Translations under genes and position numbers: made by a program | Shown here: positions 1 through 64,000 of the stretch, in pieces | Position numbering within the stretch: the stretch's first letter is position 1 | Layout of the letters: each line of letters starts with the position of its first letter | The notes under the pieces: model-generated | What the model was told of the DNA's origin: nothing | The model's database searches: none | The model's input: only the letters and a program-made list of their open reading frames with translations | Assembly (NCBI GenBank): GCA_000004985.1 | Contig: GG738869.1 | Source: Naegleria gruberi | Taxonomy: Eukaryota | DNA length: 64,000 bases | Direction: 5' to 3' (one strand)

Positions 1-794
1 TATTGAACAGTGAGGATTCAATGATATGTTATTGGATGTGGAACTTGATTTATGGACTATGGATACTTTGAGGTTTTGGGGTGTGGAAAAGTTGAATGTA
101 ATTGGAATGGATTCTTGGTTGAGTTCTATTGCATGAATTGAAATTCGAGTAATATAATTAAAAACTGTTTTTGGGACAATGGCTGATAGGAGATTTGAGC
201 ATAAATAAACTTTAAGAAAGTTGTGTTTCCAGAAATGGCTTAAAAACAAAGTTAACATCAGCAAGTGTCATGAAGAGATTTTGAAATATTCCATTCCAAT
301 ACAGAATTTGGGGGAGGGATTCCCTAGAAATTACATAGCCTTTCAAATAGCAGCCAACTAAATGATTCAATAATAATTTAAAAATGTTCTAGCAAATTTC
401 TTACTTGGGTTAATAATCAAACCACTTCTAAGAAACTGCATCTTTCACATAGTGTCAAGTTTAGTATTTTTACTTGACGTGAAGAACCTGGTAATTACAA
501 GAAACGAAAACAGCTGTTTAACAACATCTGAAGATTTATCATCACTGCCAATATCTCTCTTTCATCTGAGCTTAGAGCGCACACGATATCAAAGAATGAT
601 ATCTCTCTAATGTTGTCAAATTGGCTCAATAAATTGAAAGAGTTCCATCATGAACTTAAGATCTTTGCCACCAGAAAACTTATTGCTATTATTTCTTTCC
701 CCTGCTTCTTTACAAAATGTTTAATCTTTTAAATTCAGATCAAAATCTTGGTCAATAAACTTGAAAATTCAAGTTAAAAAAAAGCGCTAAAAAA

Positions 795-1709
795 ATGAGA
801 AAACTCTTGAACGCACAAACAATCAAATCGGGCAGCAAATTGTTGAGAAATAATTCATCATCATCATCAGCCTGTTTATATCATGAAAGTAAACAAGTTT
901 TAAATAACAGCAGCGCTGCTGAACAAAATTCAACAACACATTTTGGATTTAAAACTGTGCTTGAATCGGAAAAGGAAAAATTAGTTGGAGGTGTTTTCCA
1001 CAATGTTGCTAGTCGTTATGATATTATGAATGATTTAATGAGCGGATCATTGCATCGTGTTTGGAAGGATCAACTTATTGAATATCATTATAAACCACAA
1101 GCTGGTGGAACTTATTTAGATGTTGCTGGTGGTACAGGTGATGTTGGTTTTAGAATTGTAGAAGCTTTGAGAAGAAATTCTCCTCCTGGAGTTAAGAGTA
1201 AAGTTATCATTAGTGATATCAATCCATCAATGTTGCAAGTCGGAAAGGATAATGCTGCTAGATTGAAATTGTCTGAATCTTCTCCTAATGTTGAGATTGA
1301 TTGGTTGGAAGCTAATGCTGAAGATTTTACTTCAAAGATTGAAAGTAATTCTGTGGACGGATATACCATTTGTTTTGGTATTAGAAATTGTACTCATATT
1401 GATAGAGTTTTGAAGGAAGCTTATCGTGTATTGAAGCCAGGTGGCTGTTTCTGTTGTTTGGAATTTAGTGAAGTTAATGATGTCATTGTTAAACAAATTT
1501 ATGATTGGTACAGTTTTAATGTCATTCCAAAGATGGGTGAATTGGTTGCAAATGATGCTGATTCATACCAATATCTTGTTGAAAGTATTAGAAAATTCCC
1601 TAATCAAACTAAATTTAAGGGAATGATTGAAGAAGCTGGCTTTAAGAATGCCAGATATACCAACTTGACATTTGGTGTTGTTGCTATTCACTCTGGTATT
1701 AAGCTCTAA
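795..1709 (+). CDS. coq5: 2-methoxy-6-polyprenyl-1,4-benzoquinol methylase (UbiE/COQ5 family), mitochondrial
   Basis: 304-aa single-exon ORF. SAM-methyltransferase motif LDVAGGTGDVGF. UbiE/COQ5 signature regions (VASRYDIMNDLMS, GGCFCCLEF). N-terminal S-rich presequence-like region. aaaATG start context. Confidence 0.85.
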   Translation: MRKLLNAQTIKSGSKLLRNNSSSSSACLYHESKQVLNNSSAAEQNSTTHFGFKTVLESEKEKLVGGVFHNVASRYDIMNDLMSGSLHRVWKDQLIEYHYKPQAGGTYLDVAGGTGDVGFRIVEALRRNSPPGVKSKVIISDINPSMLQVGKDNAARLKLSESSPNVEIDWLEANAEDFTSKIESNSVDGYTICFGIRNCTHIDRVLKEAYRVLKPGGCFCCLEFSEVNDVIVKQIYDWYSFNVIPKMGELVANDADSYQYLVESIRKFPNQTKFKGMIEEAGFKNARYTNLTFGVVAIHSGIKL

Positions 1710-1800
1710 ATAAAAGGGTAAAAATATGAGGTTGTTCTGAATTTTAATTTTCCACACTATTGTCCTGATATATTCATGGAAGGTCACTTTCCAATTATTG

Positions 1801-4305
1801 TTAATTCCCAGTTCTGCCAAGTGAGGCTGTTTTAGTTTGAGTTTTATCACTTGATAAACTGAGTGATGTTGCTGTATAGAAAAAGGAAGTTCTAATCAAT
1901 CTACCCAGTAAACTCTTTCTTCCATTGATCAAGGCAAAAACAATTGAGACACTTAATAGGGTGACACCTAAGGCAAGTGGAATACTTGTCATTAAACCTG
2001 CTGTTACAATGGTCATCTCTGCGTAGGTGATGATGGCCATATTGACAAGGAATACAATGACACTGAATAGGAAAAACAATGTAAATACGCCATCTATCAC
2101 TACCCACTTGTCTTTCTGATTCGATTTCTGAATGTGATTCTTCAATTCAAAACTCAATCCAAAAATGTTGATTGTGCAAATCATTAATAACAATAAAAAA
2201 CCAACACTCATAAATCTGAATAGCAAATCCATTGCAACTATACTAATAGAGATGGAAAAAACAGATGTATGTAAGAAGTAGACAAAGGCCATTGAGTAAA
2301 TGTGCTTTCTGTGTGAAACGAAAATATAATGAATCATTACTCTATTGGAAAGTAAAAAGTATGTCAGCGAAGCAAATGGTGAAAAGATAAGTAAGGGTGA
2401 AAAGATAAAGAATCCATTAGAAAGGAGAACTCTTGCCTCATAAACGCTTGCAAATTCATACTTTCCAAAAGCATAGTAATTTCTTGCGAGTGGTAAAACC
2501 ATTCGAAAGCAATATAAAATCAGTGTTAGTGAGGTGCCAATTATTGTAAACAGAACACCGCCATGTATCAGTATCCTTCTCAATATTTCTCCAATATAGG
2601 TATGCTTTTTAATTCTCAAGAAAAATTCCAAATTCCTCGAATGTTTAAAGTACTTGTCTCTAATTCCAAATTCCTCTCGTACTGTTTTCAAATCCTTAAA
2701 AAGTTGAAAAATTACACTCAGTGGTATGTTAGTGAGTAGTGCACAAGCAATCAAAAGAGGTGCAAAGCAAATTAACCAAAAATAATCATATTCAGGTAGC
2801 TCCAATGATTCATAACCTAATGCATGTAGATTATTATCAATGAATGCAAATTTTAAGAAAATTAGTAGAGTAGATATTAGTATTAATAGGTAGGATAATG
2901 GAAAATATAGTGATCTAGTCAATTGATACATTCTATCCATTGACACTCTTCGATCTTCCAGAAACTCATTAAATGATAAATATTGATTCCTCACTTTTGT
3001 ATAAATATTGAACCAGTTGAACCCCTTCTTCTTTTTTTGTGATACAATTGAAATAGTTGATGGAACTCTGCTGATCAAACTCTTGTTCATATTCTCAGAT
3101 TCCACAATATTAACCGATGAGGATGCAGCAGTACTGTTCATTTCCTTCTCTTTTGAAAATTCATCAAATTCCAACTGTTCCTCATCACTAATAAACTCGT
3201 ATGCTATAGCTCTCAAAAATAGGAAATCCACACTATCCTTCCTCACTCCCAATTTATCCCAAACCTGAGATGGAGGTTTAATAGGGTAAGGCAACTTGGA
3301 TATATAACTTTCCTCAGCAGCTCTAAAATTCAAAAATGTCTGATTTACAAAATCCTTAAATCCCAACACGTATGATTTATACTTTTTCAGTAAAATTCCA
3401 TTCAAAACAAATGAGAGTAAATTCTTTTTCACTCTCAACTCCTTCTGTTCATCAGTGAGGAGTAAATAATCTGCCATCTGTTCAGCACTATTTCCATTAG
3501 CAGCAGTAGTAGTAGCATCAGTTGAATTATTTTCTGATTCATTTGTTGCATCAATGTTAACCATGGTAGAACTCGAGCCAACACTAGGTGCTCCAGTGGT
3601 GGCAACAGTAGTAGTAGTACCAGCAACAGTGGCAGCACTCGTAGTAGTAGTGGTCGATTGATTCTTTTCATTTTCTTTTGCTTTTAAAACTTCCAATTCT
3701 TCACTTTCCTCCAAAATTTCATAAAGTATTGAAATAGGTCCAAACATGAGCTCTTCCTCAATGATTTCCTTCCACCTCCTACAAACCAATCGAACAGAGA
3801 AGAACAATGTCTCATAATCAACATATAAGAAAATGTTTGAGCATACTTCAGGTGGTAGATAGGACTTGGCTGGTGTGTTGGAATTTAAATTCAATTTCTG
3901 TTGAATCCAATTAATGATAGAGATGGGCGAAAAGTGGTTGATATTATTGCTAGGGATCGGAATAACAACTGAGTGATGATCAGCATCAGTGTAGTGTTGT
4001 TGATACTGTTGCTGGTAATGCTCTTGTTGTACTCTCATGTTGGATGAGTATGTAACAACAGCAGTTCCATCCTCTTCATCCTCATCCTCTATTATTGTCG
4101 TTGTTGTCGTTGTATTATTATTAATATTATTATTTATATTGTGATGATAGTGAATTGATTCTTCTTCTTCCGCAAGTGATGATGGAGGTAGGGTTGTTAT
4201 AGCAATTCCAATTTCTTCCAATTGAATTGTTTCCTCCTGTTGTGACAATGCAGATGATTGTTGCTGCGAATTTTCCTCTTCCTCTATGGTCAATTCTTCA
4301 ATCAT
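1801..4305 (-). CDS. F-box-like domain protein with C-terminal polytopic transmembrane region
   Basis: Continuous ORF of 884 aa in the track. The probable start is the internal Met MIEEL at 4305, about 55 bp downstream of the med8 stop. It has acidic/T/N-rich low complexity, then an F-box-like segment (LPPEVCSNIFLYVDYETLFFSVRLVCRRWKEII), then about 10 hydrophobic predicted TM helices in the C-terminal 400 aa. Confidence 0.55.
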   Translation of the reverse strand: MIEELTIEEEENSQQQSSALSQQEETIQLEEIGIAITTLPPSSLAEEEESIHYHHNINNNINNNTTTTTTIIEDEDEEDGTAVVTYSSNMRVQQEHYQQQYQQHYTDADHHSVVIPIPSNNINHFSPISIINWIQQKLNLNSNTPAKSYLPPEVCSNIFLYVDYETLFFSVRLVCRRWKEIIEEELMFGPISILYEILEESEELEVLKAKENEKNQSTTTTTSAATVAGTTTTVATTGAPSVGSSSTMVNIDATNESENNSTDATTTAANGNSAEQMADYLLLTDEQKELRVKKNLLSFVLNGILLKKYKSYVLGFKDFVNQTFLNFRAAEESYISKLPYPIKPPSQVWDKLGVRKDSVDFLFLRAIAYEFISDEEQLEFDEFSKEKEMNSTAASSSVNIVESENMNKSLISRVPSTISIVSQKKKKGFNWFNIYTKVRNQYLSFNEFLEDRRVSMDRMYQLTRSLYFPLSYLLILISTLLIFLKFAFIDNNLHALGYESLELPEYDYFWLICFAPLLIACALLTNIPLSVIFQLFKDLKTVREEFGIRDKYFKHSRNLEFFLRIKKHTYIGEILRRILIHGGVLFTIIGTSLTLILYCFRMVLPLARNYYAFGKYEFASVYEARVLLSNGFFIFSPLLIFSPFASLTYFLLSNRVMIHYIFVSHRKHIYSMAFVYFLHTSVFSISISIVAMDLLFRFMSVGFLLLLMICTINIFGLSFELKNHIQKSNQKDKWVVIDGVFTLFFLFSVIVFLVNMAIITYAEMTIVTAGLMTSIPLALGVTLLSVSIVFALINGRKSLLGRLIRTSFFYTATSLSLSSDKTQTKTASLGRTGN

Positions 4306-4360
4306 TTTTTCATTAATAGTTGAAATTAGGAAACGAATGTCAAATGAATGTACAATTGAT

Positions 4361-5860
4361 TTATTTCTTCTGTTGTTGTTGTTGAGGAGGTTGTTGTTGT
4401 TGTTGAGGTTGTTGTTGACCTGGTTGGAGGAGTTGGAAATAAGGAGGACCAGCAAATTGGGTTGGATTACCTGTAAATCTTACATTTGGATAACCTGATG
4501 GTGTTGGATTACCTCTTGTCATGTTGGCAACATTCATTTGAGGTCTGAAAACCATTGGAGAAATTGGGAAGGAGCCAGGAGTTGCTCCAGCTCTTAACAT
4601 TTGTTGTTGCATGTTAAATAATTGATTTTGTAAATTAGCATTAGGTGATGCTTGTGGTCTACCATTACTTCCAGGAGTAGGACTTGCAGTTGTTCCCATA
4701 TTGTTTACAGACATGGCTGGAGGACGAGATTGAATATTCTTTGGTGTAGTGGTTGCAGATTGAGGTGTTTGCCTAGCACGAGCAGCAGCTGCTGTTGGAG
4801 TTTGAGGTGTTATTGGAGGTGTAATACCTTGAGGAGGAATGAATGAGGGATTGGCTGTTGTCGAAGGTGATGGTGTTTTAACTGTTGGAGATGGAGCTGT
4901 AACACTTGGTGATTTTTTGACAGGTTGTCTACTTGTGACTGGCGTGGTCTTCTTTTGGGTAGCTCTTTTGGATTCTTGACCAGGTGTTTCAACTTCTTTT
5001 TTAACTGGAATAGATGGATTATGAACTGTTGAGATTTTGATCTTTCCTGATGGAGGAGGTTGAGGCATTTGTGTTGGTGGATTATTGTTATTGGCAGTAA
5101 GAACAGGTAAATTAACTTTGAATGGTTCTTCCTTTCGTTCAGGTTTCTTTGAAACGTGCATAATGGCAAAACTCTTCTTTTCAGCGTCTTTGAGATGAGC
5201 AATATCTGTTTTGTCATCATTTTGAAGTCTAGTTCCCCTTTGCATTGAAAATAACAGAGTATTATTCCTCATTTTTGCTTGCTTTCTTATAGATACATCA
5301 AATCTTTGTTGGTCAGCAGTCAATAACTCCTTACATTCTCCAAGTTTTGAATAAGGACGTTGTTGAGTATTTGCCTTCTTATTACCAGCGCTACCATTCG
5401 GCAATGGAGTATTACTTTGTGTAAATTTCCAATTCTCTTTAATAAATGCAGAACATGATGAAATGATATCATCATGATTAGATCGTTTTTCTATTTGTTC
5501 GGAAGGATTTAATAATGAATATGCAAGTTGATTATTACTAGTTATTTGAGGGAGTTCTTTTGTCTCCTTTGTTTTTTGAAGATCATTTGTATACACACTC
5601 AAAATATTTGTTATTCTAACAAGATTATCTACATTTTCATCCTTCGGATATAATAAAGCCATCCTAAAATTTGAATCATCCTTCTTGATCAATGACTGTA
5701 TAGTCTCCAAATTCTTATTTAAAACACAATACTTGTTCAGTAATGTTTCCCAAGAACATAATTTAATGTCAAACTCGCAAATTTTATCCAATGTATCCTT
5801 TGCAGCTCTTTCTATTTGTTCGTAGGTTCTTTGCGATTCATGGAAAGCTGTTGGAGGCAT
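4361..5860 (-). CDS. med8: Mediator complex subunit 8-like protein with P/T-rich and poly-Q C-terminus
   Basis: 499-aa ORF. The N-terminal 150 aa resemble the Med8 family (SWETLLNKYCVLNKNLETIQSLIKK...FRMALLYP versus metazoan Med8 WPSVLDSF..LNTLNKVLKHEK..FRNQVIIP). The C-terminus is QQQPQQQQQPPQQQQQ. The homology call is from memory of the family, not a search. Confidence 0.5.
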   Translation of the reverse strand: MPPTAFHESQRTYEQIERAAKDTLDKICEFDIKLCSWETLLNKYCVLNKNLETIQSLIKKDDSNFRMALLYPKDENVDNLVRITNILSVYTNDLQKTKETKELPQITSNNQLAYSLLNPSEQIEKRSNHDDIISSCSAFIKENWKFTQSNTPLPNGSAGNKKANTQQRPYSKLGECKELLTADQQRFDVSIRKQAKMRNNTLLFSMQRGTRLQNDDKTDIAHLKDAEKKSFAIMHVSKKPERKEEPFKVNLPVLTANNNNPPTQMPQPPPSGKIKISTVHNPSIPVKKEVETPGQESKRATQKKTTPVTSRQPVKKSPSVTAPSPTVKTPSPSTTANPSFIPPQGITPPITPQTPTAAAARARQTPQSATTTPKNIQSRPPAMSVNNMGTTASPTPGSNGRPQASPNANLQNQLFNMQQQMLRAGATPGSFPISPMVFRPQMNVANMTRGNPTPSGYPNVRFTGNPTQFAGPPYFQLLQPGQQQPQQQQQPPQQQQQKK

Positions 5861-5960
5861 TTTTTTTGTCTTTAGTTTGTATTAATAGCCAAGCTAACAT
5901 ACGATTCAGAAAAGCAAACATTAGGAATACCAGAAGCAATTCATAACAAAAAATATTTGC

Positions 5961-6705
5961 ATGTTGAGCTGTGAATTGAGATTTTGTATCAAATTCAATG
6001 TTGGTGAGCCAAGGACTCATAAGAAAACTATGATTAATATGATATGCGAAGACAATGGTGTTTATTCTGTCATCCACTGTACGGAATACAGAGATGTGGT
6101 TTTTGTTGAGGTTGAAAACGTCTCTGGAAAATCAAAAGAATATCCAGATGAGAAGGCTAAAGAAACCATTCGACAAATTCTTCAGCTCACTTTTGTGGAA
6201 GAAGTTTAGTGCTTGACATTGGAAGCTAGAAATCAAAACTTGCCCATGGGACCTTCCCTGATGTCTCATTCACTTGAGATTGAAAAGGAGGATGAATTTG
6301 AAAATCTATGGAAGCAAGCTAATGATAAATTTAAACCAAAGGCCATCAAGAAGAAACCTTCCTCTGTTGTTTCTAATGCAAGCAATAGAAAACAAAACAA
6401 GTAAACCTCATCTGAAACTGTACTAATAGTGGTGTAAGTTTGAAAAAACAATGCCCAGGTAAGTGGTCGCCACGAGAGAATTATTGACCATTCATCAAGA
6501 AGGACCTGAAATTAATGATCTTCCTAATCACCTTCTAATTAAGGGAACTTTAATAGATAATATAAATTTTTATTTTCTCCAAAACGGAGATGAAACAGAG
6601 GCAACTGAAAAGGCAATAGCAAAAATCTCAAATTTAGGGTTAGAGTCTTATGTAGCAACATATCTGGTGAGTTGGATTTATGAACATCTGCTAGTTCGTT
6701 GTTAA
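5961..6705 (+). CDS. Possible unannotated small multi-exon gene (three short plus-strand ORFs; function unknown)
   Basis: Three plus-strand ORFs (5961-6209, 6213-6404, 6463-6705) sit in a 1.2-kb gap between minus-strand genes. The first has a globular-looking segment (VYSVIHCTEYRDVVFVEVENVSGKSKEYPDEKAKETIRQILQ). GTAAGT-like motifs lie between the ORFs. I could not assemble a confident exon model. Confidence 0.15.
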
Positions 6706-7116
6706 TAACAACATGCAAAACTCAATTTCCCTTACATCTAGCTGTTGAGTAAATATTACTTCAAAATTGATAGAAAATGACAATCACACCTTCTCAAACA
6801 GGGGACTTGCCAATTTTTCATGATAATAATACTAAAGGGTCAAGTGAACGTGTACACATTATGCAAGATTTTCATCACCATAACAGATAATAAACATGAT
6901 ATCAAAAGTTTATTAAATTCTTTTTAAACAAAATTTTCAAATCTCTAAGAATGTCCACTAAAATAATAGCCTAATAATTATGAACCTAATAATTATGGAA
7001 TAAATTCATTTCACCTCTTTTCGTCATAAATTCCAATATCCAATAATAATAAATAATAATCAAATTATTAATGATATTTTCTAAAATCAATAATTTGTGA
7101 TCGGAAAAGAAGATGA

Positions 7117-7917
7117 TTATTGTTGTTCTCTGTATCTTCTTTCTTGTTCCTTTTCTTGTTGAATCTTCTTTTCCAAAGCCTTTTGTCTTCTCCTAAGTTG
7201 GTCTGGTGTAATTGGACCATAGAAATTGAAGTTTCCTTCATCAATAGATTGACCTTGTTCTGGGTGTTGTTTAATGACTTGTCCTAACAAGTAGTACTTA
7301 TCAAAACATCTAATTAAATCTGATTGAATATTGGTACAATGTTTTTCAAAGGATTGTTTAGTTTGAACATCTTGTCCTTTGAAGATATACTTCCAAAGAG
7401 AGTCATTTTCCATTCTTTCGTTTTCATTGAAACATTCACTAGAAAGTTTGTGTAATTCGGAACAAGCAACTTTTGAAATACAGGCAAATGTCTTTTCCTT
7501 GATTTGAACACATTCATTTCTTTCAGGGAATGCATCACATAATAATTCTTTAGCTTTTGCAAAGTTATCTTTGCATTGATTGATAGAATTTTGTACTTTA
7601 ACAGTGTTATGATAGTCAAAGAAAATATTTTCTTGTAATTCCTCATTTCCGATTTGTTTAACTTGATTAATTTCCGTTTCACATTTTGAATAATCTTCAT
7701 CATTATTAATTAAACAATTATTTAAATTATTTCTAACTTCCGCATGCATATCCTTGTTTAAAAAAGGACGATATAAACAAGTATGGAATTTAAGATAAAG
7801 TGGATGATTGAGTGGTAATTCTTGATCCTTCCTATGTTGTTTATGAATTTCTCTTCTCAAATCTCTATAGATGTCTGCGCATCTGTTTCCGTATGCATTA
7901 TTAACAAAATCGGTCAT
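7117..7917 (-). CDS. Twin CX9C (CHCH) domain protein, probable mitochondrial intermembrane-space protein
   Basis: 266-aa ORF. Cys spacing is C-x11-C, C-x9-C (CVQIKEKTFAC), C-x9-C (CSELHKLSSEC) and C-x9-C (CTNIQSDLIRC). The C-terminal tail is K/E/Q-rich. The ORF starts 37 bp downstream of the upstream gene's stop. Confidence 0.5.
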   Translation of the reverse strand: MTDFVNNAYGNRCADIYRDLRREIHKQHRKDQELPLNHPLYLKFHTCLYRPFLNKDMHAEVRNNLNNCLINNDEDYSKCETEINQVKQIGNEELQENIFFDYHNTVKVQNSINQCKDNFAKAKELLCDAFPERNECVQIKEKTFACISKVACSELHKLSSECFNENERMENDSLWKYIFKGQDVQTKQSFEKHCTNIQSDLIRCFDKYYLLGQVIKQHPEQGQSIDEGNFNFYGPITPDQLRRRQKALEKKIQQEKEQERRYREQQ

Positions 7918-7954
7918 TTTTTTTAAATTAAATTAAAATTATTTATTTTCACAA

Positions 7955-10900
7955 TTAATATCTAGGAGAGGTAAAATTAGCTGGTCTTGGTGAGTTGTTA
8001 TTACTGTAAGAAAGAGAATAATTGGATGGAGGGCGAAGAATGTTTTGGAATTTTGTAACTTCAATAGTTTGCAATTCCATTTGTTTCTTGGCATCCTTTC
8101 TTCTCTTCTTTCTACTAAGCAATCTTGATAGAATACAGAACAGTAAAGTTATAGAGATGATTGAAATTAAAATGACTGCTCCAATAATTGAACCTGCAAT
8201 AATGATATAGGTAATACTATAATCAATATTAGATGCCATTGGTACGCTTGTTGTTGGGTTAACACTTGTTGCAGGTGTTGGTGTTGTATCTTGACTACTA
8301 ACCACCAAATAAATACCAGTACTTTTAACAGAAATTACTATGGTATTTGAGTTTGATGAATTAATTGTGCAATTTGACGCCTTTGAGAATATACCTGAAG
8401 ATGTCTCTACTCTACATTCAAGAACTGTTCCTGTCTTAGCTGATCTAGCTCCGGATACTCTCTCCAAAGATAATTGAGCAATATTAGAACTTGAAATAAT
8501 GTTTTTTGATGTACTATCAACTAGAATCTTGAAATCTAATGCCTTAGTAGCAAGTAAGAGTGAGGTATTAGACATCTTGTATGAATTCATTGACAATGTA
8601 ACACTTTCAACTCCTTGTAATTCACTAAGTGAGCTGAATGTTGAACTGAGAGTAAATGGTTGAGCACTTGATTGTGTAACATTTTCTGATAATCCATTAA
8701 GTGTAATTGTACTGACCAGTCTGGCATATCTGTATGAATTAACACCTGTAACTCTAACAGCAGGCATATCAGCAACCAATGTCTTTAGTTTAATGTCTAC
8801 AAGATTGTTGTAAATTGTTTGAATAGTCTTCAAGTCAGAGGAAGAGAAAGAATTTAAAGATCTTGTAGAGACCTTGGCAGAAATATATGTCTTGAAAGTA
8901 TCTACAGATTTAATACTTGAATCAATATCACTGGACTTCATGATAATACTGTCCTTTTCATTAACTTTTGCCATTGATTCTGAGAACTTATTAATACCAT
9001 ACGAAACAGCAGTATCTTCCAAGTAGCTTAGTGAGTTACTAATTGAAGATACAACAGATATTGTTGAAGAAATAGAGGCTGGAGTGACTGATGTAAATGT
9101 TTCCTCTGATTCAATTTGAGTAAAGAATTTTTGAATAAAGGTGGTACCAGATTGTGTCAAAGCTTGCTTTTGTGATTCTGTTTGAGTTGTGGTAGTTTGA
9201 ATCAAAGATAACACTGATGAAACAGTTGAAACTGAAACTGTTCCTTGTTGAATTATTTTGAGAGACTCAATAGTGGAAGCCACATCTTGAGGTTTTGTAA
9301 CAGTTACCTCTGAAATGGATTCTGATGTTGCACCATAGTAATCAGAAACTAATGCCTTTACTTGCCAAATGCCAACAGGCATGTAGGTGGAAATGCTATT
9401 CTTTTCTGAAAGAGCAGATAAAACCATCCAGTCATCACTGCTACCCTTCTTCCTATACATAAACTTATAGCCTAGAGGTAAGTGTACATCAGTCCATCCA
9501 CTTGCACAATTAAGTTCAAAAAGATCTACCAATGTTACACCTGTTGAAGGAAGGATTGCAAAGGTTCCAGCAGTTGGAGGAGAATTTGTTGTAAATGTAA
9601 GAGAAGTTGATCCAGACTTGGAGCCATCTGTTATCTTCAAATTGACAGTGTAAGTTTTTCCTGCAGAAAGTAATGATTTGGAAATGACAAGGTACTTGTT
9701 GGAGGTGGATGGTAACACAAGATTTGAACTTGACCATTGATAAGTTCTGGAAGATGAAAGGGTATCCTTTGAAGAGGCTTCTAAGGTGAGATCACTAGTT
9801 GGATCAATGACAGAAGTAGAGACATCACTTGGAGTTACAATGACAACACGTAAAACAGTTGATTTGGCCACATTAAGTACCTTAACTTTTAGTGAAGCAG
9901 CCATAGTTCTTGTTCCCTTGCTGAATTTAGCAGTAAAGTAATAATTACCAGGTTGCATAGCACGATTAAATGTAATACTGGAAGCAAATTTGTAACTTGC
10001 AGAACTGAAACCATCACACGATCCAGAGGTGTCCACTTCATAACAAGTGAGAGCCAAAGAACCTGTAGTTCCAGTTGAATCACTTGGATCTTGTAAATAA
10101 ACAATAAAGTTAACATCATCTTCATATGATTGAGACATATCCCCAATATTGAAAGAGACCTTAAGAGGTGTTGCCTTAGCAGTCACTTTGAATGAAATAG
10201 ATACACCAGCAGCATAAAGAGTAAAATAATAGTCTCCTTCTTTTGTAAGTTTAGTGAAACTATCACTGAATACCAAAAATTGTCCATCTTGCTTAATTAC
10301 AACGTTATCAGCTGAAGTTGTAGTATTCAACTTATAGACATAGGTCACAGTTTGGGATGCATCGTAGCAAACAGGGAATGTAATATCTGGTGTGATAATA
10401 GCTGTACTTCCAATCATGAAACTAGTTTCAACACCTTCTTTAATTGTAAGTTGAGGTAAAGCCCTTTCCGTTACAGTTAAGGAAACAATAGCTGTTGAAT
10501 AGTTTCCAGAGAATGAGCTTGTTACCTTCACTTGTGCTTTGTAAGTACCCACAATTAATGTATCAGGTGAGAATGTAACACTAGATGTTATTGATTTGTT
10601 GATGAGATTATTTAAAGTTGAGCGTGAACTTTCGCTTGGGGCAGAAATTGCATACCAAGAATAAGTTAACTTTCTACCATCTGATGAAGTAGATGCAGAT
10701 GCATTAAATGTTACAGTTCCACATCCTATTCCAATAGAGCTCTTATCAGATTTTACACTAGCAACAGGTGGAACAATTATATAATCTTTTTGGGTAACAT
10801 TGACACTAACAATGCTTGCTGATCCTGGATATGTGCGAAGCAAGATTGTGTCTCCAATTACTATTGTTGGAGAAGATCCCAAGTTAATTTGAAGAGTACT

Positions 10901-13900
10901 CTTTGTGCCATTCAAAATACAAGTTGGGTTGCTTCCAAGCATAGAAATATCAATAATCACATTACCACAAGCAACTTGTTGATTGAAAGTTGAGAAAATT
11001 GTACCATAAATAATATGTCCCTTAGAATTAAATCCAAAGGAATTGGAGTCAATACCATAATTGCAATCATTTCCATACCATCCCTCCTCACAAGAGTTAC
11101 AGCTGTCACCGATTGTGTGAGGATTACAAGAGCAAGTTCCCTCATCATTACAAGTACCCCTATTACTACATGTTTTGCTTGCAAGACATTCTATATTACA
11201 GTCAGCACCAACAAATCCTTCCTTACAACGGTCACAATTGGATCCTGTCCAGTTACCGAAACATTCACACTCAGCCTCAATATTACAAGCACCGTGTGAG
11301 TTACATGTTACGTTATCATAACAAACACTGTGATTACAATGGGTACCAGCGAATTCTGGAAGACACCTTTCACAATATTGTTGAGGATCATAATTTCCTT
11401 TACATGTACATTCTTCAAAATTAACACATTTTCCTCTTCCACCACAAACACTTGGTCTTGAAGAATTAACATTATTGCAAGAAGTAAACTCGCAATTCAA
11501 ACCAGAATAACCATTAGTACAATTACATTCTGGCATTAAGCTCAAACCAACATCACAAGTACCACGAGAAGAACAAACAGCCTTATTAGTGGACAATAAC
11601 CCATTACAAATAGGAATATCACAATTTGAGCCATTGAAACCTGCTTTACATCTCGAGCATGAAACTCCTTCAAAGTTACCATCACAAACACAAACATGAC
11701 CAACACAAGATCCATGATGGGTGCAACCTCCCTCCTCTTCAGATTTACCATTACAAGTAATAACAGAACAATCCTCTCCTTTGAAACCACTATTACATCT
11801 ACAAGAATTAGCAGCTATACAAACTCCCTGTCCAGAGCATGACTCAGTTTGATTATAACTTCCAAAGCAAATGGGGAAGTCGCAATTATCTCCATAATAT
11901 CCATCGAAACAAGAACAATTATTCTCTGCAATACACAACCCATTAGATGAACAAACATGACGACTTGTGTCAGCATAACCATAACAGTGAGTAGCATTGA
12001 CATTATCTATTTCTGTCTCATTGAAACTTGTGGAATTTTTCAAATCTGTAGAGTTCACAACACTGGTAGCATTATCTGTTGTTGTAGTGTTTGTAAGTGT
12101 ACTGTTATCAGTGTTTGTATTATTCAAAGTGTCTGTACTATTCAAATTTTCTGTACTGTTTAAAGTGTCTGTAGAATTTTGGAAGATTTGAGTAGTATTA
12201 TCAGTAACTGTAGAATTTGAGAGAGTTGAATTGGTTGTTGACGTGTTTGAAGATTCTTGTGGAACAACTTCAAAAAGGCAATCTTCTGTTGGAAGAGTTT
12301 CCCAATATTCAGCCACAAAGGAAGAAAGTAAGGTAAATGGTTGAGAAGAACCTGTGATACCACTATTCAACACTTGAACACTCAGCATGATATTGCTTTC
12401 AGGATCTTGAACATTTTGAATTGATTGCACTGTTACTCTCTCTACATTATTCTTTGTATCAATAGAGGAGCCACCATTTCCGTATAATACACGTGAAGAT
12501 GAGTATTCTGAGGTTTCACTATTCAAATTGTATACATTTACAATCAAATCCAAGTTATTGATAATGTTTGGCAATACTGAAGTACTTGAAGAATAGTCAT
12601 ACCAAGTAAGGGTTGATCTGAATGTTGATGATTCAGTTACGTTCTTCTTCAATCTATAGCACGATCTTAATGTTTGGTTTGACTTGGTAAATGATTCTTG
12701 AGAAATAGATAGTGTTACATTTCTTCCTTTTTCATCACTAAAAAGACTTCCGAGTTGAATTTTTCCAAATCCTTCATAAAAGTTTGGTGTTCCAAAGGCT
12801 TCACTAATACTGAATCTTTGGAATTCATCGTCTGAATAAGCAACACTACCATTCAGAGGAACTGAGCTATGAATCATTGCAGCCTTAATTAAATGTCCAC
12901 TTGGAGCTGAAATTCCAAGCTTCTTGATAAAATATTCTCTCAATAATAGAGCACCTCCAGCCTTTTCCACACAAAGAGTATCATATTTATCAAATTTGCA
13001 TTAATTCAATATCATTTCAACAGCAAACAATATTGTAATTAACAATGTAATTAATAATAATAATAATAGATAATAATGATAATAACGTACGGATATCGGT
13101 GTTGCCATTGATGTGCCACTTTTTGTTATAAGGGCAGCATTGTTTGAAATGGATGGGGAACCAGCACCACATTGAGATGTTGAAATAGAACCGTCTGAGC
13201 GAGCTGAAACAATCTTGAATCCAGGTGCAACAACTATGGGACCAGTAATATTTATCCAAAATCAAACCCAAAAAAAACTTACAATCTGGTTTAATTCTTC
13301 CTCCAATAGCTGGACCTCTGGAAGAAAATGCAGCAAGGTTATTTTCATTATAAATATTTGTATATTGCAAATAAGAGCTAACATAACTATTTGCTGATGG
13401 TTCGTAGGTGGCACTGTCCACAAAACCAGCGTTTGAATTTCCATGAGCTCCAACAGAAATACCATTTTTACAAGTGGAAGGGGCTGTTAAATGTAAACAT
13501 TAAACTACTAGTTCAGTTGAATACTTACTACCAAGGTTTCCAAATCTGGATAATTGCCCATCATTTCCTTGGGCAATCAAAACTGTTGCATCTTGATGGC
13601 TCCAAATAAATTGATCAAACTTTTGGGCATAATCATCATAGGTATTACAAACATCACAACAAGTGTCAACTCCAAACAGGGTTTTACAATCATCGTTTGT
13701 AACAGAATCACCAGCACTAAAAGGAGCTTTATCTGCAGTTAGTGTGCATCCAGTACAGTCATAAGAGCAATCCACATATCCACCAATAGAACATCCCCAA
13801 CTGTTCGAAAATACTTTTGGTGTTGCGCTGCTTGTGTATGGAGTGCTTAATAGGTCAGTAATATCATTAGGGAAATATAATCCACTTCCATCTGCTGGTG

Positions 13901-15378
13901 CCAAGTCCGTAAAATATAATTTGGCACTTGGTGCAACACCATGAAAGGCATTTACGCCAGTTCCAAGGTTTGTGGCTTCCATAGAGCCGACAACACTACC
14001 AGCTGCATTGAAAACAAGTAAGAATGTTAATAATACAAATAAAACTTACCAACATGAGTTCCGTGTCCAGCAGTAACATCAGTAGCATCACCAGAATAAG
14101 CGGTTCTAATCCTAACTACCTTTCTTCTATTCAAATTAAGGGAGGTTGGAGCCCCTGAATGATTGTTATCAGTAAAAAAACAATGATCATAGTCAAGCCC
14201 AGTGTCAGCAACGGCTACAATCTGATCAGCTCCATAAATACCCATATTGTAAAATGGAGTTTCGTGAGGAAGAGATGGATGAGCAGATTGAACAATCTCG
14301 AGGGAATGTTTGTTAGAAATACTAAGGGACAACTTTCTTTGAACAAAGTGAATATTAGGATGAGAAGTGAGAATATATCCAACATAGGAAGCAATGAATG
14401 GTGAAAATGCAATTTCACACACATTTTCAGAAACAAGGATCATTGGCGCAAAATCAACATCTTTCACATACTTTTTAGAAAGTATTGTATTGATTTCATT
14501 CACCAATTTCTCAGTTTCTTGTTGTTGAGTTCCCAATGTGATAGATTGAACAGATGGAATGACTGAAATAACAAATCTAATCAGGTTTGATTGCTCGAAT
14601 GTTTGAGAAATTCTTGTCGAATTACTGACATTTCTCAACGATCTTTTTGGAGGGGTTCTTTTTCTTTCAAAAGCCAAAGACTGCAATTTTTGGAAATCAA
14701 AAGTTGATTTAAATCTAGATTCATACTCTCCAATCCACTCAATTTCATTATTATTGACAATTTCTGTAACATGACTTGCTGTAGTAACAACAGAGTAAAT
14801 GTTAGCAGACAAGACGTTATTTTCTCTTATGAACGTATTTTCAATAGATGATCCATCTTTGATTTTTACAATAAATTGATAATTTGGTTCCTCCAAAACA
14901 TCCCTTCCATCAATTCTTCTCTTCACTTTTCTAGAAAGATGTCTTAAACGTGAAGGGTTATTTAACAGATTTCTATCATTGGTTAGTTCATATCCATTCT
15001 TATCAATAGAAATACTTCTAAGATTATTTTGATTTTTCAAAGCTAGAAAGGCTACTGATGGAATAGTATCTTTTGAGTAAAGTTTTTCCCAATCTTGTTT
15101 GCTTACTGATTCAAGCTTACTGGAAATACTAAGAATGTGATGATTTTAATAAAATCGGAATAAAGAGATTAAAAATCAATACGCTCATATTCTACATACT
15201 CTTTGCAATATACTCCAATGTTGAAAAGAATAATTGCCATCAAACATAAACCAATCAATGATGTTCTTAAACACCATCTCCTCTTATAGAATGGTGCAAC
15301 ACCATCATTAACAACAACAACACTATGCATCATATTTTTCCAAGCCTTACACTTAAACTTCTCCAATACTACCCTCAC
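7955..15378 (-). CDS. Giant type-I membrane subtilisin-like serine protease with EGF-like repeats (~2,360 aa, 6 exons)
   Basis: Exons (minus strand): 15378-15200, 15128-14050, 14002-13529, 13483-13283, 13233-13091 and 12961-7955. Introns are 71, 47, 45, 49 and 129 nt with GTATGT, GTAAGT or GTACGT donors. There is an N-terminal signal anchor (LIGLCLMAIILFNIGVY). The subtilase catalytic motifs are spread across exons: VAVADTGLD (Asp), HGTHVAG spliced across a 47-nt intron (His), GVAPSAKL, AAFSSRGP and GTSMATPIS/AGGALLL spliced across a 129-nt intron (Ser). Downstream are S/T/N-rich tandem hexapeptide repeats, then at least 10 tenascin-like EGF repeats (CxCxxGYxGxxCD), then S/T-rich Ig/PKD-like regions, then one C-terminal TM helix (IIAGSIIGAVILISIISITLLFCIL) with a basic tail. 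Confidence 0.8.
12050..12260 (-). repeat. In-frame 18-nt coding minisatellite (NSTDTL-type hexapeptide repeats) inside the subtilase-EGF gene
   Basis: The plus strand shows reiterated units such as ttcaaagtgtctgtacta, ttcaaattttctgtactg and tttaaagtgtctgtagaa. They encode ...NSTDTLNSTENLNSTDTLNNTNTDNSTLTNTTTTDN.... Confidence 0.6.
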
Positions 15379-15909
15379 AAACGTTGTTGTTCTTTTGTAT
15401 TTTCTTTGTGATTAAAATATTATTTCATTTTTCCCCAGTGCTTCTACCTTACTACACTATTATTGACGCACACAAGCTTAGAAGCTGTCGAACACAACGT
15501 TCATAATACAGCTTCATTTGGGCACATAAAGAGTAAGTTTGCAGCAACGGTAGAAGGGCATGTTTGGTGAAACTTTACCCAAACATGTAAAGTTCAAACT
15601 TCTTAATACTGGCTATCATGAACAATGCACAAAGCTTCTATTTGCTAGAAAGAATACTCATCCTCTCTAGAACGCCAACCGGAAGCAATTATTCTTTGCA
15701 CTCTTTCAAATTGTATAAATGTTTATCATTCCCAAGCTTGGCTTGTCAGATGAAAGTTCCAAAGTTGTATCATTAGAAAACAAATTTTAAATAATATTTA
15801 AATGAATATTTAAATAATAATATTTTCATGATTTAAATTATTAATTTCATGTCAATCTCCTCACCTATGGTATGATGGATAATTTGTTTTAAAATTCATT
15901 TAAATAAAA

Positions 15910-17912
15910 ATGCTTCCATCCACGTCAAATGGCAACCCATCATCATCGGGTGATGAAGCAAATCAACAAGGAAAATTAAAGAAACCTGTAAAATCAGTCA
16001 TTCCAAAACTTCAAAATTGTACAGTTAATTTATCATTATTTAGAAAAGTAGCTGCCGATGAATTGAGAGAAATGATAGATTCGGTGGTAAGTCTTCTTAT
16101 TTCATCAAGACTTTGATCATCATCAATTATTAATTTAATTTTACACTATATAATCATGATACAATCAAATGTAAATAATAGCAAACTGCAAATCCTCATA
16201 AGGCCTTTGTTTTTGATCCGGAATTGATTGGACCACTTTCATTAATTGTTCCGTATAGTTTTTTCATTGCTAAAGGAACAGGTGCTACTGAACCAGAGAT
16301 TGGATTAATCAAACAAGACAAGATCAATTTTAAAACTAATGTTGGAAGTGTATTTTATGTGACAAGACCTAGAATTGATTTAATCAAGATTATGGCATCA
16401 CAAATTAATCATATTGTTTCACAACCATCACCACCAAATATTTACATTGTATTTGTGCCAAGAAGAACTTTGATTTGTGAAGTTTTATTGGAAAAGATGA
16501 ACATTTTACAACACATTCAAAAACCTTTATTAGAATTTTCTCTTGATTTTATTCCATTTGATAATGATCTTCTTTCTATGGAATTACCATATGCATTCCG
16601 TGAATTTGAAGTTGATGGTGATTATTCAGCTCTTTACAGTGTTGCAAGATCTATAATGAAGTTACAATCTGTGTATGGCATAATTCCAAATATCAAATAT
16701 GTGGGAAAGAGTGCTAAAATGGCCTTTGAAATTTTGCAAGAAATGACTCACAAATCTGAAACTAATCTAAATCAAATCAATCCAAGTATTGGAAATTTAA
16801 TATTCTTTGATAGAAAAGTTGATTTGGTGAGTCCTCTCGTAACACCATTGACCTATGAAGGTCTTTTTGATCTGTTTTATAGAATTCAAAATAACTTGGC
16901 AACTATTCCTTTCTTAGCTCAACCAGTAAAGAAAGAAGAAGGTGAGGAAGAATCACAACAACAGCAGCAACCAGTTAAAAGAGTTCCAACAAGATTGCCA
17001 CTCAATGATGATGACGAAGTTTTCAAACAAGTTCGTCACATGAACTTCCTTGGTGTTGGTGCTAAATTGGGTTCAATCACTGAAGAAATTGATAGGATCT
17101 ATGAAAAGAGAAAAACACTCAATGCTGTAGATGAAATCAAAAGCTACTTTACTCTATTGCCTGAAGTTCAACAAAAGCACAAGGATTTGACTGCACATAT
17201 TACCATTGCTACAGAAATTAAGAAGGAAACCTTAAAGCAAGAATTTAGAAGAAGAATTCGTACAGAACAAGATATTTTGTCAGGTGAAGATCCAAAGGCA
17301 TGTATTGAGTATATAGAATCATGTATCATCAGACAAGACAGTATTACCTCTGTTTTAAGATTGATTTGTTTGTATAGCATTGTGAGAAATGGGTTGAGTC
17401 AATCTGAGTATGATCATTTGAGACAAGAAATTGTACACAGTTATGGACATTTTGCTGTTCTTTCTTTAAAGAATTTGGAAGAAGCAGGTCTGCTCAAAAA
17501 ATCTCAATCTAAAATCAATTGGTCCTCATCTCCTTTTGCCACAATGAAGAAGGGATTGAATTTAGTTGTGCAAGAAATGACAGATGAAACAAACCAAAAG
17601 AATATGGCTTATGTGCACTCGGGCTATGCTCCAATGAGTTGTAGAATTATTCAAGAATCACTTAATAATTCTAAATGGGAATCTTTGAAATCATTATTCA
17701 AAGGAACTGAACATGTAGAATTCATAGGTGAAAGTGTTTCTCCAGGTATGCAAATTTCTAGTCAAGATGTTACTGTAGTATTCTTTTTGGGTGGTTGTAC
17801 GCTTGCTGAAATCAGTGCTCTCAGATCAATTACCAATCATCGTTTCATTGTACTGACAACCAAGATTATTAACTCTGATAATTTCATTTCTTCCATGTTG
17901 GAAAAACTTTAA
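15910..17912 (+). CDS. vps33: Vacuolar protein sorting 33 (Sec1/Munc18 family), 2 exons
   Basis: Exons 15910-16086 and 16203-17912, with a 116-nt GTAAGT...AG intron. The protein is collinear with VPS33A-type motifs: FVPRRTLICE, DFIPFDNDLLSME, HSGYAPMS and VFFLGGCTLAEISALR. Confidence 0.85.
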
Positions 17913-19855
17913 TTTATTGAATCAAAATACACAAGTCTATTATCAAATTCTGAACAAATAATTTTTTGATTTGGTGCATGAGGATGCATAACCCTTACTT
18001 GTGAGATGTTGTTTTTACATGTACCTGTAAACATTTTACAAGAAAGTTTCATCGACCTATGAATATCGGCAGAGTTCTTCCTAATGCTTACATTATCAAC
18101 AGTTTCCCATTCACAAATATTTGGTCTACTCCAATCCAATACAGCTACAGAAGTGCCGTATGGAGCTAACACAAATAATCCATTATCACTCTCTATCACA
18201 TCACCTTTCTGATTGAAAGAACCCAAGCTAAATGATCGTGAGTCTTCATAAAATTTGCTTACTCTCCTAGTTAAAGGATCCAATAAACCAACTCCACCAC
18301 TCGTAGTCAAGAAGTGAATATATCCACTCTTTGTTGTACCAAATGACTTAATGCCCTTTGAAGGAGCACTACTACTTGCAGCAAATTTTTGCTTAGGACC
18401 TCTAAATAATTGAGTTACCTCAGTTATTTGGAGACCTGTTTCAGTTCGGAATTCATTATTAATAGAAGGATGTACAGGTAGTTCAAGATTGATAATTGAT
18501 TTTTCAAGTCTATTGTTCAGCTCTTGAACGCTAGACGAAACATTAATGCTCCTAACTGAGTCGTTCATACTCTTTCTGATATCAAAAATTTTGAGATCCA
18601 TACTATGAAAGGATGATGCATAAATGTAATTTGAATCATTCTTATCAATAGAAATGCAATCAAAAGGATCAGAATAAAACATGGGAGCAGAAGTATTGTG
18701 AATGGTTGTTTTCTTTTTTGCACTCTTTTTAGGAACCAAAACACTAACTCCCTGTGCTGTAGTTTTTGGAATTGAGCTGTTTGCAGTATTAGAAGCAGTA
18801 GTGGTACTGGCAGCACTGCTTGAACTGGTCATTGGCACATTAACTGGAATTTTCTTAGTATTTTTTGTCCTTACATCAATGATATCTAGTTTACCACTCT
18901 TTTTTGATAATATCAAAGTATTCATATCCCTATTTTCAAAATCTAGTACACTATCATTTAGAACAGTACTCTTGATTTTTCCTGTTGTCATGTCAAATAA
19001 GCAAAGAGCTCCTGTGTAGGATGAAAGTGTTGAAACTGAAAGCTCATCTGAAAAGTAAGGGTTAATTCTTACATTTGAAATCCTTGCATCATAGAATGAA
19101 TGCCTGAAATATCGTTCTCTATCTACAAAACTACACATTGTTACATTTCCCTTATGTGTTCCATATACCATTGAATTTCCACAAACATCCATACAAGTAA
19201 CATATTCTGTAGCTTGTGTGTCTGCCATATCTACCAATCTAGCCAATTCTGATGGTTTGTTCTTGAACCAATTTTGAGTTTCCTGTCTTTCGTAAACCTG
19301 TCCCACATGTTTAGACAAGGGAATACCTGTCAATTTACGATAAAAGAGTTGTGATGTTGTTGGAGGTTGTGCTTTTCTAATAGCATGTTGATAAATCTGA
19401 TCATGTGAATAATGTGAATGGTACGGATAAACACAAGTACAACCCACAGGTGTAAAGGCAAGTGAAGCAATTTGAGTACTTTTAGGAGCACTTGAAATCT
19501 TTCTCACCACATTAAAAGTACTAGAGAGTGGTTTAAAGTGATAATCATTGTTTCCTAACATTAAAATATCATCATCTTCATCATCAACTTCTATTGGATC
19601 ATCAATTATTTTCCTCTTGGCTGATGATGGAGATTTTGTTAGAGAGGAATCTAGCGATTTTCGTTTAATGGTTGAAGTTGATGATGTGGATGAAGATGAC
19701 CTATTGTTAGCATTGTTGTTATTGGTTGTGTTGCTCACAGAGTCTCGGCTTGACGATGCTGGATTGTTGATAGTTTTTGCTGTGCCAAAATATGAAGCAA
19801 GTGTTTTTTGTGATTTTTCTTCTTTTCTTTTTTTCACCATTTTTTTTGGCGCCAT
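17909..19855 (-). CDS. WD40-repeat protein with N-terminal PIP box; WDR76/Cmr1-like DNA-damage-associated protein (tentative)
   Basis: Probable start MAPKKMVKKRKEEKSQKTLASYFG (basic NLS plus a canonical QxxLxxYF PCNA-interacting motif). It continues through an S/N/T-rich linker into a WD-like C-terminal half ending ...MHPHAPNQKIICSEFDNRLVYFDSIN. Its stop codon overlaps the vps33 stop within ctTTAAtt. Confidence 0.45.
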   Translation of the reverse strand: MAPKKMVKKRKEEKSQKTLASYFGTAKTINNPASSSRDSVSNTTNNNNANNRSSSSTSSTSTIKRKSLDSSLTKSPSSAKRKIIDDPIEVDDEDDDILMLGNNDYHFKPLSSTFNVVRKISSAPKSTQIASLAFTPVGCTCVYPYHSHYSHDQIYQHAIRKAQPPTTSQLFYRKLTGIPLSKHVGQVYERQETQNWFKNKPSELARLVDMADTQATEYVTCMDVCGNSMVYGTHKGNVTMCSFVDRERYFRHSFYDARISNVRINPYFSDELSVSTLSSYTGALCLFDMTTGKIKSTVLNDSVLDFENRDMNTLILSKKSGKLDIIDVRTKNTKKIPVNVPMTSSSSAASTTTASNTANSSIPKTTAQGVSVLVPKKSAKKKTTIHNTSAPMFYSDPFDCISIDKNDSNYIYASSFHSMDLKIFDIRKSMNDSVRSINVSSSVQELNNRLEKSIINLELPVHPSINNEFRTETGLQITEVTQLFRGPKQKFAASSSAPSKGIKSFGTTKSGYIHFLTTSGGVGLLDPLTRRVSKFYEDSRSFSLGSFNQKGDVIESDNGLFVLAPYGTSVAVLDWSRPNICEWETVDNVSIRKNSADIHRSMKLSCKMFTGTCKNNISQVRVMHPHAPNQKIICSEFDNRLVYFDSIN

Positions 19856-20741
19856 GTTTGTGTAACGGTTACCTTGGAGAAACCAAGCATTATTAAATAA
19901 TAATACCAGGTTCCCAATATGCTTTGAGTAAAAGCCTGCCATCTTTTGAAAGATGGCTTTCGTTATTAATATCATCAAACTTTAGTCAAAATCAAAATAA
20001 TAATTATCAATTCAAACCACCACCAAATAAGATTATTTAGAAGTTTATTCACTACAGTTTTAGTGCATTATTTTACTGTAATGATTGGACACCTTTTTGC
20101 GCCAAAAACTTACCGTTAGACGTTGAGCAGCAACTACTCATGTTCAGTTGAGTCGAGATAGAATACATTGAAAGGTAGTGATATCTTATACAATTTTTCA
20201 AACCCCCTAAGAGAGAAGAGGATGAACATTTTCAAAATATAAGGAATTTCCTACTTTATCTATTGCATAAGAATTTTCTTCATTTTCAGTTTATGATGAT
20301 GACTTGTAGCAACGAGAGCATGCTTCATATCGTTTGACCATTTTGATAGTGTGCAGAGCTGAAGGCGCTTAAACATTGAATGACGTCTTTCGACTTAGTA
20401 TCAGCACAAGCTTTGAAGAAGGAAATTCCTTATATTTTGAAAGCTTTGGCTGTGGTGCTCTCACTTCAAATCTGCTTGTTTGGAAACCAAATCCAAAAAA
20501 ATATCAGAACGCACGCGCACTGGTTGAAACACTCACCTGTTTCCCACCAAATAATCTACGATTAATTTGTTCGTTAAAGTTTACTTGAATTTTTATCGCG
20601 GTGCTCTCATTGTTTGACATCATCGGCATTATAGGCGAATAAAAATCATCAACTCATACAACTTGTATAATCATCAACTTCATCAGGCAACAATATTCCT
20701 CATCATTAATTATTATTTGGAAAAGAATACAATTGTTTTAG

Positions 20742-22649
20742 ATGGGTATTATTTGTGTTACAGATAAAAACGTGGGTTCCAGGAGTCATCAGCCTCTTCC
20801 AACACCTGCAATTCTTCACCCTAAAAAAGCAACAGGAAATAAACAAACAGGGAATACAGAAAATGGAGGTAATCAAGGTGCTGGAGAACTTGTCTTAAAA
20901 GCTCAAACTAGTGTCTCATCATTGATTCACAAGTTTAATAGTCCTATCACTACTAAATATGCTATTAAGTATCATGAACCTTTGCGAATAACAGCAAGCA
21001 TGTATTCCTCAATGTACAAAAATCAAAAGTATTTACTATGTACAGCCATACCGCCTGAGATACCATTCTATCAAACTGATATTAAGGTAGAAACTACACC
21101 AACAATAACATCTTTTATAACTTCCGTTTTTCAGGAAAGACCTACTAAGAAAAAACAAAACAATCTCTTGCACATTGTATCTTCGAGTGATAGCTTTGAT
21201 ATAGCAATGGGTGAAGATTTTAGAAATCATCCAGAAAAGAAGCAAGAGTATATAGAATCACCTCTTCCGTTGTTTTTGTGTAATCTCGTAAAGTATAATG
21301 AAAAACAAGGAGAGGACGAGTTTTCTGTTCATGAATTTACCTTTTCATGGAAATATACTAAGAGAGAGCTAATTCCAATTAATAGTGAGTCTGAAATCAA
21401 TCTCGAACCAGTTAAAAGACTTGAACCAAAGGAAAGTATATTCTATACATCAGAGACACACCACTATAACTATAAAGATCCTGGCTTCGTTAAATGGCAA
21501 AAGAAACACGAACTAGAGATTAAGGAAGATGAGGATGCAATTGATTTCCTTCAAAGATCATTGAATGCCATATGGTCCACAGTTGAGTATAAACCAAACG
21601 TATTCCATAGATCATCTGCTTCTGAGGTAGTTGAAAGTAAGGGAGAAGGAAGTATTGGTTTAGTCGTTTTATTCATTTCTGTATGTAGAGCAAACGGTAT
21701 TCCATCCCGAGCTCACTTTGGATATCTTTGCCCATCAGGTGATAAGAAGAAGGATCATAAAAAGTTAATGAAGAATGGCACCTCTCCATCTTTAATTTAT
21801 ACTGAATTCCATTCCAAAGCTGAAGTATGGATTGATAACTTGGGATGGATTCCAGTTGAACTTTCCGACAAAGATAAGGGAATTTTGAATGCTGAACCAA
21901 TACCCTTCCTGACCTCACATTTCTTTGATAATATAACAATGGATATGAGACCATTCACATCTAGATCATCAACCCTAAATTATTGTAATTCATTAGAGTA
22001 TAATGGAAGCAATGAAGAAATCAAAACACTGTTTCGTACTCCTGAGGAAGAGAAGTTTGACGGTGCAATTGTTAAATTGTGTAACGACTTTTTAATGTTG
22101 TGGCAAACTGCAAGAAGAAAAAGATCAATGGATTTATTAAGACAAACATTTGCCAAATTGTCTTCAGGACTTAAAGACGAGTTCCACCAAGAATGTACAG
22201 TTTTTGACTCTGTTTTTTTCCAAGGTTATGACATAACTTTCCTTCCATTCAAGGTGACGTCTAGAAAAACCAATAAGGATGGAATTTGTCACTCAACGAT
22301 TATGTTTACAGATCTTCAAACAATGGAAACAGAAGAATACATTGTATCTTTGGACATTGAGGATGACCTAATTGCAGATATCAACATAGCCTCGATACCC
22401 TACCTTCATGAAGAAGACAAAGTGGAAGAAAGAAAGTTGAAAATTCTTGGATCCTATGTAAGGAAAGAATTCAGCTTTTTCCCTCCTGTTTTTTCTTTCG
22501 GTACTCATAATCAGTCATTGCATACTACAGTGAAAACCCAAGTACATTACTGGCATGCTCAAATACATGAAATAGAACCTAGGAAAGAAGATGCCACTAA
22601 TAACACTACCAATAATAATAGCCATTCCAACTTGAATACTGGAGAATAA
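20742..22649 (+). CDS. [20 protein letters not shown] (TGc) cysteine-protease-fold domain protein, probably N-myristoylated
   Basis: 635-aa ORF starting MGIIC. The TGc core has Cys in VVLFISVCRANGIPSRAHFGY, His in HSKAEVWIDNLGW and Asp/Glu in IPVELSD. Confidence 0.6.
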   Translation: MGIICVTDKNVGSRSHQPLPTPAILHPKKATGNKQTGNTENGGNQGAGELVLKAQTSVSSLIHKFNSPITTKYAIKYHEPLRITASMYSSMYKNQKYLLCTAIPPEIPFYQTDIKVETTPTITSFITSVFQERPTKKKQNNLLHIVSSSDSFDIAMGEDFRNHPEKKQEYIESPLPLFLCNLVKYNEKQGEDEFSVHEFTFSWKYTKRELIPINSESEINLEPVKRLEPKESIFYTSETHHYNYKDPGFVKWQKKHELEIKEDEDAIDFLQRSLNAIWSTVEYKPNVFHRSSASEVVESKGEGSIGLVVLFISVCRANGIPSRAHFGYLCPSGDKKKDHKKLMKNGTSPSLIYTEFHSKAEVWIDNLGWIPVELSDKDKGILNAEPIPFLTSHFFDNITMDMRPFTSRSSTLNYCNSLEYNGSNEEIKTLFRTPEEEKFDGAIVKLCNDFLMLWQTARRKRSMDLLRQTFAKLSSGLKDEFHQECTVFDSVFFQGYDITFLPFKVTSRKTNKDGICHSTIMFTDLQTMETEEYIVSLDIEDDLIADINIASIPYLHEEDKVEERKLKILGSYVRKEFSFFPPVFSFGTHNQSLHTTVKTQVHYWHAQIHEIEPRKEDATNNTTNNNSHSNLNTGE

Positions 22650-22677
22650 AATTGTAATATTTATATCTTTGTACAAA

Positions 22678-24476
22678 TTATTGAACTTGTTTGTAAACCT
22701 CAAAATTACCCTCTGTAGTTGCTGAAACAATGTATGAACTGGTAAGTGCTACATCGTTCACTCTACTTTTATGATCTAAATGCTCACTCGAATTGTTATT
22801 AATATTGAAAATGAAAAGTCCGTTACTACTGTTTTCAATAAATGAGTTAACATTAGAGGGAACACAAATACTATTATTTGAGAATGGTTTGAAATATGCC
22901 TTGGTAAGATTATCAGAACTGCAACAAAGTTTAGGGTGAGAAAGCGTAGTTAATTCCTTATTAGTTCTGCAATCAAATACTTTCAAAGTATTATCCCTAG
23001 AATTGGTAACAATATAATTTCTATCAAATGATACATCCACAGAAGTTATAGATTCATAGTGAGTTGTTTCTATTTCATCAACATGTTGTTGTATTCTTGT
23101 ATCTGTAAATCTCAACTTTTTATCAAAGTGAGCTGATATAATTACAGAATCTGTAATCTTATCCATTGAATTACATGAACTTCCAGTTAGAACTGTTTTA
23201 GTACATTTCAATTCATTCAAATCCCAAAATTTCATAGTCTTATCATGACTTCCGCTAAGGGCAATATTATTATCTACAAATATACTACTATTTACATGAC
23301 TAGTATGACCTTTCAGAGATGAAAAATGAAAGTTTTTAGAGGAATCATAAATCCTAATAATTCCATCTTTAGAAGTTGCCATTATTTTAGATCCATCATC
23401 TGAAAAGCACACTGAAGTGATTGACCCTAATGAAGCTTTCATAGTATAAATATTTGTGAAGCTCAAATCTTCATTAAACTTCCATAATTGTACAGTATTT
23501 TTCTCATCTCCTGATAATAATAAATTATAATTTGTATCAAATTGTACACAGTTTACAGAACAATCATGGGCTTTCTGTAATACAAATAAATAAAATTGAA
23601 AATTATTTCACTTACAAATCCATATTGATATTCATATTTTTCTCTTACAATTTCCTCGACTCTATTTACATTTGATATTTCCGATTTACCATTTACATAT
23701 TGATTTAACTGTTGTTCAAGTGAATAACTTCTTTGTTGTTCATGTTCCAGTTCATTACAAACATTCATCATTTGTGTCTTGTATTCATTATTTAATTTTT
23801 GGATATAATTTGACATGTGATAGAGTGATGCTTGTAATTGTTTGATTTGTTCATTAAGAATATAATCCTTAGATTTAATAGAATCCACTTCCTTTAAATA
23901 TGTTTTTTGATAATTATCCATGTTTTTAATTTCATCATCTCTTCTTCCAATTTCAATTAAAAACAAATCTGCTTCTCTTCTATGTATTTCCACTTGTTCT
24001 TTACATTGTTTGTTTTTCTCTTCTAATTCTTTATTCTCCTTTGTTAGACTTTCAATTTTTCTATTATAAAACAATAGTAAGAAATTATCATCAACATGAT
24101 CATTACTTACTTGTCTGCTGATCGGAGAGCAGAATTTAATTCCGTAATTTGATCCATTAATCTTGCTATATAATCAATATGATAATTTTCATGTTATTAT
24201 TATAATTTAAATATAATAATAATAAATAAATTTAAATCTAATTAAAAACAAACCCTTGTCTCGCATTACTTCTAAAAATTGTGATTGCAAAACGTCATTT
24301 CTCACATCGGAATTTTCATTAGTAGATACAGGTGGTCTTGGTGATCTGTTCCGTTCCTCTTGAATTTGTACCAAATATTGAAACATTGTATTATTCTTCT
24401 CCGTTTCATCACGTTTTATCAGCAGGTTTGAAAATTCATTTCTAAATTGGATATTGTTGCTGATATTTATTTGCAT
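22678..24476 (-). CDS. atg16: Autophagy protein ATG16 (coiled-coil plus C-terminal WD40), 4 exons
   Basis: Exons 24476-24254, 24165-24111, 24060-23616 and 23574-22678. Introns are 88, 50 and 41 nt. It has an N-terminal helix, a coiled coil, and WD repeats matching ATG16L1 (SGSHDKTMKFWDLNELKCTKTVLTGSSCNSMD...AHFDKKLRFTD). The start codon lies 37 bp downstream of the kinesin gene's stop. Confidence 0.8.
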
Positions 24477-24515
24477 TTTTTACATAATGATTTTACCATT
24501 TGAAAATGGATCACA

Positions 24516-27500
24516 TTAAACATCTAAACTGAAAGACCACTGCAGTTTTGTTGTTGATCCATTAAAAGCAATCTCTTCTTCATTTCCTGATCTAAATAAT
24601 TCGAAAATTCTTTCGATAGTTGTACTTAATTTCATCACTTCTTGTTTGTTGTGGCAAAGTTTGATCTTTAACACATTGTCTGGTTGGATAGTCTCTAAAA
24701 TGTTGAAAGATAACTTTTCATTGATTGGAAATTGGCCAACTGTACAAGGCACTAAGCCAGATTTAGCTTTTTCATTATAAGTTCTTTCTTCTGATCCCTG
24801 TGAAAGAGAAACTTTGAAATTTACACAACCATCTCCATACGGACAATTGGTTAATGAAATAAAGTTAACAATCAATATACTATATGAAGATATTGAAGTT
24901 GCTTGAGGTGGTATTACGGTTTTGTTCTTAGATGGTGATGGTAAGCCACCAATGGATAACCTTCTTATTCTTGCTTTCAAAATTTCATTTTCTTTTATCA
25001 ACTCACTAGCATTAGAATACGTATCAGATGTGTCTAAACTATGATTCAAGTCGGAATTTGCTGGAGAAATTGGACTTGTTGGTGGTGTAAAGTTTGGTAT
25101 GGCTTTTCTCTTTGGAGTTGTTGACCCACCAACTGATCCATTTTGAGAACTATTCATGGTTGAATTAGCAAAAGCTTCTTGCATCAAGCCACCATAACTG
25201 GAAAGACTCTTTCTTCTGAGAGAATTCCATTTTCCTTCTTCTTGCGTTATTTCTCCTACCAAATCAAACTGAATAAAGCCATCTTCCAAGTATTCAATTA
25301 AATCCTCGTTAACTGTTCTTACACAGTATCTTCTATGGAAATTGAACAAAAGGTTTGTTCCTGTTTGCTTGGAAGTATGAATTGGTTTCTCAGTATAAAA
25401 CTTGAAACGAACATAATTGTCCTTGGATTGTGAGTCCAATTCCTTAACAGCTTTAATCTTGAGCAGGAAATGAAGAGATTGGCCCATCAAATCATCCGGA
25501 GTTTCAACAGGTAATGGTGTTTGTTTCATGGTTTCATCACCTGGAACCAATGGAACGATTGCTGCTAGCAAGTGGCCCCTTACCTCACCATCAACATCAA
25601 GAAGAGGAAGCAACTCTTCTTTTGCTGTTCTTCTGGCTAAATGCTTCAGTTCCATTCTGGCTGTTCCTACTACTTCGACAGAACTGCCATAGAAAGGATC
25701 TTGAACTTCTTCAGTCATAGAAGTGTTAAGATCATTTTGGACTGGTTCTCTAATGATGAGAACTTTTTCTCTCATCTTTACAAGTCTAGTTTCAAACTCC
25801 TCAACCGACCACATTGTTGTCTTCTTCCTTTCCTTATCAACTGCTTGTATACCCAGAAGAGGTTCAGAATTTTTAACCAGAATTTTCAAGTCATATCTTA
25901 TATTCTTATTGAAATCCTTTACAATATCATTTGCTTCCTTAATCATTGGCAAAAGCCTAACCAAATTTTCATCGATTCTGTTTCTCGAAATATTACCAGG
26001 AGGAGGCTTTACGACCTTTTCTTCTTTGTGGACAAGCTTGTTGTGAAGACCTTTAAGAACACCCCTAACAGTGTCTCTAAAACTTCTTCGTTTCTTCTTC
26101 TTTTTTTCATCCATTTCCTCAAGCTTTTGTTTATGTTCCTCTAACTCTTTGACTTGTCTTTCAATAATTTCTTGCTGTTTGTACTTTTCTTTTTCATATT
26201 CTTTCTCTATCTCCAATAGTTTTGCCTTCATTGTTTCTTCAATTTCTTTTTCTTTTTCTTCTACAGCATATTCAATAGCTCTCTTTTGTTCTTGAGATAA
26301 CTCTTCTTGAGCAAAAGCCCAATCGATATTTTCATCCACTTGTGAGCTTGTTTCTGTAAATCTGAAAACGTGATTATTACCTAAAATTATTCTGTCATTA
26401 CACTTCAGTTCTGTGTCCTTGGTTATCAATTTACCGTTTACATAAACAGTAGCAGAATTGATTGGAATGATTATTATATTCTCGGGAGTTCTGGAAACTA
26501 TACAATGTTGTGGTTTGATTTGAAGACCATTCAGAACAATATTATTAGACTTATCACGACCTAAGAATGTATCACCAATTTTAAAGAAATACACAAGCAT
26601 ACCACTCATCATTGGATCTTCATTCAAGTTGACCAAACTTGGGGCGTCAGTTGATTGAACAATATCTCCAATATCTGTGAACACAATACCAGCTTCTTCA
26701 AGAACTTTTCTTCTTGCCTTTTCAATTTCGTGTGTTCTTCGTTCCTTTTCTTTCTGAGTTGTTTGCAGCTGTTCTATAATTTGTTGACTTGAGGCAAGCT
26801 GTTCTTTCAGTTTAATTTTTTCATCGTCATCGACAACCTTATTTGAAGGTGTAAGAAGACATTTAAGTCTTGAAATTTCATCTCTCAGCTCTCGAATTAC
26901 TGTTGCATTTGGATCTTCGTTGATTTTTGCCTTATTTTTGATACTTTTTGCTCTGTTGGCATATCTGAGGGTGGAAAGAGTTTCTTGGTAATTATAATCG
27001 CTAGGTGAAAGTGTTGCAATCATTATCTTTTGGAAATTAGCTTGTCAACTTTTGTTGAATTACATACCGTTTTGCTATTTCCTCCCAAACTTTCTTTAAG
27101 TAACCAAGTTCTGTAACTCTATTAGTAAAGAGAATTCAACCTTCATACTTACAAAACACTGTTTCTGTAAGGAACAAAAACTTTCTTATTTGGATTTTCT
27201 GCTTTCTCTGACAATTTGTTGATTACATTACCTAGGGCTGTGAGAGAAACGTTAATAGATGATCCTTCCTTTAGTCTTTCGCCTGTTGCTCCTGTTTTAT
27301 CTGCTCTTTCAGAACCAGCTAAATCTATCAAGTTAATGATTGAAACTTTTTCAGAAAAGGCAGAAGTTCCATTGTCAACAATAGATTCAGTAGAAGAAGC
27401 GAGAATAATTTGGAAAATAGTGTGAGCTCTTGATGATGTATCATTCATATTTGTTTTGGCAATAGTTCTTAACCTATTACCTTCATCCATTAACCTCAAA

Positions 27501-28252
27501 ATGTCGTCCTCATTATGTACAATACAAGATTCCATTCCCTCAATATAAGGACCTGTTTGAGGATTTTCTCTAATCTTCAAACCAGCCTTATTATTCAAAG
27601 GATTTGTTGGGTTGAAAAGGTCTCTAACTTGTTCATTATAGATTTCAATCATTGAGGTTTCAACTCTATAATTTCTTGTAATTCCATCATTCTTATTTCC
27701 ATCTTCTCTAATTCTATGAAAGATCGCTTTACAAATTCTAGGAATCAACCCCATATGTTCTCCTTCTCCAACTCCCATCATTGTATACTATATAGTAAAA
27801 ATACAAATACTATTAAAATCCAAACAATCCTCAAATAGACACATACCGTTTTACCACTATCAACAGTTTGAATTCCTATTGTCAATCTAAAACTTACCTT
27901 CCTGTTTGACCATAAGCAAAAAGTGAAGTATTATATCCTTGGAAAGCATTTTCAATGATCCTCACACCAATCTCATCAAACACTTTTTCTTGTGGGGTGT
28001 GTCCCTCACTCTTTTCATCATGACTCCAAAATGAATAATCAAAGCTAAATGGTCTATCTTGTCCATGAGTATCTGGGTCTCTTATTATTGTTTGAGGACC
28101 CTCCATATTAATAATACATTGTGTTCCTCCTTTAATACGTTTTTCTCTTTCATTGAAAGGACGAACACGAACAGCAACCTTAGGAGATGATATTGTTATC
28201 CATCATTGTTCATACTTCTTCTAATACATACCAGCACCGAATCAGACGACAT
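24516..28252 (-). CDS. Kinesin-3 family motor (Unc104/KIF1-like) with FHA domain, 6 exons including a 10-nt micro-exon
   Basis: Exons 28252-28232, 28178-27898, 27856-27847, 27787-27153, 27110-27068 and 27026-24516. Introns are 53, 41, 59, 42 and 41 nt. Motor motifs are [14 protein letters not shown]-loop AYGQTG|SGKT|YTMMG (split by the micro-exon), [24 protein letters not shown]|[14 protein letters not shown] and [25 protein letters not shown]. An FHA domain follows ([33 protein letters not shown]), then a coiled-coil and cargo region. Confidence 0.85.
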
Positions 28253-28534
28253 TTTTTCGTTAGGAAATATAAGTTTGGCGCAAAGATAAGATTCTGGGAT
28301 TGTTGTACAACAGTCACCTAAAGCTTAGAATCAACCAACATCATCGTAATTCATGAAAGAAACTTACAACACAAAGTTGATGGTGATTGAAAGGGCCTTG
28401 GTCATTGAAATAAAAGCGATAAGGCATAACGTTCAAAAACATTGTTTTACCTCTGAGATAAAATAATTGAACAAGAAATCATAAAAACACCCGCCAAAAA
28501 TTTACGCATTTAACCTCTAAAATTAAAAAAAAAG

Positions 28535-31389
28535 ATGGACTCTCTGCCTTTCGATCATTTTCCACCAGAGTTGCTCAATGACTACAACAAGGAATTGAGT
28601 GCAAAAGTTCATGAATTGCAACAATCACTCAATGAAAAACAAAAGAAGGTTAAATCGGAGGAGGATAGAACTTCAACATTAAAGGAGCACTTTAAGAATG
28701 CAACTGTTGAAGCACAAAATACTCAAGCATTGTTAGAAGCTAAGAATAGCGAAACGGAAACAGAGTTGCATCTTAAACAAGTTGCTGAAAGAGAACTGGG
28801 AAGACTCCAAATAGAAATACAAAAAATTGATAAGCAAGTAAATGATATTCAGGATCAGGTAAGTATTCAAGAAATTTAATTTCAAAATTAATTAATTAAT
28901 TAAAAAGACCAACTTGGTTCAAAATGAAATTTTCAGAACTAATGAAAAAATTGATGAGCTTAAAACAAATATGGGTTTTGATCAAGAAGAATTGGAACAA
29001 TGGACATTAGCCGAAAAACAAAAAGAGGAAGATCAAGAAATTATCGAACAATATTCCAAACAAGATGAAAAGAAAATTAAGGATATTAATTTGGATAGTG
29101 AGAAGTGGACTAAACTTACTGAACTCAAAAAAACAGAATATGAAAAGGAAATTACTGAAACACAATCTGTTCAAATTGAGTTAGAAAAAACTGCAGAAGA
29201 TTACAAGGCCCTCCATAAGGAAAGACAAGACCTCATCCAACAATGGGAAGATACAATTGAAGCTATGAATAAGAGGGATGAAATGATTCAAAAGGCTGGA
29301 GAAGCATTGACAAATGGTAAAGACGATATTCAAAGAAGACAAGAGGACTTGTATGAGCATACAAAGAGATTTGAAGATAGAGTCCAAGATAACAAAAAAT
29401 TGGAACAACAAATAGATAAATCTGGAAGAGTTTTGGAAGGACTACGTGACCAAAATGAAAAGCTCAAAAAGCATATCAAGTAAGTATATTAAGAAATGCA
29501 TTCTAACGTTCGTTTAGAGATTTGGAAGATGAACTTGAAGTTATTAGAAACACTCTAGCTAAGAGCTCGAGTGATTTGAACAACAAGAGAATTGAAAAGA
29601 AATATTTACAAGACCAAATTAAAAAGAAGGAAGAAAAACTTGAAGCTTTGACAACACAATTGAAGGAAACAACCACAAGATTGGAAGAAAGTAAAGTTTA
29701 CATGGGAGATCTGGAGTCTAGATCCAAATACGTTTCAGATGTCCTAGTTTCAGAGGAAACCAAGCTTAAAAACATGGACAAAAGATTGGAAGAACTAAAG
29801 ACTCAACTTTATCACCAATCCCAGGCTTTGTTCAAGGAACGACAAAAGGAGGCAAACATGATTGCAGAAATAGGAGGAACAAACTCTCAAAATAAGAACA
29901 TGGTATCAAAAATTTCACAACTTGAAAGTGTGGTTCTTAAACAACAAGAGTTGCTCTATAACATTGAATTCCAAGTTCAACAAATGGAAAGAAGAGTTAA
30001 CAGAGCTCAAGGCGAAAGAACTGAGGAAGAGAAAATCAAGCTTAATCTTCAAATTGAAGAACTTCAAAAGACTTTGGATGAACATGAAGCCCAATTTGAT
30101 ATGATTAAGGGTGAATGGACTAAGGTAATTGGTGAAGTTAGAAAGATTAAAAAGGAAGTTGACATCAAAGAAGATGAAAAAGCTAAACTCACAGAAAAGG
30201 TTCATGATCTCACTTTAGAAAACAATTCACTTGAAGAAGAAATGAAGTTGTTGTCCAGAGAAAAGGAAGACTTACTTGTTCAACACGATATTCAAAAACT
30301 TCAAGTTAAGAGAATGAGAGACATGCTGAGAGCAAGAAGCGATGAAGTATCTGGTTTAGAAAACAGAAAATATCAATTGGAAATGCTCTATGTTGAAAAG
30401 GAACAAAAGGTTAAAGCTCACAAGGAAATGTTAGGAGCAGAATTAAAGGCTTACGAAGATGAAAGAAGAAAGCTTTCTCTTGAATTGAGTAATAGAAGAG
30501 TCCATATCGACAAGCTTAAGAATAAGTATAACATTATGATTCAGAGAATGAAACCAGACGAGGATGGTGAAGAAGTTTCTCAAGCACAATTCTTGATTAG
30601 AGCAATTCAAGAAAGAGAAGAACTTCAAAGAATTGGTGACAAGTTGGATGAAGAAATTCAAAAACTTGAGAGTCATGACAGAGGATTGGAACATACTCTC
30701 TCTTTATTCAAGAATCATAATATTAGGTAAGTTTGAATGATTTCTTTATCTTAATTTCATTTAGCCATAACGAGCATTATAAGAAGGTTGATTTGAACGA
30801 TCCAGACATTAGACAGAAAGTTGAACTTGAAAATAAGTGTAAGGACTTGGACACACTTACCAGTAGAAGAATTCAAGAGCAACACGATTACGAGGAAAGT
30901 GCAACAAGAAAACAAAAGGAATTTGAAGCTGTTATGATCGAGCAAAAAGAAATTCAGATAAAACTAGATGCTCTTAAGAACTCAAAGCAATTGTTAGAAA
31001 AGGATATCAACAAATTGTTGACCTCCCTTGCAACTCAAAAGACGTTATTTAAGAGTCAACTTAAGGAAATTAAGAAGACGCCAGATGGGGAAGTCTTTAC
31101 TCAAGATATTAATTGTACAGATGCCAAACTTAAAATCAAAAATAGCTTATTAACTTTAGGGCAAATAACTGAAGGAAATCCAGTGATGCGAAATACATTG
31201 GAAAAGTACTTGAAAGAAGAAGGGCTCTCAATGCCAATTATCAGTAGACCTGCATCTGGATTATCTGTTCTCTCTTCCAGAACCAGTGTAAAGAGCTCTG
31301 TAAGGAGTGTAAATAGTTCGACAAATAGAAGTACAACTTCTAGTACTAACAGAAAGGTAGCAAACACATCTATAATTTCTTTACAGTAA
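28535..31389 (+). CDS. CCDC39-like axonemal coiled-coil protein (tentative), 4 exons, ~910 aa
   Basis: Exons 28535-28858, 28908-29479, 29518-30726 and 30765-31389. Introns are 49, 38 and 38 nt, and the phases check out. It is coiled-coil throughout. Segments recall CCDC39: AERELGRLQIEIQKI, HKERQDLIQQWEDTIEAMNKRD, LKQQELLYNIEFQVQQMERRVNRAQGE and LQVKRMRDMLRARSDEVSGLENRK. The C-terminal tail is S/T-rich. The family assignment is from memory and needs a search. Confidence 0.5.
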
Positions 31390-31440
31390 ATAATTATCCT
31401 ACACAGATTTAGAAATCAATTAAAATCTTCAATAAAAAAA

Positions 31441-32367
31441 ATGAACAGAATCTTGATCGCAACTTTTGCAATTTTGGCTCTCGTTATTAGTGCTCAAGCA
31501 TTTACTATTGGAGGAATTAAATTCAATGCTCCAAAGGATAACGAAGAAGTCTGTAAGTCCTTTGCCAATAGATATGAACCATTCGACTACTTCCTCCTCA
31601 GGTAGGTAAAATAATCATCATGATGAACTAATTCATTTACACAGTATTCAATGGCCAGGTACTGCTTGTGTCGGTAAGAAGCCAGGTGAATGCACTGTCC
31701 CAGATTTTGTCAATGATTTTACTCTCCATGGTAAGTATTTTCTATTTGATAATAGTAGAGAAATTTAAACTATTATTTAATGCATGCGATGAAAATTTAT
31801 GAATTTTTCAATCATCACGTCATCAATTATTATAACAATATATTATTATTATTATTATTAATAGGACTCTGGCCACAATACAACAATCCATCTACCTATC
31901 CAGAATGTTGTTGGAATATTGATTTTGATGCCAATGCCATTGCTCCAATTAGAGACCAAATGAACAAGTTGTGGCCATCTTTCTATCACTCCAATGAACA
32001 TTTCTGGACTCATGAATTTGTCAAGCATGGTACTTGTTCTAATTCTACTTTGGATAATTTGGAATATATCTACTTCTCCAATACTCTCAAGATTTTCAAT
32101 AAGATGCATCTTCTTGATGCCTTGAAGGGATCTAATATTGTTCCATCTCATGGAGGTTATCAAAGAGAAAGAATGGAAAGTGCTTTGGCTGCTGCTGGTT
32201 ATCCAGGAGTTGTTGCTTGTTTACGTGATCGTACCAACATTGGTGAAATTAGATTCTGTGTTGATAAGAATACTTTGCAATTGAAGAAATGTGACCAAGC
32301 TCTTATTGATAATATTCATCAACATAATGGATGTAAGGCAACTGTCAATTTCCCTCCAATTCATTAA
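31441..32367 (+). CDS. Secreted ribonuclease T2 family, 3 exons
   Basis: Exons 31441-31601, 31645-31730 and 31865-32367. Introns are 43 and 134 nt, and the second carries an (ATT)n tract. It has a signal peptide (MNRILIATFAILALVISAQA), CAS I (FTLHG|LWP across intron 2) and CAS II (FWTHEFVKHGTC). Confidence 0.85.
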
Positions 32368-32560
32368 ATTCCTTTCTATTTAAAGTACTTTAATTGGATT
32401 GTAAAATTGTGTTCACTTGGAAATGATTGGTCAATTGGACCCTGTTCTACTACTACTGGTGTGGTTCTACTTGGTCTAACTATTCCTTTGCATTTCAAAT
32501 AGAACATGCACATTTGAACGTCTCAGGCGCATAATTTTTGAAATACCAACATCAAAAAGA

Positions 32561-34804
32561 ATGCCAAACATCATCTTTCTTCTTTTGAGTATCTTTGCGT
32601 GCATAAACATCTTTTCATTAAGTCTCATACTTGCACAATCAACCCCACAACAATTAAAACAACACACTCTCATAAACATTAAACAGTCAATCATCAAGCA
32701 GCAACTTCAACAACTCTCAAGTATCACCATAATTTCAGCATTAAATCATTTAACAGTCGTTTCCTTCTCACCCAAGCTCAAACTTTCATCTCCGAAGGAT
32801 TTACATGACAAACGAATAGTTATCATTAATCCAATCTCTTCCACAACAGATATCTATGATGAGGAATCTGATTTGTTAGTGAGAGGATTGTCGCTCACTG
32901 AAACAATTTTTAAAAGTCAATTGGAAATGTTTAACAAACAATTGACAAATGAATCACAGATAATTATACCTCGTAGTATTAAATCTTATGATTTGGTGTT
33001 TTATGATTGTGTATTTGGGAATCCACTCGAATTATTTGATGTTTTTGTAATGAGTTCTGAAGATTTTCTTGGAAGTTTTGTGTTAGGAGTTCCAAAGATG
33101 ATAGAAACTAATGGTCTATATGAATGGAATGATTTTTCCTTCCTCAAAGAGTTTCAAGTGCCTATTTCAGTTTCGGTTTATTATAATGAAACTGTATTGG
33201 ATGAAACTAGTGTGAAAAATCAATTAGATACTGTTTATTTGGGACTAAATCAGTTATATTTCAATAGAACAAGTAATTATGAATTGTACAGAAATTTAGG
33301 ATACATGTTATATGAAACTGGTTATGGAAATGTTTCGAATTATGAAAGAGAATTTATAACATATTATCTTACTCAATATAATGATGTACCATTGAAGAAA
33401 AAGAAGCCCACTTTACAATTTTATCCCTTCTCAAGCAGAAAGTACACTCAAGAATACGAAACTCTATCTCAACAATATTACAATCAGTCAACTTCAAAAA
33501 TGACAATCAATTCAATGTATTGTTATGAAAAGTATAATGACGCATACACAGTTTGCTCGAGTAACAATAGAACAGCTAATATTGTATACGATACCATTAA
33601 TTTAGTAACCATTGTCATTGGAATTCTATTCTATGTTGCTCTATTAAGTGTTTGTAACACTAAATCAATCAAAAGAAGATTGACGGCTCCATATATTCTT
33701 CCATTATTGACAATTGCTTGTAATATTGCCTTTTCTTCATATTCTAATACATGCAGATCAGTTAAGAGTGCTTTTATTGTTTGCTTAATTGCAGCAATTA
33801 TTGGAGTTTACGGATTTTCCTTATTGAGATTCACCTATCTAAGATATTTATATCTGTTCCTTTCCAAAGCTAAGGGTGAAGTCTCAATTAAAATTCACAA
33901 AATTCTAGTTTCTTCCACTTTCGGCATTGTCGGATCATTACTCTTTGGAATGGCCTATGCCATTGTTTGGATGATTGTTTGTGTCCCGTTCATTAATAGC
34001 AGAATTTACTACTCAGATACTCAATACGTATTCAATATCATGTACGTGGTTGTAGTATTGTCAGGCACATTAATTGGAACAATTATCATTCTATTGGATG
34101 CTGCACTCAATTGGAAGAAAATTAAGGATAAGGGTATTTATACATTCTTAACCTTTGAAGATCCATTTGGGTTGAGAATGGATTTGCTCTATTTTTTGGT
34201 GATTATTATTGCAACTGTTTCCATTACAATAATTTCACCATTTCCATTCGAATATCAGGATATAGTGGTTGGACTATTGAAAGCAGTGGCATTTGTGTTT
34301 ACGTACATGTTGGCTGGAGGAACAGCAATTATTATTGAGTGGAAAAGATATATTTCTAAAAAGAGGAATATAGATTCGGATGAAAATAATGAAAGTGTTA
34401 GATTTGAGGCATTGATGAAAGATGAATTGTTCAAGGAACTATTCGAAATGTATTGTTCTAAAGAGTTTTCCTTGGAGAATGCCTTACTGTATGAAGAATT
34501 ACAAAACCTGAAAGAGGCGCATCAACAAGATGATTTAATGCCATTCGATTCGTACAAACGCTTATACGAAACCTATTTTCAATCACTTTCAAAATATGAA
34601 GTCAATCTTCCATCACCAGTTAAGAAACAACTAATATCTCTTTATGAAGCAAAAGAATCCATCAAATTCTCAAAGGTTTATGATCTTGTTAGAACTGAGC
34701 TCTTGTTCAATCTGAATGATACTTTTGAAAGATTGAAAGAAACATCAGAATTTAAAAGATACTCATTCTCCAGAGACGTCCAATTAAAGAATAGTATTGT
34801 TTAG
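32561..34804 (+). CDS. Seven-transmembrane receptor with C-terminal RGS domain (7TM-RGS, AtRGS1-like topology) and large N-terminal ectodomain
   Basis: 747-aa single exon. It has a signal peptide, an ectodomain of about 320 aa with many N-glycosylation sequons, and seven hydrophobic helices (residues ~340-600). The RGS box is EFSLENALLYEELQNLKEA...YETYFQSLSKYEVNLP. Confidence 0.65.
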   Translation: MPNIIFLLLSIFACINIFSLSLILAQSTPQQLKQHTLINIKQSIIKQQLQQLSSITIISALNHLTVVSFSPKLKLSSPKDLHDKRIVIINPISSTTDIYDEESDLLVRGLSLTETIFKSQLEMFNKQLTNESQIIIPRSIKSYDLVFYDCVFGNPLELFDVFVMSSEDFLGSFVLGVPKMIETNGLYEWNDFSFLKEFQVPISVSVYYNETVLDETSVKNQLDTVYLGLNQLYFNRTSNYELYRNLGYMLYETGYGNVSNYEREFITYYLTQYNDVPLKKKKPTLQFYPFSSRKYTQEYETLSQQYYNQSTSKMTINSMYCYEKYNDAYTVCSSNNRTANIVYDTINLVTIVIGILFYVALLSVCNTKSIKRRLTAPYILPLLTIACNIAFSSYSNTCRSVKSAFIVCLIAAIIGVYGFSLLRFTYLRYLYLFLSKAKGEVSIKIHKILVSSTFGIVGSLLFGMAYAIVWMIVCVPFINSRIYYSDTQYVFNIMYVVVVLSGTLIGTIIILLDAALNWKKIKDKGIYTFLTFEDPFGLRMDLLYFLVIIIATVSITIISPFPFEYQDIVVGLLKAVAFVFTYMLAGGTAIIIEWKRYISKKRNIDSDENNESVRFEALMKDELFKELFEMYCSKEFSLENALLYEELQNLKEAHQQDDLMPFDSYKRLYETYFQSLSKYEVNLPSPVKKQLISLYEAKESIKFSKVYDLVRTELLFNLNDTFERLKETSEFKRYSFSRDVQLKNSIV

Positions 34805-36780
34805 ATTCAGTTTTTGGATAATTCTCCTCTTCAACAGCAATACTTTGATGGTATAACTTTCCAATAATTGAAGTTGATCTTATTTTACCTCCCATATAGT
34901 CAGGTCTCTCATTATATTCATGTATCCAATCTGGAAGCGCTACTAGTTGACCATTCTTACTTGATTCCATAACAACATCTGACAAGGCAGCCAATTCTTT
35001 TGCTCGAGGACTGTCTGCACCTTCCTGTTCACATACAACAACCCATGTATTGCAAATTATTCCAATCTTTCCGTGTAAATATTAAGGAATTATACTAAAC
35101 ACATTCACAACTTACATTACTACTCATTCTAAACTCAAAAACATTAGCACTAGTCCACCAATAGTTTTTCAAGAGATGATGGGAAAAGTTGGAAAGTGCA
35201 GTGTTGACACATTTCTTAAGATCAAATTGTTTAAGTGTATGGCCAAACTCATTAGCTTTACTCCACCAACTTTGAATATATTGTGCTTGTGGAATAATTT
35301 CAGTATTCCAAGAGGTAAAAAACCTATCACCATCTTTGAATTGCAAGTTAGAAATTGAAAATAAATGAAAGTTACCTAACTCACCTGGAATGTTGTGTTG
35401 CTGACAATCGGCAGCGAAAATAATAACACTTCCTTTTAAATCAACTTCATGTCCAAACCATTTCTGATAGTAATCTGGGATGGATACGGTTTCGAATATT
35501 CTTACATCTCGTGGATGAAGTCCAGGATTTCTGAAAACAATAACTTTTTTCCCACCTGGAACCATACGCCCATTCTTTGTAATGACAATAACTTGGTTAT
35601 CTTTCAATTGTTTAGTTTCGTCCAAAATTCCTTTAGCAATAACTGAATCTTTCATAAAAAACTTTGTTTTTTCCTTAGCATTCTTGATTCTTGCCCTAAA
35701 TTCTTCATCATTTCGACACTTATTTCTAGCAAGGGCTTTTTTTTGTGCATTAAGAAACACTTCATCCTTAACTTGCAATGAACTTAACAAAATAATTATT
35801 TGTCTATTAATATTTGCCGTGTCTGATTCATTCAATCCTTCAACAATTTCCAATTTGTTGAAAAGAGGATTCCCCTCAAATTTCTTCATGCTCTCTCTCA
35901 GAATGATTTGATTGCCATTCATGATCTTGTCTGGACATACTGTCAACATTCCCTTAAATCCAAGAAATCTAATCTGGAAAGCACGAGGAATGTGAACATA
36001 TTTTCCATCAATGCTTTGATCTCTCAAACTACAGCAAACTGCCTTGGCAAATGAGTAACTAATCATACCAATACCATCTGACACAATTCCTTTTCCATCT
36101 CTTGAATTAATGTCATCAATTACTATATATTTGTGAACACGAATTGTTTCTTTGGTGGAAGTGAAATTAAGACACTGTCTTGCAATTTTGGTTTCAATTT
36201 CAGAGGCATAGATCCCAAAGATGTCCATCATTTTCATTGGATCCTCTTCACATGTAAAGTAAACTCCCCTCTCTGAAAGTAAACTTGAAGAAGCACCAAT
36301 TGGCTTGAACATTTGTCCATATAAACAAAAGCCTTTCAGTGTTGTTTGCATTACTGTGGAATCTCTTTCATCTTCAAAGTCAACTCGGATGAATTTATCA
36401 ATTCCATAATATCTAAATACCTTGTTATAATCAATCTCGGCAAATTCAAATGATTTTAAATTGGTTGATTTCACTCTTCTTATCAATTCGGTTTGTTTTA
36501 CAGCGCTTTCATCAAATTTAAATAAAGTATGACACTTCTTCTCTGTAACCACATGTCTATAAAGTTGCTGTGAGAAGTGATACAAACATTGAGTCAGTTC
36601 TTCCTTTGCATTAACAAATTGTTCTGTCTGTTCCTTGAACCATTTACAAAATGGTGCATCTCTATGTTTTTGCAAGTAATGTAACAATAAGCTCCTTTGA
36701 TTATCGATTGTAATGCAACAATGATCGTTTAACCAACCCCATGCCTGTGACCACATTTTTTTGATATTCATTTGTTGCAT
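34752..36780 (-). CDS. RNA-dependent RNA polymerase (eukaryotic RDR/RdRP family), 2 exons
   Basis: Exons 36780-35116 and 35024-34752, with a 91-nt GTAAGT...CAG intron. It has the catalytic DxDGD-type motif (NLQFKDGDRFFTSWN) and the downstream RdRP signature LPDWIHEYNERPDYMGGKIRSTSIIGKLY. The last 53 nt of CDS overlap, antisense, the 3' end of the 7TM-RGS CDS. Confidence 0.7.
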
Positions 36781-37132
36781 TTTGAAAATGAAAGAAGAAG
36801 AAACAGATCATAAACGCGAGTAAAAAACACGTGTTTTCAAGACTTCCTTAGTTCCAAATTTGGAAATCCTATGCAACATATCATTATGAGAGGAAAGTTT
36901 CTACAACATTTATCATGCAAATGATTCTTGCCAATCAAATTAATAGACTTGATTTTAAGAATGTCTCTATTCATTGAATTTAAAGATCTATTTCCTGACC
37001 TGCATGTTCACAGGCGTTCATTCACTTTCATAATCTATTTCAGTTGTAATCTGGTCAGTATAAAAAACACCAATAACACTTAATACTAATGTAATAATTA
37101 ATATATTTTATTAATTTTACAAATTAAAAAAA

Positions 37133-37867
37133 ATGAGTTTTCACTTTCTTGATTGGTCGCAATGGGATCAAACAGCAACCGTTGAAATGATCAAAACAGC
37201 AGCTAGTCAAGCTTTGAATATGGGTCCTCCGAATCCAATGTTATGTGCACCATTGTCTGTGAGTGATTTTTCATTCGGAAGTGTAACTCCAAAATTTTCC
37301 ATAGAAAAGTTACCCAAACTATCACTCACTCAACAAGAAATACATTTACGATTTTTCTATCAAGGAGATGGTTATATTAAATTAAAAACCAGAGCACAAA
37401 TTAACAAATTAGTTCCGAATAATCAAAGTTATTATGGATACAGTCTAGGAATTGGTAATCAAATGGTTGGACAATATCCAGTTGAAATGCCTTTGGAAAT
37501 TACAATTAAAGATTTAAAATTGGACGGTTTATTAATTATTAAAACAGATACATCAGCAATTGAACATACAAATATAAAGGATTTAATTAATTTATCTAAA
37601 CATAAAGAGGACTCGGATCAAGTTAAAGATAATTTATTGAGCAAGGAACCATCAAGGGAATGCGCAGTTTTTGTTCAATTAATGAATAATCCTCTTGAAT
37701 GTATTGATGTTTATAGTACTTTTGAAGAGGCCATTCCACAATCAAAATCAATATTTGTTAATATGATTAGAGGAGAGGCAGAACAAGGTATTTCAGAACT
37801 CATGAAAGAGCCTAAAAGAATACCACTCAATCTCAATGAGCTAGCCATTGGTAAATCAAAAAAGTAA
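37133..37867 (+). CDS. SMP-domain ERMES subunit, Mdm12/Mdm34-like
   Basis: 244-aa ORF. The N-terminus MSFHFLDWSQWD...LNMG...VSDFSFGSVTPKFSIEKL matches the conserved MSF.(I/F)NW...(L/V).DF.(L/F)G..P start of Mdm12 and Mdm34. Confidence 0.45.
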   Translation: MSFHFLDWSQWDQTATVEMIKTAASQALNMGPPNPMLCAPLSVSDFSFGSVTPKFSIEKLPKLSLTQQEIHLRFFYQGDGYIKLKTRAQINKLVPNNQSYYGYSLGIGNQMVGQYPVEMPLEITIKDLKLDGLLIIKTDTSAIEHTNIKDLINLSKHKEDSDQVKDNLLSKEPSRECAVFVQLMNNPLECIDVYSTFEEAIPQSKSIFVNMIRGEAEQGISELMKEPKRIPLNLNELAIGKSKK

Positions 37868-38078
37868 ATCAATAATTTGTATATTATCTCATATTATTCT
37901 ATTCTAATTGAACATTTCTAATGAAATAACAAGCCATCCTACCCAAAAGCGAGATGGAGTTTGTTATTTTGCCTTGCAAATCTTCTAACAATTTTCCAAT
38001 ACAAAAAAAATTGATAAAAATAGATTGGAAGAGTTTTCTCAAAGACTTGAAAAAATATTTTCTCTTCCGATCATCATC

Positions 38079-39610
38079 ATGAAACCATCATCATTTCCTC
38101 TTCTAATTAAATTATTTTCAAAACACAATCATCATCGTCATGGTGTGAATGTTCTAGGTGTTTTATTAATAGCTATTTTATTATTTAGTGTAGATAATGT
38201 ATTTGGAATTTATTCAAGTAAGATTTTTACGATACAACCAGGTGCTGAATATAATGTTGTGGATTTAGAAGGATCAGGTTTTGGATTTTCAACAGGAGGA
38301 TTGGCCAAGTTTAATTTTACAACTAAACAAGTATGTTTTGATAGGATTTCGATTTTTAATTTGTAATAGTCGGCCGATTCTGCAAATCTTGTTTTTGTAA
38401 TGCTTCCCTATAAATTCTGGGCAGTATTACACTCGGCAAAGTGGGATAGTGATCCTTCATATGCTCAATATATGTGTGATATTCCTTCTAAATTGGTAAG
38501 TTTCAGTTGACTGAAATATTATTCTAATCAGAGTAGAGAATTCCAATCACATCTTCAAGTATTGATGCTGTAGTTTCTTATTCTGATAATGAATTGGTTG
38601 CATTGGATGATTACTCTTATTCAATTTCAAAATCCATTACTATTGATACATCTTCCCACTACTCTCTTCTCTTGTTGAAATGTGAACCTTCTGCACCAAG
38701 TGCAGCATTATCTATAAGAGTAGATATGGAACTTATTAATCCTAATGGACAACATTTGAGTACTCAAAAGCACCCTTACATTTTGATCTATTTCACTTTG
38801 ATGATTGCTAATGGAGCATTGTTGACCTATTTATTATTCTTCTTCTTGAAAAACAAAAGACATATTTTCCGTCTTCAAATTGTAATTGGAGTAGCAATCA
38901 TTTTGCAAATTATCAGTCATGCCTCTGTATTTACCTATTTCGAATATATTAATATTGAAGGAAAAATGTCTGATGCTCTGGATATTACATTATCTGTAAT
39001 AAGTGTGTTTGGAGATACAGGATTTTTACTCATGTTATTAGCTATTTCAATTGGATATTCTATTATGGAAGATTCCCTCAATCCAAAGGCAAAATTTTTG
39101 TTCATTTCCTGCTTTGTTGTTTATTTAGGTACAAGAATTATGTATGCATTTTGTAAGGACTCCTCTATTTGCTCTATTTTCCTTTTGGTATTCAGAGTGG
39201 TTAAATTTGTAATCACTTTTGCAATTATCATAGCTATGGTAAGTTGAATGAAACCAAAATTACTAAAACATTTCAGAATCAAACAATAGATAGACTTAGA
39301 ATACAAGCTGCAGAACAACAGTTCAGTAACGATAACCAAAGTGAAGTGTTCATCAAGATGAAGAAGTACAAGTAAGTTATTTTGTATCTTTCAACAAAAT
39401 TAACATTGTTAAAGAGCATTCAGATTGGCATTCCTTCTTTACTTGATGGCTCCTGTAATTTCCCTCTTTGTACAATATACTATTTTAACATGGGTTAATT
39501 TTTGGGTGTTGTCCATGATTGAAGAGCTATTGGTATTTTACATGAACTATTTTGTAGTTACCAACTTTTATCCACAAGCTTTCGATGTATCAAGACCACA
39601 TCAAGATTAA
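38079..39610 (+). CDS. GPR107/GPR108-like (LUSTR/TMEM87 family) seven-transmembrane protein, 5 exons (tentative family)
   Basis: Exons 38079-38330, 38370-38495, 38537-39238, 39277-39371 and 39415-39610. Introns are 39, 41, 38 and 43 nt. It has a signal peptide, a luminal domain (LPYKFWAVLHSAKWDSDPSYAQYMCD, INPNGQHLSTQKHPYILIY) and then a multi-pass TM region. The stop codon is shared within TTAA with the convergent F-box/SPRY gene. Confidence 0.4.
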
Positions 39611-40764
39611 TTTTTACTACCATTATTAAATTTGTTAATAAAGCTCTTCATTGTTGCCATTGATGTTGAAATAAAGTCAAGATCATCACAGTCGCGCATG
39701 AATTGTTCTGCTACCTCTCTAAACTCTTCCTTAATACTTTTAAGATGAACGTGATATGTTTCGTATGATTTTTCACACTGGTCATAAATTAAAAGTAGCT
39801 CAGGAACACCAAGCCTAGATTCCTGTACGAAACTAAACTGATCTCCAGAAGAAAACATGGTTGCTGTAATTCTATAAGTATCCATAAGCCCTCTAAATTG
39901 TATATTTTTGAACTCATGAGAGAATGTTCCATTAATATAGAATGAAACGCTCCTTCCTAACATATCTACAACTATTGAAATTATATCCCCCTCAAAGAAA
40001 AAACCGCATGTAGCTTCTGAATACCTTTCTTGAACATTGGGGAAATAATGTCTTGCCCTTCCATTGCTCGAACATCCGGCATTGTAAGGGTTAAATCCAA
40101 CAAACTTTCGTTCCAACAGTAAGAAACTTTTTTCGGCTATTCCTAGTCCTACATTAGTTTTGGAAGGTTTACAATCCAATCTGATATGAAAGCACTTTAC
40201 AGTCTGAGAGTTAATTTCATATGTGGATGAGCAACTTGTATTTTTTGTAATTCCCAAATACTTAACAGTTTGGCAAGCATTGCTGCTCCCCTCGATCTGT
40301 TGTGAGTTTGTTTCCTGAGCATCAGTACTATTATTATATAATCTAAAATCTACATCTATGGTTGGTGAATAGTTTGGAGTGTTATCCCATTGATTATAAT
40401 TATTTGTAAATATTGACATAAATCTCATCCATTTGTGTTTTCTCGTTTGTAATGATTTTTTAAGATCATTGAAAAGTGGCTTTAGCCATGCAGCCTGTTT
40501 GACACAAAAAGTTTCCCACAGAACTCCTTCACAATCATCACATATCACTCTATAAAATTTCTTATTAATTAATAATCCTTTTTCAACTAGACTTTTCAAA
40601 TCCAAAAATTGTAAAATACTAGTAATCATATGTTTAGGAATGTACCACGTTTCAAAGAAATAAATATCATCCTCCTCCTCTAAATCATCCTTCTTTGATT
40701 TCCGATTGTCTGAATAGGGATGATATCTATTCTGTGGCTCCTTGTTCAATTGTTCTTTTCCCAT
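39607..40764 (-). CDS. F-box/SPRY domain protein (FBXO45-like)
   Basis: 385-aa ORF. The F-box is IPKHMITSILQFLDLKSLVEKGLLINKKFYRVICDD. A B30.2/SPRY fold follows (GLGIAEKSFLL...GFNPYNAGCSSNGRARHYFP...GDIISIVVDMLGRSVSFYINGTF). Confidence 0.6.
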   Translation of the reverse strand: MGKEQLNKEPQNRYHPYSDNRKSKKDDLEEEDDIYFFETWYIPKHMITSILQFLDLKSLVEKGLLINKKFYRVICDDCEGVLWETFCVKQAAWLKPLFNDLKKSLQTRKHKWMRFMSIFTNNYNQWDNTPNYSPTIDVDFRLYNNSTDAQETNSQQIEGSSNACQTVKYLGITKNTSCSSTYEINSQTVKCFHIRLDCKPSKTNVGLGIAEKSFLLLERKFVGFNPYNAGCSSNGRARHYFPNVQERYSEATCGFFFEGDIISIVVDMLGRSVSFYINGTFSHEFKNIQFRGLMDTYRITATMFSSGDQFSFVQESRLGVPELLLIYDQCEKSYETYHVHLKSIKEEFREVAEQFMRDCDDLDFISTSMATMKSFINKFNNGSKN

Positions 40765-41067
40765 TTTTTTTAAATTAACATTTATTTAAAAAACATATTA
40801 AAGAAAATTTAAAAGGTGCAATTTCAATACACTATTTATTGCCATCACATCCAAGTTTTTAATCACATCATTCGAAAACTAAATATTTTTCACTGTTACC
40901 GTTTTAAATAAATTAAAATTTTACAATTTTAACTCATGACTTCTTTTCACTTCCAGAAGGAACACGTGTTAATTATCTTGACGAGGATCGTTTGGGTGTT
41001 GTTGTGTTGAGTTGATGATAAGAAAACTCAGAGAGATTGTATTACGCAAAAATTCAATTCCGAAAAA

Positions 41068-43900
41068 ATGAATACAAACAAGCAAACAGCTGGCTTAAGG
41101 CTTGTTGTTGTTGGTGTTGTATTGGCTGTGGTGTTGATGACAACACTCTTCCATTCAACATTTGCTATGGATAAATCTAAATTTGAAAATTGTGATCAAA
41201 AAGGATTCTGTAAACGTTTGAGAGGATCAAAGAAGTCTAGTTACATTATTTCATCACAAAAAGTTGAAAATGGAGTATTTACTGCTACTTTGGAAAATAA
41301 GGAAGAAGGTTCAACATTCGATCCACTCACACTCGTTATTGAATCATACGAAAATGGTATCTTTAGAATGAAAATTCAAGAAAAGGTTGATGCCGGAGTC
41401 ACTCTCAAGAATAGATACAATGTTAAAGATGTAATTGTTGACAGTGTTGCAAAGGTCCCAATCTCGGAAAGCAAGCAAAATGTGTTGACAAATGGTAGGT
41501 TTGATAATGATGATTATGTTTAATTTAATTATTTTAATTAGGAAATTCTGACTTGGTTCTCGAAAATAGAGATGATGGATTCAAGATTACCTTCAAAGTC
41601 AATGGAGAAGATGTAATTGTTTTCAATGAAAAGAATTTATTAGTTGTTGAAAATGTTTTAAGAGAAAAGAATGAAAATTATGGTAAGTAATCAACAATAC
41701 TTGCATGGATTATTAAATGGAAATAGATGGTGAAAGTGCTCTTGGAATGGACTTTACTTATGTTGGTTCAACTAATTTGTATGGTTTACCAGAAAGAGCT
41801 ATGAGACTCTCACTCCCACCAACCAAGGATGCTGATAATAATATTCTTACAGAACCATACAGATTGTATAATTTGGATATTTTTGAATATGAATTGAATA
41901 ATCCTATTGGTCTCTATGGTGTTATTCCATTATTATATGGTATTACTTCAAAGAGTGCTGCTGGTGTTTTCGTTTTGAATCCATCAGAAACCTTTGTGGA
42001 TATTATTGGCGGATCTCAATATTCTTCTCATTGGATTTCTGAAACTGGTGTTTTGGATGTATTCTTCCTTCCTGGACCATCTCCAAAGTCTATTGCTAAG
42101 CAAATGGCTTATTTGACTGGTACTGCTCCACTTCCTCAAAGATTTTCACTTGGACACCACCAATGTAGATGGAATTACAAGGATGAAGAAGATGTAAGAA
42201 ATGTCAACCAAAAATTCGATGAATATGACATTCCTTATGATGTTTTGTGGTTGGATATTGAACACACTGACGGTAAGAAATATTTCACATGGGACAGCCA
42301 TACTTTCCCAACTCCAAAGAGAATGCAAGAAGATTTGGCAAGTAAGGGAAGAAAGATGGTCACCATTTCTGATCCTCACATTAAGCGTGAAAATGGATAC
42401 TTTGTCCACGATGAAGCAACTAGAAATGGATACTATGTTAAGAATTCTGATGGCACTGCCGATTATGAAGGTCATTGTTGGCCTGGATCCTCTTCATGGC
42501 TTGATTATATCAACCCAGTTGTTAGAGAATACTATGCTGATCTTTACAGCTTCTCCAAGTATGAAGGATCAACTGAAAATCTTTACACATGGATCGATAT
42601 GTAAGTATTTTATTTTGCCTTATATTCTAATTATTTTCAATATAGGAATGAACCTAGCGTATTCTCTGGACCTGAAATTACTATGGATAAGAACGCCTTG
42701 CATCATGGAGATCTTAGACATCGTGAAGTTCACAACATGTATGGTTTCTATCAATCAGTTGCCACTAATTTAGGTCATATTAAGAGAAGAAATGGAGAAG
42801 ATCGTCCATTCATTTTGACAAGATCCTTGTTTGCTGGAAGTCAAAGATATGTTGCTAAGTGGACTGGTGATAATATGGCTGAATGGAGCCATTTGGATAT
42901 TGCTCAACCAATGATTCTTGCACTCAGTATCAGTGGTATGCCTTTTGTTGGTGCTGATGTTGGTGGTTTCTTTGGAAATCCAGAAGAAGAATTATTGGTT
43001 CGTTGGTATCAAGTTGGTGCTTTCTATCCTTTCTTTAGAGCTCATGCCCACATTGAAACTAAGAGAAGAGAACCATGGTTGTTCGGTGATCATAATACTC
43101 AATTGATCAGAAAGGCTATTGCAAGAAGATATACTCTCTTACCACTGTATTATACTATTGCTTTCGAATCTATGCTTACTGGTGAACCTTATGTTCGTCC
43201 TTTGTTCATGGAATATCCAAATGATGCTACTACCTTTAATGTTGATGATTCCTTCCTCGTTGGTACTGATTTGTTGGTTAAGCCTGTTGTTCAAAAGGGT
43301 GCTAGCGATATTCTCGTCTATCTCCCAAGAGGTGTCTGGTACGATTACGAAACTGGTCAAAAATTCGATGCTGGTAGAGGAAAGAATGTTTCAATTGCTA
43401 CATCATTGGATTTGAGTATTCCAGTTTTCCAACGTGGTGGTAGTATTCTTCCTACTCAACAAAGATTGAGAAGATCCTCACAACAAATGGTTAAGGATCC
43501 ATTCACACTTACTGTTGCTCTTAACAGAAAGGGAGAAGCTTTAGGAACATTGTACTTGGATGATGGTAGTACATTCAATTATAGAAATGGTGATTACGTT
43601 TATCGTCAATTCAGTTTCTCAAATAATGAATTGAAGGCTGTTAAGGGAGATATTTCACCTCTCATTTTGAATACCAGATCCAATACTGTTGATTCCAATC
43701 AAAACAGAAAGGTTGATAATATTATTGAAAGAATTGTAATTTATGGAGCTTCCAAGCCAAGTAGTATCAGTCTTCAATATGCCTCTCATGATGGTGTTGA
43801 TTTGTTGATGTCACCAGAATTTACCTTTGAAAATAATGTTTTGACAATCAGAAAACCTCAAATTCCAATCACTGCTGATTTTGTATTGAAACTCAACTAG
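41068..43900 (+). CDS. Glucosidase II alpha subunit (GH31 alpha-glucosidase, ER N-glycan trimming), 4 exons
   Basis: Exons 41068-41494, 41542-41682, 41727-42600 and 42646-43900. Introns are 47, 44 and 45 nt. It has a signal/anchor sequence. The GH31 catalytic motif DVLWLDIEHTDGKKYFTWD...WIDM|NEPS is split by intron 3. It also has HNMYG and a GH31 C-terminal beta-domain. Confidence 0.85.
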
Positions 43901-44095
43901 ATGATAAATAAATCCTAACATAAAAGTTTAAAATTATTCCTAGAATTGATTTGAACCCCTCACATATTTTGTATTAAGGAAACACAGTTAGCTATTAAGC
44001 AGCGAGAACAACCGAATCCGCCCAAATTTATCTCGAAAGAATATGTGGTGAATTTCGCCCAACATCTACAACGGTTGTTTTATTTAAATTAAAAA

Positions 44096-45769
44096 ATGCG
44101 TCAATTGGCATCAATGCCAACCTCTACTGAAGGCAGTAGAGCAGAGCAGAGTAATAACGGTTGTACTACTTGGCCCTCACCAGATAAAAAAAAGAAATTA
44201 TCCAATACAACAACAAAAAATCAACTCTCTGCCTCGAGATTATCGTCAGCAATGTTTAGAAAGTCGATTTTTGATAGTGATGAACAAAAACCTCAGGAAG
44301 GAGAATTTGTTACCGTTGATTCTCTTAGGAAAAAGCTCTCCCTTAATTTATTTAGTTCTGAAAAAAAGAAAAAGGAAGAACAAGAAGCAGGAGTATCAAT
44401 TCTTCGTCAAAGTTTTAATCTTATAGAATGTAATCAATCACCGAGTGCCACTTTTAAACCAAAAACTTATAATAATTGCAATGCACAAATTGCAACATCA
44501 AAATTTCCATCTTCAGAATCATCATACAATCCAATGGAAACGTCAAGACAGACGTATAGATCGAGTGAAAGTGGTGACAAAAAACTAAAGAGTACAAAAG
44601 AATCAATAGCAATGCCTCCTCTACAATTAGGAAAAACTTCGAGAGAAGAAACAGATACTTTTGTAAGAGGTTTTCAATATATTGAAAAACTCAATAAGAG
44701 AGCAAAATCAGCTGGACAACAAAGATCAAATCTATCTACAAGTAGAACATCAAACTCTGGCTTTTTGAGCTCTAGATCCTATAAAAGCACAATTCAATCA
44801 ACAAGGGAATCAAAAGATGGTGCTTCTCAAATGGCAACAGGAGAAAATGATTTTGTTTGGGAAAATTATGAAAATTTAAGGGGAACACCTGATTTACAAC
44901 ATCACACTGTAAAAACCTCAACTCTGGAACCACTTAGATTGCAGTATGACCCTAGTCAGATTAGAATGACACCTGTATCTATTGTAAATACTCATGGAGG
45001 AAGTAACTCAAAGAAAAATATGATCAAAGATCTCAAGATGATGGCCGAAGCGTGTAGCAGAGCTGGACGTCTGAAAATGGAAGGTTTAATTCATTACAAA
45101 ATAGCAAACAAATACGAGGAACTGCAAGAAGACATGTCTGCTGTGCCACATTATGAAAGATTTTTAGCAATTAGTGAAAATCTCAAAGATGAAATGGGTC
45201 AGTGTTTGGCACTTAATTGTCTTGGTGTGTTATACCAAAAGATGGGAGGAACTGAAAATCTTAATATTGGTCTCAAGTATCATATGATGCAATGGGATAT
45301 TTCGGATCCTCAGTCCCAAATTGTTAGTAACATTAACATGGGACTGATATTCCAACAATTGGGACACTTTGAAAACGCCTCTGACAATTTTAAAATGGCT
45401 TACCAACAATCTCAGAAAATTGGTGATAAACAAGGAGAAAGTATAGCTTTAGCTAATCTAGGTTTACTTGGTAAAGAGAATGGTGATTTATCAATTGCCC
45501 AAGCATGTATGGAAAGACATTTAACGCTTTCAGAAAATCTCAATAATCCAGTGAGTGAAGGAGAAGCCTATCAACATTTGGGTATTTTGGCCTCAAAAAA
45601 AGGAGATGGAGACGAAGCTGTTAAAATGTTACAAAAAGCTAGAAATATTGCAATCCAATACGATAAGAAGAAGGCAGATCAAATTGCTTGTAATATAGGA
45701 ATAATAGAGGGTAATAACATGTTTGAACAGTACATGAAACGATTGTATCCTGAAACTACAACTAATTAA
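44096..45769 (+). CDS. TPR-repeat protein (LGN/Pins/GPSM-type TPR array) with S/T/N-rich N-terminal half
   Basis: 557-aa ORF. The C-terminal 250 aa have TPR units with the LGN-like pattern (GESIALANLGLLGKENGDLSIAQACMERHLTLSENLNNPVSEGEAYQHLGIL). No GoLoco motif was seen. Confidence 0.45.
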   Translation: MRQLASMPTSTEGSRAEQSNNGCTTWPSPDKKKKLSNTTTKNQLSASRLSSAMFRKSIFDSDEQKPQEGEFVTVDSLRKKLSLNLFSSEKKKKEEQEAGVSILRQSFNLIECNQSPSATFKPKTYNNCNAQIATSKFPSSESSYNPMETSRQTYRSSESGDKKLKSTKESIAMPPLQLGKTSREETDTFVRGFQYIEKLNKRAKSAGQQRSNLSTSRTSNSGFLSSRSYKSTIQSTRESKDGASQMATGENDFVWENYENLRGTPDLQHHTVKTSTLEPLRLQYDPSQIRMTPVSIVNTHGGSNSKKNMIKDLKMMAEACSRAGRLKMEGLIHYKIANKYEELQEDMSAVPHYERFLAISENLKDEMGQCLALNCLGVLYQKMGGTENLNIGLKYHMMQWDISDPQSQIVSNINMGLIFQQLGHFENASDNFKMAYQQSQKIGDKQGESIALANLGLLGKENGDLSIAQACMERHLTLSENLNNPVSEGEAYQHLGILASKKGDGDEAVKMLQKARNIAIQYDKKKADQIACNIGIIEGNNMFEQYMKRLYPETTTN

Positions 45770-45818
45770 AAATTCACAGCTTTATCGATATTTCTTTAAC
45801 AAAAACAACTAATTAAAA

Positions 45819-48119
45819 ATGCTTTCACTTCACATTGAAACAAATCGACCAAGAGGACGAGCCAATTCTATCGATCGGAAAAGTCTTGTTGGCTCTGTTC
45901 AAACAACATCAATGATGAAACCATCATCACCAACAAATGATAATACAGCAAATACTCCAACAGCAACTTTTCATCATATTTCCTCTTCAAATAGAAAACA
46001 AGTACCACGTTTTAGATTTTTACAGGGTTTTCCTGTAACAGCATTGATAGTGGTCAACGGAATTAGAGGACAACAAATTAGTTTCATGTATCCAACAGAG
46101 GAACATTCTATATTTCAACAGCAATCCGATGAAGTTTTTACCAATATTCCTGTAGTACCAAATAATGTAAATAATAATCCAAGCAATACCATCACTGTAA
46201 ACACAAATAATAATCAATCGGAACAAATTAATCCACAAGCAACTCCATCAACAGTTTCTTTAAGTACGAGTATTGGAAATAATGTAACACAACCAATTCC
46301 GACAAATATAACTACAACCCAATCTTCCCAACAACATTTAGTATCACATCCACAGGTTATTGATAGATATGAAAATGCATTCGGATTAAATAGTGCAGCT
46401 CTATCATATCTGTTATGTCCTCCAAAAAGTAGTATTATCAACAAATCCATGTCAATGACCATTGACAAACTACTTTTCCTTTCCAGACCTTCTTCTATTC
46501 AGGTTAGAAAAATTCAACTTTCTAGTTTCAATATTTCTTCTCCATCCGTTATGGAATCTGCAGGTGGAGATTATACCCACTTTACAATAGCATTTGTCTT
46601 TCCAAATCATGTACTTGAGGAATATAACGAGAAACTCTTTTCTCATCTCTTAATGTTATTGATGAAATCATATGTAAGAGAACAACAAAGATGTGGATAT
46701 GTTTTGGATCAATTAAATCTATTAGGAAAATTGAAGGACCAAGCTAAGAATTGGAGAGATTTAGTTCTAAAAGCTTGTGATTCTAGTTTATTGGCAAAGG
46801 AACTAATTACTATAGTAGACTCTATTAGATCTGCAAATCCTTTACAATTGAGAATTAACAGTTGGATAGAATTTGGATTTAAAACACCAAAAAGGCTTCA
46901 TCATGCATATGAGAGAAAATTAGCTCACTTACATGATTACTTATCGAAAAATAAGTCACCAGTTCACAATGAATGCAATAGAGAGAAAGTAAGAGCTTAT
47001 AATTCATGTATCTTTGTAAACGATCTTCCTAAGCTCAAAGTACCTTTTGATGGTCTGCAAGAGCTTCAAGGAAATGACTCAATACTTCGTCTTTTCAACA
47101 CTGCCACTAAAACAATTGGAGAAATTGCAAAAGAAAATAACCTTAATTTGAGTTTTGTATTGGCATTAGTTCAACACTTAGTTGATTGGGGTCTTGTGAG
47201 GATTATACCAAAAATTAGCTATAGTACTGTACTGACATTGAATGAACATCCAGATAACTCAGAAGATGGCTTTTCAAAATGCTCAAAACACGACTGGTTT
47301 CCTCCACCAGATCACGTTATTCATGAATTCTCAAAAAGATTTCCACATTTTCCCAATCTAATTGAAGTTTTGGAAATATTTTCAACAACAAAGACATGTA
47401 GATCTCACATTGAAAATATTGCCAAAATTCAATCATATTTATCTGGAAAACCAAGCCCCTATCTTGAAAATTCTCCAACTACATATTTTCCTTCAGAACT
47501 CAAAACTTCAAAGAAAAAGACACCAACCTCATCATCGAGCAGTGCGGTTGCAAATTCTGAGCAATATATGATGAGCATTGTTTGGCTTTTGAGAAAAGGC
47601 TATATTCGAGTTTGTAACACATATTATCAATTAATTATTCCACAACATCAAAAAGGTGCATTCATGAGAATTCCAGGTGGAGGAAGAGATATGCTTTCAA
47701 ACTCTCCATCGACACCACCACACAATATTGGGTTATCACCATCCAATCATCAAAATGCAACCAACATTATTCGTGATGATTACGACGATGTTTCCAGTGT
47801 TAGCAGTACAGACAGTAGTCCCCAGTCTACCCCATTTAAAAAGTATTTCAATGTCAAGATACCTCTCAGTGCTGGAAATGAGTTATGTGAAGAGGACGAT
47901 AGTCAACCAACCTTTAAATCTCTATCAGCATTTGATTTGGATTACGTTAAAAGTTTATCTGACGACTCTCATACTTTGGATTTATTCAAAAAGCTTCATA
48001 TCTATTTTAATGGAGAATATTCAGAGAGAGAAATAATTCATCAAAACAATATCTCTAGAGAAGATTTGAAAAAGCTTGTAAAAACATTCAACGAGATCAT
48101 CCTTACCTATACAATTTAA
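45819..48119 (+). CDS. nprl3: GATOR1 complex subunit NPRL3-like (nitrogen permease regulator-like 3)
   Basis: 766-aa ORF. It has an N-terminal N/T-rich extension. NPRL3-like blocks: YVREQQRCGYVLDQLNLLGKLKDQ (versus [22 protein letters not shown]) and QLRINSWIEFGFKTPKRLHH (versus [20 protein letters not shown]). Confidence 0.55.
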   Translation: MLSLHIETNRPRGRANSIDRKSLVGSVQTTSMMKPSSPTNDNTANTPTATFHHISSSNRKQVPRFRFLQGFPVTALIVVNGIRGQQISFMYPTEEHSIFQQQSDEVFTNIPVVPNNVNNNPSNTITVNTNNNQSEQINPQATPSTVSLSTSIGNNVTQPIPTNITTTQSSQQHLVSHPQVIDRYENAFGLNSAALSYLLCPPKSSIINKSMSMTIDKLLFLSRPSSIQVRKIQLSSFNISSPSVMESAGGDYTHFTIAFVFPNHVLEEYNEKLFSHLLMLLMKSYVREQQRCGYVLDQLNLLGKLKDQAKNWRDLVLKACDSSLLAKELITIVDSIRSANPLQLRINSWIEFGFKTPKRLHHAYERKLAHLHDYLSKNKSPVHNECNREKVRAYNSCIFVNDLPKLKVPFDGLQELQGNDSILRLFNTATKTIGEIAKENNLNLSFVLALVQHLVDWGLVRIIPKISYSTVLTLNEHPDNSEDGFSKCSKHDWFPPPDHVIHEFSKRFPHFPNLIEVLEIFSTTKTCRSHIENIAKIQSYLSGKPSPYLENSPTTYFPSELKTSKKKTPTSSSSSAVANSEQYMMSIVWLLRKGYIRVCNTYYQLIIPQHQKGAFMRIPGGGRDMLSNSPSTPPHNIGLSPSNHQNATNIIRDDYDDVSSVSSTDSSPQSTPFKKYFNVKIPLSAGNELCEEDDSQPTFKSLSAFDLDYVKSLSDDSHTLDLFKKLHIYFNGEYSEREIIHQNNISREDLKKLVKTFNEIILTYTI

Positions 48120-48306
48120 ATGAATTAATAACAAATATTATTTATTCAATCAGTTTATAATTTCAACAAGAGCTTGGCATAAGAACACGCGTTGTTCTAC
48201 CACGCGTAAAATACGCAATTTCTTTTTGAATCCATTTTGCATTGAATTTTTTATTAATAAACCATCAGCGTCGGAGCATAATTCTCTCAAAATCAACATT
48301 AAAAAA

Positions 48307-49362
48307 ATGAAAATAGACGCCACTGATAGAATCCCACTCATTGAAGATGAATTACCTAGCAGTGATGAAGTTGTACAAAAATCATCAGATCGTAACAGTA
48401 GAAGGGAGGTTACCTTGTCAGAGTCAGGTTAGTTTAAATTTAAATAATTTTATTTACGTCTTGTAGTTGGTAGTATTGTATCAACAATATTTGAAGTTGA
48501 AAGCCTTCCTGGAATTATTTTGAGAGGTTGCGATACTAATACAGATTGGACCATGGATGAATTGGATCAACTAACTAAACAATTTCAAATATTATATGGT
48601 AATGGAACAAAAAGAACAAAGAAAATAATAGAACAAATCAAGAAAATTGATAAAGAATTAGAACTAAAAGGCTCCAATACACCATCAAATACATCAAGAA
48701 AAAGAAAGCATTATGATGACGATGATGAAGATGATAGCAGCGATGAACAAACAGAAAATACAAATGTACAATCAGCAAGAAGATGCTTTTGCCCTTCGTT
48801 ATCCAAGAAAAAGAATCCATCTGCAACAGTTGCATGGGAAAAGTATACAAAAAGAAGCAATAGAGGGAATGTAAATTCTGTATCCCTTCGATATAATAGC
48901 AATTTAGCAGCAACAATGGCCAATGGTCATCGCCAAGCAACACTAGTGTTAGAAGCAAGTCTCCAAAAGACAACACCCCTTATGGGATCATCAAAGAAGG
49001 AAAGAATGGATGAAATGCAACTTTCTACATTGCTAGTAGCAGCAGCAACAGTGGATCGTCAAAAATTATCAACTGGTAATGTGGAAAATTCTAATAGTAT
49101 AACGGAACAACAAGCCTCAACAAATGTTACTACTACAACTACTACTCAACAAGCATCATTAGTTGTTTCTAGTACCTCTGAACAAGTTCAAGAACAAACT
49201 GCAAATCCACCTCCACAAGTAGATCAAATCCCTTCCATCCAAACAACATCATCCTCAACATATCCTCCTATGTATAATAATCAAGTTCCAGTTGATGAGA
49301 CGTCATCTTCTAATTTCATTTTACCACCTTTAAGTCAGTCACATAATTATCCATACACTTGA
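48307..49362 (+). CDS. Hypothetical nuclear protein with possible SANT/Myb-like helix (2 exons)
   Basis: Exons 48307-48427 and 48467-49362, with a 39-nt GTTAGT...TAG intron. It has a DWTMDELDQLTKQFQILYG element, an acidic DDDDEDD tract and a T/Q/S-rich C-terminus. Function unknown. Confidence 0.35.
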
Positions 49363-49408
49363 TAAAACAATTAATTAATCTAAAATACTTGAGAATGGTA
49401 TTTATTAT

Positions 49409-50543
49409 TTACATTGAAGAATCTTCCGAAACACCATTTTCATCATCATTTAACTCTATGTAGTTAGGATCATATCTTTTTCTCAAAGCTTTAAGAAACC
49501 AGTGATGCTTTATACCAGGAGGTTTACTCTTAGCAAAAATATTAAGAGCTTCATCAATTGGAATAGCTCGTTCACTTATTAAATAAGAACAACAAATAAA
49601 TCCTGTTCTATTAAAGCCATACGAGCAGTGAACTCCAATGTAGTGTGAAGGAAACTTTTCAAAGAAATCATTTATGACATGATTGAAATCCACTTGTTGC
49701 TCCTCTCCTGGTATTTCTTTTGCTACAAGTCTAACCTTAATATAGGTTAGTGGAATAGTTTCTGTATTGTCTATAACATTCCTAATCTCATCAGATGTGA
49801 AATTATCATAAATGCATGATTTCCTCAAAATAGGAGAGGTAATAACATATTTCAATAATGTATCCTTTTCCTCTTCATCTTTAAAATACAATTTTCCAAT
49901 CTCTTTCAAAAATTGTTCAGGATTTTTGGGTGAGCATACGGAATCCACATCATAAATGCAATCATGATTCGATAAATCTACAATTCCAGCTACGCAATAT
50001 CCACTAAAATTATAAAATTAAATATTTCATCACCAATAATAATTAAACTAACCTTTTTAAATTTCCAAAAAGAAAATCCTCGGTAGTGAAAGGTCTCCAC
50101 TTTTTAGTTGATTCTAAAAACTTAGTTTTAATTGGTGTTTTTAAAGGAATAATGTGGGTTGGCTCGAGAGGTGTTCCAAAATTATCCAGACCAGACCATT
50201 TCGAAATTTTCTGTAAAACATTATGTCTTACATTGGCTGTTGTTGGCGATGGAGTTGTTTCTTCAACGCTTGGTGTTGGATTTTCATTAGATGATGATGA
50301 TGCCGAGGTAACAGTTGTATCTACGGAAAGGTTCTTTTTGTACAAAGGGGAAGGAGGTGTTGTAGGTGATGATCCATTGGTATCTTGAATTGCAATGTTA
50401 CTTGTTTGAATTGTTAAACAATGAACACTTGAATTAGAACTATTGCGGAGATTTTTTGATGAGTTGTTGCTTGTTTCTTCTGATGCATTTCTCTCACAAC
50501 AGGGTTCTGAGTTTGCTGATGATGTACATTTGGGTGATTGCAT
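49409..50543 (-). CDS. Cysteine-phosphatase-type RNA 5'-triphosphatase (capping-enzyme TPase/DUSP11-like), stand-alone, 2 exons
   Basis: Exons 50543-50053 and 50003-49409, with a 49-nt intron. It has an S/T/N-rich N-terminus. The domain is collinear with the metazoan capping-enzyme TPase: IIPLKTPIKTKF, GIVDLSNHDCIYD, P-loop VHCSYGFNRTGFICCSYLI (HCxxGxNRTG) and KPPGIKHHWFLKALRKRY. No guanylyltransferase domain follows. Confidence 0.65.
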
Positions 50544-50639
50544 TTTTTTTCAAGATTCTTATCTATTGGAAGAGATTTTTCTCATAAAAGAAAAAGTAAT
50601 TCAATAATTTAAATTTGATATTTTTAAATGGAATTTAAT

Positions 50640-51116
50640 TTACTTGGAGGTAGCAGTTGGAGCCTTAACATTCTTGTTTCTCATTTGCGACTTCATCATT
50701 TGCTTTTGAGCCTTTTGTTGTTCCTTTCTACCGGATTGTTCCTTGATATTCTTATTCTTTTGAGCATCATTGGTGGAGGTTCTGATCTTTTCTCTTTGTT
50801 GAGCAGTTTGGTTCTTTTGAGCCTTGATGAATTCAAGGGAAGCACCAGCAATACCTCTTTCAACTCTGGCGGTTCTTCTCTTCTTGTTCTTCTTCAATTG
50901 TTCAACTGAACCCTTCTTGTGTTGTCTTCTGTAAAGTTGAGTCCATCTGACAACTCTTGGATTTCTTCTAGCCAAGAAAAGCTTGATGGCCTTTCTGGAG
51001 ACGAAAGTGAAGACTGGTCTAGTGGATTGGACGTTAGTGCAAGGAACATATCTAACACCGTGACCTGGGTAGATCTTGTAACCGGAGAAGAGACAAATTT
51101 CAGTCTTGATTACCAT
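50640..51116 (-). CDS. rpl24: 60S ribosomal protein L24e
   Basis: The true start is MVIKTEICLFSGYKIYPGHG at 51116 (the track ORF begins upstream at 51272). It has the conserved RRNPRVVRWTQLYRRQHKKG and a K/Q-rich tail. It is a single exon. Confidence 0.85.
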   Translation of the reverse strand: MVIKTEICLFSGYKIYPGHGVRYVPCTNVQSTRPVFTFVSRKAIKLFLARRNPRVVRWTQLYRRQHKKGSVEQLKKNKKRRTARVERGIAGASLEFIKAQKNQTAQQREKIRTSTNDAQKNKNIKEQSGRKEQQKAQKQMMKSQMRNKNVKAPTATSK

Positions 51117-51510
51117 TGTTCTGTTTAAATTTTTAAAGTTGTTGTTCGACCTTGTGATAGGCGTGAGAGAACTTACTTTTTTCGACTTTTTTTTCAACAA
51201 ATTTTTAAAAATTTTGGTTGACGACCAAGAGACTTTTTTACAATGAAATATTTTTGGCAAACAGAACACCATACAAACTTCTATTTTGCTTGGACAAGTT
51301 TTAGCAAAAGTGATGTAAAGGCTAGTAATTCTTCTTATTGCTAGCTAACATATTTATTGTATTCTTGTGATCATATAACTATAAACAACAACAATAAACT
51401 CTTTCAGTTGGAGACAACTTGACTTGGAGGTTCTCTTTACACCAACTCCCTTCAACCACCAACTCATCAAAGCTAATTTTAAAATTATTAAATACTTTAA
51501 ATATTAAAAA

Positions 51511-53457
51511 ATGAGTTATAACAATAATGACGATTTTCTTGCTGGTTCAATCGAGGAAGATGAGAACTCTACCGCCCAAGAAAAGATTGGTCCTTTCATA
51601 TTAAAGAAAACTTTAGGAGAAGGATCAACAGGTAAAGTTAAACTTGCTATCCATAAAGATTCGGGCGAAAAAGTTGCAATTAAAATCATCAACAAGAAAA
51701 TTCTTACTCACAAACCTCATCTGAAGAAGAAGGTTGAAAGAGAAATAGCTGTTATGAAAATGATCCGTCATAAACACATCATTAGATTGTACGATGTACT
51801 TCAAACAAAAATGTATTTATTCTTGATTATGGAATATGTAGAAGGAGGAGAACTTTTTGATTATATTGTTGAGAGAGGAAGATTGACTATTGAAGAAGCT
51901 TTCCATTTCTTCCAACAAATTATTCTTGGAGTTGAATACTGCCATAAACAATTAATATGTCACAGAGATTTAAAACCAGAAAATTTATTGTTAGATACTT
52001 ATAAGAATATCAAGATTGCTGATTGTAAGTAATGACATCTTCAATTCAAGCCTAAATAGTATATTGTAGTTGGTATGGCTTCACTTATGGAAGAAGGAAA
52101 ACTTTTGGAAACTTCATGTGGATCACCGCATTAGTAAGTATTCTAAATTAGGAACGAATGGATAACTGAATATTGTAGTGCTTCTCCGGAAATTGTAAGA
52201 GGATTGAAATATAATGGTATGGAAGCTGATATTTGGAGTATGGGTGTTATTCTTTATGCCTTGTTAACAGGTAGACTTCCATTTGATGATGAGAATTTGC
52301 ATGTATTACTTGCCAAAGTTAAGGAAGGAAAGTATGAAATTCCACAATTTTTGGATGAAGAAGTTAGAGATCTTATTTCTAGAATGCTTACATTAAATCC
52401 AAAAGCAAGAATTGTTTTGAAAGATATCAAAAATCATCCTTGGTGGAAAAAGATGGAAAAAAAGATGATGTTATTAGATCAAATTCGTCATACTTCTTCC
52501 AGTGAAGAAATTTCTCAACAAGATGCAATTCAAGAAAAAATCTTACAACACAAACAACCAACTGAACCTGCAGAGGTTAATGATCCAAACTCTGTCGATG
52601 TAAATCTTAACATTAATCAAGAACAAGAAAATATCAATCAAACACCATCAGAAGAAGTACCAAAGAAGGATGAAGAGAATACTGTTCAATGGGACGAAAG
52701 TAACATTGATCCAGAAGTATTCCAATCTACTTTGGAAAAAACTGGTTTAAGTGAGCAAGCATTGAAAGAAGCTCTCATGTCACCAGAGTAAGTATTTTTA
52801 AAACAATCATTTCAAATAATTAATTTCTAATTGTTTAGAAAAAATCTGGAAACTGTATTGTACAATCTTATCTTGCAATATAAGCGTGAACCTGAAAAGT
52901 CTCAAACAAACTTTTCTTTTGGATCTTCAAAATATAGTGTTGGTCCTTGTAATCCATTGACAGTTCCTGTTGATAAGGCTGGTGAATTGAGGAGAAGATT
53001 GCAAGAAGCCAATGGTGAAGAAGTAGAGCAAGAAACTGTAAATGAACAAGGAGCAGAAAAGGAACAAAGTGGTATTAAATGGTTTGCCTTTTGGAGAAAG
53101 AAGAAGACTAATCAAAAGGATGATCCAAAGAAGAAGCAAACACCTTCTCAATATGGTCTCCACAGCAGAAAATCACAAAGTGAAATTTTATCAGAAGTGA
53201 TTCGTGTATTTAAAGTTTTACAAATTCAATTCGAGAAGGCATCAGAGTCTACAGTTAGATTTAGTTGTATATTCCCTGTTGCAAAATTAGATCAAACCAG
53301 TGGCGACAGCTTTGTTACTGAAAAACAAGTTGTAATGGATATGACTATGAGTGCATTGGAAAATGATGGCTTTGTGCTAAACTTTACATTGGTTTCAGGT
53401 AGAACTTCAGATGCTCGTATTCTGTTCGATGCCTTACAGGATGAAGCAGAACTTTAA
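51511..53457 (+). CDS. AMPK-related Ser/Thr protein kinase (MARK/BRSK-like) with C-terminal KA1-like domain, 4 exons
   Basis: Exons 51511-52024, 52070-52133, 52179-52787 and 52839-53457. Introns are 45, 45 and 51 nt. Kinase motifs are GEGSTGKVKLA, VAIK, HRDLKPENLLLD, D|FG split by intron 1, SCGSPHY|ASPE split by intron 2 and DIWSMGVILY. The C-terminus ...ARILFDALQDEAEL is KA1-like. Confidence 0.8.
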
Positions 53458-53527
53458 TTTATTTGGTCTACGACAACTTCTTCAAATGAAATGTAAAATA
53501 CAATACTTCTTTTTCTTGTACAAAAAA

Positions 53528-54616
53528 ATGCTTTCACACTCTTTACGCAATCATCTTCAGATTAGAACACTCGGATTAAATAGAATATTAATTAATAGGA
53601 TATTTGATATCAACAAGTCATTCTGTTCGTTTTCAACATGTACAAATGAGAGAATTGTAAATATCACAGTACAAAAATTAGAAACAAATAGATTAATTTC
53701 AGAATATGGTTCAACATTAAAATTCCTTTTGAGATTTGACTCAGCTATTGCTATTCCACCAATAATGAATATTATTTCAAAAAATCCCGATTTTGAATTA
53801 TTTAATTTTTTGATATGTACTTGTTTGGAGAATGGCAATTTGTCATATGCAAAATTATTATTTAAAGAAATGAAAAACCATTTAACAAATTTTGACAATA
53901 TTCAAGATGGTTCTAAATCTCAAATTTATGAAATAATAATTCAATTATTGAAAAAGTCGTTAAAATCAGGAGATTTTTTGATATCTGAAGCAGAAGAGTA
54001 TTTTTCCTATTTGGAAAAGATTGGTTGTGTTACCAATTTAGCAATAATAACAATGTTGGAAATGTATAGGCAATCATTTGAAATTTCAAAAGCGTTTTTA
54101 CTTGCTGATAAATACAAATACTTGATAATGGGAGATGATTCTGGAGTTTTAATAGCTCGATTAATATTAATATCATCCAAAATTTCTGATTTAGATAAAA
54201 GGACACAACACGGAACAAAATATATTACATGGCTAAAAACAGATGCCACATTGGAAAGTAGGTCTATGTGCTTTGAGAATTTGATAGCATGTTTCCTACA
54301 TAACCCAAAAAAAAGTTTAGAAATATTACAATTTATGGAGAAGAGTAATATGAATATCAGTAACAAAATTAAGGAGTACTTCTATCTTCAATTAGAAATT
54401 AAGAAAATGAGTTTTACAGAAAAGAGCAGAGATGTAACACATGCTAATTTAATTGAATATTTAAATGAAGATACATTTTGGGATGCCATGCACAAGTCTT
54501 CTACTCATATTCCTAATAATGATGAGAATTATGAGAATGAACACATTTCATTTGAGGACTTTACCGATCAGTTTTCTTCCAATTTCATTTTATCACATTA
54601 TTCGAAAAGTAAATAA
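53528..54616 (+). CDS. Hypothetical protein with predicted mitochondrial presequence (helical repeat, PPR-like?)
   Basis: Probable start MLSHSLRNHLQIRTLGLNRILINRIF (amphipathic and basic, aaaATG context), 71 bp after the kinase stop. The body is alpha-helical (LSYAKLLFKEMKNH). No firm family assignment. Confidence 0.3.
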   Translation: MLSHSLRNHLQIRTLGLNRILINRIFDINKSFCSFSTCTNERIVNITVQKLETNRLISEYGSTLKFLLRFDSAIAIPPIMNIISKNPDFELFNFLICTCLENGNLSYAKLLFKEMKNHLTNFDNIQDGSKSQIYEIIIQLLKKSLKSGDFLISEAEEYFSYLEKIGCVTNLAIITMLEMYRQSFEISKAFLLADKYKYLIMGDDSGVLIARLILISSKISDLDKRTQHGTKYITWLKTDATLESRSMCFENLIACFLHNPKKSLEILQFMEKSNMNISNKIKEYFYLQLEIKKMSFTEKSRDVTHANLIEYLNEDTFWDAMHKSSTHIPNNDENYENEHISFEDFTDQFSSNFILSHYSKSK

Positions 54617-54662
54617 TTATATTTATACAATACATTTTGCAATACATTTGCAATTGTTTTAT

Positions 54663-56270
54663 TTATTGCAAAGCACTGGCAGTATTTGGACGAGTCATTG
54701 ATTGATTAAGTGTTTTTTTCAAAGCAAACTTTTCTCGTTTCAAATTATTTTCTTTTTGCTTAAAGTTAAGTTCAGTGGTAGTAATAGAATCTTGGAGAGA
54801 TGCAACTTGGTCTTGGAGAGCAACAATCTTCTTCTTAAGGAGTTTTTGATCTGAAATTTTAGACTTTTCCAAAACATCAATCTTTCTTTCCAAGCTTTCG
54901 ATTGCTGTGTCCTTTTCACTTAGGATATTATCTCTTTCATTGGATAACTTTCTTAATTCATCTATATCTTTCAATAAAACATCAACAATTGCTGATGGAA
55001 CCATTTCCTCTTCCCCACTTTCGTTAATTTGAGACAATTTATCTTGAATTACTTCTGGGTTACGCCTTGCTTCCTTCATCAACTTGTCAACTTTTGTTTC
55101 TTTCAGTGCTTGGGTAATACTATCGAACTTTTGCTTTTGAGCCTCTAATTTCTTATCTTGAATTTGAATAGTTCTTTCCATGATTGACTTTTGTTCTTGC
55201 AGCTTCTTAATTTCATTGTGAAGGAATCTCTTATCACCTTCTAAAGCTTTAACAGGCACAATATCTTTTTCGATAACAAGTTTTGAAATTTCCTTATCCT
55301 TCTTTTGGGTTGATCTTTCAGCCATCTTGATTTCTTGCTTTAATCTTTCATTTTCTTTCATAACTGTTTGAGTTCTCTTCTTGTATTCTTCATACTCTTC
55401 TGCAGTGTTCTTCAATATCTCAATTTGATTATTCAATTCTTCTAAACTCTTTGTCTTCATTCTTGTAATCTCTTGAATAGTCTTGATTTCTTTTTGTGCC
55501 TTTTCTAACTTCAACAAGAGCTCAGCGTTCTTACATTCAGTTTGATATGCCTTATCGTGTTTGGACTCGATATTGAAAATCTTCTTTTCTAAATTGTCGA
55601 TGGCCTTATCTTTCTTATCGATTGAGACTTGGAGAGTATGAACTTCTGTTTCCAGGGTGCTGATTTTTACATTCTTCAACTTGATCTCATTTTCTAAACC
55701 AATAATTCTATCCAACGAATCTTCTTGTAGGACAGATCTGCTTTTTTGGTCAGAGGAAGATCTAAGTTTTTGAAGGGAGGCAATCGGGCTATGTTCTTCA
55801 AGTACTTTCTTTTCATTTTGGAGTGTTTTAATTTCCATTTCTTGCAATCTGCTTTTTTCCTTGATCTTATCATAAATATCTTGAGTATTTTCCAAATCAA
55901 GTTGTAATTTATCTATTGTTACCTCCTTTTGTTTAACTACCTTCTCTAACACTGTTTTTTCGTTGCTAACTAAATCAAAGGCTTTTTGAAGATCCTTAAA
56001 GTCTTGTTCCAAACGAATATATTTTGCGTAAAGTTCTTGTGATGGTGATTGTACAGAGAAGGGTACGGCTCGTTTGCTTGGAGTTCTTAGTTTGTCTTTC
56101 CTAAACACATCAGTGTTATTGAGGTCCAACAATGGAATAACAGGGGAGGATGGATTTTGTACTTCAGTAATATCTTCATTCACAATATCCTCAGTAACAA
56201 ATTCTTCATCCTGCAAATTACTACCATCTAGTGAGGTATCCAAGGCATCATTGGTAGGCGTCTCTGTCAT
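54663..56270 (-). CDS. Long coiled-coil protein (function unknown)
   Basis: Probable start MTETPTNDALDTS at 56270. It is about 535 aa, almost entirely heptad-repeat K/E/L/Q-rich. It is convergent with the previous gene, with 47 bp between the stops. Confidence 0.4.
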   Translation of the reverse strand: MTETPTNDALDTSLDGSNLQDEEFVTEDIVNEDITEVQNPSSPVIPLLDLNNTDVFRKDKLRTPSKRAVPFSVQSPSQELYAKYIRLEQDFKDLQKAFDLVSNEKTVLEKVVKQKEVTIDKLQLDLENTQDIYDKIKEKSRLQEMEIKTLQNEKKVLEEHSPIASLQKLRSSSDQKSRSVLQEDSLDRIIGLENEIKLKNVKISTLETEVHTLQVSIDKKDKAIDNLEKKIFNIESKHDKAYQTECKNAELLLKLEKAQKEIKTIQEITRMKTKSLEELNNQIEILKNTAEEYEEYKKRTQTVMKENERLKQEIKMAERSTQKKDKEISKLVIEKDIVPVKALEGDKRFLHNEIKKLQEQKSIMERTIQIQDKKLEAQKQKFDSITQALKETKVDKLMKEARRNPEVIQDKLSQINESGEEEMVPSAIVDVLLKDIDELRKLSNERDNILSEKDTAIESLERKIDVLEKSKISDQKLLKKKIVALQDQVASLQDSITTTELNFKQKENNLKREKFALKKTLNQSMTRPNTASALQ

Positions 56271-56602
56271 GTTTTCTATTTTTTTTAAAATTACAAAATT
56301 TTGAAAAGGCGCGAAACACATCATGACGCAAAATATGTAACGGTGATGCCCTTTGATTTTATCTCTAAGAAGAAAACTGGTCGTGTGGACTCGATTATTC
56401 CAATGCCTTACAATGCTTGTGCTAGTCAATAAGTTGAACATCCAGATCAATTTTAAAAAATATGTAGTTTATTTGGTACGTTCTTTCTAAAAAGTTATCG
56501 TTATTGAGGAGAACGAAAGGGTTTTTGGATTTGTGTTAAAGATCAACAGTAAAAAACAATAAAATTCATCCACTTAATTAAATTTGAAACTACAAAACAA
56601 TT

Positions 56603-56676
56603 TACCGACAATGGGGCTCGAACCCACGACCCCAGGATTAGAAGTCCTGTGCTCTATCCAACTGAGCTATGACGGC
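56603..56676 (-). tRNA. tRNA-Arg (anticodon UCU)
   Basis: Cloverleaf by hand: acceptor GCCGTCA/TGTCGGT (one T-T mismatch at 5:68 and a G-U at 1:72), D arm GCTC/GAGC, anticodon stem CAGGA/TCCTG with loop CTTCTAA, T arm GTGGG-TTCGAGC-CCCAT. Discriminator A is followed by a T-tract. Confidence 0.7.
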
Positions 56677-56986
56677 TTACATTAGCTATGAAATTTGTCT
56701 TCACATCACACTTTGAAATTCTTATGTAATGTACAAGTATTAGTCCCTCACAATAAATCTTCTATTTTAATGACATAAGGGTGACCTTGAATCTTTTGGG
56801 GCTGCAATTAATTTTGTGCTTCCACTCTTAGCTTTTTTAGCTTTAAAATAAGCTTACCAAAATAATGGGAAATCTACACATTCTTAACATGCCAACTTGA
56901 AAAAAGGCAAACTCACCAAACATTGTACAAAAGTCCGTGTTAGTTTTGGTAAATGTATATTAAGACACGTGTTAAATAGAATGTCA

Positions 56987-57060
56987 GCAGCGATAGATCA
57001 GTTGGTTAGATCGTAAGCCTAACACGCTTAAGGTCGCGGGTTCAAGCCCCGCTCGCTGTA
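56987..57060 (+). tRNA. tRNA-Val (anticodon AAC)
   Basis: Acceptor GCAGCGA/TCGCTGT, D arm GATC-AGTTGGTTA-GATC, anticodon stem TAAGC/GCTTA with loop CTAACAC, T arm GCGGG-TTCAAGC-CCCGC. Discriminator A is followed immediately by TTTT (pol III terminator). Confidence 0.8.
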
Positions 57061-57656
57061 GCCTTTTGTTGACGAAAGTGGAATGCCTCTTCCTCCAATG
57101 ATTAATCCATTTTTTGATTTATTTCAAACCTTAAATAAAACTCAAACCGTCCTACGACTTTGCTATCAAATGAGATAATAATTAACAACAACTAGATTCT
57201 AAACATACTATTTAACATATTGTCACTCTTTAAATTCGTAAAACCAATAGATTATCTTTTTAAAACCTCAAACGCACATGTAAATTTTGGTTGATCTTTA
57301 GGTGAGCCACCAAAATAGTATTCTATTTAATTAAAGAAATCTGAATTCAGATAGTAACAATTATAATGCACTCATATGTTCGACATAAAAACATTTTTTA
57401 ACTCTTTAACCTTGAAATGAAGAAGGTGATAACTATATTTGTACAACTTTTGAGTTACATGAAAAACAATGCTATTCTATCATTGTTTATTCTAAATTTA
57501 CAAAAAATCATCAAAGTGATCCAAACATGATGCTCTGTAACATGGCGACAGTTCTATTGTTTTGTATTCATATTTCGTGTAAAAGAGCCCTCACCACAAA
57601 TCCACTCAGAAATATTTCATCAAAACTTTGAATGACAATTTTGTGTATCAACAATA

Positions 57657-59669
57657 ATGGTTGTTTTAAATAAATTATTTACATTTCAACACTCCTACTA
57701 TTTATTCAAAAGAAACCACAAATACAAAAAATTTTCAATTCACCACCAATCTAATTACAAAATCATGTTCAACTCCAATACATCTACTTCAATCTCACTG
57801 CGTGAGATACAATCTGGCACAATCTCCAAACCCCATAAAACACTAAAAAATAAACACTTCAAGTACAGCAAAAAAAAACAACTTCAAGTCCAGTGTACAG
57901 TATTAACAGCGCTCAAAATGTTCAACAGCTCTAACAACAATACCTCTCCTAATCATCAACCAATGCCCAATCTACTTTACCTGAGTAATTATGTGAATCA
58001 ATCACAGAATATTGGCGATGCAATTTTAAATTATTTAAACGAGAATAGAAGTGCACTTGATGCACCGACACTTTTAAATAATATTCAAGAAATGGTCAAA
58101 TATCAACAGACACAAGATAGAATCAAGCAACAATCTTCACATCATAAATCCACTTCCTCTCATGCATCATCTTCAAGCTCTAACCATCACAATCCTCTTA
58201 TAGAATTAAAGAAATCAGACGATTCTTCAAAGATTGCAAACTCCACTCCGTCATCATCCAACTCTTCTGTAAATAATAATACCAACAAACAAAGTCAATC
58301 AGCATCTAACATGTTCAGCCAACAAGATGTGTCACTCTACATTAAACCTGCAAGAAAAACAGCCAAATACTTTTTAACTTACATTCCACCAAAGTTATAC
58401 TGTTCTCCATACAAGTATGATCTCATGTTGAGAATACCCGTCACTATGAATGAAACACATGATTTCATCTTCAATTTACTTGATTCTGAAAGTCGCGAAA
58501 AAATTACAAAGAATAATAAGGGAGATGAAGCATATTGCATCGAGAGAACAAAGACGCAACGAAAGAATTACCTAAAACCTGGATTTGTTAATGCTACTTT
58601 TCGTCTCAATTTCTCAATCTGTAGTTTCCATAATAGTAGAAAGCCATTTTTGATTAGTGTACATATTAGAGCCAAGTCGCTCAATCAAAATAATCACAAT
58701 ACTGGTGGAGATATTGAATCAGATCAATTGATTTTAATCAGTGATCCATTCTCAATATTTGCTAGAAAGACTGGTGCTAAGGGACAATCTATTGAGGATG
58801 ATTGGGGTCTTCCAAACCAATTCAGTGATTCTTCTAACAATTCAACAGAGGAAGAAGAGGAAGATGAAGAAGAGGATAAAAAGAAGAAGAAAAAGAAGGA
58901 GAAGGCAACAAAGAGAAAGAGAAAAGAAGAAGAAAGTAAACCAAAGAAGAAGAAATCAATTGCTGAACAAAAGCAACCAGAACCTGAAAAGTCTATTTCA
59001 CCACCAGAAGTTTTTAACCATTCTGTAAATAAGGAAACTCCAATTCAAGTCGATAATCAAGATATTACAACTAAGATTGTCTCCAATTATGACCAGATTG
59101 TTGACAATAATCAAGAAGTGTTAAGCTCTGGAAATATATTCGATGGCGATCAATGGTCTCAATTGTTTGGAAGTACAACACTTTCACCTGATATTGCTCC
59201 ATTCTTAGAAGAAGAAATTGTTACATGCCAACAACAACCACAACCTCAACCTGCAATATTCCAACAATTTGGAACTAGTTCTACTCCTCAACAATCTCAA
59301 CCATCAGCAGATTTGACAATGTTACTTTATCAAGAATTACTCAAACAATTTAATAATAGAGCACCAAATCAAAATGTACAGTTACCTTCATTCCTTTCCC
59401 CTCCACCCACTACTTGTACCCCAGAAACTAGTTGTGCTTCTAATGAAATGAATTGGTCAAGAGATTATCAGAAACAGACACTTCAAAATACCACTACTGC
59501 TGAACCAATTGATCTTGGAAGACTGATTCTTTCTAGAAATGCCAATCAAACCGCTCCACAACCTAGAGAGCAAGATGGAAACAATTTGCTTCTTAGTTTG
59601 GACGAAACATTATATAGCAAGTTGTTTGGATCAAGTTATGGATCTAATCCAAGTAACTACTTTTTCTAA
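57657..59669 (+). CDS. Low-complexity nuclear protein with lysine-rich NLS and acidic tract (possible DNA-binding regulator)
   Basis: 670-aa ORF; the start could be one of several Met. It has a central globular region (YIKPARKTAKYFLTYIPPKLYCSPYKYDLMLRIPVTMNETHDFIF...). It also has EEEEEDEEEDKKKKKKKEKATKRKRKEEESKPKKKK and a Q/P-rich C-terminus. Family unknown. Confidence 0.35.
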   Translation: MVVLNKLFTFQHSYYLFKRNHKYKKFSIHHQSNYKIMFNSNTSTSISLREIQSGTISKPHKTLKNKHFKYSKKKQLQVQCTVLTALKMFNSSNNNTSPNHQPMPNLLYLSNYVNQSQNIGDAILNYLNENRSALDAPTLLNNIQEMVKYQQTQDRIKQQSSHHKSTSSHASSSSSNHHNPLIELKKSDDSSKIANSTPSSSNSSVNNNTNKQSQSASNMFSQQDVSLYIKPARKTAKYFLTYIPPKLYCSPYKYDLMLRIPVTMNETHDFIFNLLDSESREKITKNNKGDEAYCIERTKTQRKNYLKPGFVNATFRLNFSICSFHNSRKPFLISVHIRAKSLNQNNHNTGGDIESDQLILISDPFSIFARKTGAKGQSIEDDWGLPNQFSDSSNNSTEEEEEDEEEDKKKKKKKEKATKRKRKEEESKPKKKKSIAEQKQPEPEKSISPPEVFNHSVNKETPIQVDNQDITTKIVSNYDQIVDNNQEVLSSGNIFDGDQWSQLFGSTTLSPDIAPFLEEEIVTCQQQPQPQPAIFQQFGTSSTPQQSQPSADLTMLLYQELLKQFNNRAPNQNVQLPSFLSPPPTTCTPETSCASNEMNWSRDYQKQTLQNTTTAEPIDLGRLILSRNANQTAPQPREQDGNNLLLSLDETLYSKLFGSSYGSNPSNYFF

Positions 59670-59755
59670 TAAAATTGCCTAGTTTTTGTAATCTTTCGTG
59701 AACAGTTAGTTTCTTCTTGTTCTTTATCTTCAGTTCTTTGACAAGTTTTTGTTAC

Positions 59756-60199
59756 CTATTGTTTTGATTTCTTTGCCAAGTTTTCGTCAATATGTTCGTC
59801 GGGCCTTCTCTTTAATTCTGGATCACTATATGAAACCTCAATAAACTCGGAAGTATCTAATGGTTCAATTCCATCATCAACAACAAAACAACACGATCCT
59901 AGGTCTGAAAAAGGCTCAGACGAGAATTTGATTGAATTCATTTGAGAAGTTGTAAAATACTTTGGAAAAAGTACAGAATCTAATTCATGAAAATTATTAA
60001 ACTTTTTCAATTGTGATTCAGAAATAGTGATATTTTGATCATAGTCCACTTTTCCTGAATCTGTATGCCTGACTGTAAATTTGTTAATCAAATGATTTGC
60101 CATATTGATGGCATGAGTATCGCTGGGACTTGTAGCAGGGCTTGTTGTTGACTCGACTGATATTGAGGATGATTGTTCTGTTGGTTTGGGCTTGTCATT
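59756..60199 (-). CDS. Hypothetical protein (may be 3' exon of the gene at 60321-60602)
   Basis: The ORF frame is open from 60211. The best start is ctgaaaATGaca at 60199; the track shows a start at 60103. There is no recognisable domain. It could be joined to the upstream ORF through a 187-nt intron (donor 60328, acceptor 60142). Confidence 0.3.
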   Translation of the reverse strand, partial: NDKPKPTEQSSSISVESTTSPATSPSDTHAINMANHLINKFTVRHTDSGKVDYDQNITISESQLKKFNNFHELDSVLFPKYFTTSQMNSIKFSSEPFSDLGSCCFVVDDGIEPLDTSEFIEVSYSDPELKRRPDEHIDENLAKKSKQ

Positions 60200-60320
60200 T
60201 TCAGTTGTCTTTAAAAGTTGTAAATAAATTAAGCTTTCAAAAAACCAAAAAACAAATTCTCCAGAAGCTTCTCCAAGTACTGGTTCTAATAAATCAACAA
60301 TTTCAGATTGAGTTTTTCCG

Positions 60321-60602
60321 TTATTTACTATTAATATTAGAAAATTCTAAAGAGGCATAAATAATCATCCCACAAACACATACAGGTAAATTTTTAATTA
60401 AATTTTCCTTTTTTTCCTCATCAAAATTCTGAAACATTTTCCTAATTTTATCAATAATTAATTCTTTTAAATTTTCAATCTGGTGTTCAACCAGTCTTAT
60501 TGTATTCACCCGATTAATTGATGGGGTAGATGAAGTTTCGGGTTGACTCATTTTTTCAATTTCGAAAACAGAGTTGTTCATAAATCCTTGATAACAAGCC
60601 AC
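60321..60602 (-). CDS. Hypothetical small protein / possible 5' exon
   Basis: 93-aa ORF (MACYQGFMNNSVFEIEKMSQPETSS...NLPVCVCGMIIYASLEFSNINSK). It ends in AATA|GTAAAT, a possible splice donor. Confidence 0.25.
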   Translation of the reverse strand: MACYQGFMNNSVFEIEKMSQPETSSTPSINRVNTIRLVEHQIENLKELIIDKIRKMFQNFDEEKKENLIKNLPVCVCGMIIYASLEFSNINSK

Positions 60603-60743
60603 TGTAGCTTTTTGTTTAATGATGAATTGTTTGGTTTCATAAATCAGCTGAACTCTGATTTTGAAATTGAATCATCCACAAATACCTTTAAAAACCATGA
60701 AACACCATCACACAATAATAATTAAAAAAATTGAATTTAAAAA

Positions 60744-62984
60744 ATGTCTCAAGATAAAGCCAACAGAGAACATATCGCAAAGCTTGTTGTTGAAGCAGTT
60801 AAAAATATCTATGATGTGGATGTTAGCTCCCTTCAAAACGAGTTTGCCAGTAAATTGGAATTACCAAAGGAATATGATATGCTTCACAATATTGCTTTCC
60901 CATGTTTCGCTTTGGGAAAGCCTTTGACTCCAAAGAAGCCTAAAGAAGTCAAATTTAATGATTTCATCATGAATATTGCTTCCGATTTGGCAAAGGAAAT
61001 AAGTAGAATTGTCAAGGAAAAAACTGATGTTGTTGTTGAAAATTGTGTAGGTGAAGGTCCATATGTCAACTTCTTCTATCAACCTGCTCACTTAGGAAAA
61101 GCTATAGAAGAGGTTCACAATGGAAATTTCCTTTCCGTTAGAGAATCAAAGAATGAAAATGTCATGATCGAATATTCTCAACCAAATACTCACAAGACCT
61201 TCCACGTTGGTCACATGAGAAATGCAGCTCTTGGTAATTCACTTGTTTTGTTATACGAATGGTGTGGTTACAATGTACACGCTGTCAATTATATTGGTGA
61301 TGTTGGTGCTCACATTGCTAAATGTTTATGGTACTATCTTTACTACATCAAAAAGACAACTTTGGAAGAATTCGAAGCTCTTGACCTTACTCGTGAACAA
61401 ATTGTTGACATGTTGGAAGAATCTAGACCAAAGGATATTCCTCATGTTGAATGGTTGGGTAACCTTTATACTGAAGGTTTCTATCAATTAGACTTTGATT
61501 CTTGGACTAAATATCCACTTATTGGATACATTACTGCTAAAATTTTGGACATTCAAAACCATCCAACTAATGACAAATGGAAGATTCTCACTGTCACCAA
61601 TGGAACTGAAAACTTTACTGTTGTTTGTGGTGGTAAGGATTACAATGTTAATGACATTGTTGCCTATGCTCCACTTGGTAGTAAGAAGGGTGCTAGACTT
61701 GTTACTGAAGTTGATAAGCAAGGTGTTATCTCACAAGGTTTCATTTTGAGTCAAGCTGAACTGGGTAGCTCTGAAAATAAGGAAAAGATTCACATTTTCC
61801 CTGCTGATTCACCAGTTGGTATTGAACTCACCGAATTGGGAAGAAAGGCAGACTGTAATGTTGATGCTTCTATTAACATTGGTCAAGAATTCAAGAAGAG
61901 AGAATCACAATGTAAGACTCTCTTGAGAGCTATGGAAGATCACAAGAAGAATATTTCCATGTTGTGGGAAATCACTAGAACTTGGTCAATTGAAGACTTT
62001 AAATCTATTTATAAGTGGAGTGACTGTAGATTCGACCACTTCTTCCATGAATCTGATGTTGGTGATGAAAGTAAGGAAATTGTTCTTAAGGCCTACGAAG
62101 AAGGTAAACTTATCAAATCTGATGGTGCTATTGGCGCTGATTTGGGTAAGCTTGGTTTCTGTGTTTTGTTGACTTCTGCTGGTACTGGTTTGTACGCTAC
62201 TAAGGATTTGGCTCTTGCTAAGAGAAAATTCGAAGAATTCAAAGTTGACAGAAGTGTATATGTTGTCGACGTAAGTCAAAGCTTGCACTTCCAACAAGTC
62301 TTCAAGACATTGGAAGTCCTTGGTTTTGAACAAGCTAAGAAGTGTAAACATTTAGCTTATGGTATGGTTGTTTTACCTGATGGTAAAATGAGTAGCAGAA
62401 AGGGTAACATTATCTATTTCAGTACTCTTCAAAAGTCACTCACCCAAAATATTACTGACAACTTTATGTCCAAGTATGAAGGTGAATGGCCAAAGGAAGA
62501 AATTGAAGAAACTACCAGAAAGATTGCCATCAGTGCCATCAAATATGGTATGCTTAACCAAGATAACAATAAGGATATTACCTTTGTTCTCAAAGAATGG
62601 GCTTCAAAGTCTGGTAACACTGGTCCATATCTGATGTATGCTTATGCTAGAGCTGTTTCCGTTGTTAACAAGATTGGTTTGGATAGCAGTGTCACTATTG
62701 ACTACTCATTATTAACTGATGAAACTGAAAGAAAGCTTTTGTCAACAATTCTCCAATATTCAATTGTTGTTGAAAGAGCTGCTGAACAATACAAGCCACA
62801 ATTGCTTTGTATCTTCCTCTACAATCTCTGTAAGCAGTACAGTAAGATGTATGAAGCTGTCAGTATCAGAGATGCTGCTACCCCAGAACTCAAACAAACC
62901 AGATTGAGATTAGTTGCTGGCTTCGCAAAGGTTCTCAAACATGGTCTTGGATTGTTGGGTATTTCAACTGCTGAGAGAATGTAA
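60744..62984 (+). CDS. argS: Arginyl-tRNA synthetase with an inserted EMAPII/Trbp111-type tRNA-binding OB domain
   Basis: 746-aa single exon. It has the Arg-tRNA-synt N domain, the HIGH-type motif HVGHMRNAALGNSLVLLYEWCGYNV, the ArgRS MSTRKG-type motif DGKMSSRKGN and the DALR anticodon-binding domain. It ends ...LGLLGISTAERM, as ArgRS proteins do. Residues ~258-341 (nt 61515-61766) are an extra OB-fold tRNA-bind domain: GYITAKILDIQNHPTNDKWKILTVTNGTENFTVVCGGKDYNVNDIVAYAPLGSKKGARLVTEVDKQGVISQGFILSQAELG. Confidence 0.85.
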   Translation: MSQDKANREHIAKLVVEAVKNIYDVDVSSLQNEFASKLELPKEYDMLHNIAFPCFALGKPLTPKKPKEVKFNDFIMNIASDLAKEISRIVKEKTDVVVENCVGEGPYVNFFYQPAHLGKAIEEVHNGNFLSVRESKNENVMIEYSQPNTHKTFHVGHMRNAALGNSLVLLYEWCGYNVHAVNYIGDVGAHIAKCLWYYLYYIKKTTLEEFEALDLTREQIVDMLEESRPKDIPHVEWLGNLYTEGFYQLDFDSWTKYPLIGYITAKILDIQNHPTNDKWKILTVTNGTENFTVVCGGKDYNVNDIVAYAPLGSKKGARLVTEVDKQGVISQGFILSQAELGSSENKEKIHIFPADSPVGIELTELGRKADCNVDASINIGQEFKKRESQCKTLLRAMEDHKKNISMLWEITRTWSIEDFKSIYKWSDCRFDHFFHESDVGDESKEIVLKAYEEGKLIKSDGAIGADLGKLGFCVLLTSAGTGLYATKDLALAKRKFEEFKVDRSVYVVDVSQSLHFQQVFKTLEVLGFEQAKKCKHLAYGMVVLPDGKMSSRKGNIIYFSTLQKSLTQNITDNFMSKYEGEWPKEEIEETTRKIAISAIKYGMLNQDNNKDITFVLKEWASKSGNTGPYLMYAYARAVSVVNKIGLDSSVTIDYSLLTDETERKLLSTILQYSIVVERAAEQYKPQLLCIFLYNLCKQYSKMYEAVSIRDAATPELKQTRLRLVAGFAKVLKHGLGLLGISTAERM

Positions 62985-63045
62985 ATAAATTTTTAGAAAC
63001 TTTTTGTAAAATAATATTTTAACAATTATTCTGAACAAGTAAAAA

Positions 63046-63660
63046 ATGGGATTTAACTTAGCCTGGAAATATTTTTCGATCATCTTGCTGGTTACTCTTG
63101 CATATTTAATTCATAATCAATATATTGAAAATAATTATAACAAACAGGAAGGATGGGTTATGGATTTAGAGGAAGACTATAGATTATTTTCTATTGAAAA
63201 TACAACAATCACAAATATCAACACTTCCGAAACCAATAACAACACACTAACCACATTCATGACTATGAATATCAATCCAAATGATTGGCAAAACATAACA
63301 AAGGACCTAGAAACAAAACAATACCTTGCTATTATTATTCAATTTTACACATCTAATAGTGTTTACTGCCAACATTTAGTTCCAGTTTGGAAGGATCTAA
63401 TCATGAATGTAAAGTCAAATAATACATTGGCTGGAAAGCTAAGATTTGGACAATATCACGTTAGTGGTCGAGAAAGTTTTATATTTACACGAAGTATTTT
63501 AAATAGAGGGGTATTAAATTTTCCTACTATTGTAATGTTTCACAGGGACAGAAATAACACTAAGATTATTCCTAGATTTTATCATGACAAGAGAACAGTA
63601 GACCTGTTGGAAAAATTTGTAAATAGAATTTTAATTGATATTGAAGCTTATGACAAGTGA
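63046..63660 (+). CDS. Membrane-anchored thioredoxin-fold protein with degenerate active site (single Cys)
   Basis: 204-aa ORF. It has an N-terminal signal anchor (FSIILLVTLAYLI). The thioredoxin-like segment YLAIIIQFYTSNSVYCQHLVPVWKDL aligns to FYAPWCGHCK-type sites but has SVYCQH. Confidence 0.4.
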   Translation: MGFNLAWKYFSIILLVTLAYLIHNQYIENNYNKQEGWVMDLEEDYRLFSIENTTITNINTSETNNNTLTTFMTMNINPNDWQNITKDLETKQYLAIIIQFYTSNSVYCQHLVPVWKDLIMNVKSNNTLAGKLRFGQYHVSGRESFIFTRSILNRGVLNFPTIVMFHRDRNNTKIIPRFYHDKRTVDLLEKFVNRILIDIEAYDK

Positions 63661-64000
63661 AACGAGTTCCTTGTATGCTTATCGAGATATCTCATCTGAG
63701 TCTTATATCTCTGTTTTACTAGTGCATAATTTAAGGGAGAGAGTGGTTTTCTATGTTCGGAAATTAAATGTGTTTCTTGATGGTAGCTCGTGTAAATTCT
63801 AGATGAAACTAGTGTTGGGAAAGAATACCTAGATGGTGTATTATATGAAGAGAATTGAGATGTATGGTGAGAGTAAGATCTAGATGATTGAGGAGTTGAA
63901 TATAGGGTAGTAGATGTGTTATTTATATTTCTAGAACTTCTGTAAGGTGTTGTAGTTGTACTTGTGGAACTACTTAAGGAAGAATCATTTTCAGGAAATA

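What the first reader, a model, noticed from the sequence alone, without database searches (positions are those of the whole stretch)
7955..15378. ~2,360-aa membrane-anchored subtilase fused to EGF-repeat and S/T-rich ectodomain
The N-terminal exons encode a signal anchor and a complete S8 subtilase. All catalytic D/H/S motifs are reconstituted only after splicing four 45-71-nt introns and one 129-nt intron. The 5-kb terminal exon continues into hexapeptide S/T/N repeats, at least 10 tenascin-like EGF modules, Ig/PKD-like S/T-rich spacers, and a single TM helix with a short basic cytoplasmic tail. It looks like a cell-surface protease-adhesin or receptor-protease of unusual size.
Basis: partly seen in the sequence, partly recalled or inferred. 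Interest (0 to 1): 0.6.

Follow-up and report, generated by a model that had tools for sequence, protein, structure and literature searches.

The report
Naegleria membrane subtilase on EGF-REJ-GAIN stalk
This is a real six-exon Naegleria gruberi gene for a 2,345-residue membrane protein that carries an intact subtilisin-type protease on a long stalk of EGF, polycystin-type REJ and GAIN domains; the public gene model is mis-spliced and hides the protease, every part belongs to a known family, and the function is untested.

Summary
On the minus strand, 15333 to 7955, six exons joined by five GT..AG introns of 71, 47, 45, 49 and 129 nt give one 2,345-codon reading frame. The window is Naegleria gruberi and the gene is NAEGRDRAFT_49279. 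Its public 2,129-aa model is mis-spliced and loses the catalytic serine.

The spliced protein has these parts, in order:
- an N-terminal hydrophobic anchor and a pro-region;
- a complete KP-43-type S8 subtilase (D353, H400, N551, S671) with its C-terminal beta-barrel;
- an N-glycan-rich LNSTDT-repeat linker;
- seven EGF modules (50 Cys), not ten or more;
- a PKD-like and REJ region;
- one TM helix and a 57-aa basic tail.

N. lovaniensis and N. fowleri homologues share this order. The N. lovaniensis ORF runs uninterrupted across four of the five N. gruberi intron positions.

The EGF-REJ-GAIN-anchor cassette is a Naegleria multigene family. Among the relatives retrieved, only one lineage carries the protease. 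The canonical GPS cleavage motif (HL|T) is absent (KSTG).

Most likely it is a prodomain-activated protease tethered at the surface or in a lumen. I found no published description of this domain combination. Interest is moderate.

The parts
15200..15333 (-). Exon 1 (residues 1-45, phase 2): ATG at 15333, basic KRRW, then hydrophobic segment about residues 24-43 (15205-15264), a probable signal anchor
   Evidence: It aligns to the basic-plus-hydrophobic N-terminus of the N. lovaniensis homologue, and the N. fowleri homologue has the same kind of N-terminus. The public model uses another first exon (about 15507-15441) with the same acceptor, so this exon is the least certain part.
15129..15199 (-). 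Intron 1, 71 nt, GTATGT...TAG
   Evidence: GC 0.25
14050..15128 (-). Exon 2 (residues 45-405): pro-region (about 46-340) and the first part of the S8 domain, with D353 (14204-14206) and H400 (14063-14065)
   Evidence: The Nl homologue model shows a confident beta-alpha-beta-beta-alpha-beta module directly before the catalytic domain.
14003..14049 (-). Intron 2, 47 nt, GTAAGT...CAG; splits HGTHV|AGS
   Evidence: The junction restores the HGTHVAG motif, and the Nl ORF is uninterrupted here.
13529..14002 (-). Exon 3 (residues 405-563): NSWG, an 8-Cys insert of about 50 aa (475-523), and the oxyanion N551 (13563-13565)
   Evidence: The public model skips residues 405-495.
13484..13528 (-). Intron 3, 45 nt, GTAAGT...CAG; contains an in-frame stop
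13283..13483 (-). Exon 4 (residues 563-630): PSTCKNGISVGA ... FSSRGP ... KPD
   Evidence: The public model reads part of this exon in the wrong frame (KVQLLEEELNQ).
13234..13282 (-). Intron 4, 49 nt, GTAAGT...TAG
   Evidence: The only intron of the Nl homologue lies 7 codons upstream of this position.
13091..13233 (-). Exon 5 (residues 630-677): VAPG ... GTSMATP with catalytic S671 (13109-13111)
   Evidence: absent from the public model
12962..13090 (-). Intron 5, 129 nt, GTACGT...AAG; (TAA)11 inside; in-frame stops
   Evidence: The junction gives GTSMATPIS|AGGALLLREYF, which is colinear with Nl GTSMAAPAVAGSLALIREFF.
7955..12961 (-). Exon 6 (residues 678-2345 plus stop TAA 7957-7955)
12839..14230 (-). 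S8 catalytic domain, residues 345-718 (interrupted by introns 2-5)
   Evidence: Pfam PF00082 at 8.6e-37; KP-43 1wmd at E 1.3e-32
12278..12760 (-). KP-43-type C-terminal beta-barrel domain, about residues 745-905 (TLTWYDY...NNLDLIV...NNVERV)
11987..12277 (-). S/T/N-rich linker, residues 906-1002; 15 N-x-S/T sequons; LNSTDT repeat at 12110-12173
11063..11986 (-). Seven EGF modules, residues 1003-1310 (50 Cys)
   Evidence: Pfam EGF_TEN, EGF_Teneurin, EGF_2 and EGF_laminin; Cys spacing
9248..11056 (-). PKD-like module(s) and REJ domain, residues 1313-1915 (the Pfam REJ hit is 1670-1915, at 9248-9985)
   Evidence: REJ 7.2e-37; PKD_4 weak, 0.011. The repeated short matches to residues about 1407-1515 are consistent with a PKD-like repeat unit.
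8291..9283 (-). GAIN-fold domain, about residues 1904-2234: seven helices, then a beta-sandwich. One Cys pair (C2193, C2208). The turn K2223-S2224-T2225-G2226 (8315-8326) sits where canonical GAIN domains have HL|T.
8129..8215 (-). Transmembrane helix, residues 2260-2288
   Evidence: Hydropathy maximum 2.95; modelled as a helix
7958..8128 (-). Cytoplasmic tail, residues 2289-2345 (SRLLSRKKRRKDAKK...)

Best explanation
**What it is.** A single six-exon Naegleria gruberi gene (NAEGRDRAFT_49279) encodes a 2,345-aa membrane protein.

**Shown**
- The gene structure.
- An intact KP-43-subfamily S8 protease with all catalytic residues.
- The domain order: pro-region, S8, beta-barrel, glycan linker, 7 EGF, PKD/REJ, GAIN fold, TM helix, tail.
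- Conservation of this order in two other Naegleria species.

**Inferred mechanism**
1. The N-terminal hydrophobic segment inserts the protein into the ER. The whole 2,200-aa body then faces the lumen or the outside, and both ends are cytoplasmic.
2. As in other subtilases, the module next to the catalytic domain acts as folding chaperone and inhibitor, and is removed autocatalytically. This also detaches the N-terminal anchor.
3. The active protease is left at the tip of a stiff, heavily N-glycosylated stalk. It is held by the C-terminal TM helix at the cell surface, or in a topologically equivalent phagosomal or secretory lumen. There it cleaves proteins in trans or in cis.
4. The REJ-GAIN-TM cassette is shared with more than 15 non-protease Naegleria paralogues. 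It is a generic display pedestal on which this lineage mounted a protease.
5. The GAIN domain is most likely structural or uncleaved, because the canonical HL|T site and one of the two GPS disulfides are missing.
For: **Gene structure**
- Splice model with consensus sites.
- Catalytic residues fall at invariant alignment columns.
- A non-Naegleria S8 profile scores the spliced model 359.9 bits and the public model 159.2 bits.
- The Nl homologue is colinear, and its single-intron ORF crosses the positions of Ng introns 1, 2, 3 and 5.

**Domains**
- Pfam S8, EGF and REJ hits.
- KP-43 is the best solved relative by sequence, E 1.3e-32, including the beta-barrel.
- A confident beta-alpha-beta-beta-alpha-beta module sits before the catalytic domain in the Nl model.

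**Family and topology**
- Paralogue family without S8.
- Only two hydrophobic segments, and dense sequons in the linker.
- Nl and Nf have 40-65 hydrophilic residues before the first hydrophobic segment, which argues for an anchor rather than a cleaved signal peptide.
Against: - No transcript or protein data were available.
- Intron 1 and the start codon are supported only by weak homology, and the public model uses a different first exon.
The homologue stands in for it.
- Pfam does not detect an I9 propeptide, a GPS motif or a GAIN domain by sequence.
- Localisation, substrates, activity and prodomain processing are all inferred.
- The near-invariant T-G at the GAIN turn (T in 15 of 17, G in 17 of 17) may mean the turn is functionally important, so cleavage cannot be excluded.
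Confidence: 0.8

Rival explanations
1. The protease exons and the EGF/REJ/TM exon are two separate genes: a secreted subtilase and a downstream surface protein.
For: One N. fowleri annotation (FDP41) does split the homologue into a 761-aa and a 1,869-aa protein.
Against: - That split is an artefact. The 761-aa model ends by reading into an unspliced intron (RGPASG|K), and the 1,869-aa model starts at the Met inside GTSMATP.
- In N. gruberi the S8 fold spans intron 5: S671 is in exon 5, while the following helix and the KP-43 beta-barrel are in exon 6.
- The Nl gene encodes everything from residue 726 to the TM helix in one exon.
- No in-frame ATG-initiated ORF begins near 12,970.
Confidence: 0.03
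2. The public 2,129-aa model is correct. The S8-like sequence is a decayed remnant that is partly skipped, and the protein is a plain EGF-REJ surface protein like its paralogues.
For: It is the deposited model. Most paralogues have no protease.
Against: - The skipped segments are open, conserved at about 50% identity with Nl and Nf, and hold the oxyanion Asn and the catalytic Ser at invariant columns.
- The public model contains an out-of-frame exon with no homology (KVQLLEEELNQ).
- The public model scores 159 bits against the S8 profile, against 360 bits for the spliced model.
Confidence: 0.03
3. Self-shedding protease. The GAIN domain autoproteolyses at the conserved S|T-G turn by a non-canonical route. 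The protease-bearing ectodomain is then held non-covalently and can be released, or a tethered peptide exposed, by force or ligand binding.
For: - GAIN fold directly before the TM helix.
- Thr at the P1' position in 15 of 17 family members and an invariant following Gly.
- BAI3 lacks the P2 His (it has Arg there), yet endogenous BAI proteins are cleaved in brain (PMC3321182). Nl has HRTG.
Against: - P1 is never Leu and P2 His is present in only one of 17 sequences.
- There is one Cys pair instead of two disulfides.
- In latrophilin CL1, the H836S, L837A and T838G mutations each impair cleavage (PMC3321182).
- Pfam GPS is not detected.
- A single TM helix leaves no 7TM or 11TM body for a tethered agonist to act on.
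Confidence: 0.15
4. Pseudoprotease or adhesin. The S8 domain is used as a binding module rather than as an enzyme.
Against: D353, H400, N551 and S671 are all intact and conserved in three species, as are the surrounding motifs DTG, HGTHVAG, NSWG, GN and GTSMATP.
Confidence: 0.07
5. Same protein, but it works in the lumen of phagosomes or food vacuoles, or in cyst-wall secretory vesicles, rather than at the plasma membrane. It would help digest bacterial prey or remodel the cyst wall.
For: The lumen is topologically the same as the outside. Naegleria is a bacterivore (general knowledge). KP-43-type enzymes are broad-specificity secreted proteases (PMC7471176 abstract).
Against: There is no recognisable endolysosomal sorting motif in the tail by my own reading of the tail sequence. 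A 1,300-aa rigid stalk makes more sense on a surface. Nothing here discriminates between the two locations.
Confidence: 0.2

Closest known systems
N. lovaniensis C9374_009380 (XP_044544731.1, 2,643 aa) and N. fowleri CAG4715060.1 (2,677 aa)
   Same: - Same order: N-terminal anchor, pro-region, KP-43-type S8 with the same 8-Cys insert, beta-barrel, N-glycan linker, EGF, REJ, GAIN-like domain, TM helix, basic tail.
- About 50% identity in the protease and 33% over the full length.
   Different: - They carry a Frizzled-type Cys-rich insertion among fewer EGF modules, according to the UniRef name 'FZ domain-containing protein'.
- They have one intron instead of five.
- The 10-kb flanks are not syntenic with the window, so orthology is not established.
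KP-43 / SubHal subfamily of S8A subtilases (PDB 1wmd, 5fax)
   Same: - Catalytic domain plus a contiguous C-terminal beta-barrel.
- Best sequence match, E 1.3e-32.
   Different: - KP-43 is a 43-kDa soluble bacterial enzyme.
- The Naegleria protein has an 8-Cys insert of about 50 aa after NSWG and a long pro-region.
- It is fused to a membrane stalk of about 1,400 aa.
Polycystin-1 / PKDREJ / sea-urchin suREJ proteins (REJ + GAIN/GPS + membrane anchor)
   Same: A REJ domain (Pfam 7.2e-37) is followed by a GAIN-fold domain immediately before the first TM helix. From memory, not tested here: suREJ1 also combines EGF modules, REJ, GPS and a single TM helix.
   Different: - No PLAT domain and no 11-TM channel-like body.
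- No HL|T site and only one GPS-region Cys pair.
- A protease at the N-terminus instead of LRR, lectin or PKD arrays.
Adhesion-GPCR GAIN domains (BAI3 4dlo, BAI2 8oek, CELSR1 8vy2, CD97 9mqr)
   Same: Helical subdomain A plus beta-sandwich subdomain B, placed directly before the membrane.
   Different: - 7-11% sequence identity, and Pfam GPS and GAIN models are silent.
- No 7TM domain.
- The turn motif is x-S-T-G.
Membrane-tethered eukaryotic subtilases: site-1 protease (MBTPS1), furin/PC7, Plasmodium SUB2
   Different: They belong to other S8 subfamilies. There is no P-domain here, and none of them has a REJ or GAIN stalk (my knowledge).
Diplonemid (Rhynchopus humris-like) S8-EGF-TM protein P0051/P0221 (1,365 aa)
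   Same: S8 plus teneurin-type EGF modules plus a C-terminal TM helix, in another discobid lineage.
   Different: No REJ or GAIN domain, much shorter, and 24-28% identity.

Membership tests
Peptidase S8 (subtilases) | Asp-His-Ser triad in that order within DTG / HGTHVAG / GTSMA motifs, plus the oxyanion Asn | tested here: met
   D353, H400, N551 and S671 fall at invariant columns of a 17-sequence alignment.
Peptidase S8 (subtilases) | Pfam PF00082 score above the gathering score | tested here: met
   127.4 bits against a cutoff of 21.8, E 8.6e-37. The public model has no PF00082 hit on record.
KP-43 subfamily of S8A | C-terminal beta-barrel domain contiguous with the catalytic domain | tested here: met
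Kexin/furin proprotein convertases (S8B) | P-domain (PF01483) after the catalytic domain | tested here: not met
   No PF01483 hit at E<=0.1. The downstream domain is KP-43-like.
REJ domain proteins | Pfam PF02010 above the gathering score | tested here: met
   127.5 bits against a cutoff of 25, covering profile positions 160-421 of 452.
GAIN domain | Fold: alpha-helical subdomain A plus twisted beta-sandwich subdomain B directly before the first TM helix | tested here: met
GAIN domain | GPS cleavage motif H-L|T/S/C at the kinked turn between the last two strands | tested here: not met
   The turn is K-S-T-G. Thr is conserved in 15 of 17 sequences, Leu never occurs, and His occurs only in Nl. 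Pfam GPS is silent.
GAIN domain | Two conserved disulfides holding the GPS turn | tested here: not met
   Only C2193 and C2208 are present and invariant.
GAIN domain | Autoproteolysis | not testable with these tools
   Needs immunoblots of tagged protein and a T2225 mutant.
Polycystin-1 family | REJ-GAIN followed by a PLAT domain and an 11-TM body | tested here: not met
   One TM helix after the GAIN domain, a 57-aa tail and no PLAT hit.
Adhesion GPCRs | 7TM domain after the GAIN domain | tested here: not met
   Single hydrophobic segment, 2260-2288.
EGF (tenascin/teneurin/laminin type) | 6- or 8-Cys modules with CxCxxGxxGxxC; Pfam hits | tested here: met
   50 Cys in 7 modules. EGF_TEN 1.1e-19, EGF_Teneurin 3.7e-16, EGF_2 8.7e-12.
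Naegleria EGF-REJ-GAIN-anchor paralogue family | Full-length colinear match over residues 1400-2255 | tested here: met
   Eighteen relatives at E<1e-30. Those whose records were looked up are N. gruberi, N. lovaniensis or N. fowleri proteins. S8 is absent from the ten that were Pfam-scanned, and only three lineage members have it.
Subtilase zymogens with an I9-type propeptide | Propeptide recognisable as Inhibitor_I9 and removed autocatalytically | tested here: inconclusive
   There is no PF05922 hit. The Nl model does have a confident beta-alpha-beta-beta-alpha-beta module (segment 211-292, pLDDT 81-92) abutting the catalytic domain. Processing cannot be tested here.

The most novel reading that the evidence does not exclude
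The REJ-GAIN-TM cassette is an ancient eukaryotic 'display and release' module, and in Naegleria it has been coupled to an enzyme. The conserved S-T-G turn would support a non-canonical, His-independent GAIN autoproteolysis. An active subtilase would then be held non-covalently at the surface and shed, or unmasked, by mechanical pull or ligand binding. As far as I could find, that would be the first protease-GAIN mechanosensory or shedding device, and evidence that GAIN self-cleavage predates and is independent of 7TM and 11TM receptors.
Probability: 0.12. Interest if true: 0.65.

Novelty: new variant of a known kind. Interest (0 to 1): 0.4.

Why it matters
**Practical.**
- The public record for NAEGRDRAFT_49279 is wrong. 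It hides an apparently active protease.
- One N. fowleri annotation splits the homologue in two. N. fowleri is the brain-eating pathogen, and a large surface-exposed protease would be a candidate virulence or antigen molecule there.

**Conceptual.**
- Naegleria (Discoba) has a sizeable family with a bona fide GAIN fold behind a REJ domain. GAIN domains were earlier reported in Tetrahymena and Dictyostelium (PMC3321182), so this extends the polycystin-type REJ-GAIN cassette to another deep eukaryotic branch.
- The cassette is used here with a single TM helix or a GPI-like anchor, and in one lineage with an enzyme at the tip.
- That gives a simple system for asking what a GAIN domain does when no receptor body is attached.

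All component families are known and no function has been shown, so the finding is useful but not startling.

Tried and rejected
**Searches and look-ups that gave nothing**
1. Two homologous-protein searches with the C-terminal half returned nothing, not even the identical public protein. This looks like a word-index limitation. The exhaustive representative search replaced them.
2. GPS and GAIN were not detected by sequence: Pfam at E<=10 on the post-REJ segment of Ng and Nl, phmmer against PDB and a family profile against PDB (only chance Ig light-chain matches). The fold had to be tested by structure.
3. No synteny was found between the N. lovaniensis locus and the window, so orthology is left open.
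4. Literature searches (Naegleria with subtilisin, REJ domain, GAIN domain or polycystin) found no paper on this protein family.

**Steps blocked by the tools**
The N. lovaniensis homologue was modelled instead.
6. Exact look-ups for transcript-derived contigs failed.
7. The afdb50 fold library was unavailable.

**Ideas rejected**
8. Kexin-type P-domain: rejected.
9. I asked whether the public first exon could splice into exon 1 to make a seven-exon gene. From my own reading of the sequence, the only phase-compatible acceptor creates a TAG, so this was rejected.
10. I asked whether the ORF 37 nt downstream (7917-7117) is a further exon. This was rejected because the tail length matches the homologues and a clean TAA precedes an AT-rich spacer.

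Full report
**Organism and locus.** The window is AT-rich (about 33% GC) and eukaryotic. The terminal 1,671-codon ORF on the minus strand (7955-12970) is 100% identical to 'predicted protein [Naegleria gruberi]'. That record is XP_002677046.1 / EFC44302.1 / NAEGRDRAFT_49279, 2,129 aa. The neighbouring genes are ordinary and unrelated: COQ5-type methyltransferase, F-box, Sec1/Vps33-like, [20 protein letters not shown], a kinesin with an FHA domain, RGS and RdRP.

**Checking the observation.** I read the minus strand from 15,700 to 12,800, translated it in three frames and assembled a model.
- Exons: 15333-15200, 15128-14050, 14002-13529, 13483-13283, 13233-13091 and 12961-7955.
All begin GTA[A/T/C]GT and end AG. 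They are 20-31% GC.
- Each intron either shifts the frame or carries an in-frame stop.
- The product is 2,345 aa from the first ATG (15333).
- At this base composition a stop-free run of 1,671 codons has a probability near 1e-56.

**Domain content.** Pfam finds Peptidase_S8 at 345-718 (8.6e-37), several EGF families at 1012-1310 and REJ at 1670-1915 (7.2e-37).
- The catalytic residues are D353 (DTGLD), H400 (HGTHVAG), N551 (GNDG) and S671 (GTSMATP). All fall on invariant columns of an alignment with 16 other subtilases.
- They are spread over exons 2, 3 and 5, and the rest of the domain lies in exon 6.

**Is the splice model right?** No transcript data could be reached. Three independent lines support the model.
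1. The N. lovaniensis homologue P0002 (2,643 aa) is colinear with the model from the N-terminal hydrophobic segment to the C-terminal tail. It is about 50% identical in the protease, and no gap falls at any N. gruberi junction.
2. The N. lovaniensis gene has only one intron, 7 codons upstream of N. gruberi intron 4. One uninterrupted frame therefore crosses the positions of N. gruberi introns 1, 2, 3 and 5, and continues from the protease to the TM helix.
3. A profile built only from 14 non-Naegleria subtilases scores the spliced model 359.9 bits over profile positions 2-487 of 498. The intron-free N. lovaniensis protein scores 334.2 bits. The public N. gruberi model scores 159.2 bits in four fragments.

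The public model skips residues 405-495. It replaces residues 563-677, including the catalytic Ser, with an out-of-frame peptide (KVQLLEEELNQ). It also uses another first exon.

The weakest element of my model is exon 1. It rests on the similar layout (basic residues followed by a 19-25-residue hydrophobic stretch) in the N. lovaniensis and N. fowleri proteins.

**The 'two genes' alternative.**
- The S8 fold itself spans the 129-nt intron.
- One N. fowleri annotation does split the homologue. However, its 761-aa product ends by reading into an unspliced intron, and its 1,869-aa product starts at the Met inside GTSMATP. Another N. fowleri record (CAG4715060.1, 2,677 aa) joins the two.

**The protease.**
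- By sequence, the closest solved structures are KP-43 (1wmd, E 1.3e-32) and SubHal (5fax). The alignment continues through KP-43's C-terminal beta-barrel (TLxWxD...NDLDL...NNVE).
Overall pLDDT is 68, with blocks in the catalytic and barrel cores mostly 80-97.
- There is no kexin P-domain.
- Two features are specific to Naegleria. One is an 8-Cys insert of about 50 residues right after NSWG (475-523), conserved in all three species and poorly modelled. The other is a long pro-region.
- In the model, the part of the pro-region next to the catalytic domain is a confident beta-alpha-beta-beta-alpha-beta unit, the propeptide topology of subtilases. Pfam I9 is not detected.

**The stalk.**
- Residues 906-1002 are 61% S/T/N with 15 N-x-S/T sequons. 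They include a 3.6-copy LNSTDT repeat.
- Residues 1003-1310 contain 50 Cys arranged as seven EGF modules, three with 6 Cys and four with 8 Cys.
- Then come a PKD-like module and the REJ domain.

**The juxtamembrane domain.** Sequence methods gave nothing for residues 1916-2255.
- An exhaustive HMMER scan of 1.84 billion representatives with residues 1400-2255 found 18 relatives below 1e-30 that align end to end.
- Those whose records I looked up are N. gruberi, N. lovaniensis or N. fowleri proteins. All have EGF and REJ, and the ten I Pfam-scanned have no S8.
- Only the window gene, P0002 and the N. fowleri protein show protease homology.
- A 16-sequence alignment of the post-REJ region gave a confident AlphaFold model (pLDDT 84.8, pTM 0.71). 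It has seven helices, a beta-sandwich, a disordered linker and the TM helix.
- Foldseek's only six hits below 1e-3 are GAIN domains too, led by BAI3 at 5.6e-10 over 301 columns.

The fold criterion for GAIN, as defined by Arac et al. 2012 (PMC3321182), is therefore met. The cleavage criteria are not.
- The kinked turn between the last two strands reads K2223-S-T-G instead of H-L|T.
- Across 17 family members the Thr is kept in 15 and the Gly in all. Leu never occurs at P1, and His occurs at P2 only in N. lovaniensis.
- Only one Cys pair (C2193, C2208) is present instead of two disulfides.

**Mechanism.** What is shown is an intact KP-43-type catalytic apparatus, an ectodomain-type composition (disulfide-rich EGF modules, dense sequons), two hydrophobic segments only and a REJ-GAIN-TM pedestal shared with many paralogues.

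What is inferred runs as follows.
1. Signal-anchor insertion places the 2,200-residue body outside the cytosol.
2. Autocatalytic prodomain removal activates the enzyme and severs the N-terminal anchor.
3. The mature protease stays tethered by the C-terminal helix, at the cell surface or in a phagosomal or secretory lumen.

I consider the GAIN domain most likely an uncleaved structural pedestal. The conserved T-G turn keeps a non-canonical self-cleavage (shedding) model alive at about 0.15.

**Comparison and novelty.**
- The protein works like the membrane-tethered subtilases (S1P, furin/PC7, SUB2), but it belongs to the KP-43 subfamily.
- Its C-terminal half resembles polycystin-1 and suREJ proteins (REJ plus GAIN before the membrane). 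It is not a member of that family, because it has no PLAT domain, no 11-TM body and no HL|T site.
- Another discobid, a diplonemid, has an S8-EGF-TM protein without REJ or GAIN.
- Four literature searches found no paper on REJ or GAIN proteins, or on this subtilase, in Naegleria.
- The gene and its homologues are deposited as uncharacterised predictions, and all the domains are known families.

I therefore rate this a new variant of a known kind, of moderate interest. Its immediate value is a corrected gene model and the recognition of a GAIN-fold family in Heterolobosea.

Noticed in passing
window 7918-7954 and ORF 7917-7117 (-): Only 37 AT-rich nucleotides, including (TTTAA)3, separate the giant gene's TAA from the ATG of the next same-strand ORF. 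That ORF is 266 aa, rich in Cys and charged residues, and has no Pfam hit. This leaves almost no room for a 3' UTR plus a promoter.
   Followed up: partly
window about 15441-15507 (-): The public model's alternative first exon (MKLYYERCVRQLLSLCASIIVY) splices in the same phase to the same acceptor (15128) as the anchor-encoding exon 15333-15200. Alternative first exons, or an annotation error, are both possible.
   Followed up: partly
N. fowleri proteins P0076, P0214, P0213 (not in the window): The FDP41 annotation of the pathogen N. fowleri splits the homologue into 761-aa and 1,869-aa proteins at an unspliced intron. CAG4715060.1 has it whole at 2,677 aa.
   Followed up: yes
Naegleria paralogues P0065-P0085, P0219, P0220: - At least 15 EGF-REJ-GAIN-fold paralogues exist in Naegleria.
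- Many end right after a short C-terminal hydrophobic stretch that looks like a GPI signal, instead of a TM helix plus tail.
- Two are named 'basal body protein (NBP family)' in N. gruberi records.
- P0065 (2,628 aa) has about 1,300 N-terminal residues with no Pfam hit.
   Followed up: partly
window 13529-14002 (-), residues 475-523: An 8-Cys insert of about 50 residues immediately after the NSWG substrate-cleft segment is conserved in the three Naegleria proteins and absent from KP-43. It is modelled with low confidence and may shape specificity.
   Followed up: partly
L001 12177-12303 (N. lovaniensis): The single intron of the N. lovaniensis homologue lies 7 codons upstream of N. gruberi intron 4. 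This could be intron sliding or independent gain. The other four N. gruberi introns have no counterpart there.
   Followed up: partly
window 35095-36780 (-): An ORF with a strong RNA-dependent RNA polymerase (RdRP, PF05183) match at 1.5e-60. It is presumably the cellular RNAi-type enzyme.
   Followed up: no
tool behaviour: The word-indexed protein search returned no hit at all for the C-terminal 900-1,000 residues, although an identical public protein is in the database. The exhaustive search then found it.
   Followed up: yes

What the first reader, a model, noticed from the sequence alone, without database searches (positions are those of the whole stretch)
27847..27856. 10-nt micro-exon splitting the kinesin P-loop
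The only reading-frame-consistent model of the kinesin-3 gene joins ...AYGQTG (exon ending GGAAG|GTAAGT at 27898) to a 10-nt exon TGGTAAAACG (S-G-K-T) and then to TATACAATGATGGGA... (YTMMG). The flanking introns are 41 and 59 nt, with GTAAGT/GTATGT donors and TAG acceptors. Micro-exons this small need specialised recognition and are rare in intron-poor compact genomes. Here one encodes the core of the Walker A motif.
Basis: seen in the sequence. Interest (0 to 1): 0.55.

Follow-up and report, generated by a model that had tools for sequence, protein, structure and literature searches.

The report
Conserved 10-nt exon in Naegleria kinesin-3
The 10-base exon encoding the Ser-Gly-Lys-Thr core of the ATP-binding loop of a Naegleria gruberi kinesin-3 motor is real and conserved in related amoebae, but it is already in the public gene model and is an ordinary case of a known kind of tiny exon.

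Summary
On the minus strand, exon 2 ends at 27898 (GGAAG|GTAAGT). A 41-nt intron follows, then the exon TGGTAAAACG (27856-27847), a 59-nt intron, and exon 4 from 27787. Only this path restores GQTGSGKTYTMMG. No single GT/GC-AG intron keeps the frame.

The window is Naegleria gruberi NEG-M. My six-exon, 1166-aa model is identical, residue for residue, to the public protein 'kinesin-3' (EFC44305.1 / XP_002677049.1 / UniProt D2VG82). The micro-exon is therefore already annotated.

Annotated orthologues in N. lovaniensis, N. fowleri and Willaertia magna each have a 10-nt exon at the same two positions. All differences within it are synonymous, and the flanking introns are unalignable between genera. 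Two of these annotations (N. lovaniensis, N. fowleri) came from BRAKER1, which is guided by RNA-seq.

Other kinesin-3 genes examined either lack the arrangement or do not show their gene structure: Acrasis (2), 80 metagenomic relatives, fish KIF13A. Some have one intron at a nearby but different position.

It most likely works as a constitutive exon whose two short, strong-signal introns are each recognised across the intron and removed in sequence. That mechanism is inferred. No specialised factor is indicated.

Verdict: real, well read, evolutionarily old, low novelty.

The parts
28232..28252 (-). Exon 1 (21 nt), ATG at 28252-28250, encodes MSSDSVL
   Evidence: the spliced model equals public protein D2VG82
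28179..28231 (-). Intron 1 (53 nt, phase 0, GTATGT...AAG); its position is shared by all four species
27898..28178 (-). Exon 2 (281 nt), the N-terminal part of the motor domain, ending ...FAYGQTG + AG (the first two bases of the Ser codon)
27857..27897 (-). Intron 2 (41 nt, phase 2, AAG|GTAAGT...GATAG); if retained, GGA AGG TAA stops translation at once
27847..27856 (-). 10-nt micro-exon TGGTAAAACG. It completes the Ser codon and encodes Gly-Lys-Thr, the core of Walker A (GxxxxGK[ST])
27788..27846 (-). Intron 3 (59 nt, phase 0, ACG|GTATGT...TTTTTACTATATAG)
27153..27787 (-). Exon 4 (635 nt), [10 protein letters not shown]...PYRNSV, the main body of the motor domain
27111..27152 (-). Intron 4 (42 nt, phase 2); present in the three Naegleria species, absent in Willaertia
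27068..27110 (-). Exon 5 (43 nt), (L)[14 protein letters not shown], a second small exon
27027..27067 (-). Intron 5 (41 nt, phase 0); Naegleria only
24516..27026 (-). Exon 6 (2511 nt including the TAA stop): end of the motor, neck, Kinesin_assoc and FHA domains, and the tail

Best explanation
This is a genuine, constitutively included 10-nt coding exon of the Naegleria gruberi kinesin-3 gene (public protein D2VG82). It lies between two spliceosomal introns that are 10 nt apart and have existed at least since the common ancestor of Naegleria and Willaertia. It supplies the third base of the Ser codon plus Gly-Lys-Thr of the Walker A motif GQTGSGKT, so no functional motor can be made without it.

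Skipping the exon gives ...GQTGSIQ-stop. Retaining intron 2 gives ...GQTGR-stop. Retaining intron 3 shifts the frame.

Likely mechanism (inferred). Both flanking introns are very short (41 and 59 nt) and carry near-consensus donors. Each is therefore recognised as a unit across the intron (intron definition), not by pairing splice sites across the exon. A 10-nt exon leaves little room for complexes on the upstream 3' site and the downstream 5' site together. The two introns are thus probably removed one after the other. After the first removal, the micro-exon is part of a normal-sized exon.
For: Shown here:
- The sequence and coordinates are as described.
- This is the only splice path that restores Walker A, and no single-intron path exists.
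- Chance probability is about 2e-5, and the unit is unique in the window.
- The spliced 1166-aa product is identical to EFC44305.1 / XP_002677049.1 / D2VG82 'kinesin-3 [Naegleria gruberi]'.
- It aligns without a gap across the P-loop to human KIF1A: faygqtgSGKTytmmg against faygqtgAGKSytmmg.
- Pfam finds Kinesin, Kinesin_assoc and FHA domains.
- I threaded the annotated orthologues onto their own DNA. Each has a 10-nt exon with a phase-2 intron after GQTG and a phase-0 intron after GSGKT: N. lovaniensis 51/53 nt, N. fowleri 56/55 nt, W. magna 43/40 nt.
- The micro-exon sequences are TGGTAAAACG, TGGAAAGACA (twice) and CGGAAAAACG. Every difference is synonymous. Intron cores are about 50% identical between N. 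gruberi and the others, which is unalignable.
- Gene order around the locus (CCDC39 | kinesin-3 | WD40; the [20 protein letters not shown] gene further on was seen only in the window and N. lovaniensis) matches the Naegleria relatives, which supports orthology.

Indirect transcript support:
- The N. lovaniensis and N. fowleri annotations were made with BRAKER1, which uses RNA-seq intron hints and no protein homology (PMC6125883; PMC6831594).
- The identical N. fowleri protein also carries a second, separate accession (CAG4710759.1).
- W. magna was annotated with BRAKER2 from RNA-seq plus proteins (PMC11702301).

For the mechanism:
- 7 of the 8 micro-exon-flanking introns in the four species start GTAAGT, against 8 of the 16 other introns in these genes. 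This is weak and the counts are not independent.
- Intron definition is the default for short introns, and an unusually short flanking intron relieves a micro-exon's dependence on PRP-40 (PMC8378409).
- Plant micro-exons of 15 nt or less have strong flanking splice signals and show ordered removal of the two introns (PMC8831610).
Against: I could examine no cDNA, EST or RNA-seq read spanning the two junctions, so inclusion in mature mRNA rests on annotation and conservation. The order of intron removal and the intron-definition mechanism are inferred from other organisms. The excess of GTAAGT donors is not statistically secure: four species, two of them close relatives. The N. gruberi micro-exon contains a donor-like G|GTAAAA that could in principle compete, but it is absent from the N. 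lovaniensis and N. fowleri copies.
Confidence: 0.93

Rival explanations
1. The micro-exon is included, but its splicing is regulated. Skipping or intron retention would produce a truncated or NMD-targeted transcript and act as an on/off switch for the motor, for example during the change from amoeba to flagellate.
For: Because 10 is not a multiple of 3, any failure to include the exon is a null event. The gene shares a roughly 280-bp divergent upstream region with the ciliary gene CCDC39 in three Naegleria species, which hints at stage-linked expression. Plant micro-exons show raised retention of flanking introns (PMC8831610).
Against: There is no transcript evidence of any alternative form. 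The flanking intron sequences are not conserved. The region has no unusual RNA structure (z = +0.71). Near-consensus donors argue for constitutive use.
Confidence: 0.05
2. A different junction is used, for example the 16-nt exon ending at the GTCTAT donor, which gives GSGKTVCYTMMG, or the 5-nt exon path, which gives GQTGRIYTMMG.
For: These paths are in frame.
Against: They insert residues into, or delete the Gly-Lys-Thr of, an invariant nucleotide-binding loop. They use weak donors. They are not conserved, since the intron sequence at those points is unalignable in the other species. They also disagree with all four public models.
Confidence: 0.01
3. The P-loop region is broken by a pseudogene or an assembly or sequencing error, and the apparent micro-exon is coincidental.
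For: Only the general point that a gene interrupted by stops in its catalytic motif can be a pseudogene.
Against: The same architecture is found in four independently sequenced and assembled genomes, with synonymous-only change in the 10 nt. The rest of the 1166-aa reading frame is intact with full domain content. Chance probability is about 2e-5.
Confidence: 0.01

Closest known systems
Conserved ultra-short coding micro-exons (15 nt or less) of land plants, e.g. the 9-nt exon encoding VYLG in the AP2 domain, and the micro-exon in the myosin head motor domain (PMC8831610)
   Same: A constitutive internal exon of a few nucleotides between canonical introns. It encodes the core of a conserved domain, is conserved over long evolutionary distances, and has strong splice signals in its flanking introns. 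A length that is not a multiple of three is tolerated because the exon is always included.
   Different: A different eukaryotic supergroup (Heterolobosea, Discoba) and a different protein (kinesin P-loop). The flanking introns are much shorter (40-59 nt). Unlike most of the plant cases, this one was correctly annotated from the start. Ordered or detained-intron splicing was shown in plants and not here.
Animal neuronal micro-exons (3-27 nt) that depend on SRRM4/nSR100 or PRP-40
   Same: A very small internal exon that cannot be recognised by pairing splice sites across the exon.
   Different: Those exons are mostly alternative and tissue-regulated. They are usually multiples of 3 nt, lie on protein surfaces, and are flanked by long introns that need helper factors. 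This exon is obligatory, shifts the frame if skipped, sits in the catalytic core, and is flanked by very short introns.
Kinesin-3 family motors (KIF1A/Unc104, KIF13A/B)
   Same: The motor domain gives its best matches to KIF1A and KIF13B structures (E about 1e-121 and 1e-117). The order motor - Kinesin_assoc - FHA is the same. The P-loop and flanks are nearly identical to KIF1A.
   Different: The K-loop in loop 12 is weak (NPNKKVF, two lysines). No PH, CAP-Gly or DUF3694 tail domain was detected. The gene structure also differs: fish KIF13A has one 419-nt phase-1 intron in the fourth Gly codon of GQTG, 4 nt upstream of the Naegleria intron 2 position, and no intron after GK[ST].

Membership tests
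Spliceosomal coding micro-exon (15 nt or less) | Internal exon of 15 nt or less bounded by an AG acceptor and a GT donor of canonical introns | tested here: met
   10 nt: GATAG|TGGTAAAACG|GTATGT, with introns of 41 and 59 nt
Spliceosomal coding micro-exon (15 nt or less) | Inclusion is required to keep the reading frame and the protein motif | tested here: met
   No single-intron in-frame path exists, and only this path gives GQTGSGKT. The product aligns without a gap to the KIF1A P-loop.
Spliceosomal coding micro-exon (15 nt or less) | Conserved position with coding-type (synonymous) substitution in related species | tested here: met
   Four species have a 10-nt exon with the same intron phases, and all differences are synonymous
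Spliceosomal coding micro-exon (15 nt or less) | Present in mature mRNA (cDNA or RNA-seq junction reads) | not testable with these tools
   Indirect only: the exon is in BRAKER1 models, which use RNA-seq hints, for N. lovaniensis and N. fowleri, and in the curated N. gruberi model
Kinesin-3 family | Kinesin motor domain most similar to KIF1A/KIF13 | tested here: met
   PF00225 E = 4.6e-108. Best PDB matches are KIF1A at 9e-122 and KIF13B at 4e-117. Outside Heterolobosea the named hits are KIF13A/B; unnamed protist sequences rank above them.
Kinesin-3 family | FHA domain and Kinesin_assoc region after the neck | tested here: met
   PF16183 at residues 395-481 and PF00498 at residues 484-546
Kinesin-3 family | Lysine-rich K-loop insert in loop 12 | tested here: inconclusive
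   The aligned segment is [15 protein letters not shown], with only two adjacent lysines, against the KIF1A stretch around NKKKKKTDFIPYR
Walker A / P-loop NTPase motif | GxxxxGK[ST] | tested here: met
   GQTGSGKT appears after splicing. Lys-Thr and the preceding Gly come from the micro-exon.
SRRM4-type regulated neuronal micro-exon | Alternative, frame-preserving (3n) exon with long flanking introns that depends on an enhancer factor | tested here: not met
   The length is 10 nt, not a multiple of three, and skipping gives a stop three codons later. The flanking introns are 41 and 59 nt. Dependence on a factor could not be tested.

The most novel reading that the evidence does not exclude
The pair of introns 10 nt apart inside the Walker A coding sequence has been kept for the whole Naegleria-Willaertia divergence. 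During the same period, neighbouring introns of the gene were gained or lost. One reading is that the pair is maintained by selection as a splicing checkpoint or regulatory switch for this motor. In that case mis-splicing would give an immediate null, perhaps linked to flagellate differentiation through the shared CCDC39 promoter region. It would not be a neutral leftover of two old introns.
Probability: 0.06. Interest if true: 0.5.

Novelty: already known. Interest (0 to 1): 0.2.

Why it matters
The main value is as a quality check. A reader working from raw sequence alone reconstructed a difficult gene model exactly, and that model matches the curated public protein.

Biologically, it is a clean and deeply conserved example of a frame-shifting micro-exon of 15 nt or less inside a catalytic motif. 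The organism has short introns and belongs to Discoba, outside the animals and plants where micro-exons have been studied. It illustrates that such exons need no special machinery when the flanking introns are tiny. It also gives a ready test case for gene finders and for studies of splicing order in Naegleria.

My two literature searches pairing 'Naegleria' with 'microexon' or 'micro-exon' found no paper that comments on it, but the exon itself is already in GenBank, RefSeq and UniProt.

Tried and rejected
1. The first homology search returned no N. gruberi hit, which suggested the gene might be unannotated. This was wrong. The 90% cluster holding the public protein is represented by a 210-aa ORF fragment, and an exact look-up found the full protein.

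2. Looking up the N. gruberi locus by a neighbouring protein failed because it is not on record. I therefore inferred the annotated CDS coordinates from protein identity and did not read them directly.

3. I tested for RNA secondary structure that might bring the splice sites together. There is none: MFE -17.7 kcal/mol against a shuffle mean of -19.5, z = +0.71.

4. I searched for the same architecture elsewhere.
   - Two Acrasis kona kinesin-3 genes have an uninterrupted P-loop.
   - Among 80 metagenomic relatives, 72 have an uninterrupted P-loop. Some of these contigs may be transcripts, which would say nothing about gene structure.
   - Of the other eight, three are uninterrupted once the ciliate genetic code is applied, and one contig starts downstream of the P-loop. 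Two have one intron after GSGK. Two could not be resolved.
   - One further protist contig has a 30-nt intron inside the Gly codon before Lys.
   - None has the micro-exon.

5. I tested for deep conservation in animals. Look-ups for Stylophora and Popillia KIF13 failed. Liparis tanakae KIF13A worked and shows a single intron 4 nt away from the Naegleria intron 2 position, so the position is not shared.

6. Literature searches for Naegleria plus microexon or micro-exon, and for Naegleria kinesin-3, found nothing on this feature.

Full report
**Observation.**
The gene lies on the minus strand. Read 5' to 3', the sequence is ...TTTGCTTATGGTCAAACAGGAAG|GTAAGTTTTAGATTGACAATAGGAATTCAAACTGTTGATAG|TGGTAAAACG|GTATGTGTC...TTTTTACTATATAG|TATACAATGATGGGA....

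- Exon 2 ends at 27898.
- The next intron is 27897-27857 (41 nt).
- The micro-exon is 27856-27847.
- The next intron is 27846-27788 (59 nt).
- Exon 4 begins at 27787.

Joining the exons gives GGA AG|T GGT AAA ACG| TAT ACA ATG ATG, which is G-S-G-K-T-Y-T-M-M. This completes the kinesin Walker A motif GQTGSGKT.

**Is it the only solution, and could it be chance?**
I enumerated every path through GT/GC donors and AG acceptors (introns of at least 18 nt) that keeps the upstream LFAYGQ and downstream GVGEGEHMG frames open.
- No single intron works. Direct joining of exon 2 to exon 4 reads AGT ATA CAA TGA, a stop.
- Six two-intron paths are in frame. Five of them insert 2-12 residues after GKT or replace SGKT with RI or RIVWILI, and they use poor donors.
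- Only the 10-nt exon gives an intact P-loop.

A unit AG-(Ser third base)-Gly-Lys-Ser/Thr-GT appeared in 7 of 300,000 shuffles of the 110-nt interval. It occurs exactly once on both strands of the 64-kb window, at this spot.

**Whole gene.**
The model has six exons: 21, 281, 10, 635, 43 and 2511 nt. The five introns are 53, 41, 59, 42 and 41 nt. All start GTAAGT or GTATGT and all end AG.

The 1166-aa product has Kinesin, Microtub_bd, Kinesin_assoc and FHA domains. Its best matches among solved structures are KIF1A (E = 9e-122) and KIF13B. The alignment runs without a gap through the P-loop: faygqtgSGKTytmmg against faygqtgAGKSytmmg.

**Source organism and prior annotation.**
Exact-sequence look-ups identify the window as Naegleria gruberi NEG-M, on a 747,259-bp scaffold. 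Neighbouring ORFs equal D2VG80 and D2VG88, and a third equals part of D2VG87.

My 1166-aa model is identical from first to last residue to EFC44305.1 / XP_002677049.1 / UniProt D2VG82, named 'kinesin-3 [Naegleria gruberi]'. Only the 10-nt-exon path yields that sequence, so the public CDS must contain this exon. The feature is therefore already in the reference annotation.

It was missed in the first homology search only because its 90% cluster is represented by a 210-aa ORF fragment.

**Conservation.**
The closest proteins are from N. lovaniensis (72% identity), N. fowleri (in the same 90% cluster as N. lovaniensis) and Willaertia magna (59%). I fetched their loci and threaded each annotated protein onto its own DNA.

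All four genes have a 10-nt exon bounded by a phase-2 intron after GQTG and a phase-0 intron after GSGKT:

| Species | Flanking introns (nt) | Micro-exon |
|---|---|---|
| N. gruberi | 41 / 59 | TGGTAAAACG |
| N. lovaniensis | 51 / 53 | TGGAAAGACA |
| N. fowleri | 56 / 55 | TGGAAAGACA |
| W. magna | 43 / 40 | CGGAAAAACG |

Every difference in the micro-exon is a synonymous third-position change, or AGT to AGC for Ser. The intron interiors are only about 50% identical between N. gruberi and the others, which is effectively unalignable.

Gene order supports orthology. A divergent CCDC39 gene lies upstream and a WD40 gene downstream in N. gruberi, N. lovaniensis and N. fowleri; a [20 protein letters not shown] gene follows in N. 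gruberi and N. lovaniensis.

Other introns of the gene are less stable:
- Introns 4 and 5, which flank the 43-nt exon, are present only in Naegleria.
- N. lovaniensis and N. fowleri have two extra 3' introns that N. gruberi lacks. Its 2511-nt exon is colinear with their 1023/1026 + 1005 + 489 nt.
- Willaertia has two different 3' introns.

The micro-exon pair thus predates the Naegleria-Willaertia split and has outlasted intron turnover elsewhere in the gene.

**Transcript support (indirect).**
- The N. lovaniensis and N. fowleri annotations were produced with BRAKER1, which combines ab initio models with RNA-seq intron hints and uses no protein homology (PMC6125883; PMC6831594).
- The identical N. 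fowleri protein also carries a second accession, CAG4710759.1.
- W. magna was annotated with BRAKER2 using RNA-seq and Naegleria proteins (PMC11702301).
- I could not inspect reads or cDNAs directly.

**Distribution outside this clade.**
- Two Acrasis kona kinesin-3 genes have an uninterrupted P-loop.
- Of 80 metagenomic relatives, 72 have an uninterrupted P-loop. Some of these contigs may be transcripts.
- Of the other eight, three are uninterrupted under the ciliate genetic code and one contig starts downstream of the P-loop.
- Two have a single intron after GSGK (phase 0).
- Two are unresolved.
- A further protist contig has a 30-nt intron in the Gly codon before Lys.
- Fish (Liparis tanakae) KIF13A has one 419-nt phase-1 intron in the fourth Gly codon, 4 nt upstream of the Naegleria intron 2 position. 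It has none after GK[ST].

The P-loop coding sequence therefore carries introns in several lineages, at different nearby positions. The two-intron micro-exon arrangement was seen only in the Naegleria/Willaertia orthologue.

**Mechanism.**
Shown here: the exon is obligatory. Skipping gives GQTGSIQ-stop, retaining intron 2 gives GQTGR-stop, and retaining intron 3 shifts the frame.

Inferred: with flanking introns of 40-59 nt and near-consensus donors, each intron should be recognised across the intron. In the four species, 7 of the 8 flanking introns start GTAAGT, against 8 of the 16 other introns in these genes. This difference is weak and the counts are not independent.

Published work supports the inference:
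- Intron definition is the default for short introns, and shortening a flanking intron frees a micro-exon from dependence on PRP-40 (PMC8378409).
- In plants, micro-exons of 15 nt or less have strong flanking signals, and their two introns are removed in sequence because complexes cannot occupy both sides at once (PMC8831610).

No conserved intron sequence and no unusual RNA structure (z = +0.71) suggests a dedicated element.

**Comparison and novelty.**
In kind, this matches the conserved ultra-short coding micro-exons described in plants, which also sit in domain cores, including a myosin motor domain. It differs from animal neuronal micro-exons, which are alternative, frame-preserving and flanked by long introns.

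It is a member of the kinesin-3 family by motor similarity and by its Kinesin_assoc and FHA domains, with a weak K-loop. The exact gene model has been public since the N. gruberi genome annotation, and the orthologous models also contain the exon. I therefore rate it 'already known'. My two searches pairing 'Naegleria' with 'microexon' or 'micro-exon' found no paper that comments on it.

**Verdict.**
The feature is real, old and functionally obligatory, but it is ordinary in mechanism and already annotated. Interest is low (0.2). The residual novel possibility is that the pair of introns is retained as a regulatory checkpoint. No evidence supports this, and I put it at about 6%.

Noticed in passing
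window 27068-27110 (minus strand): A second small exon (43 nt, encoding [14 protein letters not shown]) lies between introns of 42 and 41 nt. It is conserved at 43 nt in N. lovaniensis and N. fowleri. In Willaertia magna it is fused to its neighbours because both introns are absent.
   Followed up: yes
window 24516-27026 versus L001 and L006: N. gruberi has a single 2511-nt 3' exon. N. lovaniensis and N. fowleri have two additional phase-0 introns there (after HRFLH and after TSTER). All N. gruberi introns lie in the first 1.2 kb of the gene, so introns have turned over within the genus.
   Followed up: partly
window 28253-28534 and 28535-30730 (plus strand): The kinesin-3 gene is transcribed divergently from a CCDC39 (ciliary axoneme ruler) homologue, with only about 280 bp between the two start codons. 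The same head-to-head pair is found in N. lovaniensis and N. fowleri but not in Willaertia. The two genes may be co-regulated during flagellate differentiation. The CCDC39 ORFs are split by gaps of about 34-38 nt, which look like more very short introns.
   Followed up: partly
window 27851-27855 (minus strand), inside the micro-exon: The N. gruberi micro-exon TGGTAAAACG contains a donor-like G|GTAAAA. The N. lovaniensis and N. fowleri copies (TGGAAAGACA) contain no GT. More generally, P-loop codons (GGT AAA/AAG) resemble 5' splice sites. This may explain why introns occur at several different nearby positions in this motif in different lineages.
   Followed up: partly
L003 ~1540-1575; L020 380-480; L024 540-680; L088 14261-14679: Other kinesin-3 genes carry a single intron within the P-loop coding sequence, each at a different position. 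An unidentified protist has a 30-nt intron in phase 1 of the Gly before Lys. Two AT-rich protist contigs have an intron at phase 0 after GSGK. Fish KIF13A has a 419-nt intron at phase 1 in the fourth Gly of GQTG.
   Followed up: partly
L035, L049, L064, L071: Four metagenomic kinesin-3 contigs have in-frame TAA/TAG at conserved Gln positions (e.g. AYG*TGSGKS). This is consistent with a ciliate-type genetic code and not with pseudogenes.
   Followed up: no
window 22678-24476 (minus strand): The gene just downstream of the kinesin has a C-terminal WD40 propeller. Upstream of it are ORFs rich in coiled-coil sequence that match no Pfam family. The arrangement resembles an ATG16-like protein, but I did not test this.
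   Followed up: no
protein database behaviour: The public full-length N. gruberi kinesin-3 protein sits in a 90% cluster represented by a 210-aa ORF fragment from an unspliced genomic contig. The homology search therefore did not return the self-hit. This could wrongly suggest that a gene is unannotated.
   Followed up: yes

What the first reader, a model, noticed from the sequence alone, without database searches (positions are those of the whole stretch)
28535..31389. CCDC39-like axonemal ruler protein gene: implies a flagellated lineage, or an unexpected retention
The 4-exon coiled-coil protein (~910 aa) shares several blocks with CCDC39/FAP59, including AERELGRLQIEIQKI, ERQDLIQQWEDTIEAMNKRD and LKQQELLYNIEFQVQQMERRVNRAQGE. 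CCDC39 is part of the 96-nm axonemal ruler and is present only in organisms with motile cilia. The rest of the window (aaaATG Kozak, N/Q tracts, AT-richness, ERMES, RdRP) looks dictyostelid-like, and dictyostelids lack cilia. Either the source is a flagellated AT-rich protist such as a heterolobosean amoeboflagellate, or this is an interesting retained or repurposed gene. My family assignment rests on recalled sequence, so treat it as a hypothesis.
Basis: inference. Interest (0 to 1): 0.6.

Follow-up and report, generated by a model that had tools for sequence, protein, structure and literature searches.

The report
Naegleria CCDC39 flagellar ruler gene
This is the ordinary CCDC39/FAP59 gene (part of the ruler that spaces structures every 96 nm along a beating flagellum) of Naegleria gruberi, an amoeba that grows flagella on demand, so finding it here is expected.

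Summary
Window 28535-31389 (+) holds a 4-exon gene with three GTAAGT..AG introns of 49, 38 and 38 nt. It encodes a 909-aa, almost entirely alpha-helical protein.

The family assignment is also correct. The protein matches Pfam PF24161 (CCDC39) at 440 bits, against a cut-off of 27. Among all PDB chains it hits only six CCDC39/FAP59 chains, at E 2.5e-126 to 7e-94. The next best chain scores 13 bits, and no CCDC40 chain or other coiled coil is hit.

The supposed puzzle of a cilium gene in a dictyostelid-like genome dissolves. The ArgRS gene in the same window is 100% identical to Naegleria gruberi XP_002676976.1. The window is therefore N. gruberi, a heterolobosean amoeboflagellate that builds two motile flagella.

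The gene tree follows the species tree: N. fowleri at 76% identity, then Acrasis and Percolomonas at about 49%, then Euglenozoa and a jakobid. UniRef already names the N. fowleri orthologue CCDC39.

The most likely function is the conserved one: a CCDC39/CCDC40 coiled coil on the doublet microtubule that sets the 96-nm repeat.

The only small addition is a clean full-length gene model, which is not in the protein collection. Interest is low and the gene is already known.

The parts
28253..28534 (.). 282-bp head-to-head intergenic region between the kinesin-3 start codon (28252, minus strand) and the CCDC39 start codon. It presumably holds both promoters and the CCDC39 5' UTR, and carries the A-rich context aaaaaaaagATGG.
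   Evidence: Sequence read. The kinesin motor domain was identified. Promoter function is inferred, not tested.
28535..28858 (+). CCDC39 exon 1 (codons 1-108, phase 0)
   Evidence: It aligns with FAP59 residues 24-125.
28859..28907 (+). Intron 1, 49 nt, GTAAGT...AAAAAG
   Evidence: The junction ..DIQDQ|TNLVQNEIF.. aligns without a gap to FAP59 ..ELADKINGLQNQIY...
28908..29479 (+). CCDC39 exon 2. It contains the conserved blocks FDQEELEQW and ERQDLIQQWEDTIEAMNKRD.
   Evidence: An independent 189-aa ORF call, P0271, is identical to this exon apart from the first residue, where an in-frame TTG is called as Met.
29480..29517 (+). Intron 2, 38 nt, GTAAGT...GTTTAG
   Evidence: The alignment across the junction is gap-free.
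29518..30726 (+). CCDC39 exon 3. It holds the family's invariant core QQELLYNIEFQVQQMERRVNRAQGERTEEE.
   Evidence: Invariant columns Q441 to E470 in a 25-sequence alignment.
30727..30764 (+). Intron 3, 38 nt, GTAAGT...ATTTAG
   Evidence: The junction ..LFKNHNI|SHNEHYKKVD.. matches N. fowleri ..LFKTHNINHNAHYKKVD...
30765..31389 (+). CCDC39 exon 4. It covers the last helical segments and a Ser/Thr-rich disordered tail (residues 854-909). The stop codon TAA is at 31387-31389.
   Evidence: The C-terminus ..RKVANTSIISLQ is conserved in N. fowleri as ..RRVANTSIISLQ.

Best explanation
The gene is the Naegleria gruberi orthologue of CCDC39 (Chlamydomonas FAP59). By homology, the protein should form a long parallel coiled coil with CCDC40/FAP172. 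[quoted passage not shown] It provides the docking addresses for radial spokes, the nexin-dynein regulatory complex and the inner dynein arms. In Naegleria it would be made only when the centriole-less amoeba differentiates into its transient biflagellate swimming form. Shown here: the gene structure, family membership, orthology pattern, helical architecture and source organism. Inferred from other organisms: the CCDC40 partner, axonemal location, ruler function and differentiation-specific expression.
For: Family and architecture:
- Pfam PF24161 CCDC39 scores 440 bits (cut-off 27), covering residues 21-790 against profile positions 37-811 of 925.
- phmmer against PDB finds only six chains: Chlamydomonas FAP59 7ju4_A (E 2.5e-126), Tetrahymena 8tek_N (1.4e-114), and four chains labelled CCDC39, 9y6s_4R, 9fqr_Iw, 8j07_h1 and 9e5c_0v (E 2.5e-112 to 7.2e-94). 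All are collinear over about 780-890 residues.
- With the threshold relaxed to E 10, the next chain scores 13 bits. No chain labelled CCDC40 or FAP172 appears.
- An exhaustive phmmer search finds 314 representatives at E<=1e-30.
- AlphaFold2 with a 25-sequence alignment gives long helices over residues 16-853 and a disordered tail. No proline occurs between residues 12 and 644.
- The length of 909 aa lies within the 856-963 aa range of the solved orthologues.

Organism:
- The ArgRS ORF in the window is 100% identical, in blocks of 112 and 424 aa, to N. gruberi XP_002676976.1 / NAEGRDRAFT_33778.
- Naegleria assembles basal bodies and two motile flagella during differentiation, and centriole genes are induced in that process (PMC4819266).

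Vertical descent:
- The N. fowleri orthologue FDP41_012341 is 76% identical over residues 305-909, and UniRef names it CCDC39.
- A neighbour-joining tree groups Naegleria with Acrasis and Percolomonas, then Euglenozoa, then a jakobid.

Mechanism in other species:
- Loss of CCDC39 or CCDC40 abolishes the 96-nm repeat (PMC10266980).
- The heterodimer lies in the A02-A03 groove and anchors more than 90 proteins (bioRxiv 10.1101/2024.03.20.585965).
Against: Nothing found here contradicts it. The gaps are these. No expression or localisation data for this locus were examined. CCDC40 is not in the window and the rest of the genome could not be searched. No paper in the searchable library links Naegleria with CCDC39, FAP59 or CCDC40 beyond passing co-mentions. 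The introns are inferred from consensus sites and orthologue alignment, not from RNA.
Confidence: 0.96

Rival explanations
1. It is a generic long coiled-coil protein whose resemblance to CCDC39 comes from E/K/L/Q-rich heptad composition, not from homology.
For: The protein is 14% E, 12.5% K and 11% L. It also gives a weak sub-threshold hit to a CENP-F leucine-zipper profile, 25 bits against a cut-off of 34.5.
Against: Compositional similarity would also pull in myosins, CCDC40 and other axonemal coiled coils. Instead only CCDC39/FAP59 chains are hit, at 319-427 bits, and the next PDB chain scores 13 bits. The alignments are end-to-end collinear. Invariant non-heptad blocks such as R457, V459, R461, G464 and E470 are shared by 25 orthologues.
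Confidence: 0.01
2. It is a CCDC39 gene retained or repurposed in a lineage that has lost motile cilia, such as a dictyostelid-like amoeba.
For: The window resembles dictyostelids in composition: 33% GC, N/Q tracts, an RdRP and an A-rich start context.
Against: The window is Naegleria gruberi. Its ArgRS is 100% identical to an N. gruberi protein, 80% to N. lovaniensis and 74% to Willaertia. Naegleria forms motile flagella (PMC4819266). The CCDC39 tree places the gene inside Heterolobosea.
Confidence: 0.01
3. It is a true CCDC39 orthologue that has an additional or different main role in Naegleria, for example in the mitotic spindle or in axoneme and centriole elimination, rather than only acting as the 96-nm ruler.
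For: No direct evidence. Naegleria uses separate tubulin sets and unusual microtubule biology (abstracts listed). The Ser/Thr-rich C-terminal tail (854-909) is conserved only as far as N. fowleri.
Against: Full-length conservation with axonemal orthologues, including the invariant core blocks, argues for the conserved constraint. The family is known only from axonemes.
Confidence: 0.03

Closest known systems
Chlamydomonas reinhardtii FAP59 (CCDC39), PDB 7ju4 chain A / 8glv
   Same: This is the best solved-structure match, at E 2.5e-126. Residues 8-786 align collinearly with FAP59 24-803. The conserved blocks are shared, the lengths are similar (909 vs 925 aa) and both are all-helical.
   Different: The region C-terminal to about residue 790 diverges. 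Naegleria has its own Ser/Thr-rich tail.
Naegleria fowleri FDP41_012341 (XP_044566397.1; UniRef 'Coiled-coil domain-containing protein 39')
   Same: It is the closest orthologue found, 76% identical over residues 305-909 and up to the identical C-terminal ..VANTSIISLQ.
   Different: The N. fowleri model has only 604 aa and begins at window residue 305, so the N-terminal third is missing. The window gene gives a full-length 909-aa model.
Human and other PDB chains labelled CCDC39 (8j07, 9fqr, 9y6s, 9e5c); the human gene is a primary ciliary dyskinesia gene
   Same: E 7.2e-94 to 2.5e-112. For two of the chains the alignment runs almost end to end, query 7-897 against 13-904 of 941. The same Pfam family applies.
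   Different: These are more distant matches than the heterolobosean orthologues. The organism and the regulation differ, since Naegleria assembles flagella de novo and only transiently.
CCDC40 / FAP172 (the heterodimer partner)
   Same: It is also a long axonemal coiled coil of similar length in the same complex.
   Different: It is not the same family. No chain labelled CCDC40 or FAP172 is hit even at E<=10, although the six hits come from axoneme cryo-EM entries. From my own knowledge, not checked here, those entries also hold the partner chain.

Membership tests
CCDC39 / FAP59 (Pfam PF24161) | The sequence matches the curated family profile above its gathering score | tested here: met
   440.3 bits against a cut-off of 27, E 1.9e-131, residues 21-790 on profile positions 37-811 of 925.
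CCDC39 / FAP59 (Pfam PF24161) | The similarity is specific to CCDC39 rather than shared with CCDC40 or other coiled coils | tested here: met
   The only PDB hits are six CCDC39/FAP59 chains (319-427 bits). The next chain scores 13 bits and no CCDC40/FAP172 chain appears at E<=10.
CCDC39 / FAP59 (Pfam PF24161) | Full-length collinearity and a comparable length of about 850-960 aa, which is the basis of the ruler length | tested here: met
   909 aa. Alignments cover query 7-897 against bovine or human 13-904 of 941, and 8-786 against FAP59 24-803. The 25-sequence alignment has conserved columns along its length.
CCDC39 / FAP59 (Pfam PF24161) | Elongated, almost entirely alpha-helical coiled-coil architecture | tested here: met
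   The AlphaFold2 model has helices 16-128, 165-360, 364-455, 470-642, 655-708, 715-805 and 810-853, with the tail disordered. Its low pTM of 0.23 is expected for an isolated elongated chain. No proline occurs between residues 12 and 644. Dimerisation was not modelled.
CCDC39 / FAP59 (Pfam PF24161) | Orthologous placement, with the gene tree following the species tree | tested here: met
   A neighbour-joining tree on 873 columns groups the window with N. fowleri, then Acrasis and Percolomonas, then Euglenozoa, then the jakobid Andalucia. It is a simple distance tree without support values.
CCDC39 / FAP59 (Pfam PF24161) | Found in an organism that builds motile 9+2 axonemes | tested here: met
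   The window is identified as Naegleria gruberi. Naegleria flagellates have two basal bodies that template motile flagella (PMC4819266).
CCDC39 / FAP59 (Pfam PF24161) | The obligate partner CCDC40/FAP172 is encoded in the same genome | not testable with these tools
   No CCDC40-like gene is in the 64-kb window (Pfam scans). No tool gives access to the rest of the N. gruberi genome. The literature search found no explicit statement.
CCDC39 / FAP59 (Pfam PF24161) | Located in the A02-A03 groove of doublet microtubules with 96-nm periodicity, with loss abolishing the 96-nm repeat | not testable with these tools
   This is known for Chlamydomonas and human. It needs cryo-EM or genetics in Naegleria.
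CCDC39 / FAP59 (Pfam PF24161) | Expression tied to flagellum assembly, that is, induction during the amoeba-to-flagellate differentiation | not tested
   Genome-wide differentiation expression data exist (cited in PMC4819266). They could not be linked to this locus here.

The most novel reading that the evidence does not exclude
CCDC39 and the kinesin-3 gene (FHA domain) are arranged head to head, with start codons only 282 bp apart. This could be a shared bidirectional promoter that co-induces both genes during the amoeba-to-flagellate transition. It would mark this kinesin-3 as a previously unrecognised flagellum-assembly or transport motor in Naegleria. Separately, the full-length 909-aa model is not in the protein collection I could query. 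The Naegleria entries found there are fragments, which may point to an annotation gap at this locus.
Probability: 0.1. Interest if true: 0.25.

Novelty: already known. Interest (0 to 1): 0.07.

Why it matters
It matters little beyond housekeeping. CCDC39 is expected in every organism with motile cilia, and Naegleria gruberi is a classic model for de novo flagellum assembly. It also removes the apparent paradox of a cilium gene in a dictyostelid-like genome. Practical by-products are a clean full-length gene model for a gene represented in Naegleria by partial models, and a reminder that low GC content plus N/Q tracts is not diagnostic of dictyostelids.

Tried and rejected
- Exact-sequence look-ups led nowhere. 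The ArgRS ORF, the RGS ORF and the N. gruberi ArgRS model were not on record in the look-up of encoding contigs. The 909-aa model is not in the cluster collection. The N. gruberi reference annotation at this locus could therefore not be inspected.
- The search for homologous proteins listed no Naegleria protein for the full-length query and found nothing at all for the exon-4 peptide. I first suspected the gene was unannotated in every Naegleria genome. The exhaustive phmmer search then found N. fowleri models at 76-77% identity by BLASTP. Absence from the word-indexed search is therefore a tool limitation, not biology.
- Synteny was checked and none found. The Acrasis kona locus and a Logan heterolobosean contig have unrelated neighbours.
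- No other cilium-specific gene turned up in the window by Pfam.
- Literature searches for Naegleria with CCDC39, FAP59 or CCDC40 gave only incidental co-mentions.
- An alternative intron-1 acceptor, TTTTCAG at 28930-28936, was rejected. It is out of frame, and the orthologue alignment is gap-free with the acceptor at 28907.
- Fold search was not run. A monomeric coiled-coil model with pTM 0.23 would match any long helix and add nothing.

Full report
**Observation.** Window 28535-31389 (+) holds a split open reading frame. Joining four exons gives a 2730-nt CDS and a 909-aa protein ending in TAA. The exons are 28535-28858, 28908-29479, 29518-30726 and 30765-31389. The three introns are 49, 38 and 38 nt long, and each begins GTAAGT and ends AG. 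Every splice junction lies in a gap-free stretch of the alignments to Chlamydomonas and Tetrahymena orthologues. The exon 3/4 junction and the C-terminus are reproduced in the Naegleria fowleri orthologue. An out-of-frame alternative acceptor for intron 1 was rejected.

**What it is.**
- The protein matches the curated Pfam family CCDC39 (PF24161) at 440 bits, against a gathering score of 27. The match covers residues 21-790.
- Searched against every distinct PDB chain, it hits exactly six sequences. All are CCDC39/FAP59 from axoneme structures: Chlamydomonas 7ju4/8glv at E 2.5e-126, Tetrahymena 8tek at 1.4e-114, and four further chains labelled CCDC39 at 7.2e-94 to 2.5e-112. The alignments are collinear over roughly 780-890 residues.
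- Relaxing the threshold to E = 10 adds only noise at 13 bits or less. No chain labelled CCDC40 or FAP172 and no other coiled coil appears. A compositional artefact is therefore excluded.
- An exhaustive phmmer search of 1.84 billion representatives finds 314 relatives at E<=1e-30.
- A 25-sequence alignment shows invariant residues concentrated in the QQELLYN..FQ.QQMERRV.RA.GERTEEE core.
- AlphaFold2 with that alignment predicts long helices over residues 16-853, with short breaks at 129-164, 456-469 and 643-654, and a disordered Ser/Thr-rich tail at 854-909.
- No proline occurs between residues 12 and 644.

**Whose gene it is.**
- The single-exon ArgRS ORF at 60744-62984 is 100% identical to N. 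gruberi XP_002676976.1 (NAEGRDRAFT_33778, on a 747-kb scaffold). The identity covers both blocks of that 536-aa model, 112 and 424 aa.
- The same ORF is 80% identical to N. lovaniensis, 74% to Willaertia magna and 56% to Acrasis kona.
- The window is therefore Naegleria gruberi, a heterolobosean amoeboflagellate. Its amoebae lack centrioles and flagella but differentiate into swimmers with two basal bodies and two motile flagella (PMC4819266).
- The window's 33.4% GC, N/Q tracts and RdRP fit Naegleria as well as dictyostelids.

**Orthology.**
- The closest relative is N. fowleri FDP41_012341 (XP_044566397.1). It is 76% identical over residues 305-909, and UniRef already names it "Coiled-coil domain-containing protein 39".
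- Next come Acrasis kona, Percolomonas and unnamed heterolobosean contigs at 48-50%. Euglenids, diplonemids and the jakobid Andalucia follow at about 38-41%.
- A neighbour-joining tree reproduces this order, so the gene was inherited vertically.
- Synteny with Acrasis or the Logan contig is absent.

**How it most likely works.** This part is inferred from homologues. [quoted passage not shown] Loss of either protein removes the 96-nm repeat entirely (PMC10266980). The Naegleria protein keeps the length, architecture and conserved blocks of the solved orthologues. The same role in the transient Naegleria flagella is therefore by far the most probable, at about 0.96. Not shown here: the CCDC40 partner (it is not in the window and the genome could not be searched), expression timing, and localisation.

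**Comparison with what is known, and novelty.** The gene passes every membership test for CCDC39 that could be run. The rest are not testable with these tools. It is a known gene family in a known flagellated organism with a published genome, so I rate it "already known". The one small addition is the full-length four-exon model. That exact sequence is not in the protein collection. The Naegleria entries found there are fragments: N. fowleri models of 604 and 454 aa, plus single-exon ORF calls. I could not inspect the N. gruberi reference annotation itself.

**Dead ends.**
- The word-indexed homologue search missed all Naegleria entries. That briefly suggested an annotation gap across the genus, but the exhaustive search disproved it.
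- Literature searches found no paper discussing CCDC39, FAP59 or CCDC40 in Naegleria.
- No other cilium-specific gene is recognisable in the window.

**Verdict.** The intriguing alternative, retention in a cilium-less lineage, is excluded. This is an ordinary, expected gene. Interest is about 0.07.

Noticed in passing
window 60744-62984 (+): The arginyl-tRNA synthetase is bacterial-type. After heterolobosean orthologues, the next best full-length hits (44-50% identity) are Planctomycetes and Bdellovibrionales ArgRS carrying the same tRNA_bind (PF01588) domain. This suggests an old horizontal transfer into Heterolobosea. The N. gruberi reference model XP_002676976.1 (536 aa) starts at internal Met76 and splices out residues 188-322, which take in much of that domain (matched at 264-360). 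The uninterrupted 746-aa ORF is collinear with N. lovaniensis (747 aa) and Willaertia (748 aa), so the reference model is probably wrong.
   Followed up: partly
window 24516-28252 (-): A kinesin-3-type gene (motor domain, Kinesin_assoc and FHA) lies head to head with CCDC39. The start codons are only 282 bp apart, so a bidirectional promoter is possible. The first exon, ATGTCGTCTGATTCGGTGCTG, is followed by a short GTATGT intron.
   Followed up: partly
It has no Pfam hit better than E 0.07 and no PDB sequence match at E<=1. The ERMES call remains unverified. A fold comparison would be needed.
   Followed up: partly
window 7955-15040 (-): A very large secreted or membrane protein combines subtilase (Peptidase_S8) fragments, many teneurin- or laminin-type EGF repeats, a REJ domain (PF02010, E 4e-37) and a C-terminal transmembrane segment. 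This is an unusual architecture for a protist.
   Followed up: no
L002 8001-10793 (Acrasis kona JAOPGA020000758.1); protein P0001: Acrasis kona encodes an intact 930-aa CCDC39, called as a single uninterrupted gene range, that is 49% identical to the Naegleria protein. From my own knowledge, this aggregative amoeba has no described flagellate stage. Its genome paper mentions neither flagella nor cilia. A 2025 paper, seen only as a citation, reports 'cryptic flagellate stages' in Heterolobosea.
   Followed up: partly
window 31441-32367 (+): An RNase T2 family gene with a signal peptide and several short introns lies immediately downstream of CCDC39. The gap between the CCDC39 stop and its ATG is 51 bp.
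   Followed up: no
window 35095-36780 (-): The RNA-dependent RNA polymerase domain (PF05183, E 1.5e-60) is confirmed. This fits the statement that the Naegleria genome encodes the machinery for RNAi (PMC4819266).
   Followed up: no
tool behaviour (vs 40, 41): The word-indexed protein search returned no Naegleria CCDC39 entries, although N. fowleri models at 76-77% identity exist in the exhaustive library. With coiled-coil queries, negative results from that tool should not be read as absence.
   Followed up: yes

What the first reader, a model, noticed from the sequence alone, without database searches (positions are those of the whole stretch)
34752..34804. Convergent RdRP and 7TM-RGS genes overlap by 53 bp of coding sequence
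The RGS-domain receptor CDS ends at TAG 34802-34804 on the plus strand. The RdRP terminal exon runs to its TAA at 34754-34752 on the minus strand. So 53 bp encode both C-termini in antisense, and the 3' UTRs must overlap completely. Transcription of either gene yields RNA antisense to the other, and one partner is itself an RNA-dependent RNA polymerase. This is a natural sense/antisense pair that could feed siRNA production.
Basis: seen in the sequence. Interest (0 to 1): 0.5.

Follow-up and report, generated by a model that had tools for sequence, protein, structure and literature searches.

The report
Convergent RdRP and 7TM-RGS genes overlap
In this Naegleria gruberi window a truncated RNA-dependent RNA polymerase gene and a receptor-like RGS gene do share 53 bp of coding sequence tail to tail, but this looks like an ordinary by-product of a very compact genome, not a dedicated small-RNA device.

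Summary
The + ORF 32561-34804 encodes a signal peptide, about 7 TM helices and an RGS domain, and ends at TAG 34802-34804. The RdRP terminal exon (35066-34752, minus) ends at TAA 34754-34752. The overlap is 53 bp. Both ends are supported. Nine Naegleria/Willaertia 7TM-RGS proteins end within one residue of this stop and share a tail motif. The RdRP exon follows a typical 49-nt GTAAGT intron and on its own matches Pfam RdRP positions 494-581/582 (E=5e-8). The public model NAEGRDRAFT_67889 has no introns and stops at 35095, so the overlap is not in the public annotation.

Only the last 17 RdRP codons overlap. They have no homologue and lie beyond the RdRP domain end (34845). Staying open that long in this antisense frame has P about 0.24. 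Other convergent pairs in the window lie -4 to +91 bp apart, and the published median 3'UTR is 39 nt, so antisense 3' ends are probably routine here. Two related metagenome contigs carry no RdRP downstream of the RGS gene. The two 3'UTRs cannot overlap each other. siRNA production is untested. Most likely this is an incidental overlap created when a C-terminally truncated RdRP was placed against the RGS 3' end.

The parts
32561..34804 (+). 7TM-RGS gene, single exon of 747 codons, with stop TAG at 34802-34804
   Evidence: ORF. Pfam RGS at aa 615-710. Signal peptide plus six strong and one weaker hydrophobic segment at aa 346-593. 262 homologues at E<=0.001.
34403..34690 (+). RGS domain (Pfam PF00615, profile positions 2-96/117)
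34751..34801 (+). Conserved, fixed-length C-terminal tail of the 7TM-RGS family (FKRYSFSRDVQLKNSIV). This is the constrained partner in the overlap.
   Evidence: Gapless alignment of 9 Naegleria/Willaertia/metagenome proteins, all ending within one residue of each other. Organisms.
34752..34804 (.). The 53-bp stretch that is coding on both strands
34752..35066 (-). RdRP terminal exon (104 codons plus TAA at 34754-34752). Residues 1-74 (35066-34845) are the conserved end of the RdRP domain. Residues 75-104 (34844-34755) are a tail without clear homologues.
   Evidence: Pfam RdRP 494-581/582, E=5.4e-8, for the exon alone. Alignment to P0002-P0004.
35067..35115 (-). Intron B, 49 nt, GTAAGT...AAAG, phase 0
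   Evidence: It matches the local intron norm. The public model reads through it to TAG 35097-35095.
35116..35333 (-). RdRP exon 2
35334..35384 (-). Intron A, 51 nt with donor GTGAGT at 35384, or 42 nt with donor GTAACT at 35375. Removing it restores the catalytic loop as PDGD or ELDGD.
   Evidence: The ELDGD version aligns with DLDGD of the homologues.
35385..36780 (-). RdRP exon 1, from ATG 36780. The public model starts at the ATG at 36756.
34783..34788 (+). ATTAAA, the only canonical-type poly(A) hexamer on the + strand within 34300-35300. It lies 14 nt before the RGS stop and is a candidate signal for an ultrashort RGS 3'UTR.
   Evidence: Signal usage in N. gruberi from PMC11529991. Actual use is inferred, not shown.
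34534..34539 (-). ATTAAA, the first canonical-type poly(A) hexamer downstream of the RdRP stop (213 nt), inside RGS coding sequence
   Evidence: Actual use is inferred, not shown.

Best explanation
This is an incidental tail-to-tail coding overlap in the compact Naegleria gruberi genome. The RdRP gene here is C-terminally truncated. It keeps the Pfam RdRP domain to its last position but lacks the roughly 170-residue C-terminal domain (PF26253) of its homologues. Its recognisable similarity to other RdRPs stops at about 34806, exactly where the RGS coding sequence ends on the other strand. Past that point the RdRP frame simply stays open for 17 codons in the antisense of the RGS tail until the first in-frame stop. 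Within the 53 bp the RGS tail is the selected reading, being a family-wide, fixed-length motif. The RdRP tail is a passenger. The two mRNAs must be complementary over at least 53 nt plus both 3'UTRs, as is probably true for most convergent pairs in this genome. Any effect, such as transcriptional interference or some dsRNA, would be generic and not a property of this pair. Shown here: both stops, both gene ends, the absence of PF26253, lack of conservation of the arrangement, and the close spacing of other pairs. Inferred: the rearrangement or truncation history and the lack of a dedicated function.
For: Organism and gene identified: P0001 = NAEGRDRAFT_67889, N. gruberi. The RdRP domain ends at exon residue 74 = nt 34845. 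Homologues carry about 170 more residues and PF26253, and tblastn finds no trace of these in the window. The RGS tail is conserved in length and motif in 9 proteins from N. gruberi, Willaertia magna and metagenomes. The probability that this antisense frame stays open for 17 or more codons is 0.235. Other convergent pairs lie 91, -4, 28, 46, 46 and 86 bp apart. One clear pair (Sec1-family gene with a 689-aa ORF) and one probable pair share a TTAA stop/stop overlap. The median N. gruberi 3'UTR is 39 nt (PMC11529991). Orthologous contig L001 aligns to window 32897-34803 at 68% nucleotide identity. Homology ends at the RGS stop, and there is no RdRP in the next 770 bp, only a + strand gene. L002 is likewise. 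[quoted passage not shown]
Against: No transcript, poly(A)-site or small-RNA data could be examined, so a regulatory use of the overlap cannot be excluded. Only two related contigs with flanks were available, and neither is a close sister of N. gruberi (61% and 44% protein identity). The arrangement could therefore be conserved among closer relatives. At 53 bp this is the largest overlap in the window. The word-index protein searches have limited recall, so absence of RdRP orthologues in other Naegleria is not proven (one search returned only P0009 and none of the paralogues found).
Confidence: 0.65

Rival explanations
1. The pair is a functional cis-natural-antisense pair. Overlapping RdRP and RGS transcripts anneal, Dicer makes siRNAs from them, and these regulate the RGS receptor and/or feed back on RdRP expression. 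This would resemble the autoregulated convergent RNAi genes of fission yeast.
For: The coding overlap guarantees at least 53 nt of complementarity. No AATAAA lies within 500 bp on either strand, and the first ATTAAA after the RdRP stop is 213 nt inside the RGS CDS, so the duplex could be much longer. Dicer and Argonaute homologues are reported in Naegleria (PMC4791657; PMC9928731; PMC13315211). In S. pombe most RNAi genes are convergent and autoregulated (Gullerova et al. 2011, as described in PMC3900390).
Against: There are no RNA data. The arrangement is absent from both related contigs. Close or overlapping convergent ends are the rule in this window, so nothing singles out this pair. The overlap length is within chance. 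The RdRP lacks the first Asp of DxDGD and the C-terminal domain, so its activity is uncertain. I found no paper demonstrating RNAi experimentally in Naegleria.
Confidence: 0.12
2. There is no translated overlap. The public intron-less model is right, or the terminal exon is a decaying relic, so the RdRP product ends at TAG 35097-35095 and the region 34752-35066 is untranslated 3' sequence or a pseudo-exon.
For: The only public model (P0001, 553 aa) ends '...NVSCECV' at 35095. Several normally conserved RdRP motifs in the terminal exon are degenerate, for example AVDFPKTG reads VVMESSKNG and HAD reads VCE. No transcript-derived protein carrying the spliced junction is in the collection (the cluster has a single member).
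Against: The terminal exon alone passes the Pfam RdRP gathering score (32.4 against 23.8 bits) in the frame set by a canonical 49-nt GTAAGT intron. Seventeen residues invariant among the four aligned RdRPs are kept in it. The frame is open for 109 codons in a genome with about 0.075 stops per random codon (my base-composition estimate; 0.05-0.08 measured in antisense frames). The public model also keeps intron A in frame, which breaks the catalytic loop, so it is evidently unspliced. Even under this rival the RdRP transcript would still run antisense into the RGS gene.
Confidence: 0.08
3. The whole RdRP gene is a non-functional remnant, truncated and catalytically impaired, on its way to loss. 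The overlap would then have no consequence for the RdRP protein.
For: It lacks PF26253 and about 340 N-terminal residues relative to the plant RDR structures 7w82 and 7eu0. Its loop is ELDGD or PDGD instead of DxDGD. No orthologue was found in other Naegleria or in Willaertia, nor in JGI metagenome contigs.
Against: About 640 codons across three exons are uninterrupted. Most invariant motifs are retained: SDGIG, FQ.R..G.KG, NRQ..LLSSL, NP..HP.D and LDGD. The last Asp of the loop, the one reported as required for catalysis (PMC4791657), is present.
Confidence: 0.12

Closest known systems
Convergent (tail-to-tail) cis-natural antisense gene pairs in compact eukaryotic genomes, e.g. the 645 S. 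cerevisiae pairs with overlapping 3'UTRs (PMC3900390)
   Same: Two protein-coding genes on opposite strands have 3' ends that interpenetrate, so complementary 3' transcript ends are expected. Such pairs are frequent in the genome.
   Different: Here the overlap reaches into both coding sequences (53 bp), not only the UTRs. No expression data exist for this pair.
Autoregulated convergent RNAi genes of Schizosaccharomyces pombe (Gullerova, Moazed & Proudfoot 2011, cited in PMC3900390)
   Same: A gene of the RNAi toolkit (RdRP) sits in a convergent pair, so its own transcript could be a substrate for dsRNA formation.
   Different: In S. pombe read-through dsRNA, RNAi-dependent transient heterochromatin and cell-cycle regulation were demonstrated. 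Nothing of this is shown in Naegleria, the partner arrangement is not conserved in relatives, and the RdRP is truncated.
Plant nat-siRNA loci such as Arabidopsis SRO5/P5CDH (from my own knowledge: Borsani et al. 2005)
   Same: Convergent protein-coding genes whose overlapping 3' regions could yield siRNAs, with an RdRP involved in the pathway.
   Different: At the plant locus siRNAs were detected and depend on DCL, RDR6 and stress-induced expression of one partner. Here no small RNAs have been examined, and the RdRP is one of the two overlapping genes, not a trans-acting factor shown to act on the pair.
Eukaryotic cellular RdRPs (Pfam PF05183; plant RDR2/RDR6-type structures 7eu0, 7w82)
   Same: The Pfam domain is matched from profile position 16 to 581 of 582 at 246 bits. 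Most invariant motifs are present.
   Different: At about 640 aa it is much shorter than the 1000-1170-aa solved plant chains. It lacks the C-terminal PF26253 domain and N-terminal regions. The first Asp of DxDGD is replaced.
7TM-RGS receptors (AtRGS1-like; reported as widespread in bikonts, PMC3971589)
   Same: A signal peptide, about seven TM helices and a C-terminal RGS domain.
   Different: It has a roughly 340-residue N-terminal extracellular region and a lineage-specific conserved C-terminal tail shared by Naegleria and Willaertia paralogues.

Membership tests
Convergent cis-natural antisense (cis-NAT) gene pair | Two genes on opposite strands whose exons overlap at their 3' ends | tested here: met
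   The CDS models overlap at 34752-34804.
Convergent cis-natural antisense (cis-NAT) gene pair | Both transcripts exist and are present in the same cells | not testable with these tools
   No RNA data are available. No transcript-derived protein with the spliced junction is in the collection.
nat-siRNA-generating locus | Small RNAs of both polarities map to the overlap and depend on Dicer/RdRP | not testable with these tools
   No small-RNA data. The literature only reports that Dicer and Argonaute homologues exist in Naegleria.
nat-siRNA-generating locus | The arrangement is maintained by selection, i.e. conserved in relatives | tested here: not met
   L001 (orthologue, 61% aa identity) and L002 (44%) have no RdRP downstream of the RGS gene. 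L001 homology ends at the stop codon. Only two relatives were available.
Eukaryotic cellular RdRP (PF05183) | Pfam RdRP domain above the gathering score | tested here: met
   246 bits against a cutoff of 23.8 for the spliced model. The terminal exon alone scores 32.4 bits.
Eukaryotic cellular RdRP (PF05183) | Catalytic DxDGD loop | tested here: inconclusive
   The loop reads ELDGD (donor at 35375) or PDGD (donor at 35384). The last two Asp are present and the first is absent. The last Asp is the one reported as required (PMC4791657).
Eukaryotic cellular RdRP (PF05183) | C-terminal domain PF26253 that follows the catalytic domain in homologues | tested here: not met
   It is present in P0002-P0004. 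It is absent after 'GKLYHQ' in the window protein, and tblastn finds nothing elsewhere in the window.
7TM-RGS receptor | RGS domain C-terminal to seven transmembrane helices | tested here: met
   Pfam RGS at aa 615-710. The hydropathy scan gives six strong segments at aa 346-593, and a weaker one around 376-394 read by eye.
7TM-RGS receptor | GTPase-accelerating activity on a G-alpha subunit | not testable with these tools
   This needs biochemistry.
S. pombe-type autoregulated convergent RNAi gene | An RNAi-pathway gene lies in a convergent pair | tested here: met
   The RdRP converges with the RGS gene.
S. pombe-type autoregulated convergent RNAi gene | Read-through dsRNA, RNAi-dependent H3K9 methylation and cell-cycle-dependent repression | not testable with these tools
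   No chromatin or RNA data.

The most novel reading that the evidence does not exclude
The sole detectable RdRP gene of N. gruberi is wired into a sense/antisense pair with a G-protein-signalling receptor gene. RdRP mRNA and RGS mRNA would form dsRNA that is diced into siRNAs, giving a feedback loop in which RNAi capacity and receptor expression regulate each other. This would be a heterolobosean counterpart of the autoregulated convergent RNAi genes of fission yeast, here with a true coding overlap.
Probability: 0.07. Interest if true: 0.55.

Novelty: new member of a known kind. Interest (0 to 1): 0.2.

Why it matters
If the overlap is merely incidental, as I think, the practical value is in annotation. 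The public N. gruberi RdRP model (NAEGRDRAFT_67889) is unspliced. It breaks the catalytic loop and lacks the last 88 positions of the RdRP domain. The neighbouring 7TM-RGS gene appears to be missing from the public protein set. The locus also illustrates how far compaction goes in this genome, since three of eight convergent pairs in 64 kb share coding bases. If the pair did generate siRNAs, it would be a handle on endogenous RNAi in Heterolobosea, where no RNAi function has been demonstrated. It would also be a natural test of whether an RNAi gene can be autoregulated through its own antisense partner.

Tried and rejected
1. Exact look-ups of the 747-aa RGS product and of P0001 in the contig index found nothing, so I could not see the public gene calls around the locus. 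P0007 and P0008 were also not on record.
2. A word-index search with the whole RGS protein returned nothing. With its last 220 aa it returned only P0009. The exhaustive representatives search was needed.
3. A metagenome scan for RdRP relatives gave 30 pattern matches, none confirmed.
4. I asked whether the 746-aa ORF at 60744-62984 is a paralogue of the RGS gene. It is not.
5. I looked for a 3' intron that would remove the overlap. All 77 GT-AG combinations in the RdRP tail leave the stop inside the RGS CDS, and none has a donor like the confident introns. An RGS 3' intron is excluded by the gapless family alignment to the C-terminus.
6. I looked for remnants of the RdRP C-terminal domain downstream or elsewhere in the window. 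There are none.
7. Literature searches for the gene identifiers, for Naegleria antisense or small-RNA data and for RdRP in Naegleria found no data on this locus. The supplements of the N. gruberi direct-RNA paper are not held. Gullerova et al. 2011 is not held.
8. I did not run a structure prediction. It would not bear on whether the overlap is functional.

Full report
**What the window is.** The best hit of the minus-strand RdRP ORF is P0001, 'predicted protein [Naegleria gruberi]' (NAEGRDRAFT_67889, XP_002677050.1, UniProt D2VG84). It is identical to the unspliced reading of window 36756-35095. GC content of about 33% and short introns fit this organism.

**Checking the observation.**
- On the + strand a 747-codon ORF starts at ATG 32561 and ends at TAG 34802-34804.
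- It has a Pfam RGS domain at residues 615-710 (E=9.5e-8).
- It also has an N-terminal signal-like segment, and six strong hydrophobic segments at residues 346-593 plus a weaker one read by eye. That is a 7TM-RGS architecture, a type reported as common in bikonts (PMC3971589).
- On the minus strand the large RdRP ORF (36780-35095; Pfam RdRP E=1.5e-60) is followed by a frame open from 35078 that closes at TAA 34754-34752.
- The two stops give a 53-bp stretch, 34752-34804, that is coding on both strands. It covers RGS residues 731-747 and the last 17 RdRP codons plus the stop.

**Is the RdRP terminal exon real?** The public model has no introns and stops at TAG 35097-35095 ('...NVSCECV'), so the overlap is not in the public annotation. 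Three results show that the spliced model is right.
- A GTAAGT...AAAG intron of 49 nt (35115-35067, phase 0) joins the two frames. It is typical of the window, where confident GTAAGT introns are 38-51 nt.
- The translated exon alone matches the last part of the Pfam RdRP profile, positions 494-581 of 582, at 32.4 bits and E=5.4e-8.
- In an alignment with a tomato, a Rhizophagus and an unnamed RdRP it keeps 17 invariant residues. These lie in the blocks G.I.N, LA.L, K.G, PD.M and G.LY.

A second intron removes an in-frame insertion that splits the catalytic loop in the public model. It is 51 nt from GTGAGT at 35384, or 42 nt from GTAACT at 35375. The loop then reads PDGD or, in better agreement with homologues, ELDGD.

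**Is the RGS end real?** An exhaustive HMMER search found 262 relatives. The closest full-length ones are two N. gruberi paralogues (NAEGRDRAFT_48032 and _81945), four Willaertia magna proteins and two metagenome fragments. The last 150 residues of all nine align without gaps through to the C-terminus. Every protein ends within one residue of the window's stop, and they share a tail motif E[FY]x[KR]W...[IL]Q....[IV][IV]. The orthologue P0009 has FKKYSFSRDIQLKNSIV against FKRYSFSRDVQLKNSIV here. So the RGS stop is genuine, there is no 3' intron, and the 17 overlapped RGS codons are under selection.

**Could a hidden intron remove the overlap?** The RdRP domain ends at exon residue 74 (nt 34845). 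I enumerated all 77 GT-AG pairs with a donor after that point. None places the stop outside the RGS CDS, and most push it deeper. The four available donors (GTATTG, GTTGAA, GTCTCT, GTATCT) do not resemble the donors of confident introns. The overlap therefore stands on the best gene models.

**Is it more than chance?** No.
- The overlapped RdRP codons belong to a 30-residue tail that follows the end of the Pfam domain and has no clear homologue. There is only a weak acidic-patch resemblance, EEENYPKTE against KEEDYKPY, up to about 34806.
- Homologues continue for about 170 residues with domain PF26253. That domain is absent here and anywhere else in the window.
- The RdRP is thus truncated just where the RGS gene ends, and its frame runs on until the first stop.
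- In the antisense frame concerned, stops occur at 0.08 per codon across the genes of this window. A run of 17 or more open codons has probability 0.235.

**Context in the genome.**
- Six other convergent pairs in the same 64 kb have stop-to-stop distances of 91, -4, 28, 46, 46 and 86 bp.
- The -4 case is a Sec1-family gene, whose Pfam match reaches the end of the profile, sharing TTAA with a 689-codon ORF.
- The GOST_TM gene's probable last exon and a SPRY-domain gene share TTAA in the same way at 39607-39610.
- Direct RNA sequencing of N. gruberi gave a median 3'UTR of 39 nt, with AAUAAA as the main signal (PMC11529991). Transcripts of most of these pairs must therefore overlap.
- In this locus there is no AATAAA on either strand within 34300-35300. 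An ATTAAA lies 14 nt before the RGS stop, and the first ATTAAA after the RdRP stop is 213 nt inside the RGS CDS. The duplex would be at least 53 nt and possibly a few hundred.
- The two 3'UTRs lie on opposite sides of the overlap.

**Relatives.**
- The orthologous RGS gene was found on a 2677-bp metagenome contig, L001. It aligns to window 32897-34803 at 68% nucleotide identity, and homology ends at the stop codon. The next 770 bp hold no RdRP by tblastn but a + strand gene for a Lys/Cys-rich secreted protein.
- A more distant homologue on L002 is likewise followed by a + strand gene.
- No RdRP orthologue from another Naegleria or from Willaertia appeared in the protein search, and none in a metagenome scan. 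The word-index search has imperfect recall.
- So the arrangement looks lineage-specific. The coincidence of the L001 homology break, the end of RdRP similarity and the RGS stop suggests a rearrangement breakpoint there. This is an inference.

**Is the RdRP functional?**
- In its favour, about 640 codons in three exons are uninterrupted, nearly all family-invariant motifs are retained, and the last Asp of the loop is present. That Asp is the one reported as required (PMC4791657; alignment).
- Against it, the first Asp is lost and motifs in the terminal exon are degenerate.
- Also against it, the protein lacks the N- and C-terminal regions of the solved plant RDRs.
- I cannot decide this by computation.

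**Mechanism and comparison.**
- The best-supported reading (confidence about 0.65) is an incidental overlap. Compaction, plus truncation of the RdRP against the RGS 3' end, left an RdRP tail that free-rides on the constrained RGS tail.
Dicer and Argonaute homologues exist in Naegleria. In S. pombe convergent RNAi genes are autoregulated through read-through dsRNA (Gullerova et al. 2011, as summarised in PMC3900390).
- Nothing singles this pair out from its neighbours, it is not conserved, and no RNA data could be consulted.
- Convergent pairs with overlapping 3' ends are a well-known feature of compact genomes, making up more than 20% of S. cerevisiae genes (PMC3900390). I therefore class this as a new member of a known kind, of low to moderate interest. 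Its main concrete yield is a corrected RdRP gene model.

Noticed in passing
window 35067-35115 and 35334-35384 (minus strand): The public N. gruberi RdRP model NAEGRDRAFT_67889 / XP_002677050.1 is intron-less. It keeps intron A in frame, which splits the catalytic loop as 'IPGELGNFHLFSISNLQFKDGD'. It terminates inside intron B, so it lacks Pfam RdRP positions 494-581.
   Followed up: yes
window 35320-35390 (minus strand): After splicing the catalytic loop reads ELDGD (donor GTAACT at 35375) or PDGD (donor GTGAGT at 35384) instead of DxDGD. The first Asp is missing either way, and which donor is used is undecided.
   Followed up: partly
window 34752-34845 (minus strand): The RdRP lacks the roughly 170-aa C-terminal domain PF26253 of its homologues. 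Residual similarity ends at about 34806, and the L001 orthologous contig loses homology at 34803. Together these suggest a rearrangement breakpoint exactly at the RGS stop codon.
   Followed up: partly
window 17909-17912 and 39607-39610: Two further convergent pairs share a 4-bp TTAA in which the two stop codons overlap. One is a Sec1-family gene with a 689-aa ORF. The other is the probable last exon of a GOST_TM-family gene with a SPRY-domain gene.
   Followed up: partly
window 34751-34801 (+); P0006-P0016: The 7TM-RGS proteins of Naegleria and Willaertia share a fixed-length C-terminal tail E[FY]x[KR]W...[IL]Q....[IV][IV]-COOH after the RGS domain. Its function is unknown. A C-terminal sorting or docking signal is a guess.
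   Followed up: partly
window 32561-34804 (+): Neither this 747-aa product nor anything at least 90% identical to its last 220 residues is in the 5.8-billion-protein collection, although two N. gruberi paralogues are. The gene may be missing from, or modelled differently in, the public N. gruberi annotation.
   Followed up: partly
L001 2269-2676 (+): In the related metagenome contig the gene after the RGS orthologue encodes a signal peptide followed by a very Lys/Cys-rich protein (KHCKRKCLKHKWIKKCLKHK...). It has no counterpart in the window.
   Followed up: no
window-wide gene 3' ends (e.g. 1709, 12 bp below 7955, 22649, 43900, 49409, 54663, 59669, 62984): In about 11 of 26 gene ends inspected, an AATAAA or ATTAAA hexamer overlaps the stop codon or lies within 7 nt after it. 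This fits the 'dual-use stop codon / ultrashort 3'UTR' pattern published for N. gruberi. The RGS and RdRP ends are among those with no such hexamer at or after the stop.
   Followed up: partly
window 31780-32367 (+): A ribonuclease T2 family gene lies directly upstream of the 7TM-RGS gene (Pfam E=3.8e-35).
   Followed up: no

What the first reader, a model, noticed from the sequence alone, without database searches (positions are those of the whole stretch)
60744..62984. ArgRS carrying an internal EMAPII/Trbp111-type tRNA-binding OB domain
The arginyl-tRNA synthetase is otherwise canonical: N-terminal additional domain, HVGH motif, ArgRS MSxRKG-type motif, DALR domain and the terminal ...ERM. 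Between the HIGH region and the second half of the Rossmann fold (nt 61515-61766) it carries an about 85-aa insertion. The insertion matches the tRNA_bind OB fold of MetRS C-termini, PheRS-beta, Arc1p and EMAP-II: HPTNDKW...VVCGGKDYNVNDIVAYAPLGS...QGVISQGFILSQAELG. Such domains are normally appended in cis or trans to MetRS, PheRS and TyrRS. An in-frame insertion into the ArgRS catalytic domain is a domain architecture I do not recognise.
Basis: partly seen in the sequence, partly recalled or inferred. Interest (0 to 1): 0.7.

Follow-up and report, generated by a model that had tools for sequence, protein, structure and literature searches.

The report
ArgRS with a nested tRNA-binding-type domain
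The Naegleria gruberi arginyl-tRNA synthetase gene really does carry a conserved PheRS-beta-like OB ("tRNA_bind") domain spliced into its catalytic core; the design is shared with other heterolobosean amoebae and many bacteria, appears undescribed in the literature, and is hidden in the public N. gruberi annotation by a false intron.

Summary

It is not an intron: dN/dS is 0.07-0.14, as in the rest of the gene, and it is kept in relatives' transcriptomes. The public N. gruberi model wrongly splices out 61306-61710.

It is not unique. Heterolobosean orthologues and many ArgRS of Planctomycetota, Acidobacteriota and Bdellovibrionota share it. Sister ArgRS (Bdellovibrio, SAR324, Oligoflexia) have a 10-12-residue loop there instead. 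Eukaryotes nest inside the bacterial insert-bearing clade, which suggests lateral transfer.

Function is inferred: probably an accessory tRNA-contacting domain acting in cis. The Trbp111 Ser82 equivalent is invariant, but the module is not basic, and its position relative to tRNA could not be computed. No paper describing the architecture was found. I rate it a new variant of a known kind, of moderate interest.

The parts
60744..62984 (+). Complete single-exon ArgRS coding sequence (746 aa plus stop), Naegleria gruberi
   Evidence: ORF list. TIGR00456 argS scores 340.4 bits against a cut-off of 261.65. P0004 is 100% identical and named N. gruberi. The AF2 model has pLDDT 96.1 and pTM 0.91. Foldseek matches yeast ArgRS 1f7u_A with TM 0.82 over the target.
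60744..61118 (+). N-terminal additional domain (Add1), aa 1-125. Pfam does not recognise it in this protein, but it is structurally aligned to solved ArgRS.
   Evidence: Foldseek alignments to 1f7u_A and 2zue_A span more than 750 columns. PF03485 is precomputed on the bacterial orthologues. There is no PF03485 hit in the query even at E<=1.
61056..61073 (+). GPYVNF motif (aa 105-110), which corresponds to the Add1 motif that reads D-loop nucleotide 20 in solved ArgRS
   Evidence: GPY[LVI]NF is present in most of the 119 orthologues. G105, P106, Y107 and N109 are nearly invariant. The assignment to A20 recognition rests on my own knowledge of T. thermophilus and yeast ArgRS structures.
61203..61214 (+). 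HIGH signature HVGH (aa 154-157)
   Evidence: Invariant in alignments A1 and A2.
61359..61436 (+). Loop expansion (aa 206-231, predicted helical) specific to the eukaryote clade, at the position of the disordered E. coli Ins1 loop 178-187
   Evidence: Absent from bacterial orthologues with or without the OB. Helices 207-212 and 217-227 in the model. E. coli disorder is reported in PMC3956977.
61494..61874 (+). Inserted OB module (aa 251-377, 127 aa), nested in Ins1 between E. coli residues R194 and E204
61533..61823 (+). Pfam tRNA_bind (PF01588) match, aa 264-360
   Evidence: 37.5 bits against a gathering score of 27, E 2.6e-9. The pheT_bact, YtpR and TapR models also match this stretch.
61722..61763 (+). 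G-x-x-S-x-G-[M/F]-x-x-S-x-x-E-L signature (aa 327-340). S330 is the Trbp111 Ser82 equivalent and F333 is the Met85 equivalent.
   Evidence: G327, S330, G332 and E339 are invariant in 119/119. Position 333 is Met in 83/119 and Phe in Naegleria/Willaertia. The roles of Ser82 and Met85 are taken from PMC8501954.
61878..62018 (+). Ins1 helical hairpin (aa 379-425) that follows the OB and leads back into the Rossmann fold
   Evidence: Helices 379-398 and 402-425 in the model. It aligns to E. coli EEFAERAR...LQSGD...W.
62388..62405 (+). MSSRKG (aa 549-554), the KMSKS-loop equivalent
   Evidence: M549, R552 and G554 are invariant; S550 and S551 are nearly invariant. It aligns to yeast MSTRKG.
62631..62981 (+). 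DALR anticodon-binding domain (aa 630-746)
   Evidence: PF05746 scores 95.6 bits, covering profile positions 1-117 of 117.
61306..61710 (+). Segment that the public N. gruberi gene model treats as a GT..AG intron (405 nt, removing aa 188-322). It is coding, not intronic.
   Evidence: P0004 sequence and junction mapping. dN/dS 0.069-0.141 and codon-position differences 19:9:68. Uninterrupted single-exon orthologues exist in N. lovaniensis and Willaertia.

Best explanation
This is the N. gruberi arginyl-tRNA synthetase, a member of a bacterial-type ArgRS subfamily. In that subfamily a PheRS-beta-B2-type OB domain (Pfam tRNA_bind) was inserted once into a surface loop of the ArgRS-specific insertion domain Ins1, and the whole gene later passed from bacteria to an ancestor of the Heterolobosea. 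Shown here: the domain identity, the nested position, the purifying selection, the presence/absence pattern and the phylogenetic nesting. Inferred: the OB acts in cis as an accessory tRNA-contacting domain. It would add one more grip on tRNA-Arg to the canonical Add1 (D-loop), catalytic (acceptor end) and DALR (anticodon) contacts. That would raise tRNA affinity or help position the tRNA. This matters for ArgRS because the enzyme cannot activate arginine without bound tRNA. On this reading it is a built-in counterpart of the OB domains appended to the ends of MetRS, TyrRS and PheRS, or supplied in trans by Arc1p/AIMP1.
Against: No direct evidence of RNA binding. The module is not electropositive: net charge averages -2.9 (range -10 to +6) and is -3 in N. 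gruberi, with only four conserved basic positions. It lacks the Lys-rich flank that gives Arc1p, AIMP1 and tRip most of their affinity (PMC8501954). Met85 is replaced by Phe, Leu or Cys in nearly all of the eukaryote clade. From my own recollection, its closest structural relative, the B2 domain of T. thermophilus PheRS, does not contact tRNA in the crystal complex. I could not obtain model coordinates, so I could not test whether the OB faces the tRNA. Insert-less sister enzymes evidently work without it. An unrelated helical insert occupies the same site in L068, so the site tolerates insertions that need not bind RNA.
Confidence: 0.5

Rival explanations
1. The OB is a conserved structural or protein-interaction module that does not touch tRNA. 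It might stabilise the otherwise floppy Ins1, mediate oligomerisation, or bind a partner protein or another synthetase.
Against: S330, G327, G332 and E339 are invariant, including the residue whose mutation impairs tRNA binding in Trbp111 and tRip. Conservation is stronger than in Add1. Every characterised aaRS-linked member of this fold family has been tied to tRNA.
Confidence: 0.3
2. The OB-bearing enzyme is a specialised second ArgRS and not the housekeeping one. It might be organellar in Naegleria, or an inhibitor-resistant or otherwise dedicated paralogue in bacteria, with the OB serving that special role.
For: Duplicate ArgRS genes conferring resistance to natural inhibitors exist in bacteria (bioRxiv 10.64898/2025.12.02.691738). 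I could not survey whole genomes, so a second ArgRS in Naegleria or in the bacterial hosts is not excluded.
Against: The protein has no N-terminal extension relative to its bacterial orthologues, and its first residues include acidic ones (MSQDKANREH...), unlike a mitochondrial presequence. Purifying selection is strong. The form is spread across several phyla and many MAGs as a ~705-aa argS matching the housekeeping equivalog. No biosynthetic-cluster context was seen, but flanks were not analysed systematically.
Confidence: 0.15
3. The extra segment is not part of the mature protein: it is an unspliced intron (as in the public N. gruberi model) or an assembly artefact.
For: The public model P0004 removes 61306-61710 using a GT..AG pair, and the length is a multiple of three.
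Against: dN/dS across the segment is 0.069-0.141, with substitutions concentrated at third codon positions (19:9:68). The probability of 142 stop-free codons by chance is 2.6e-5. The removed segment includes the helix after GDxG, which is conserved in all ArgRS. Orthologues in N. lovaniensis and Willaertia are uninterrupted. Transcriptome-derived sequences (Percolomonas MMETSP P0013, Trinity transcript P0011) keep the module. Intron-less bacteria have it too.
Confidence: 0.01

Closest known systems
[quoted passage not shown]
   Different: The host protein is a class I ArgRS, not the class II PheRS beta subunit. None of the other PheT domains is present. In the eukaryote clade the family Met is replaced.
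Terminally appended or trans-acting tRNA_bind OB domains: MetRS C-terminus / Trbp111, human TyrRS C-domain, Arc1p, AIMP1 (p43/EMAPII), Plasmodium tRip
   Different: Those domains sit at a terminus or on a separate polypeptide, often dimerise or carry a pseudo-dimer extension, and rely on Lys-rich flanks. This one is internal, apparently monomeric, not basic, and closer to the B2 subtype.
Mammalian ArgRS-AIMP1 pairing within the multi-synthetase complex
   Same: An ArgRS is associated with a tRNA_bind-family OB domain. A role of p43 in delivering tRNA to ArgRS was proposed (PMC4394549). PDB 4r3z (ArgRS-GlnRS-AIMP1) is among the structural matches of the ArgRS body.
   Different: In mammals the OB is on another protein, attached through the ArgRS N-terminal extension, and the stimulatory effect was not confirmed in a second study (PMC4394549). 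Here the OB is covalently nested in Ins1. The two arrangements are evolutionarily independent.
B2-TyrRS and LysRS-B2 fusions in candidate-phyla bacteria
   Same: They show that the PheRS-beta B2 OB is a mobile module recruited by other synthetases (PMC5370408).
   Different: Those are N- or C-terminal fusions through a helix. None is an internal insertion, and none involves ArgRS.
Canonical ArgRS (yeast 1F7U/1BS2, E. coli 4OBY/5B63, T. thermophilus 1IQ0, P. horikoshii 2ZUE, human 4Q2T)
   Same: Add1, a Rossmann-fold catalytic domain with Ins1 and Ins2, and the DALR domain. TM 0.75-0.84 over the targets. Same motifs.
   Different: No solved ArgRS has a folded domain inside Ins1. All are 560-660 residues.

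Membership tests
Arginyl-tRNA synthetase (class Ia; NCBIfam TIGR00456 argS) | Whole-protein score above the curated equivalog cut-off | tested here: met
   340.4 bits against a cut-off of 261.65. Pfam tRNA-synt_1d at E 3.4e-41.
Arginyl-tRNA synthetase (class Ia; NCBIfam TIGR00456 argS) | Class I signatures: HIGH, and the KMSKS-loop equivalent | tested here: met
   HVGH at aa 154-157 is invariant. MSSRKG at aa 549-554 aligns with yeast MSTRKG.
Arginyl-tRNA synthetase (class Ia; NCBIfam TIGR00456 argS) | ArgRS-specific N-terminal Add1 domain with the D-loop (position 20) reading motif | tested here: inconclusive
   The fold aligns to solved ArgRS over the full length and the GPYVNF motif is conserved. 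However, PF03485 is not detected in the query itself, although it is precomputed on the bacterial orthologues. The functional role of the motif rests on my own knowledge.
Arginyl-tRNA synthetase (class Ia; NCBIfam TIGR00456 argS) | C-terminal DALR anticodon-binding domain | tested here: met
   PF05746 scores 95.6 bits with full profile coverage.
Arginyl-tRNA synthetase (class Ia; NCBIfam TIGR00456 argS) | Catalyses tRNA-dependent arginine activation and charging of tRNA-Arg | not testable with these tools
   This needs enzymology. A tRNA-Arg(UCU) gene with A20, C35 and A73 lies in the same window.
tRNA_bind OB-fold family (Pfam PF01588) | Profile score above Pfam's gathering threshold | tested here: met
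   37.5 bits against 27, in the whole protein and in the excised segment.
tRNA_bind OB-fold family (Pfam PF01588) | Five-stranded OB barrel superposable on solved members | tested here: met
tRNA_bind OB-fold family (Pfam PF01588) | Equivalent of Trbp111 Ser82 (mutation impairs tRNA binding) | tested here: met
   S330 is invariant in 119/119. Residue role from PMC8501954.
tRNA_bind OB-fold family (Pfam PF01588) | Equivalent of Trbp111 Met85 (mutation impairs tRNA binding) | tested here: not met
   Phe333 in N. gruberi, and F/L/C in 13 of 14 eukaryote-clade sequences. It is Met in 83/119 overall and in 41/41 PheT-type hits. The substitution is hydrophobic, so function may persist.
tRNA_bind OB-fold family (Pfam PF01588) | Binds tRNA | not testable with these tools
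PheRS-beta B2 domain subtype | Best sequence and structure match among tRNA_bind subtypes, including the ELG...P.D.P.G tail | tested here: met
PheRS-beta B2 domain subtype | Resides in a PheRS beta subunit (with B1, B3/4, B5 and following domains) | tested here: not met
   The host is an ArgRS and no other PheT domain was detected. It therefore works like, and derives from, the B2 type but is not a PheT.

The most novel reading that the evidence does not exclude
The nested OB is a true third tRNA-reading head of ArgRS. [quoted passage not shown] In that case it is a covalent, independently evolved counterpart of the mammalian ArgRS-AIMP1 arrangement. In addition, this bacterial-derived enzyme would be the sole cytosolic ArgRS of Naegleria, having replaced the ancestral eukaryotic enzyme. 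That would make it a structurally distinctive, parasite-specific target in the pathogen N. fowleri.
Probability: 0.2. Interest if true: 0.65.

Novelty: new variant of a known kind. Interest (0 to 1): 0.45.

Why it matters
Accessory tRNA-binding OB domains are textbook additions to the ends of MetRS, TyrRS and PheRS, or to cofactors such as Arc1p and AIMP1. An internal one, nested in the ArgRS-specific Ins1 domain, does not appear in the literature I could search. Nature has supplied a clean comparison: closely related ArgRS with the module, without it, and (in L068) with an unrelated module at the same site. That makes the question of what an extra OB does for a synthetase directly testable, in an enzyme whose amino-acid activation depends on tRNA. 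It is also a well-supported candidate case of bacterium-to-protist transfer of an essential translation gene. It flags an error in the public N. gruberi annotation that hides the domain. If the enzyme is Naegleria's only cytosolic ArgRS, its bacterial origin and extra domain would be relevant to drug-target thinking for N. fowleri.

Tried and rejected
1. Intron or artefact: rejected.

2. I first assumed Ins1 was equivalent to the CP1 editing-domain site of LeuRS/IleRS/ValRS. On re-reading the topology, Ins1 follows the GDxG motif (beta2/alphaB) and precedes beta3, so Ins2 is the CP1-like position. I dropped the CP1 analogy and with it any easy argument that the OB must sit at the acceptor end.

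3. GST_C ORF directly upstream of the orthologue on eukaryotic contig L084 (a possible multi-synthetase-complex adaptor fused to ArgRS). It ends in a stop, has its own GST N-terminal fragments, and has no counterpart upstream of the Naegleria or Willaertia genes. It is a neighbouring gene only.

4. L068 as an exception to monophyly of the insert. Its insert is helical, gives no OB HMM hit and no Pfam hit, so it is an independent insertion and not an exception.

5. A stand-alone OB gene next to argS in insert-less relatives (a trans equivalent): none was found within about 3 kb in any such locus.

6. Literature: ten full-text searches found no description of an ArgRS with an OB/tRNA_bind insert. 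The classic yeast ArgRS-tRNA and Trbp111 structure papers are not held.

7. Geometry of the OB relative to tRNA: model coordinates are not exposed to the sandbox and AFDB was not available, so this remains untested.

8. A second ArgRS in Naegleria or in the bacterial genomes could not be searched with the remaining capped tools.

Full report
OBSERVATION. The window contains an uninterrupted ORF at 60744..62984 (+) of 746 codons, exactly as reported. Base composition (31-37% G+C throughout) and a 100%-identical database protein named 'predicted protein [Naegleria gruberi]' (P0004) identify the source as Naegleria gruberi. Pfam finds tRNA-synt_1d in two stretches (E 3.4e-41), DALR_1 at aa 630-746 (95.6 bits) and, between the two catalytic stretches, tRNA_bind PF01588 at aa 264-360. 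The tRNA_bind score is 37.5 bits against a gathering score of 27 (E 2.6e-9), and the excised segment gives the same hit. NCBIfam places the protein above the argS equivalog cut-off (340.4 against 261.65 bits). It matches the insert to the N-terminal part of pheT_bact (profile positions 46-162) and to the YtpR and TapR models.

EXTENT AND POSITION OF THE INSERT. Against PDB sequences, the protein aligns to yeast ArgRS over aa 98-191 and 389-746, while aa 232-376 align to residues 16-160 of P. aeruginosa PheRS-beta. In an alignment with E. coli ArgRS (taken from NC_000913), the extra module falls between E. coli R194 and E204. E. coli Ins1 is residues 164-221, with disordered loops at 178-187 and 203-204 (PMC3956977). 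The OB is therefore nested inside the ArgRS-specific insertion domain Ins1, at a flexible surface loop. Measured against 36 closely related ArgRS that lack it, the module is aa 251-377 (127 aa, nt 61494-61874). The eukaryotic sequences have a second expansion at aa 206-231, at the position of the other disordered E. coli loop. I first equated Ins1 with the CP1 site of other class I enzymes. The order of conserved motifs shows that Ins1 precedes beta3 and that Ins2 is the CP1-like site, so I withdrew that analogy.

An exhaustive HMMER search of 1.84 billion representatives with aa 235-385 finds 1665 proteins at E<=1e-3 and 79 at E<=1e-10. Of the top 150, about 56 are ArgRS-embedded copies and 48 are ~790-aa proteins matched at residues ~42-160, the PheT B2 position. 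The module is thus a genuine tRNA_bind OB domain of the PheRS-beta B2 subtype, not the EMAPII/Trbp111 subtype.

NOT AN INTRON. The public N. gruberi protein (536 aa) starts at Met76 and removes aa 188-322 through a GT..AG pair at 61306-61710. That hides the domain, and no PF01588 is recorded for it. N. lovaniensis and Willaertia magna have uninterrupted single-exon orthologues annotated with tRNA_bind. Nei-Gojobori dN/dS across aa 189-330, which spans the removed segment, is 0.069 and 0.141, against 0.094 and 0.097 for the whole gene. Differences fall 19:9:68 on codon positions 1:2:3. The chance of 142 stop-free codons at this composition is 2.6e-5. dS is saturated, so the ratios are approximate, but the pattern is clear. 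Transcriptome-derived orthologues (Percolomonas MMETSP, and a Trinity transcript) keep the module.

DISTRIBUTION AND HISTORY. Of the 120 best homologues, 106 already carry a precomputed PF01588 hit. They include N. lovaniensis (80% identity), Willaertia (74%), Acrasis (56%), Percolomonas, and many ~705-aa bacterial ArgRS (42-50% identity). A scan of one genome per prokaryotic species found 594 relatives of this ArgRS subfamily. Among the 80 kept, about half carry the module and half do not:
- With the module: Planctomycetota including Saltatorellus ferox; Acidobacteriota/Holophagae including Sulfidibacter corallicola and Acanthopleuribacter pedis; and several Bdellovibrionota MAGs.
- Without the module: Bdellovibrio, Pseudobdellovibrio, Bacteriovoracaceae, Oligoflexia and SAR324.
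The HIGH-to-ESxV spacing is bimodal, ~256-261 (a few 285-296) against 132-142 residues. Occupancy of the insert columns is 128-168 against 10-12 residues. In neighbour-joining trees with the insert masked (541 columns, 100 bootstraps), the eukaryotes are monophyletic (100) and the OB-bearing sequences form a clade (74). The bacterial OB-bearers are monophyletic to the exclusion of eukaryotes in only 6 replicates. The simplest history is one insertion in a bacterial ArgRS, followed by one transfer of the whole gene to a heterolobosean ancestor. This is a distance-based result with a single distant outgroup and needs a proper likelihood analysis. The apparent exception, L068, carries an unrelated helical insert of ~130 aa at the same site, with no OB HMM hit and no Pfam hit. 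This suggests that the Ins1 loop tolerates insertions in general. The contig of P0005 is clearly eukaryotic (Vps39, VPS13, EPL1). One member comes from a Dermamoeba (Amoebozoa) transcriptome, which means either a wider eukaryotic range or contamination.

HOW IT PROBABLY WORKS. Shown: the module is under purifying selection comparable to the rest of the enzyme. It is more conserved than Add1 (0.54 against 0.41 mean column conservation). It keeps the family signature G327-x-x-S330-x-G332...E339 in 119/119 sequences. In Trbp111, Ser82 and Met85 of this signature are the residues whose substitution affected tRNA binding, and the equivalent pair is required in Plasmodium tRip (PMC8501954). Here the Ser is invariant, and the Met is kept in 83/119, but it is Phe, Leu or Cys in nearly all of the eukaryote clade. 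The canonical tRNA-reading parts of ArgRS are retained: the GPY[LVI]NF motif of Add1 and the DALR domain. A tRNA-Arg(UCU) gene in the same window has A20, C35 and A73.

Inferred: the OB is a cis-acting accessory tRNA contact that increases affinity or helps position tRNA-Arg. That would be meaningful for an enzyme that needs tRNA even to activate arginine (PMC3956977). I put this at about 0.5.

Against it: the module is not basic, with mean net charge -2.9 and four conserved basic positions. It lacks the Lys-rich flanks that drive binding in Arc1p, AIMP1 and tRip. Insert-less sisters function without it. I also could not compute where the OB sits relative to tRNA, because model coordinates are not exposed. 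The main rival, at 0.3, is a structural or protein-interaction role without tRNA contact. A specialised-paralogue scenario (0.15) cannot be excluded without whole-genome searches.

COMPARISON WITH WHAT IS KNOWN. OB domains of this family are known at the termini of MetRS, TyrRS and PheRS-beta, as free proteins (Trbp111, CsaA, YtpR), and on cofactors (Arc1p, AIMP1, tRip) (PMC8501954, PMC4394549). B2-type OBs are known as terminal fusions to some TyrRS and LysRS (PMC5370408). Mammalian ArgRS is associated with the OB of AIMP1 in trans, with disputed effect (PMC4394549). An OB nested inside the ArgRS catalytic domain was not found in ten full-text searches, although automatic annotation already shows the architecture on database entries. 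I therefore rate it a new variant of a known kind. The components and the general logic are familiar. The host enzyme, the internal position and the natural with/without series are not.

VERDICT. The finding is real and correctly interpreted in its essentials. It is not a singular oddity of this gene but a conserved, phylogenetically coherent ArgRS family that apparently reached Heterolobosea from bacteria. Interest is moderate (0.45): a specialist would find it noteworthy and experimentally tractable, but not paradigm-changing.

Noticed in passing
window 56603-56676 (-) and 56987-57060 (+): A tRNA-Arg(UCU) gene and a tRNA-Val(AAC) gene lie about 4 kb upstream of the ArgRS gene. Read by eye, the tRNA-Arg has A20 in the D-loop, C35 and discriminator A73, which is the canonical ArgRS identity set. 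It also has a U5-U68 mismatch in the acceptor stem. The proximity to argS is probably coincidental.
   Followed up: partly
window 61306-61710 (public model P0004): The public N. gruberi protein model for this gene (536 aa) starts at Met76 and splices out a false 405-nt GT..AG intron, deleting aa 188-322 and most of the OB domain. This is an annotation error worth correcting.
   Followed up: yes
window 61359-61436 (aa 206-231): A second, smaller expansion specific to the eukaryote clade (predicted helices). It sits at the position of the other disordered Ins1 loop of E. coli ArgRS. Some Bdellovibrionales MAGs (L012, L031, L033) have an independent 30-40-aa expansion at the same place.
   Followed up: partly
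L068 (Acidobacteria MAG JANQFM010000464.1), ArgRS residues after ...RWLGELYAQSDRLL: This ArgRS carries an unrelated insert of ~130 aa that looks helical by eye, at the very same Ins1 site. It has no Pfam match and no OB HMM hit, and the protein branches outside the OB-bearing clade. The loop seems to be a hot spot for domain insertion.
   Followed up: partly
P0011 (EukProt EP01097, Dermamoeba algensis transcriptome): An OB-bearing ArgRS that groups with the heterolobosean sequences comes from an amoebozoan transcriptome. This means either a wider eukaryotic distribution or contamination of that data set.
   Followed up: no
L020, L023, L024, L026-L028, L036, L038 (MAGs labelled Pseudomonadota/Bdellovibrionota/Deltaproteobacteria, stop-to-stop ORFs of ~722 aa): A further group of relatives at 40-41% identity, with full-length matches that include the OB (HMM hits). 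They lack the exact EYSQPNTH motif and were not placed in the tree.
   Followed up: no
L084 7120-7863 (+), eukaryotic metagenome contig: A glutathione-S-transferase gene (GST_C domain) lies immediately upstream of the ArgRS orthologue on the same strand. I checked it as a possible multi-synthetase-complex adaptor fusion and found it to be a separate gene with no counterpart in Naegleria.
   Followed up: yes
window 57657-59669 (+) and 63046-63660 (+): The flanking ORFs are a 670-aa low-complexity (Asn/Ser/Gln/Lys-rich) protein with only a sub-threshold YL1 hit, and a 204-aa protein with a sub-threshold thioredoxin hit. Neither is obviously related to the ArgRS.
   Followed up: partly
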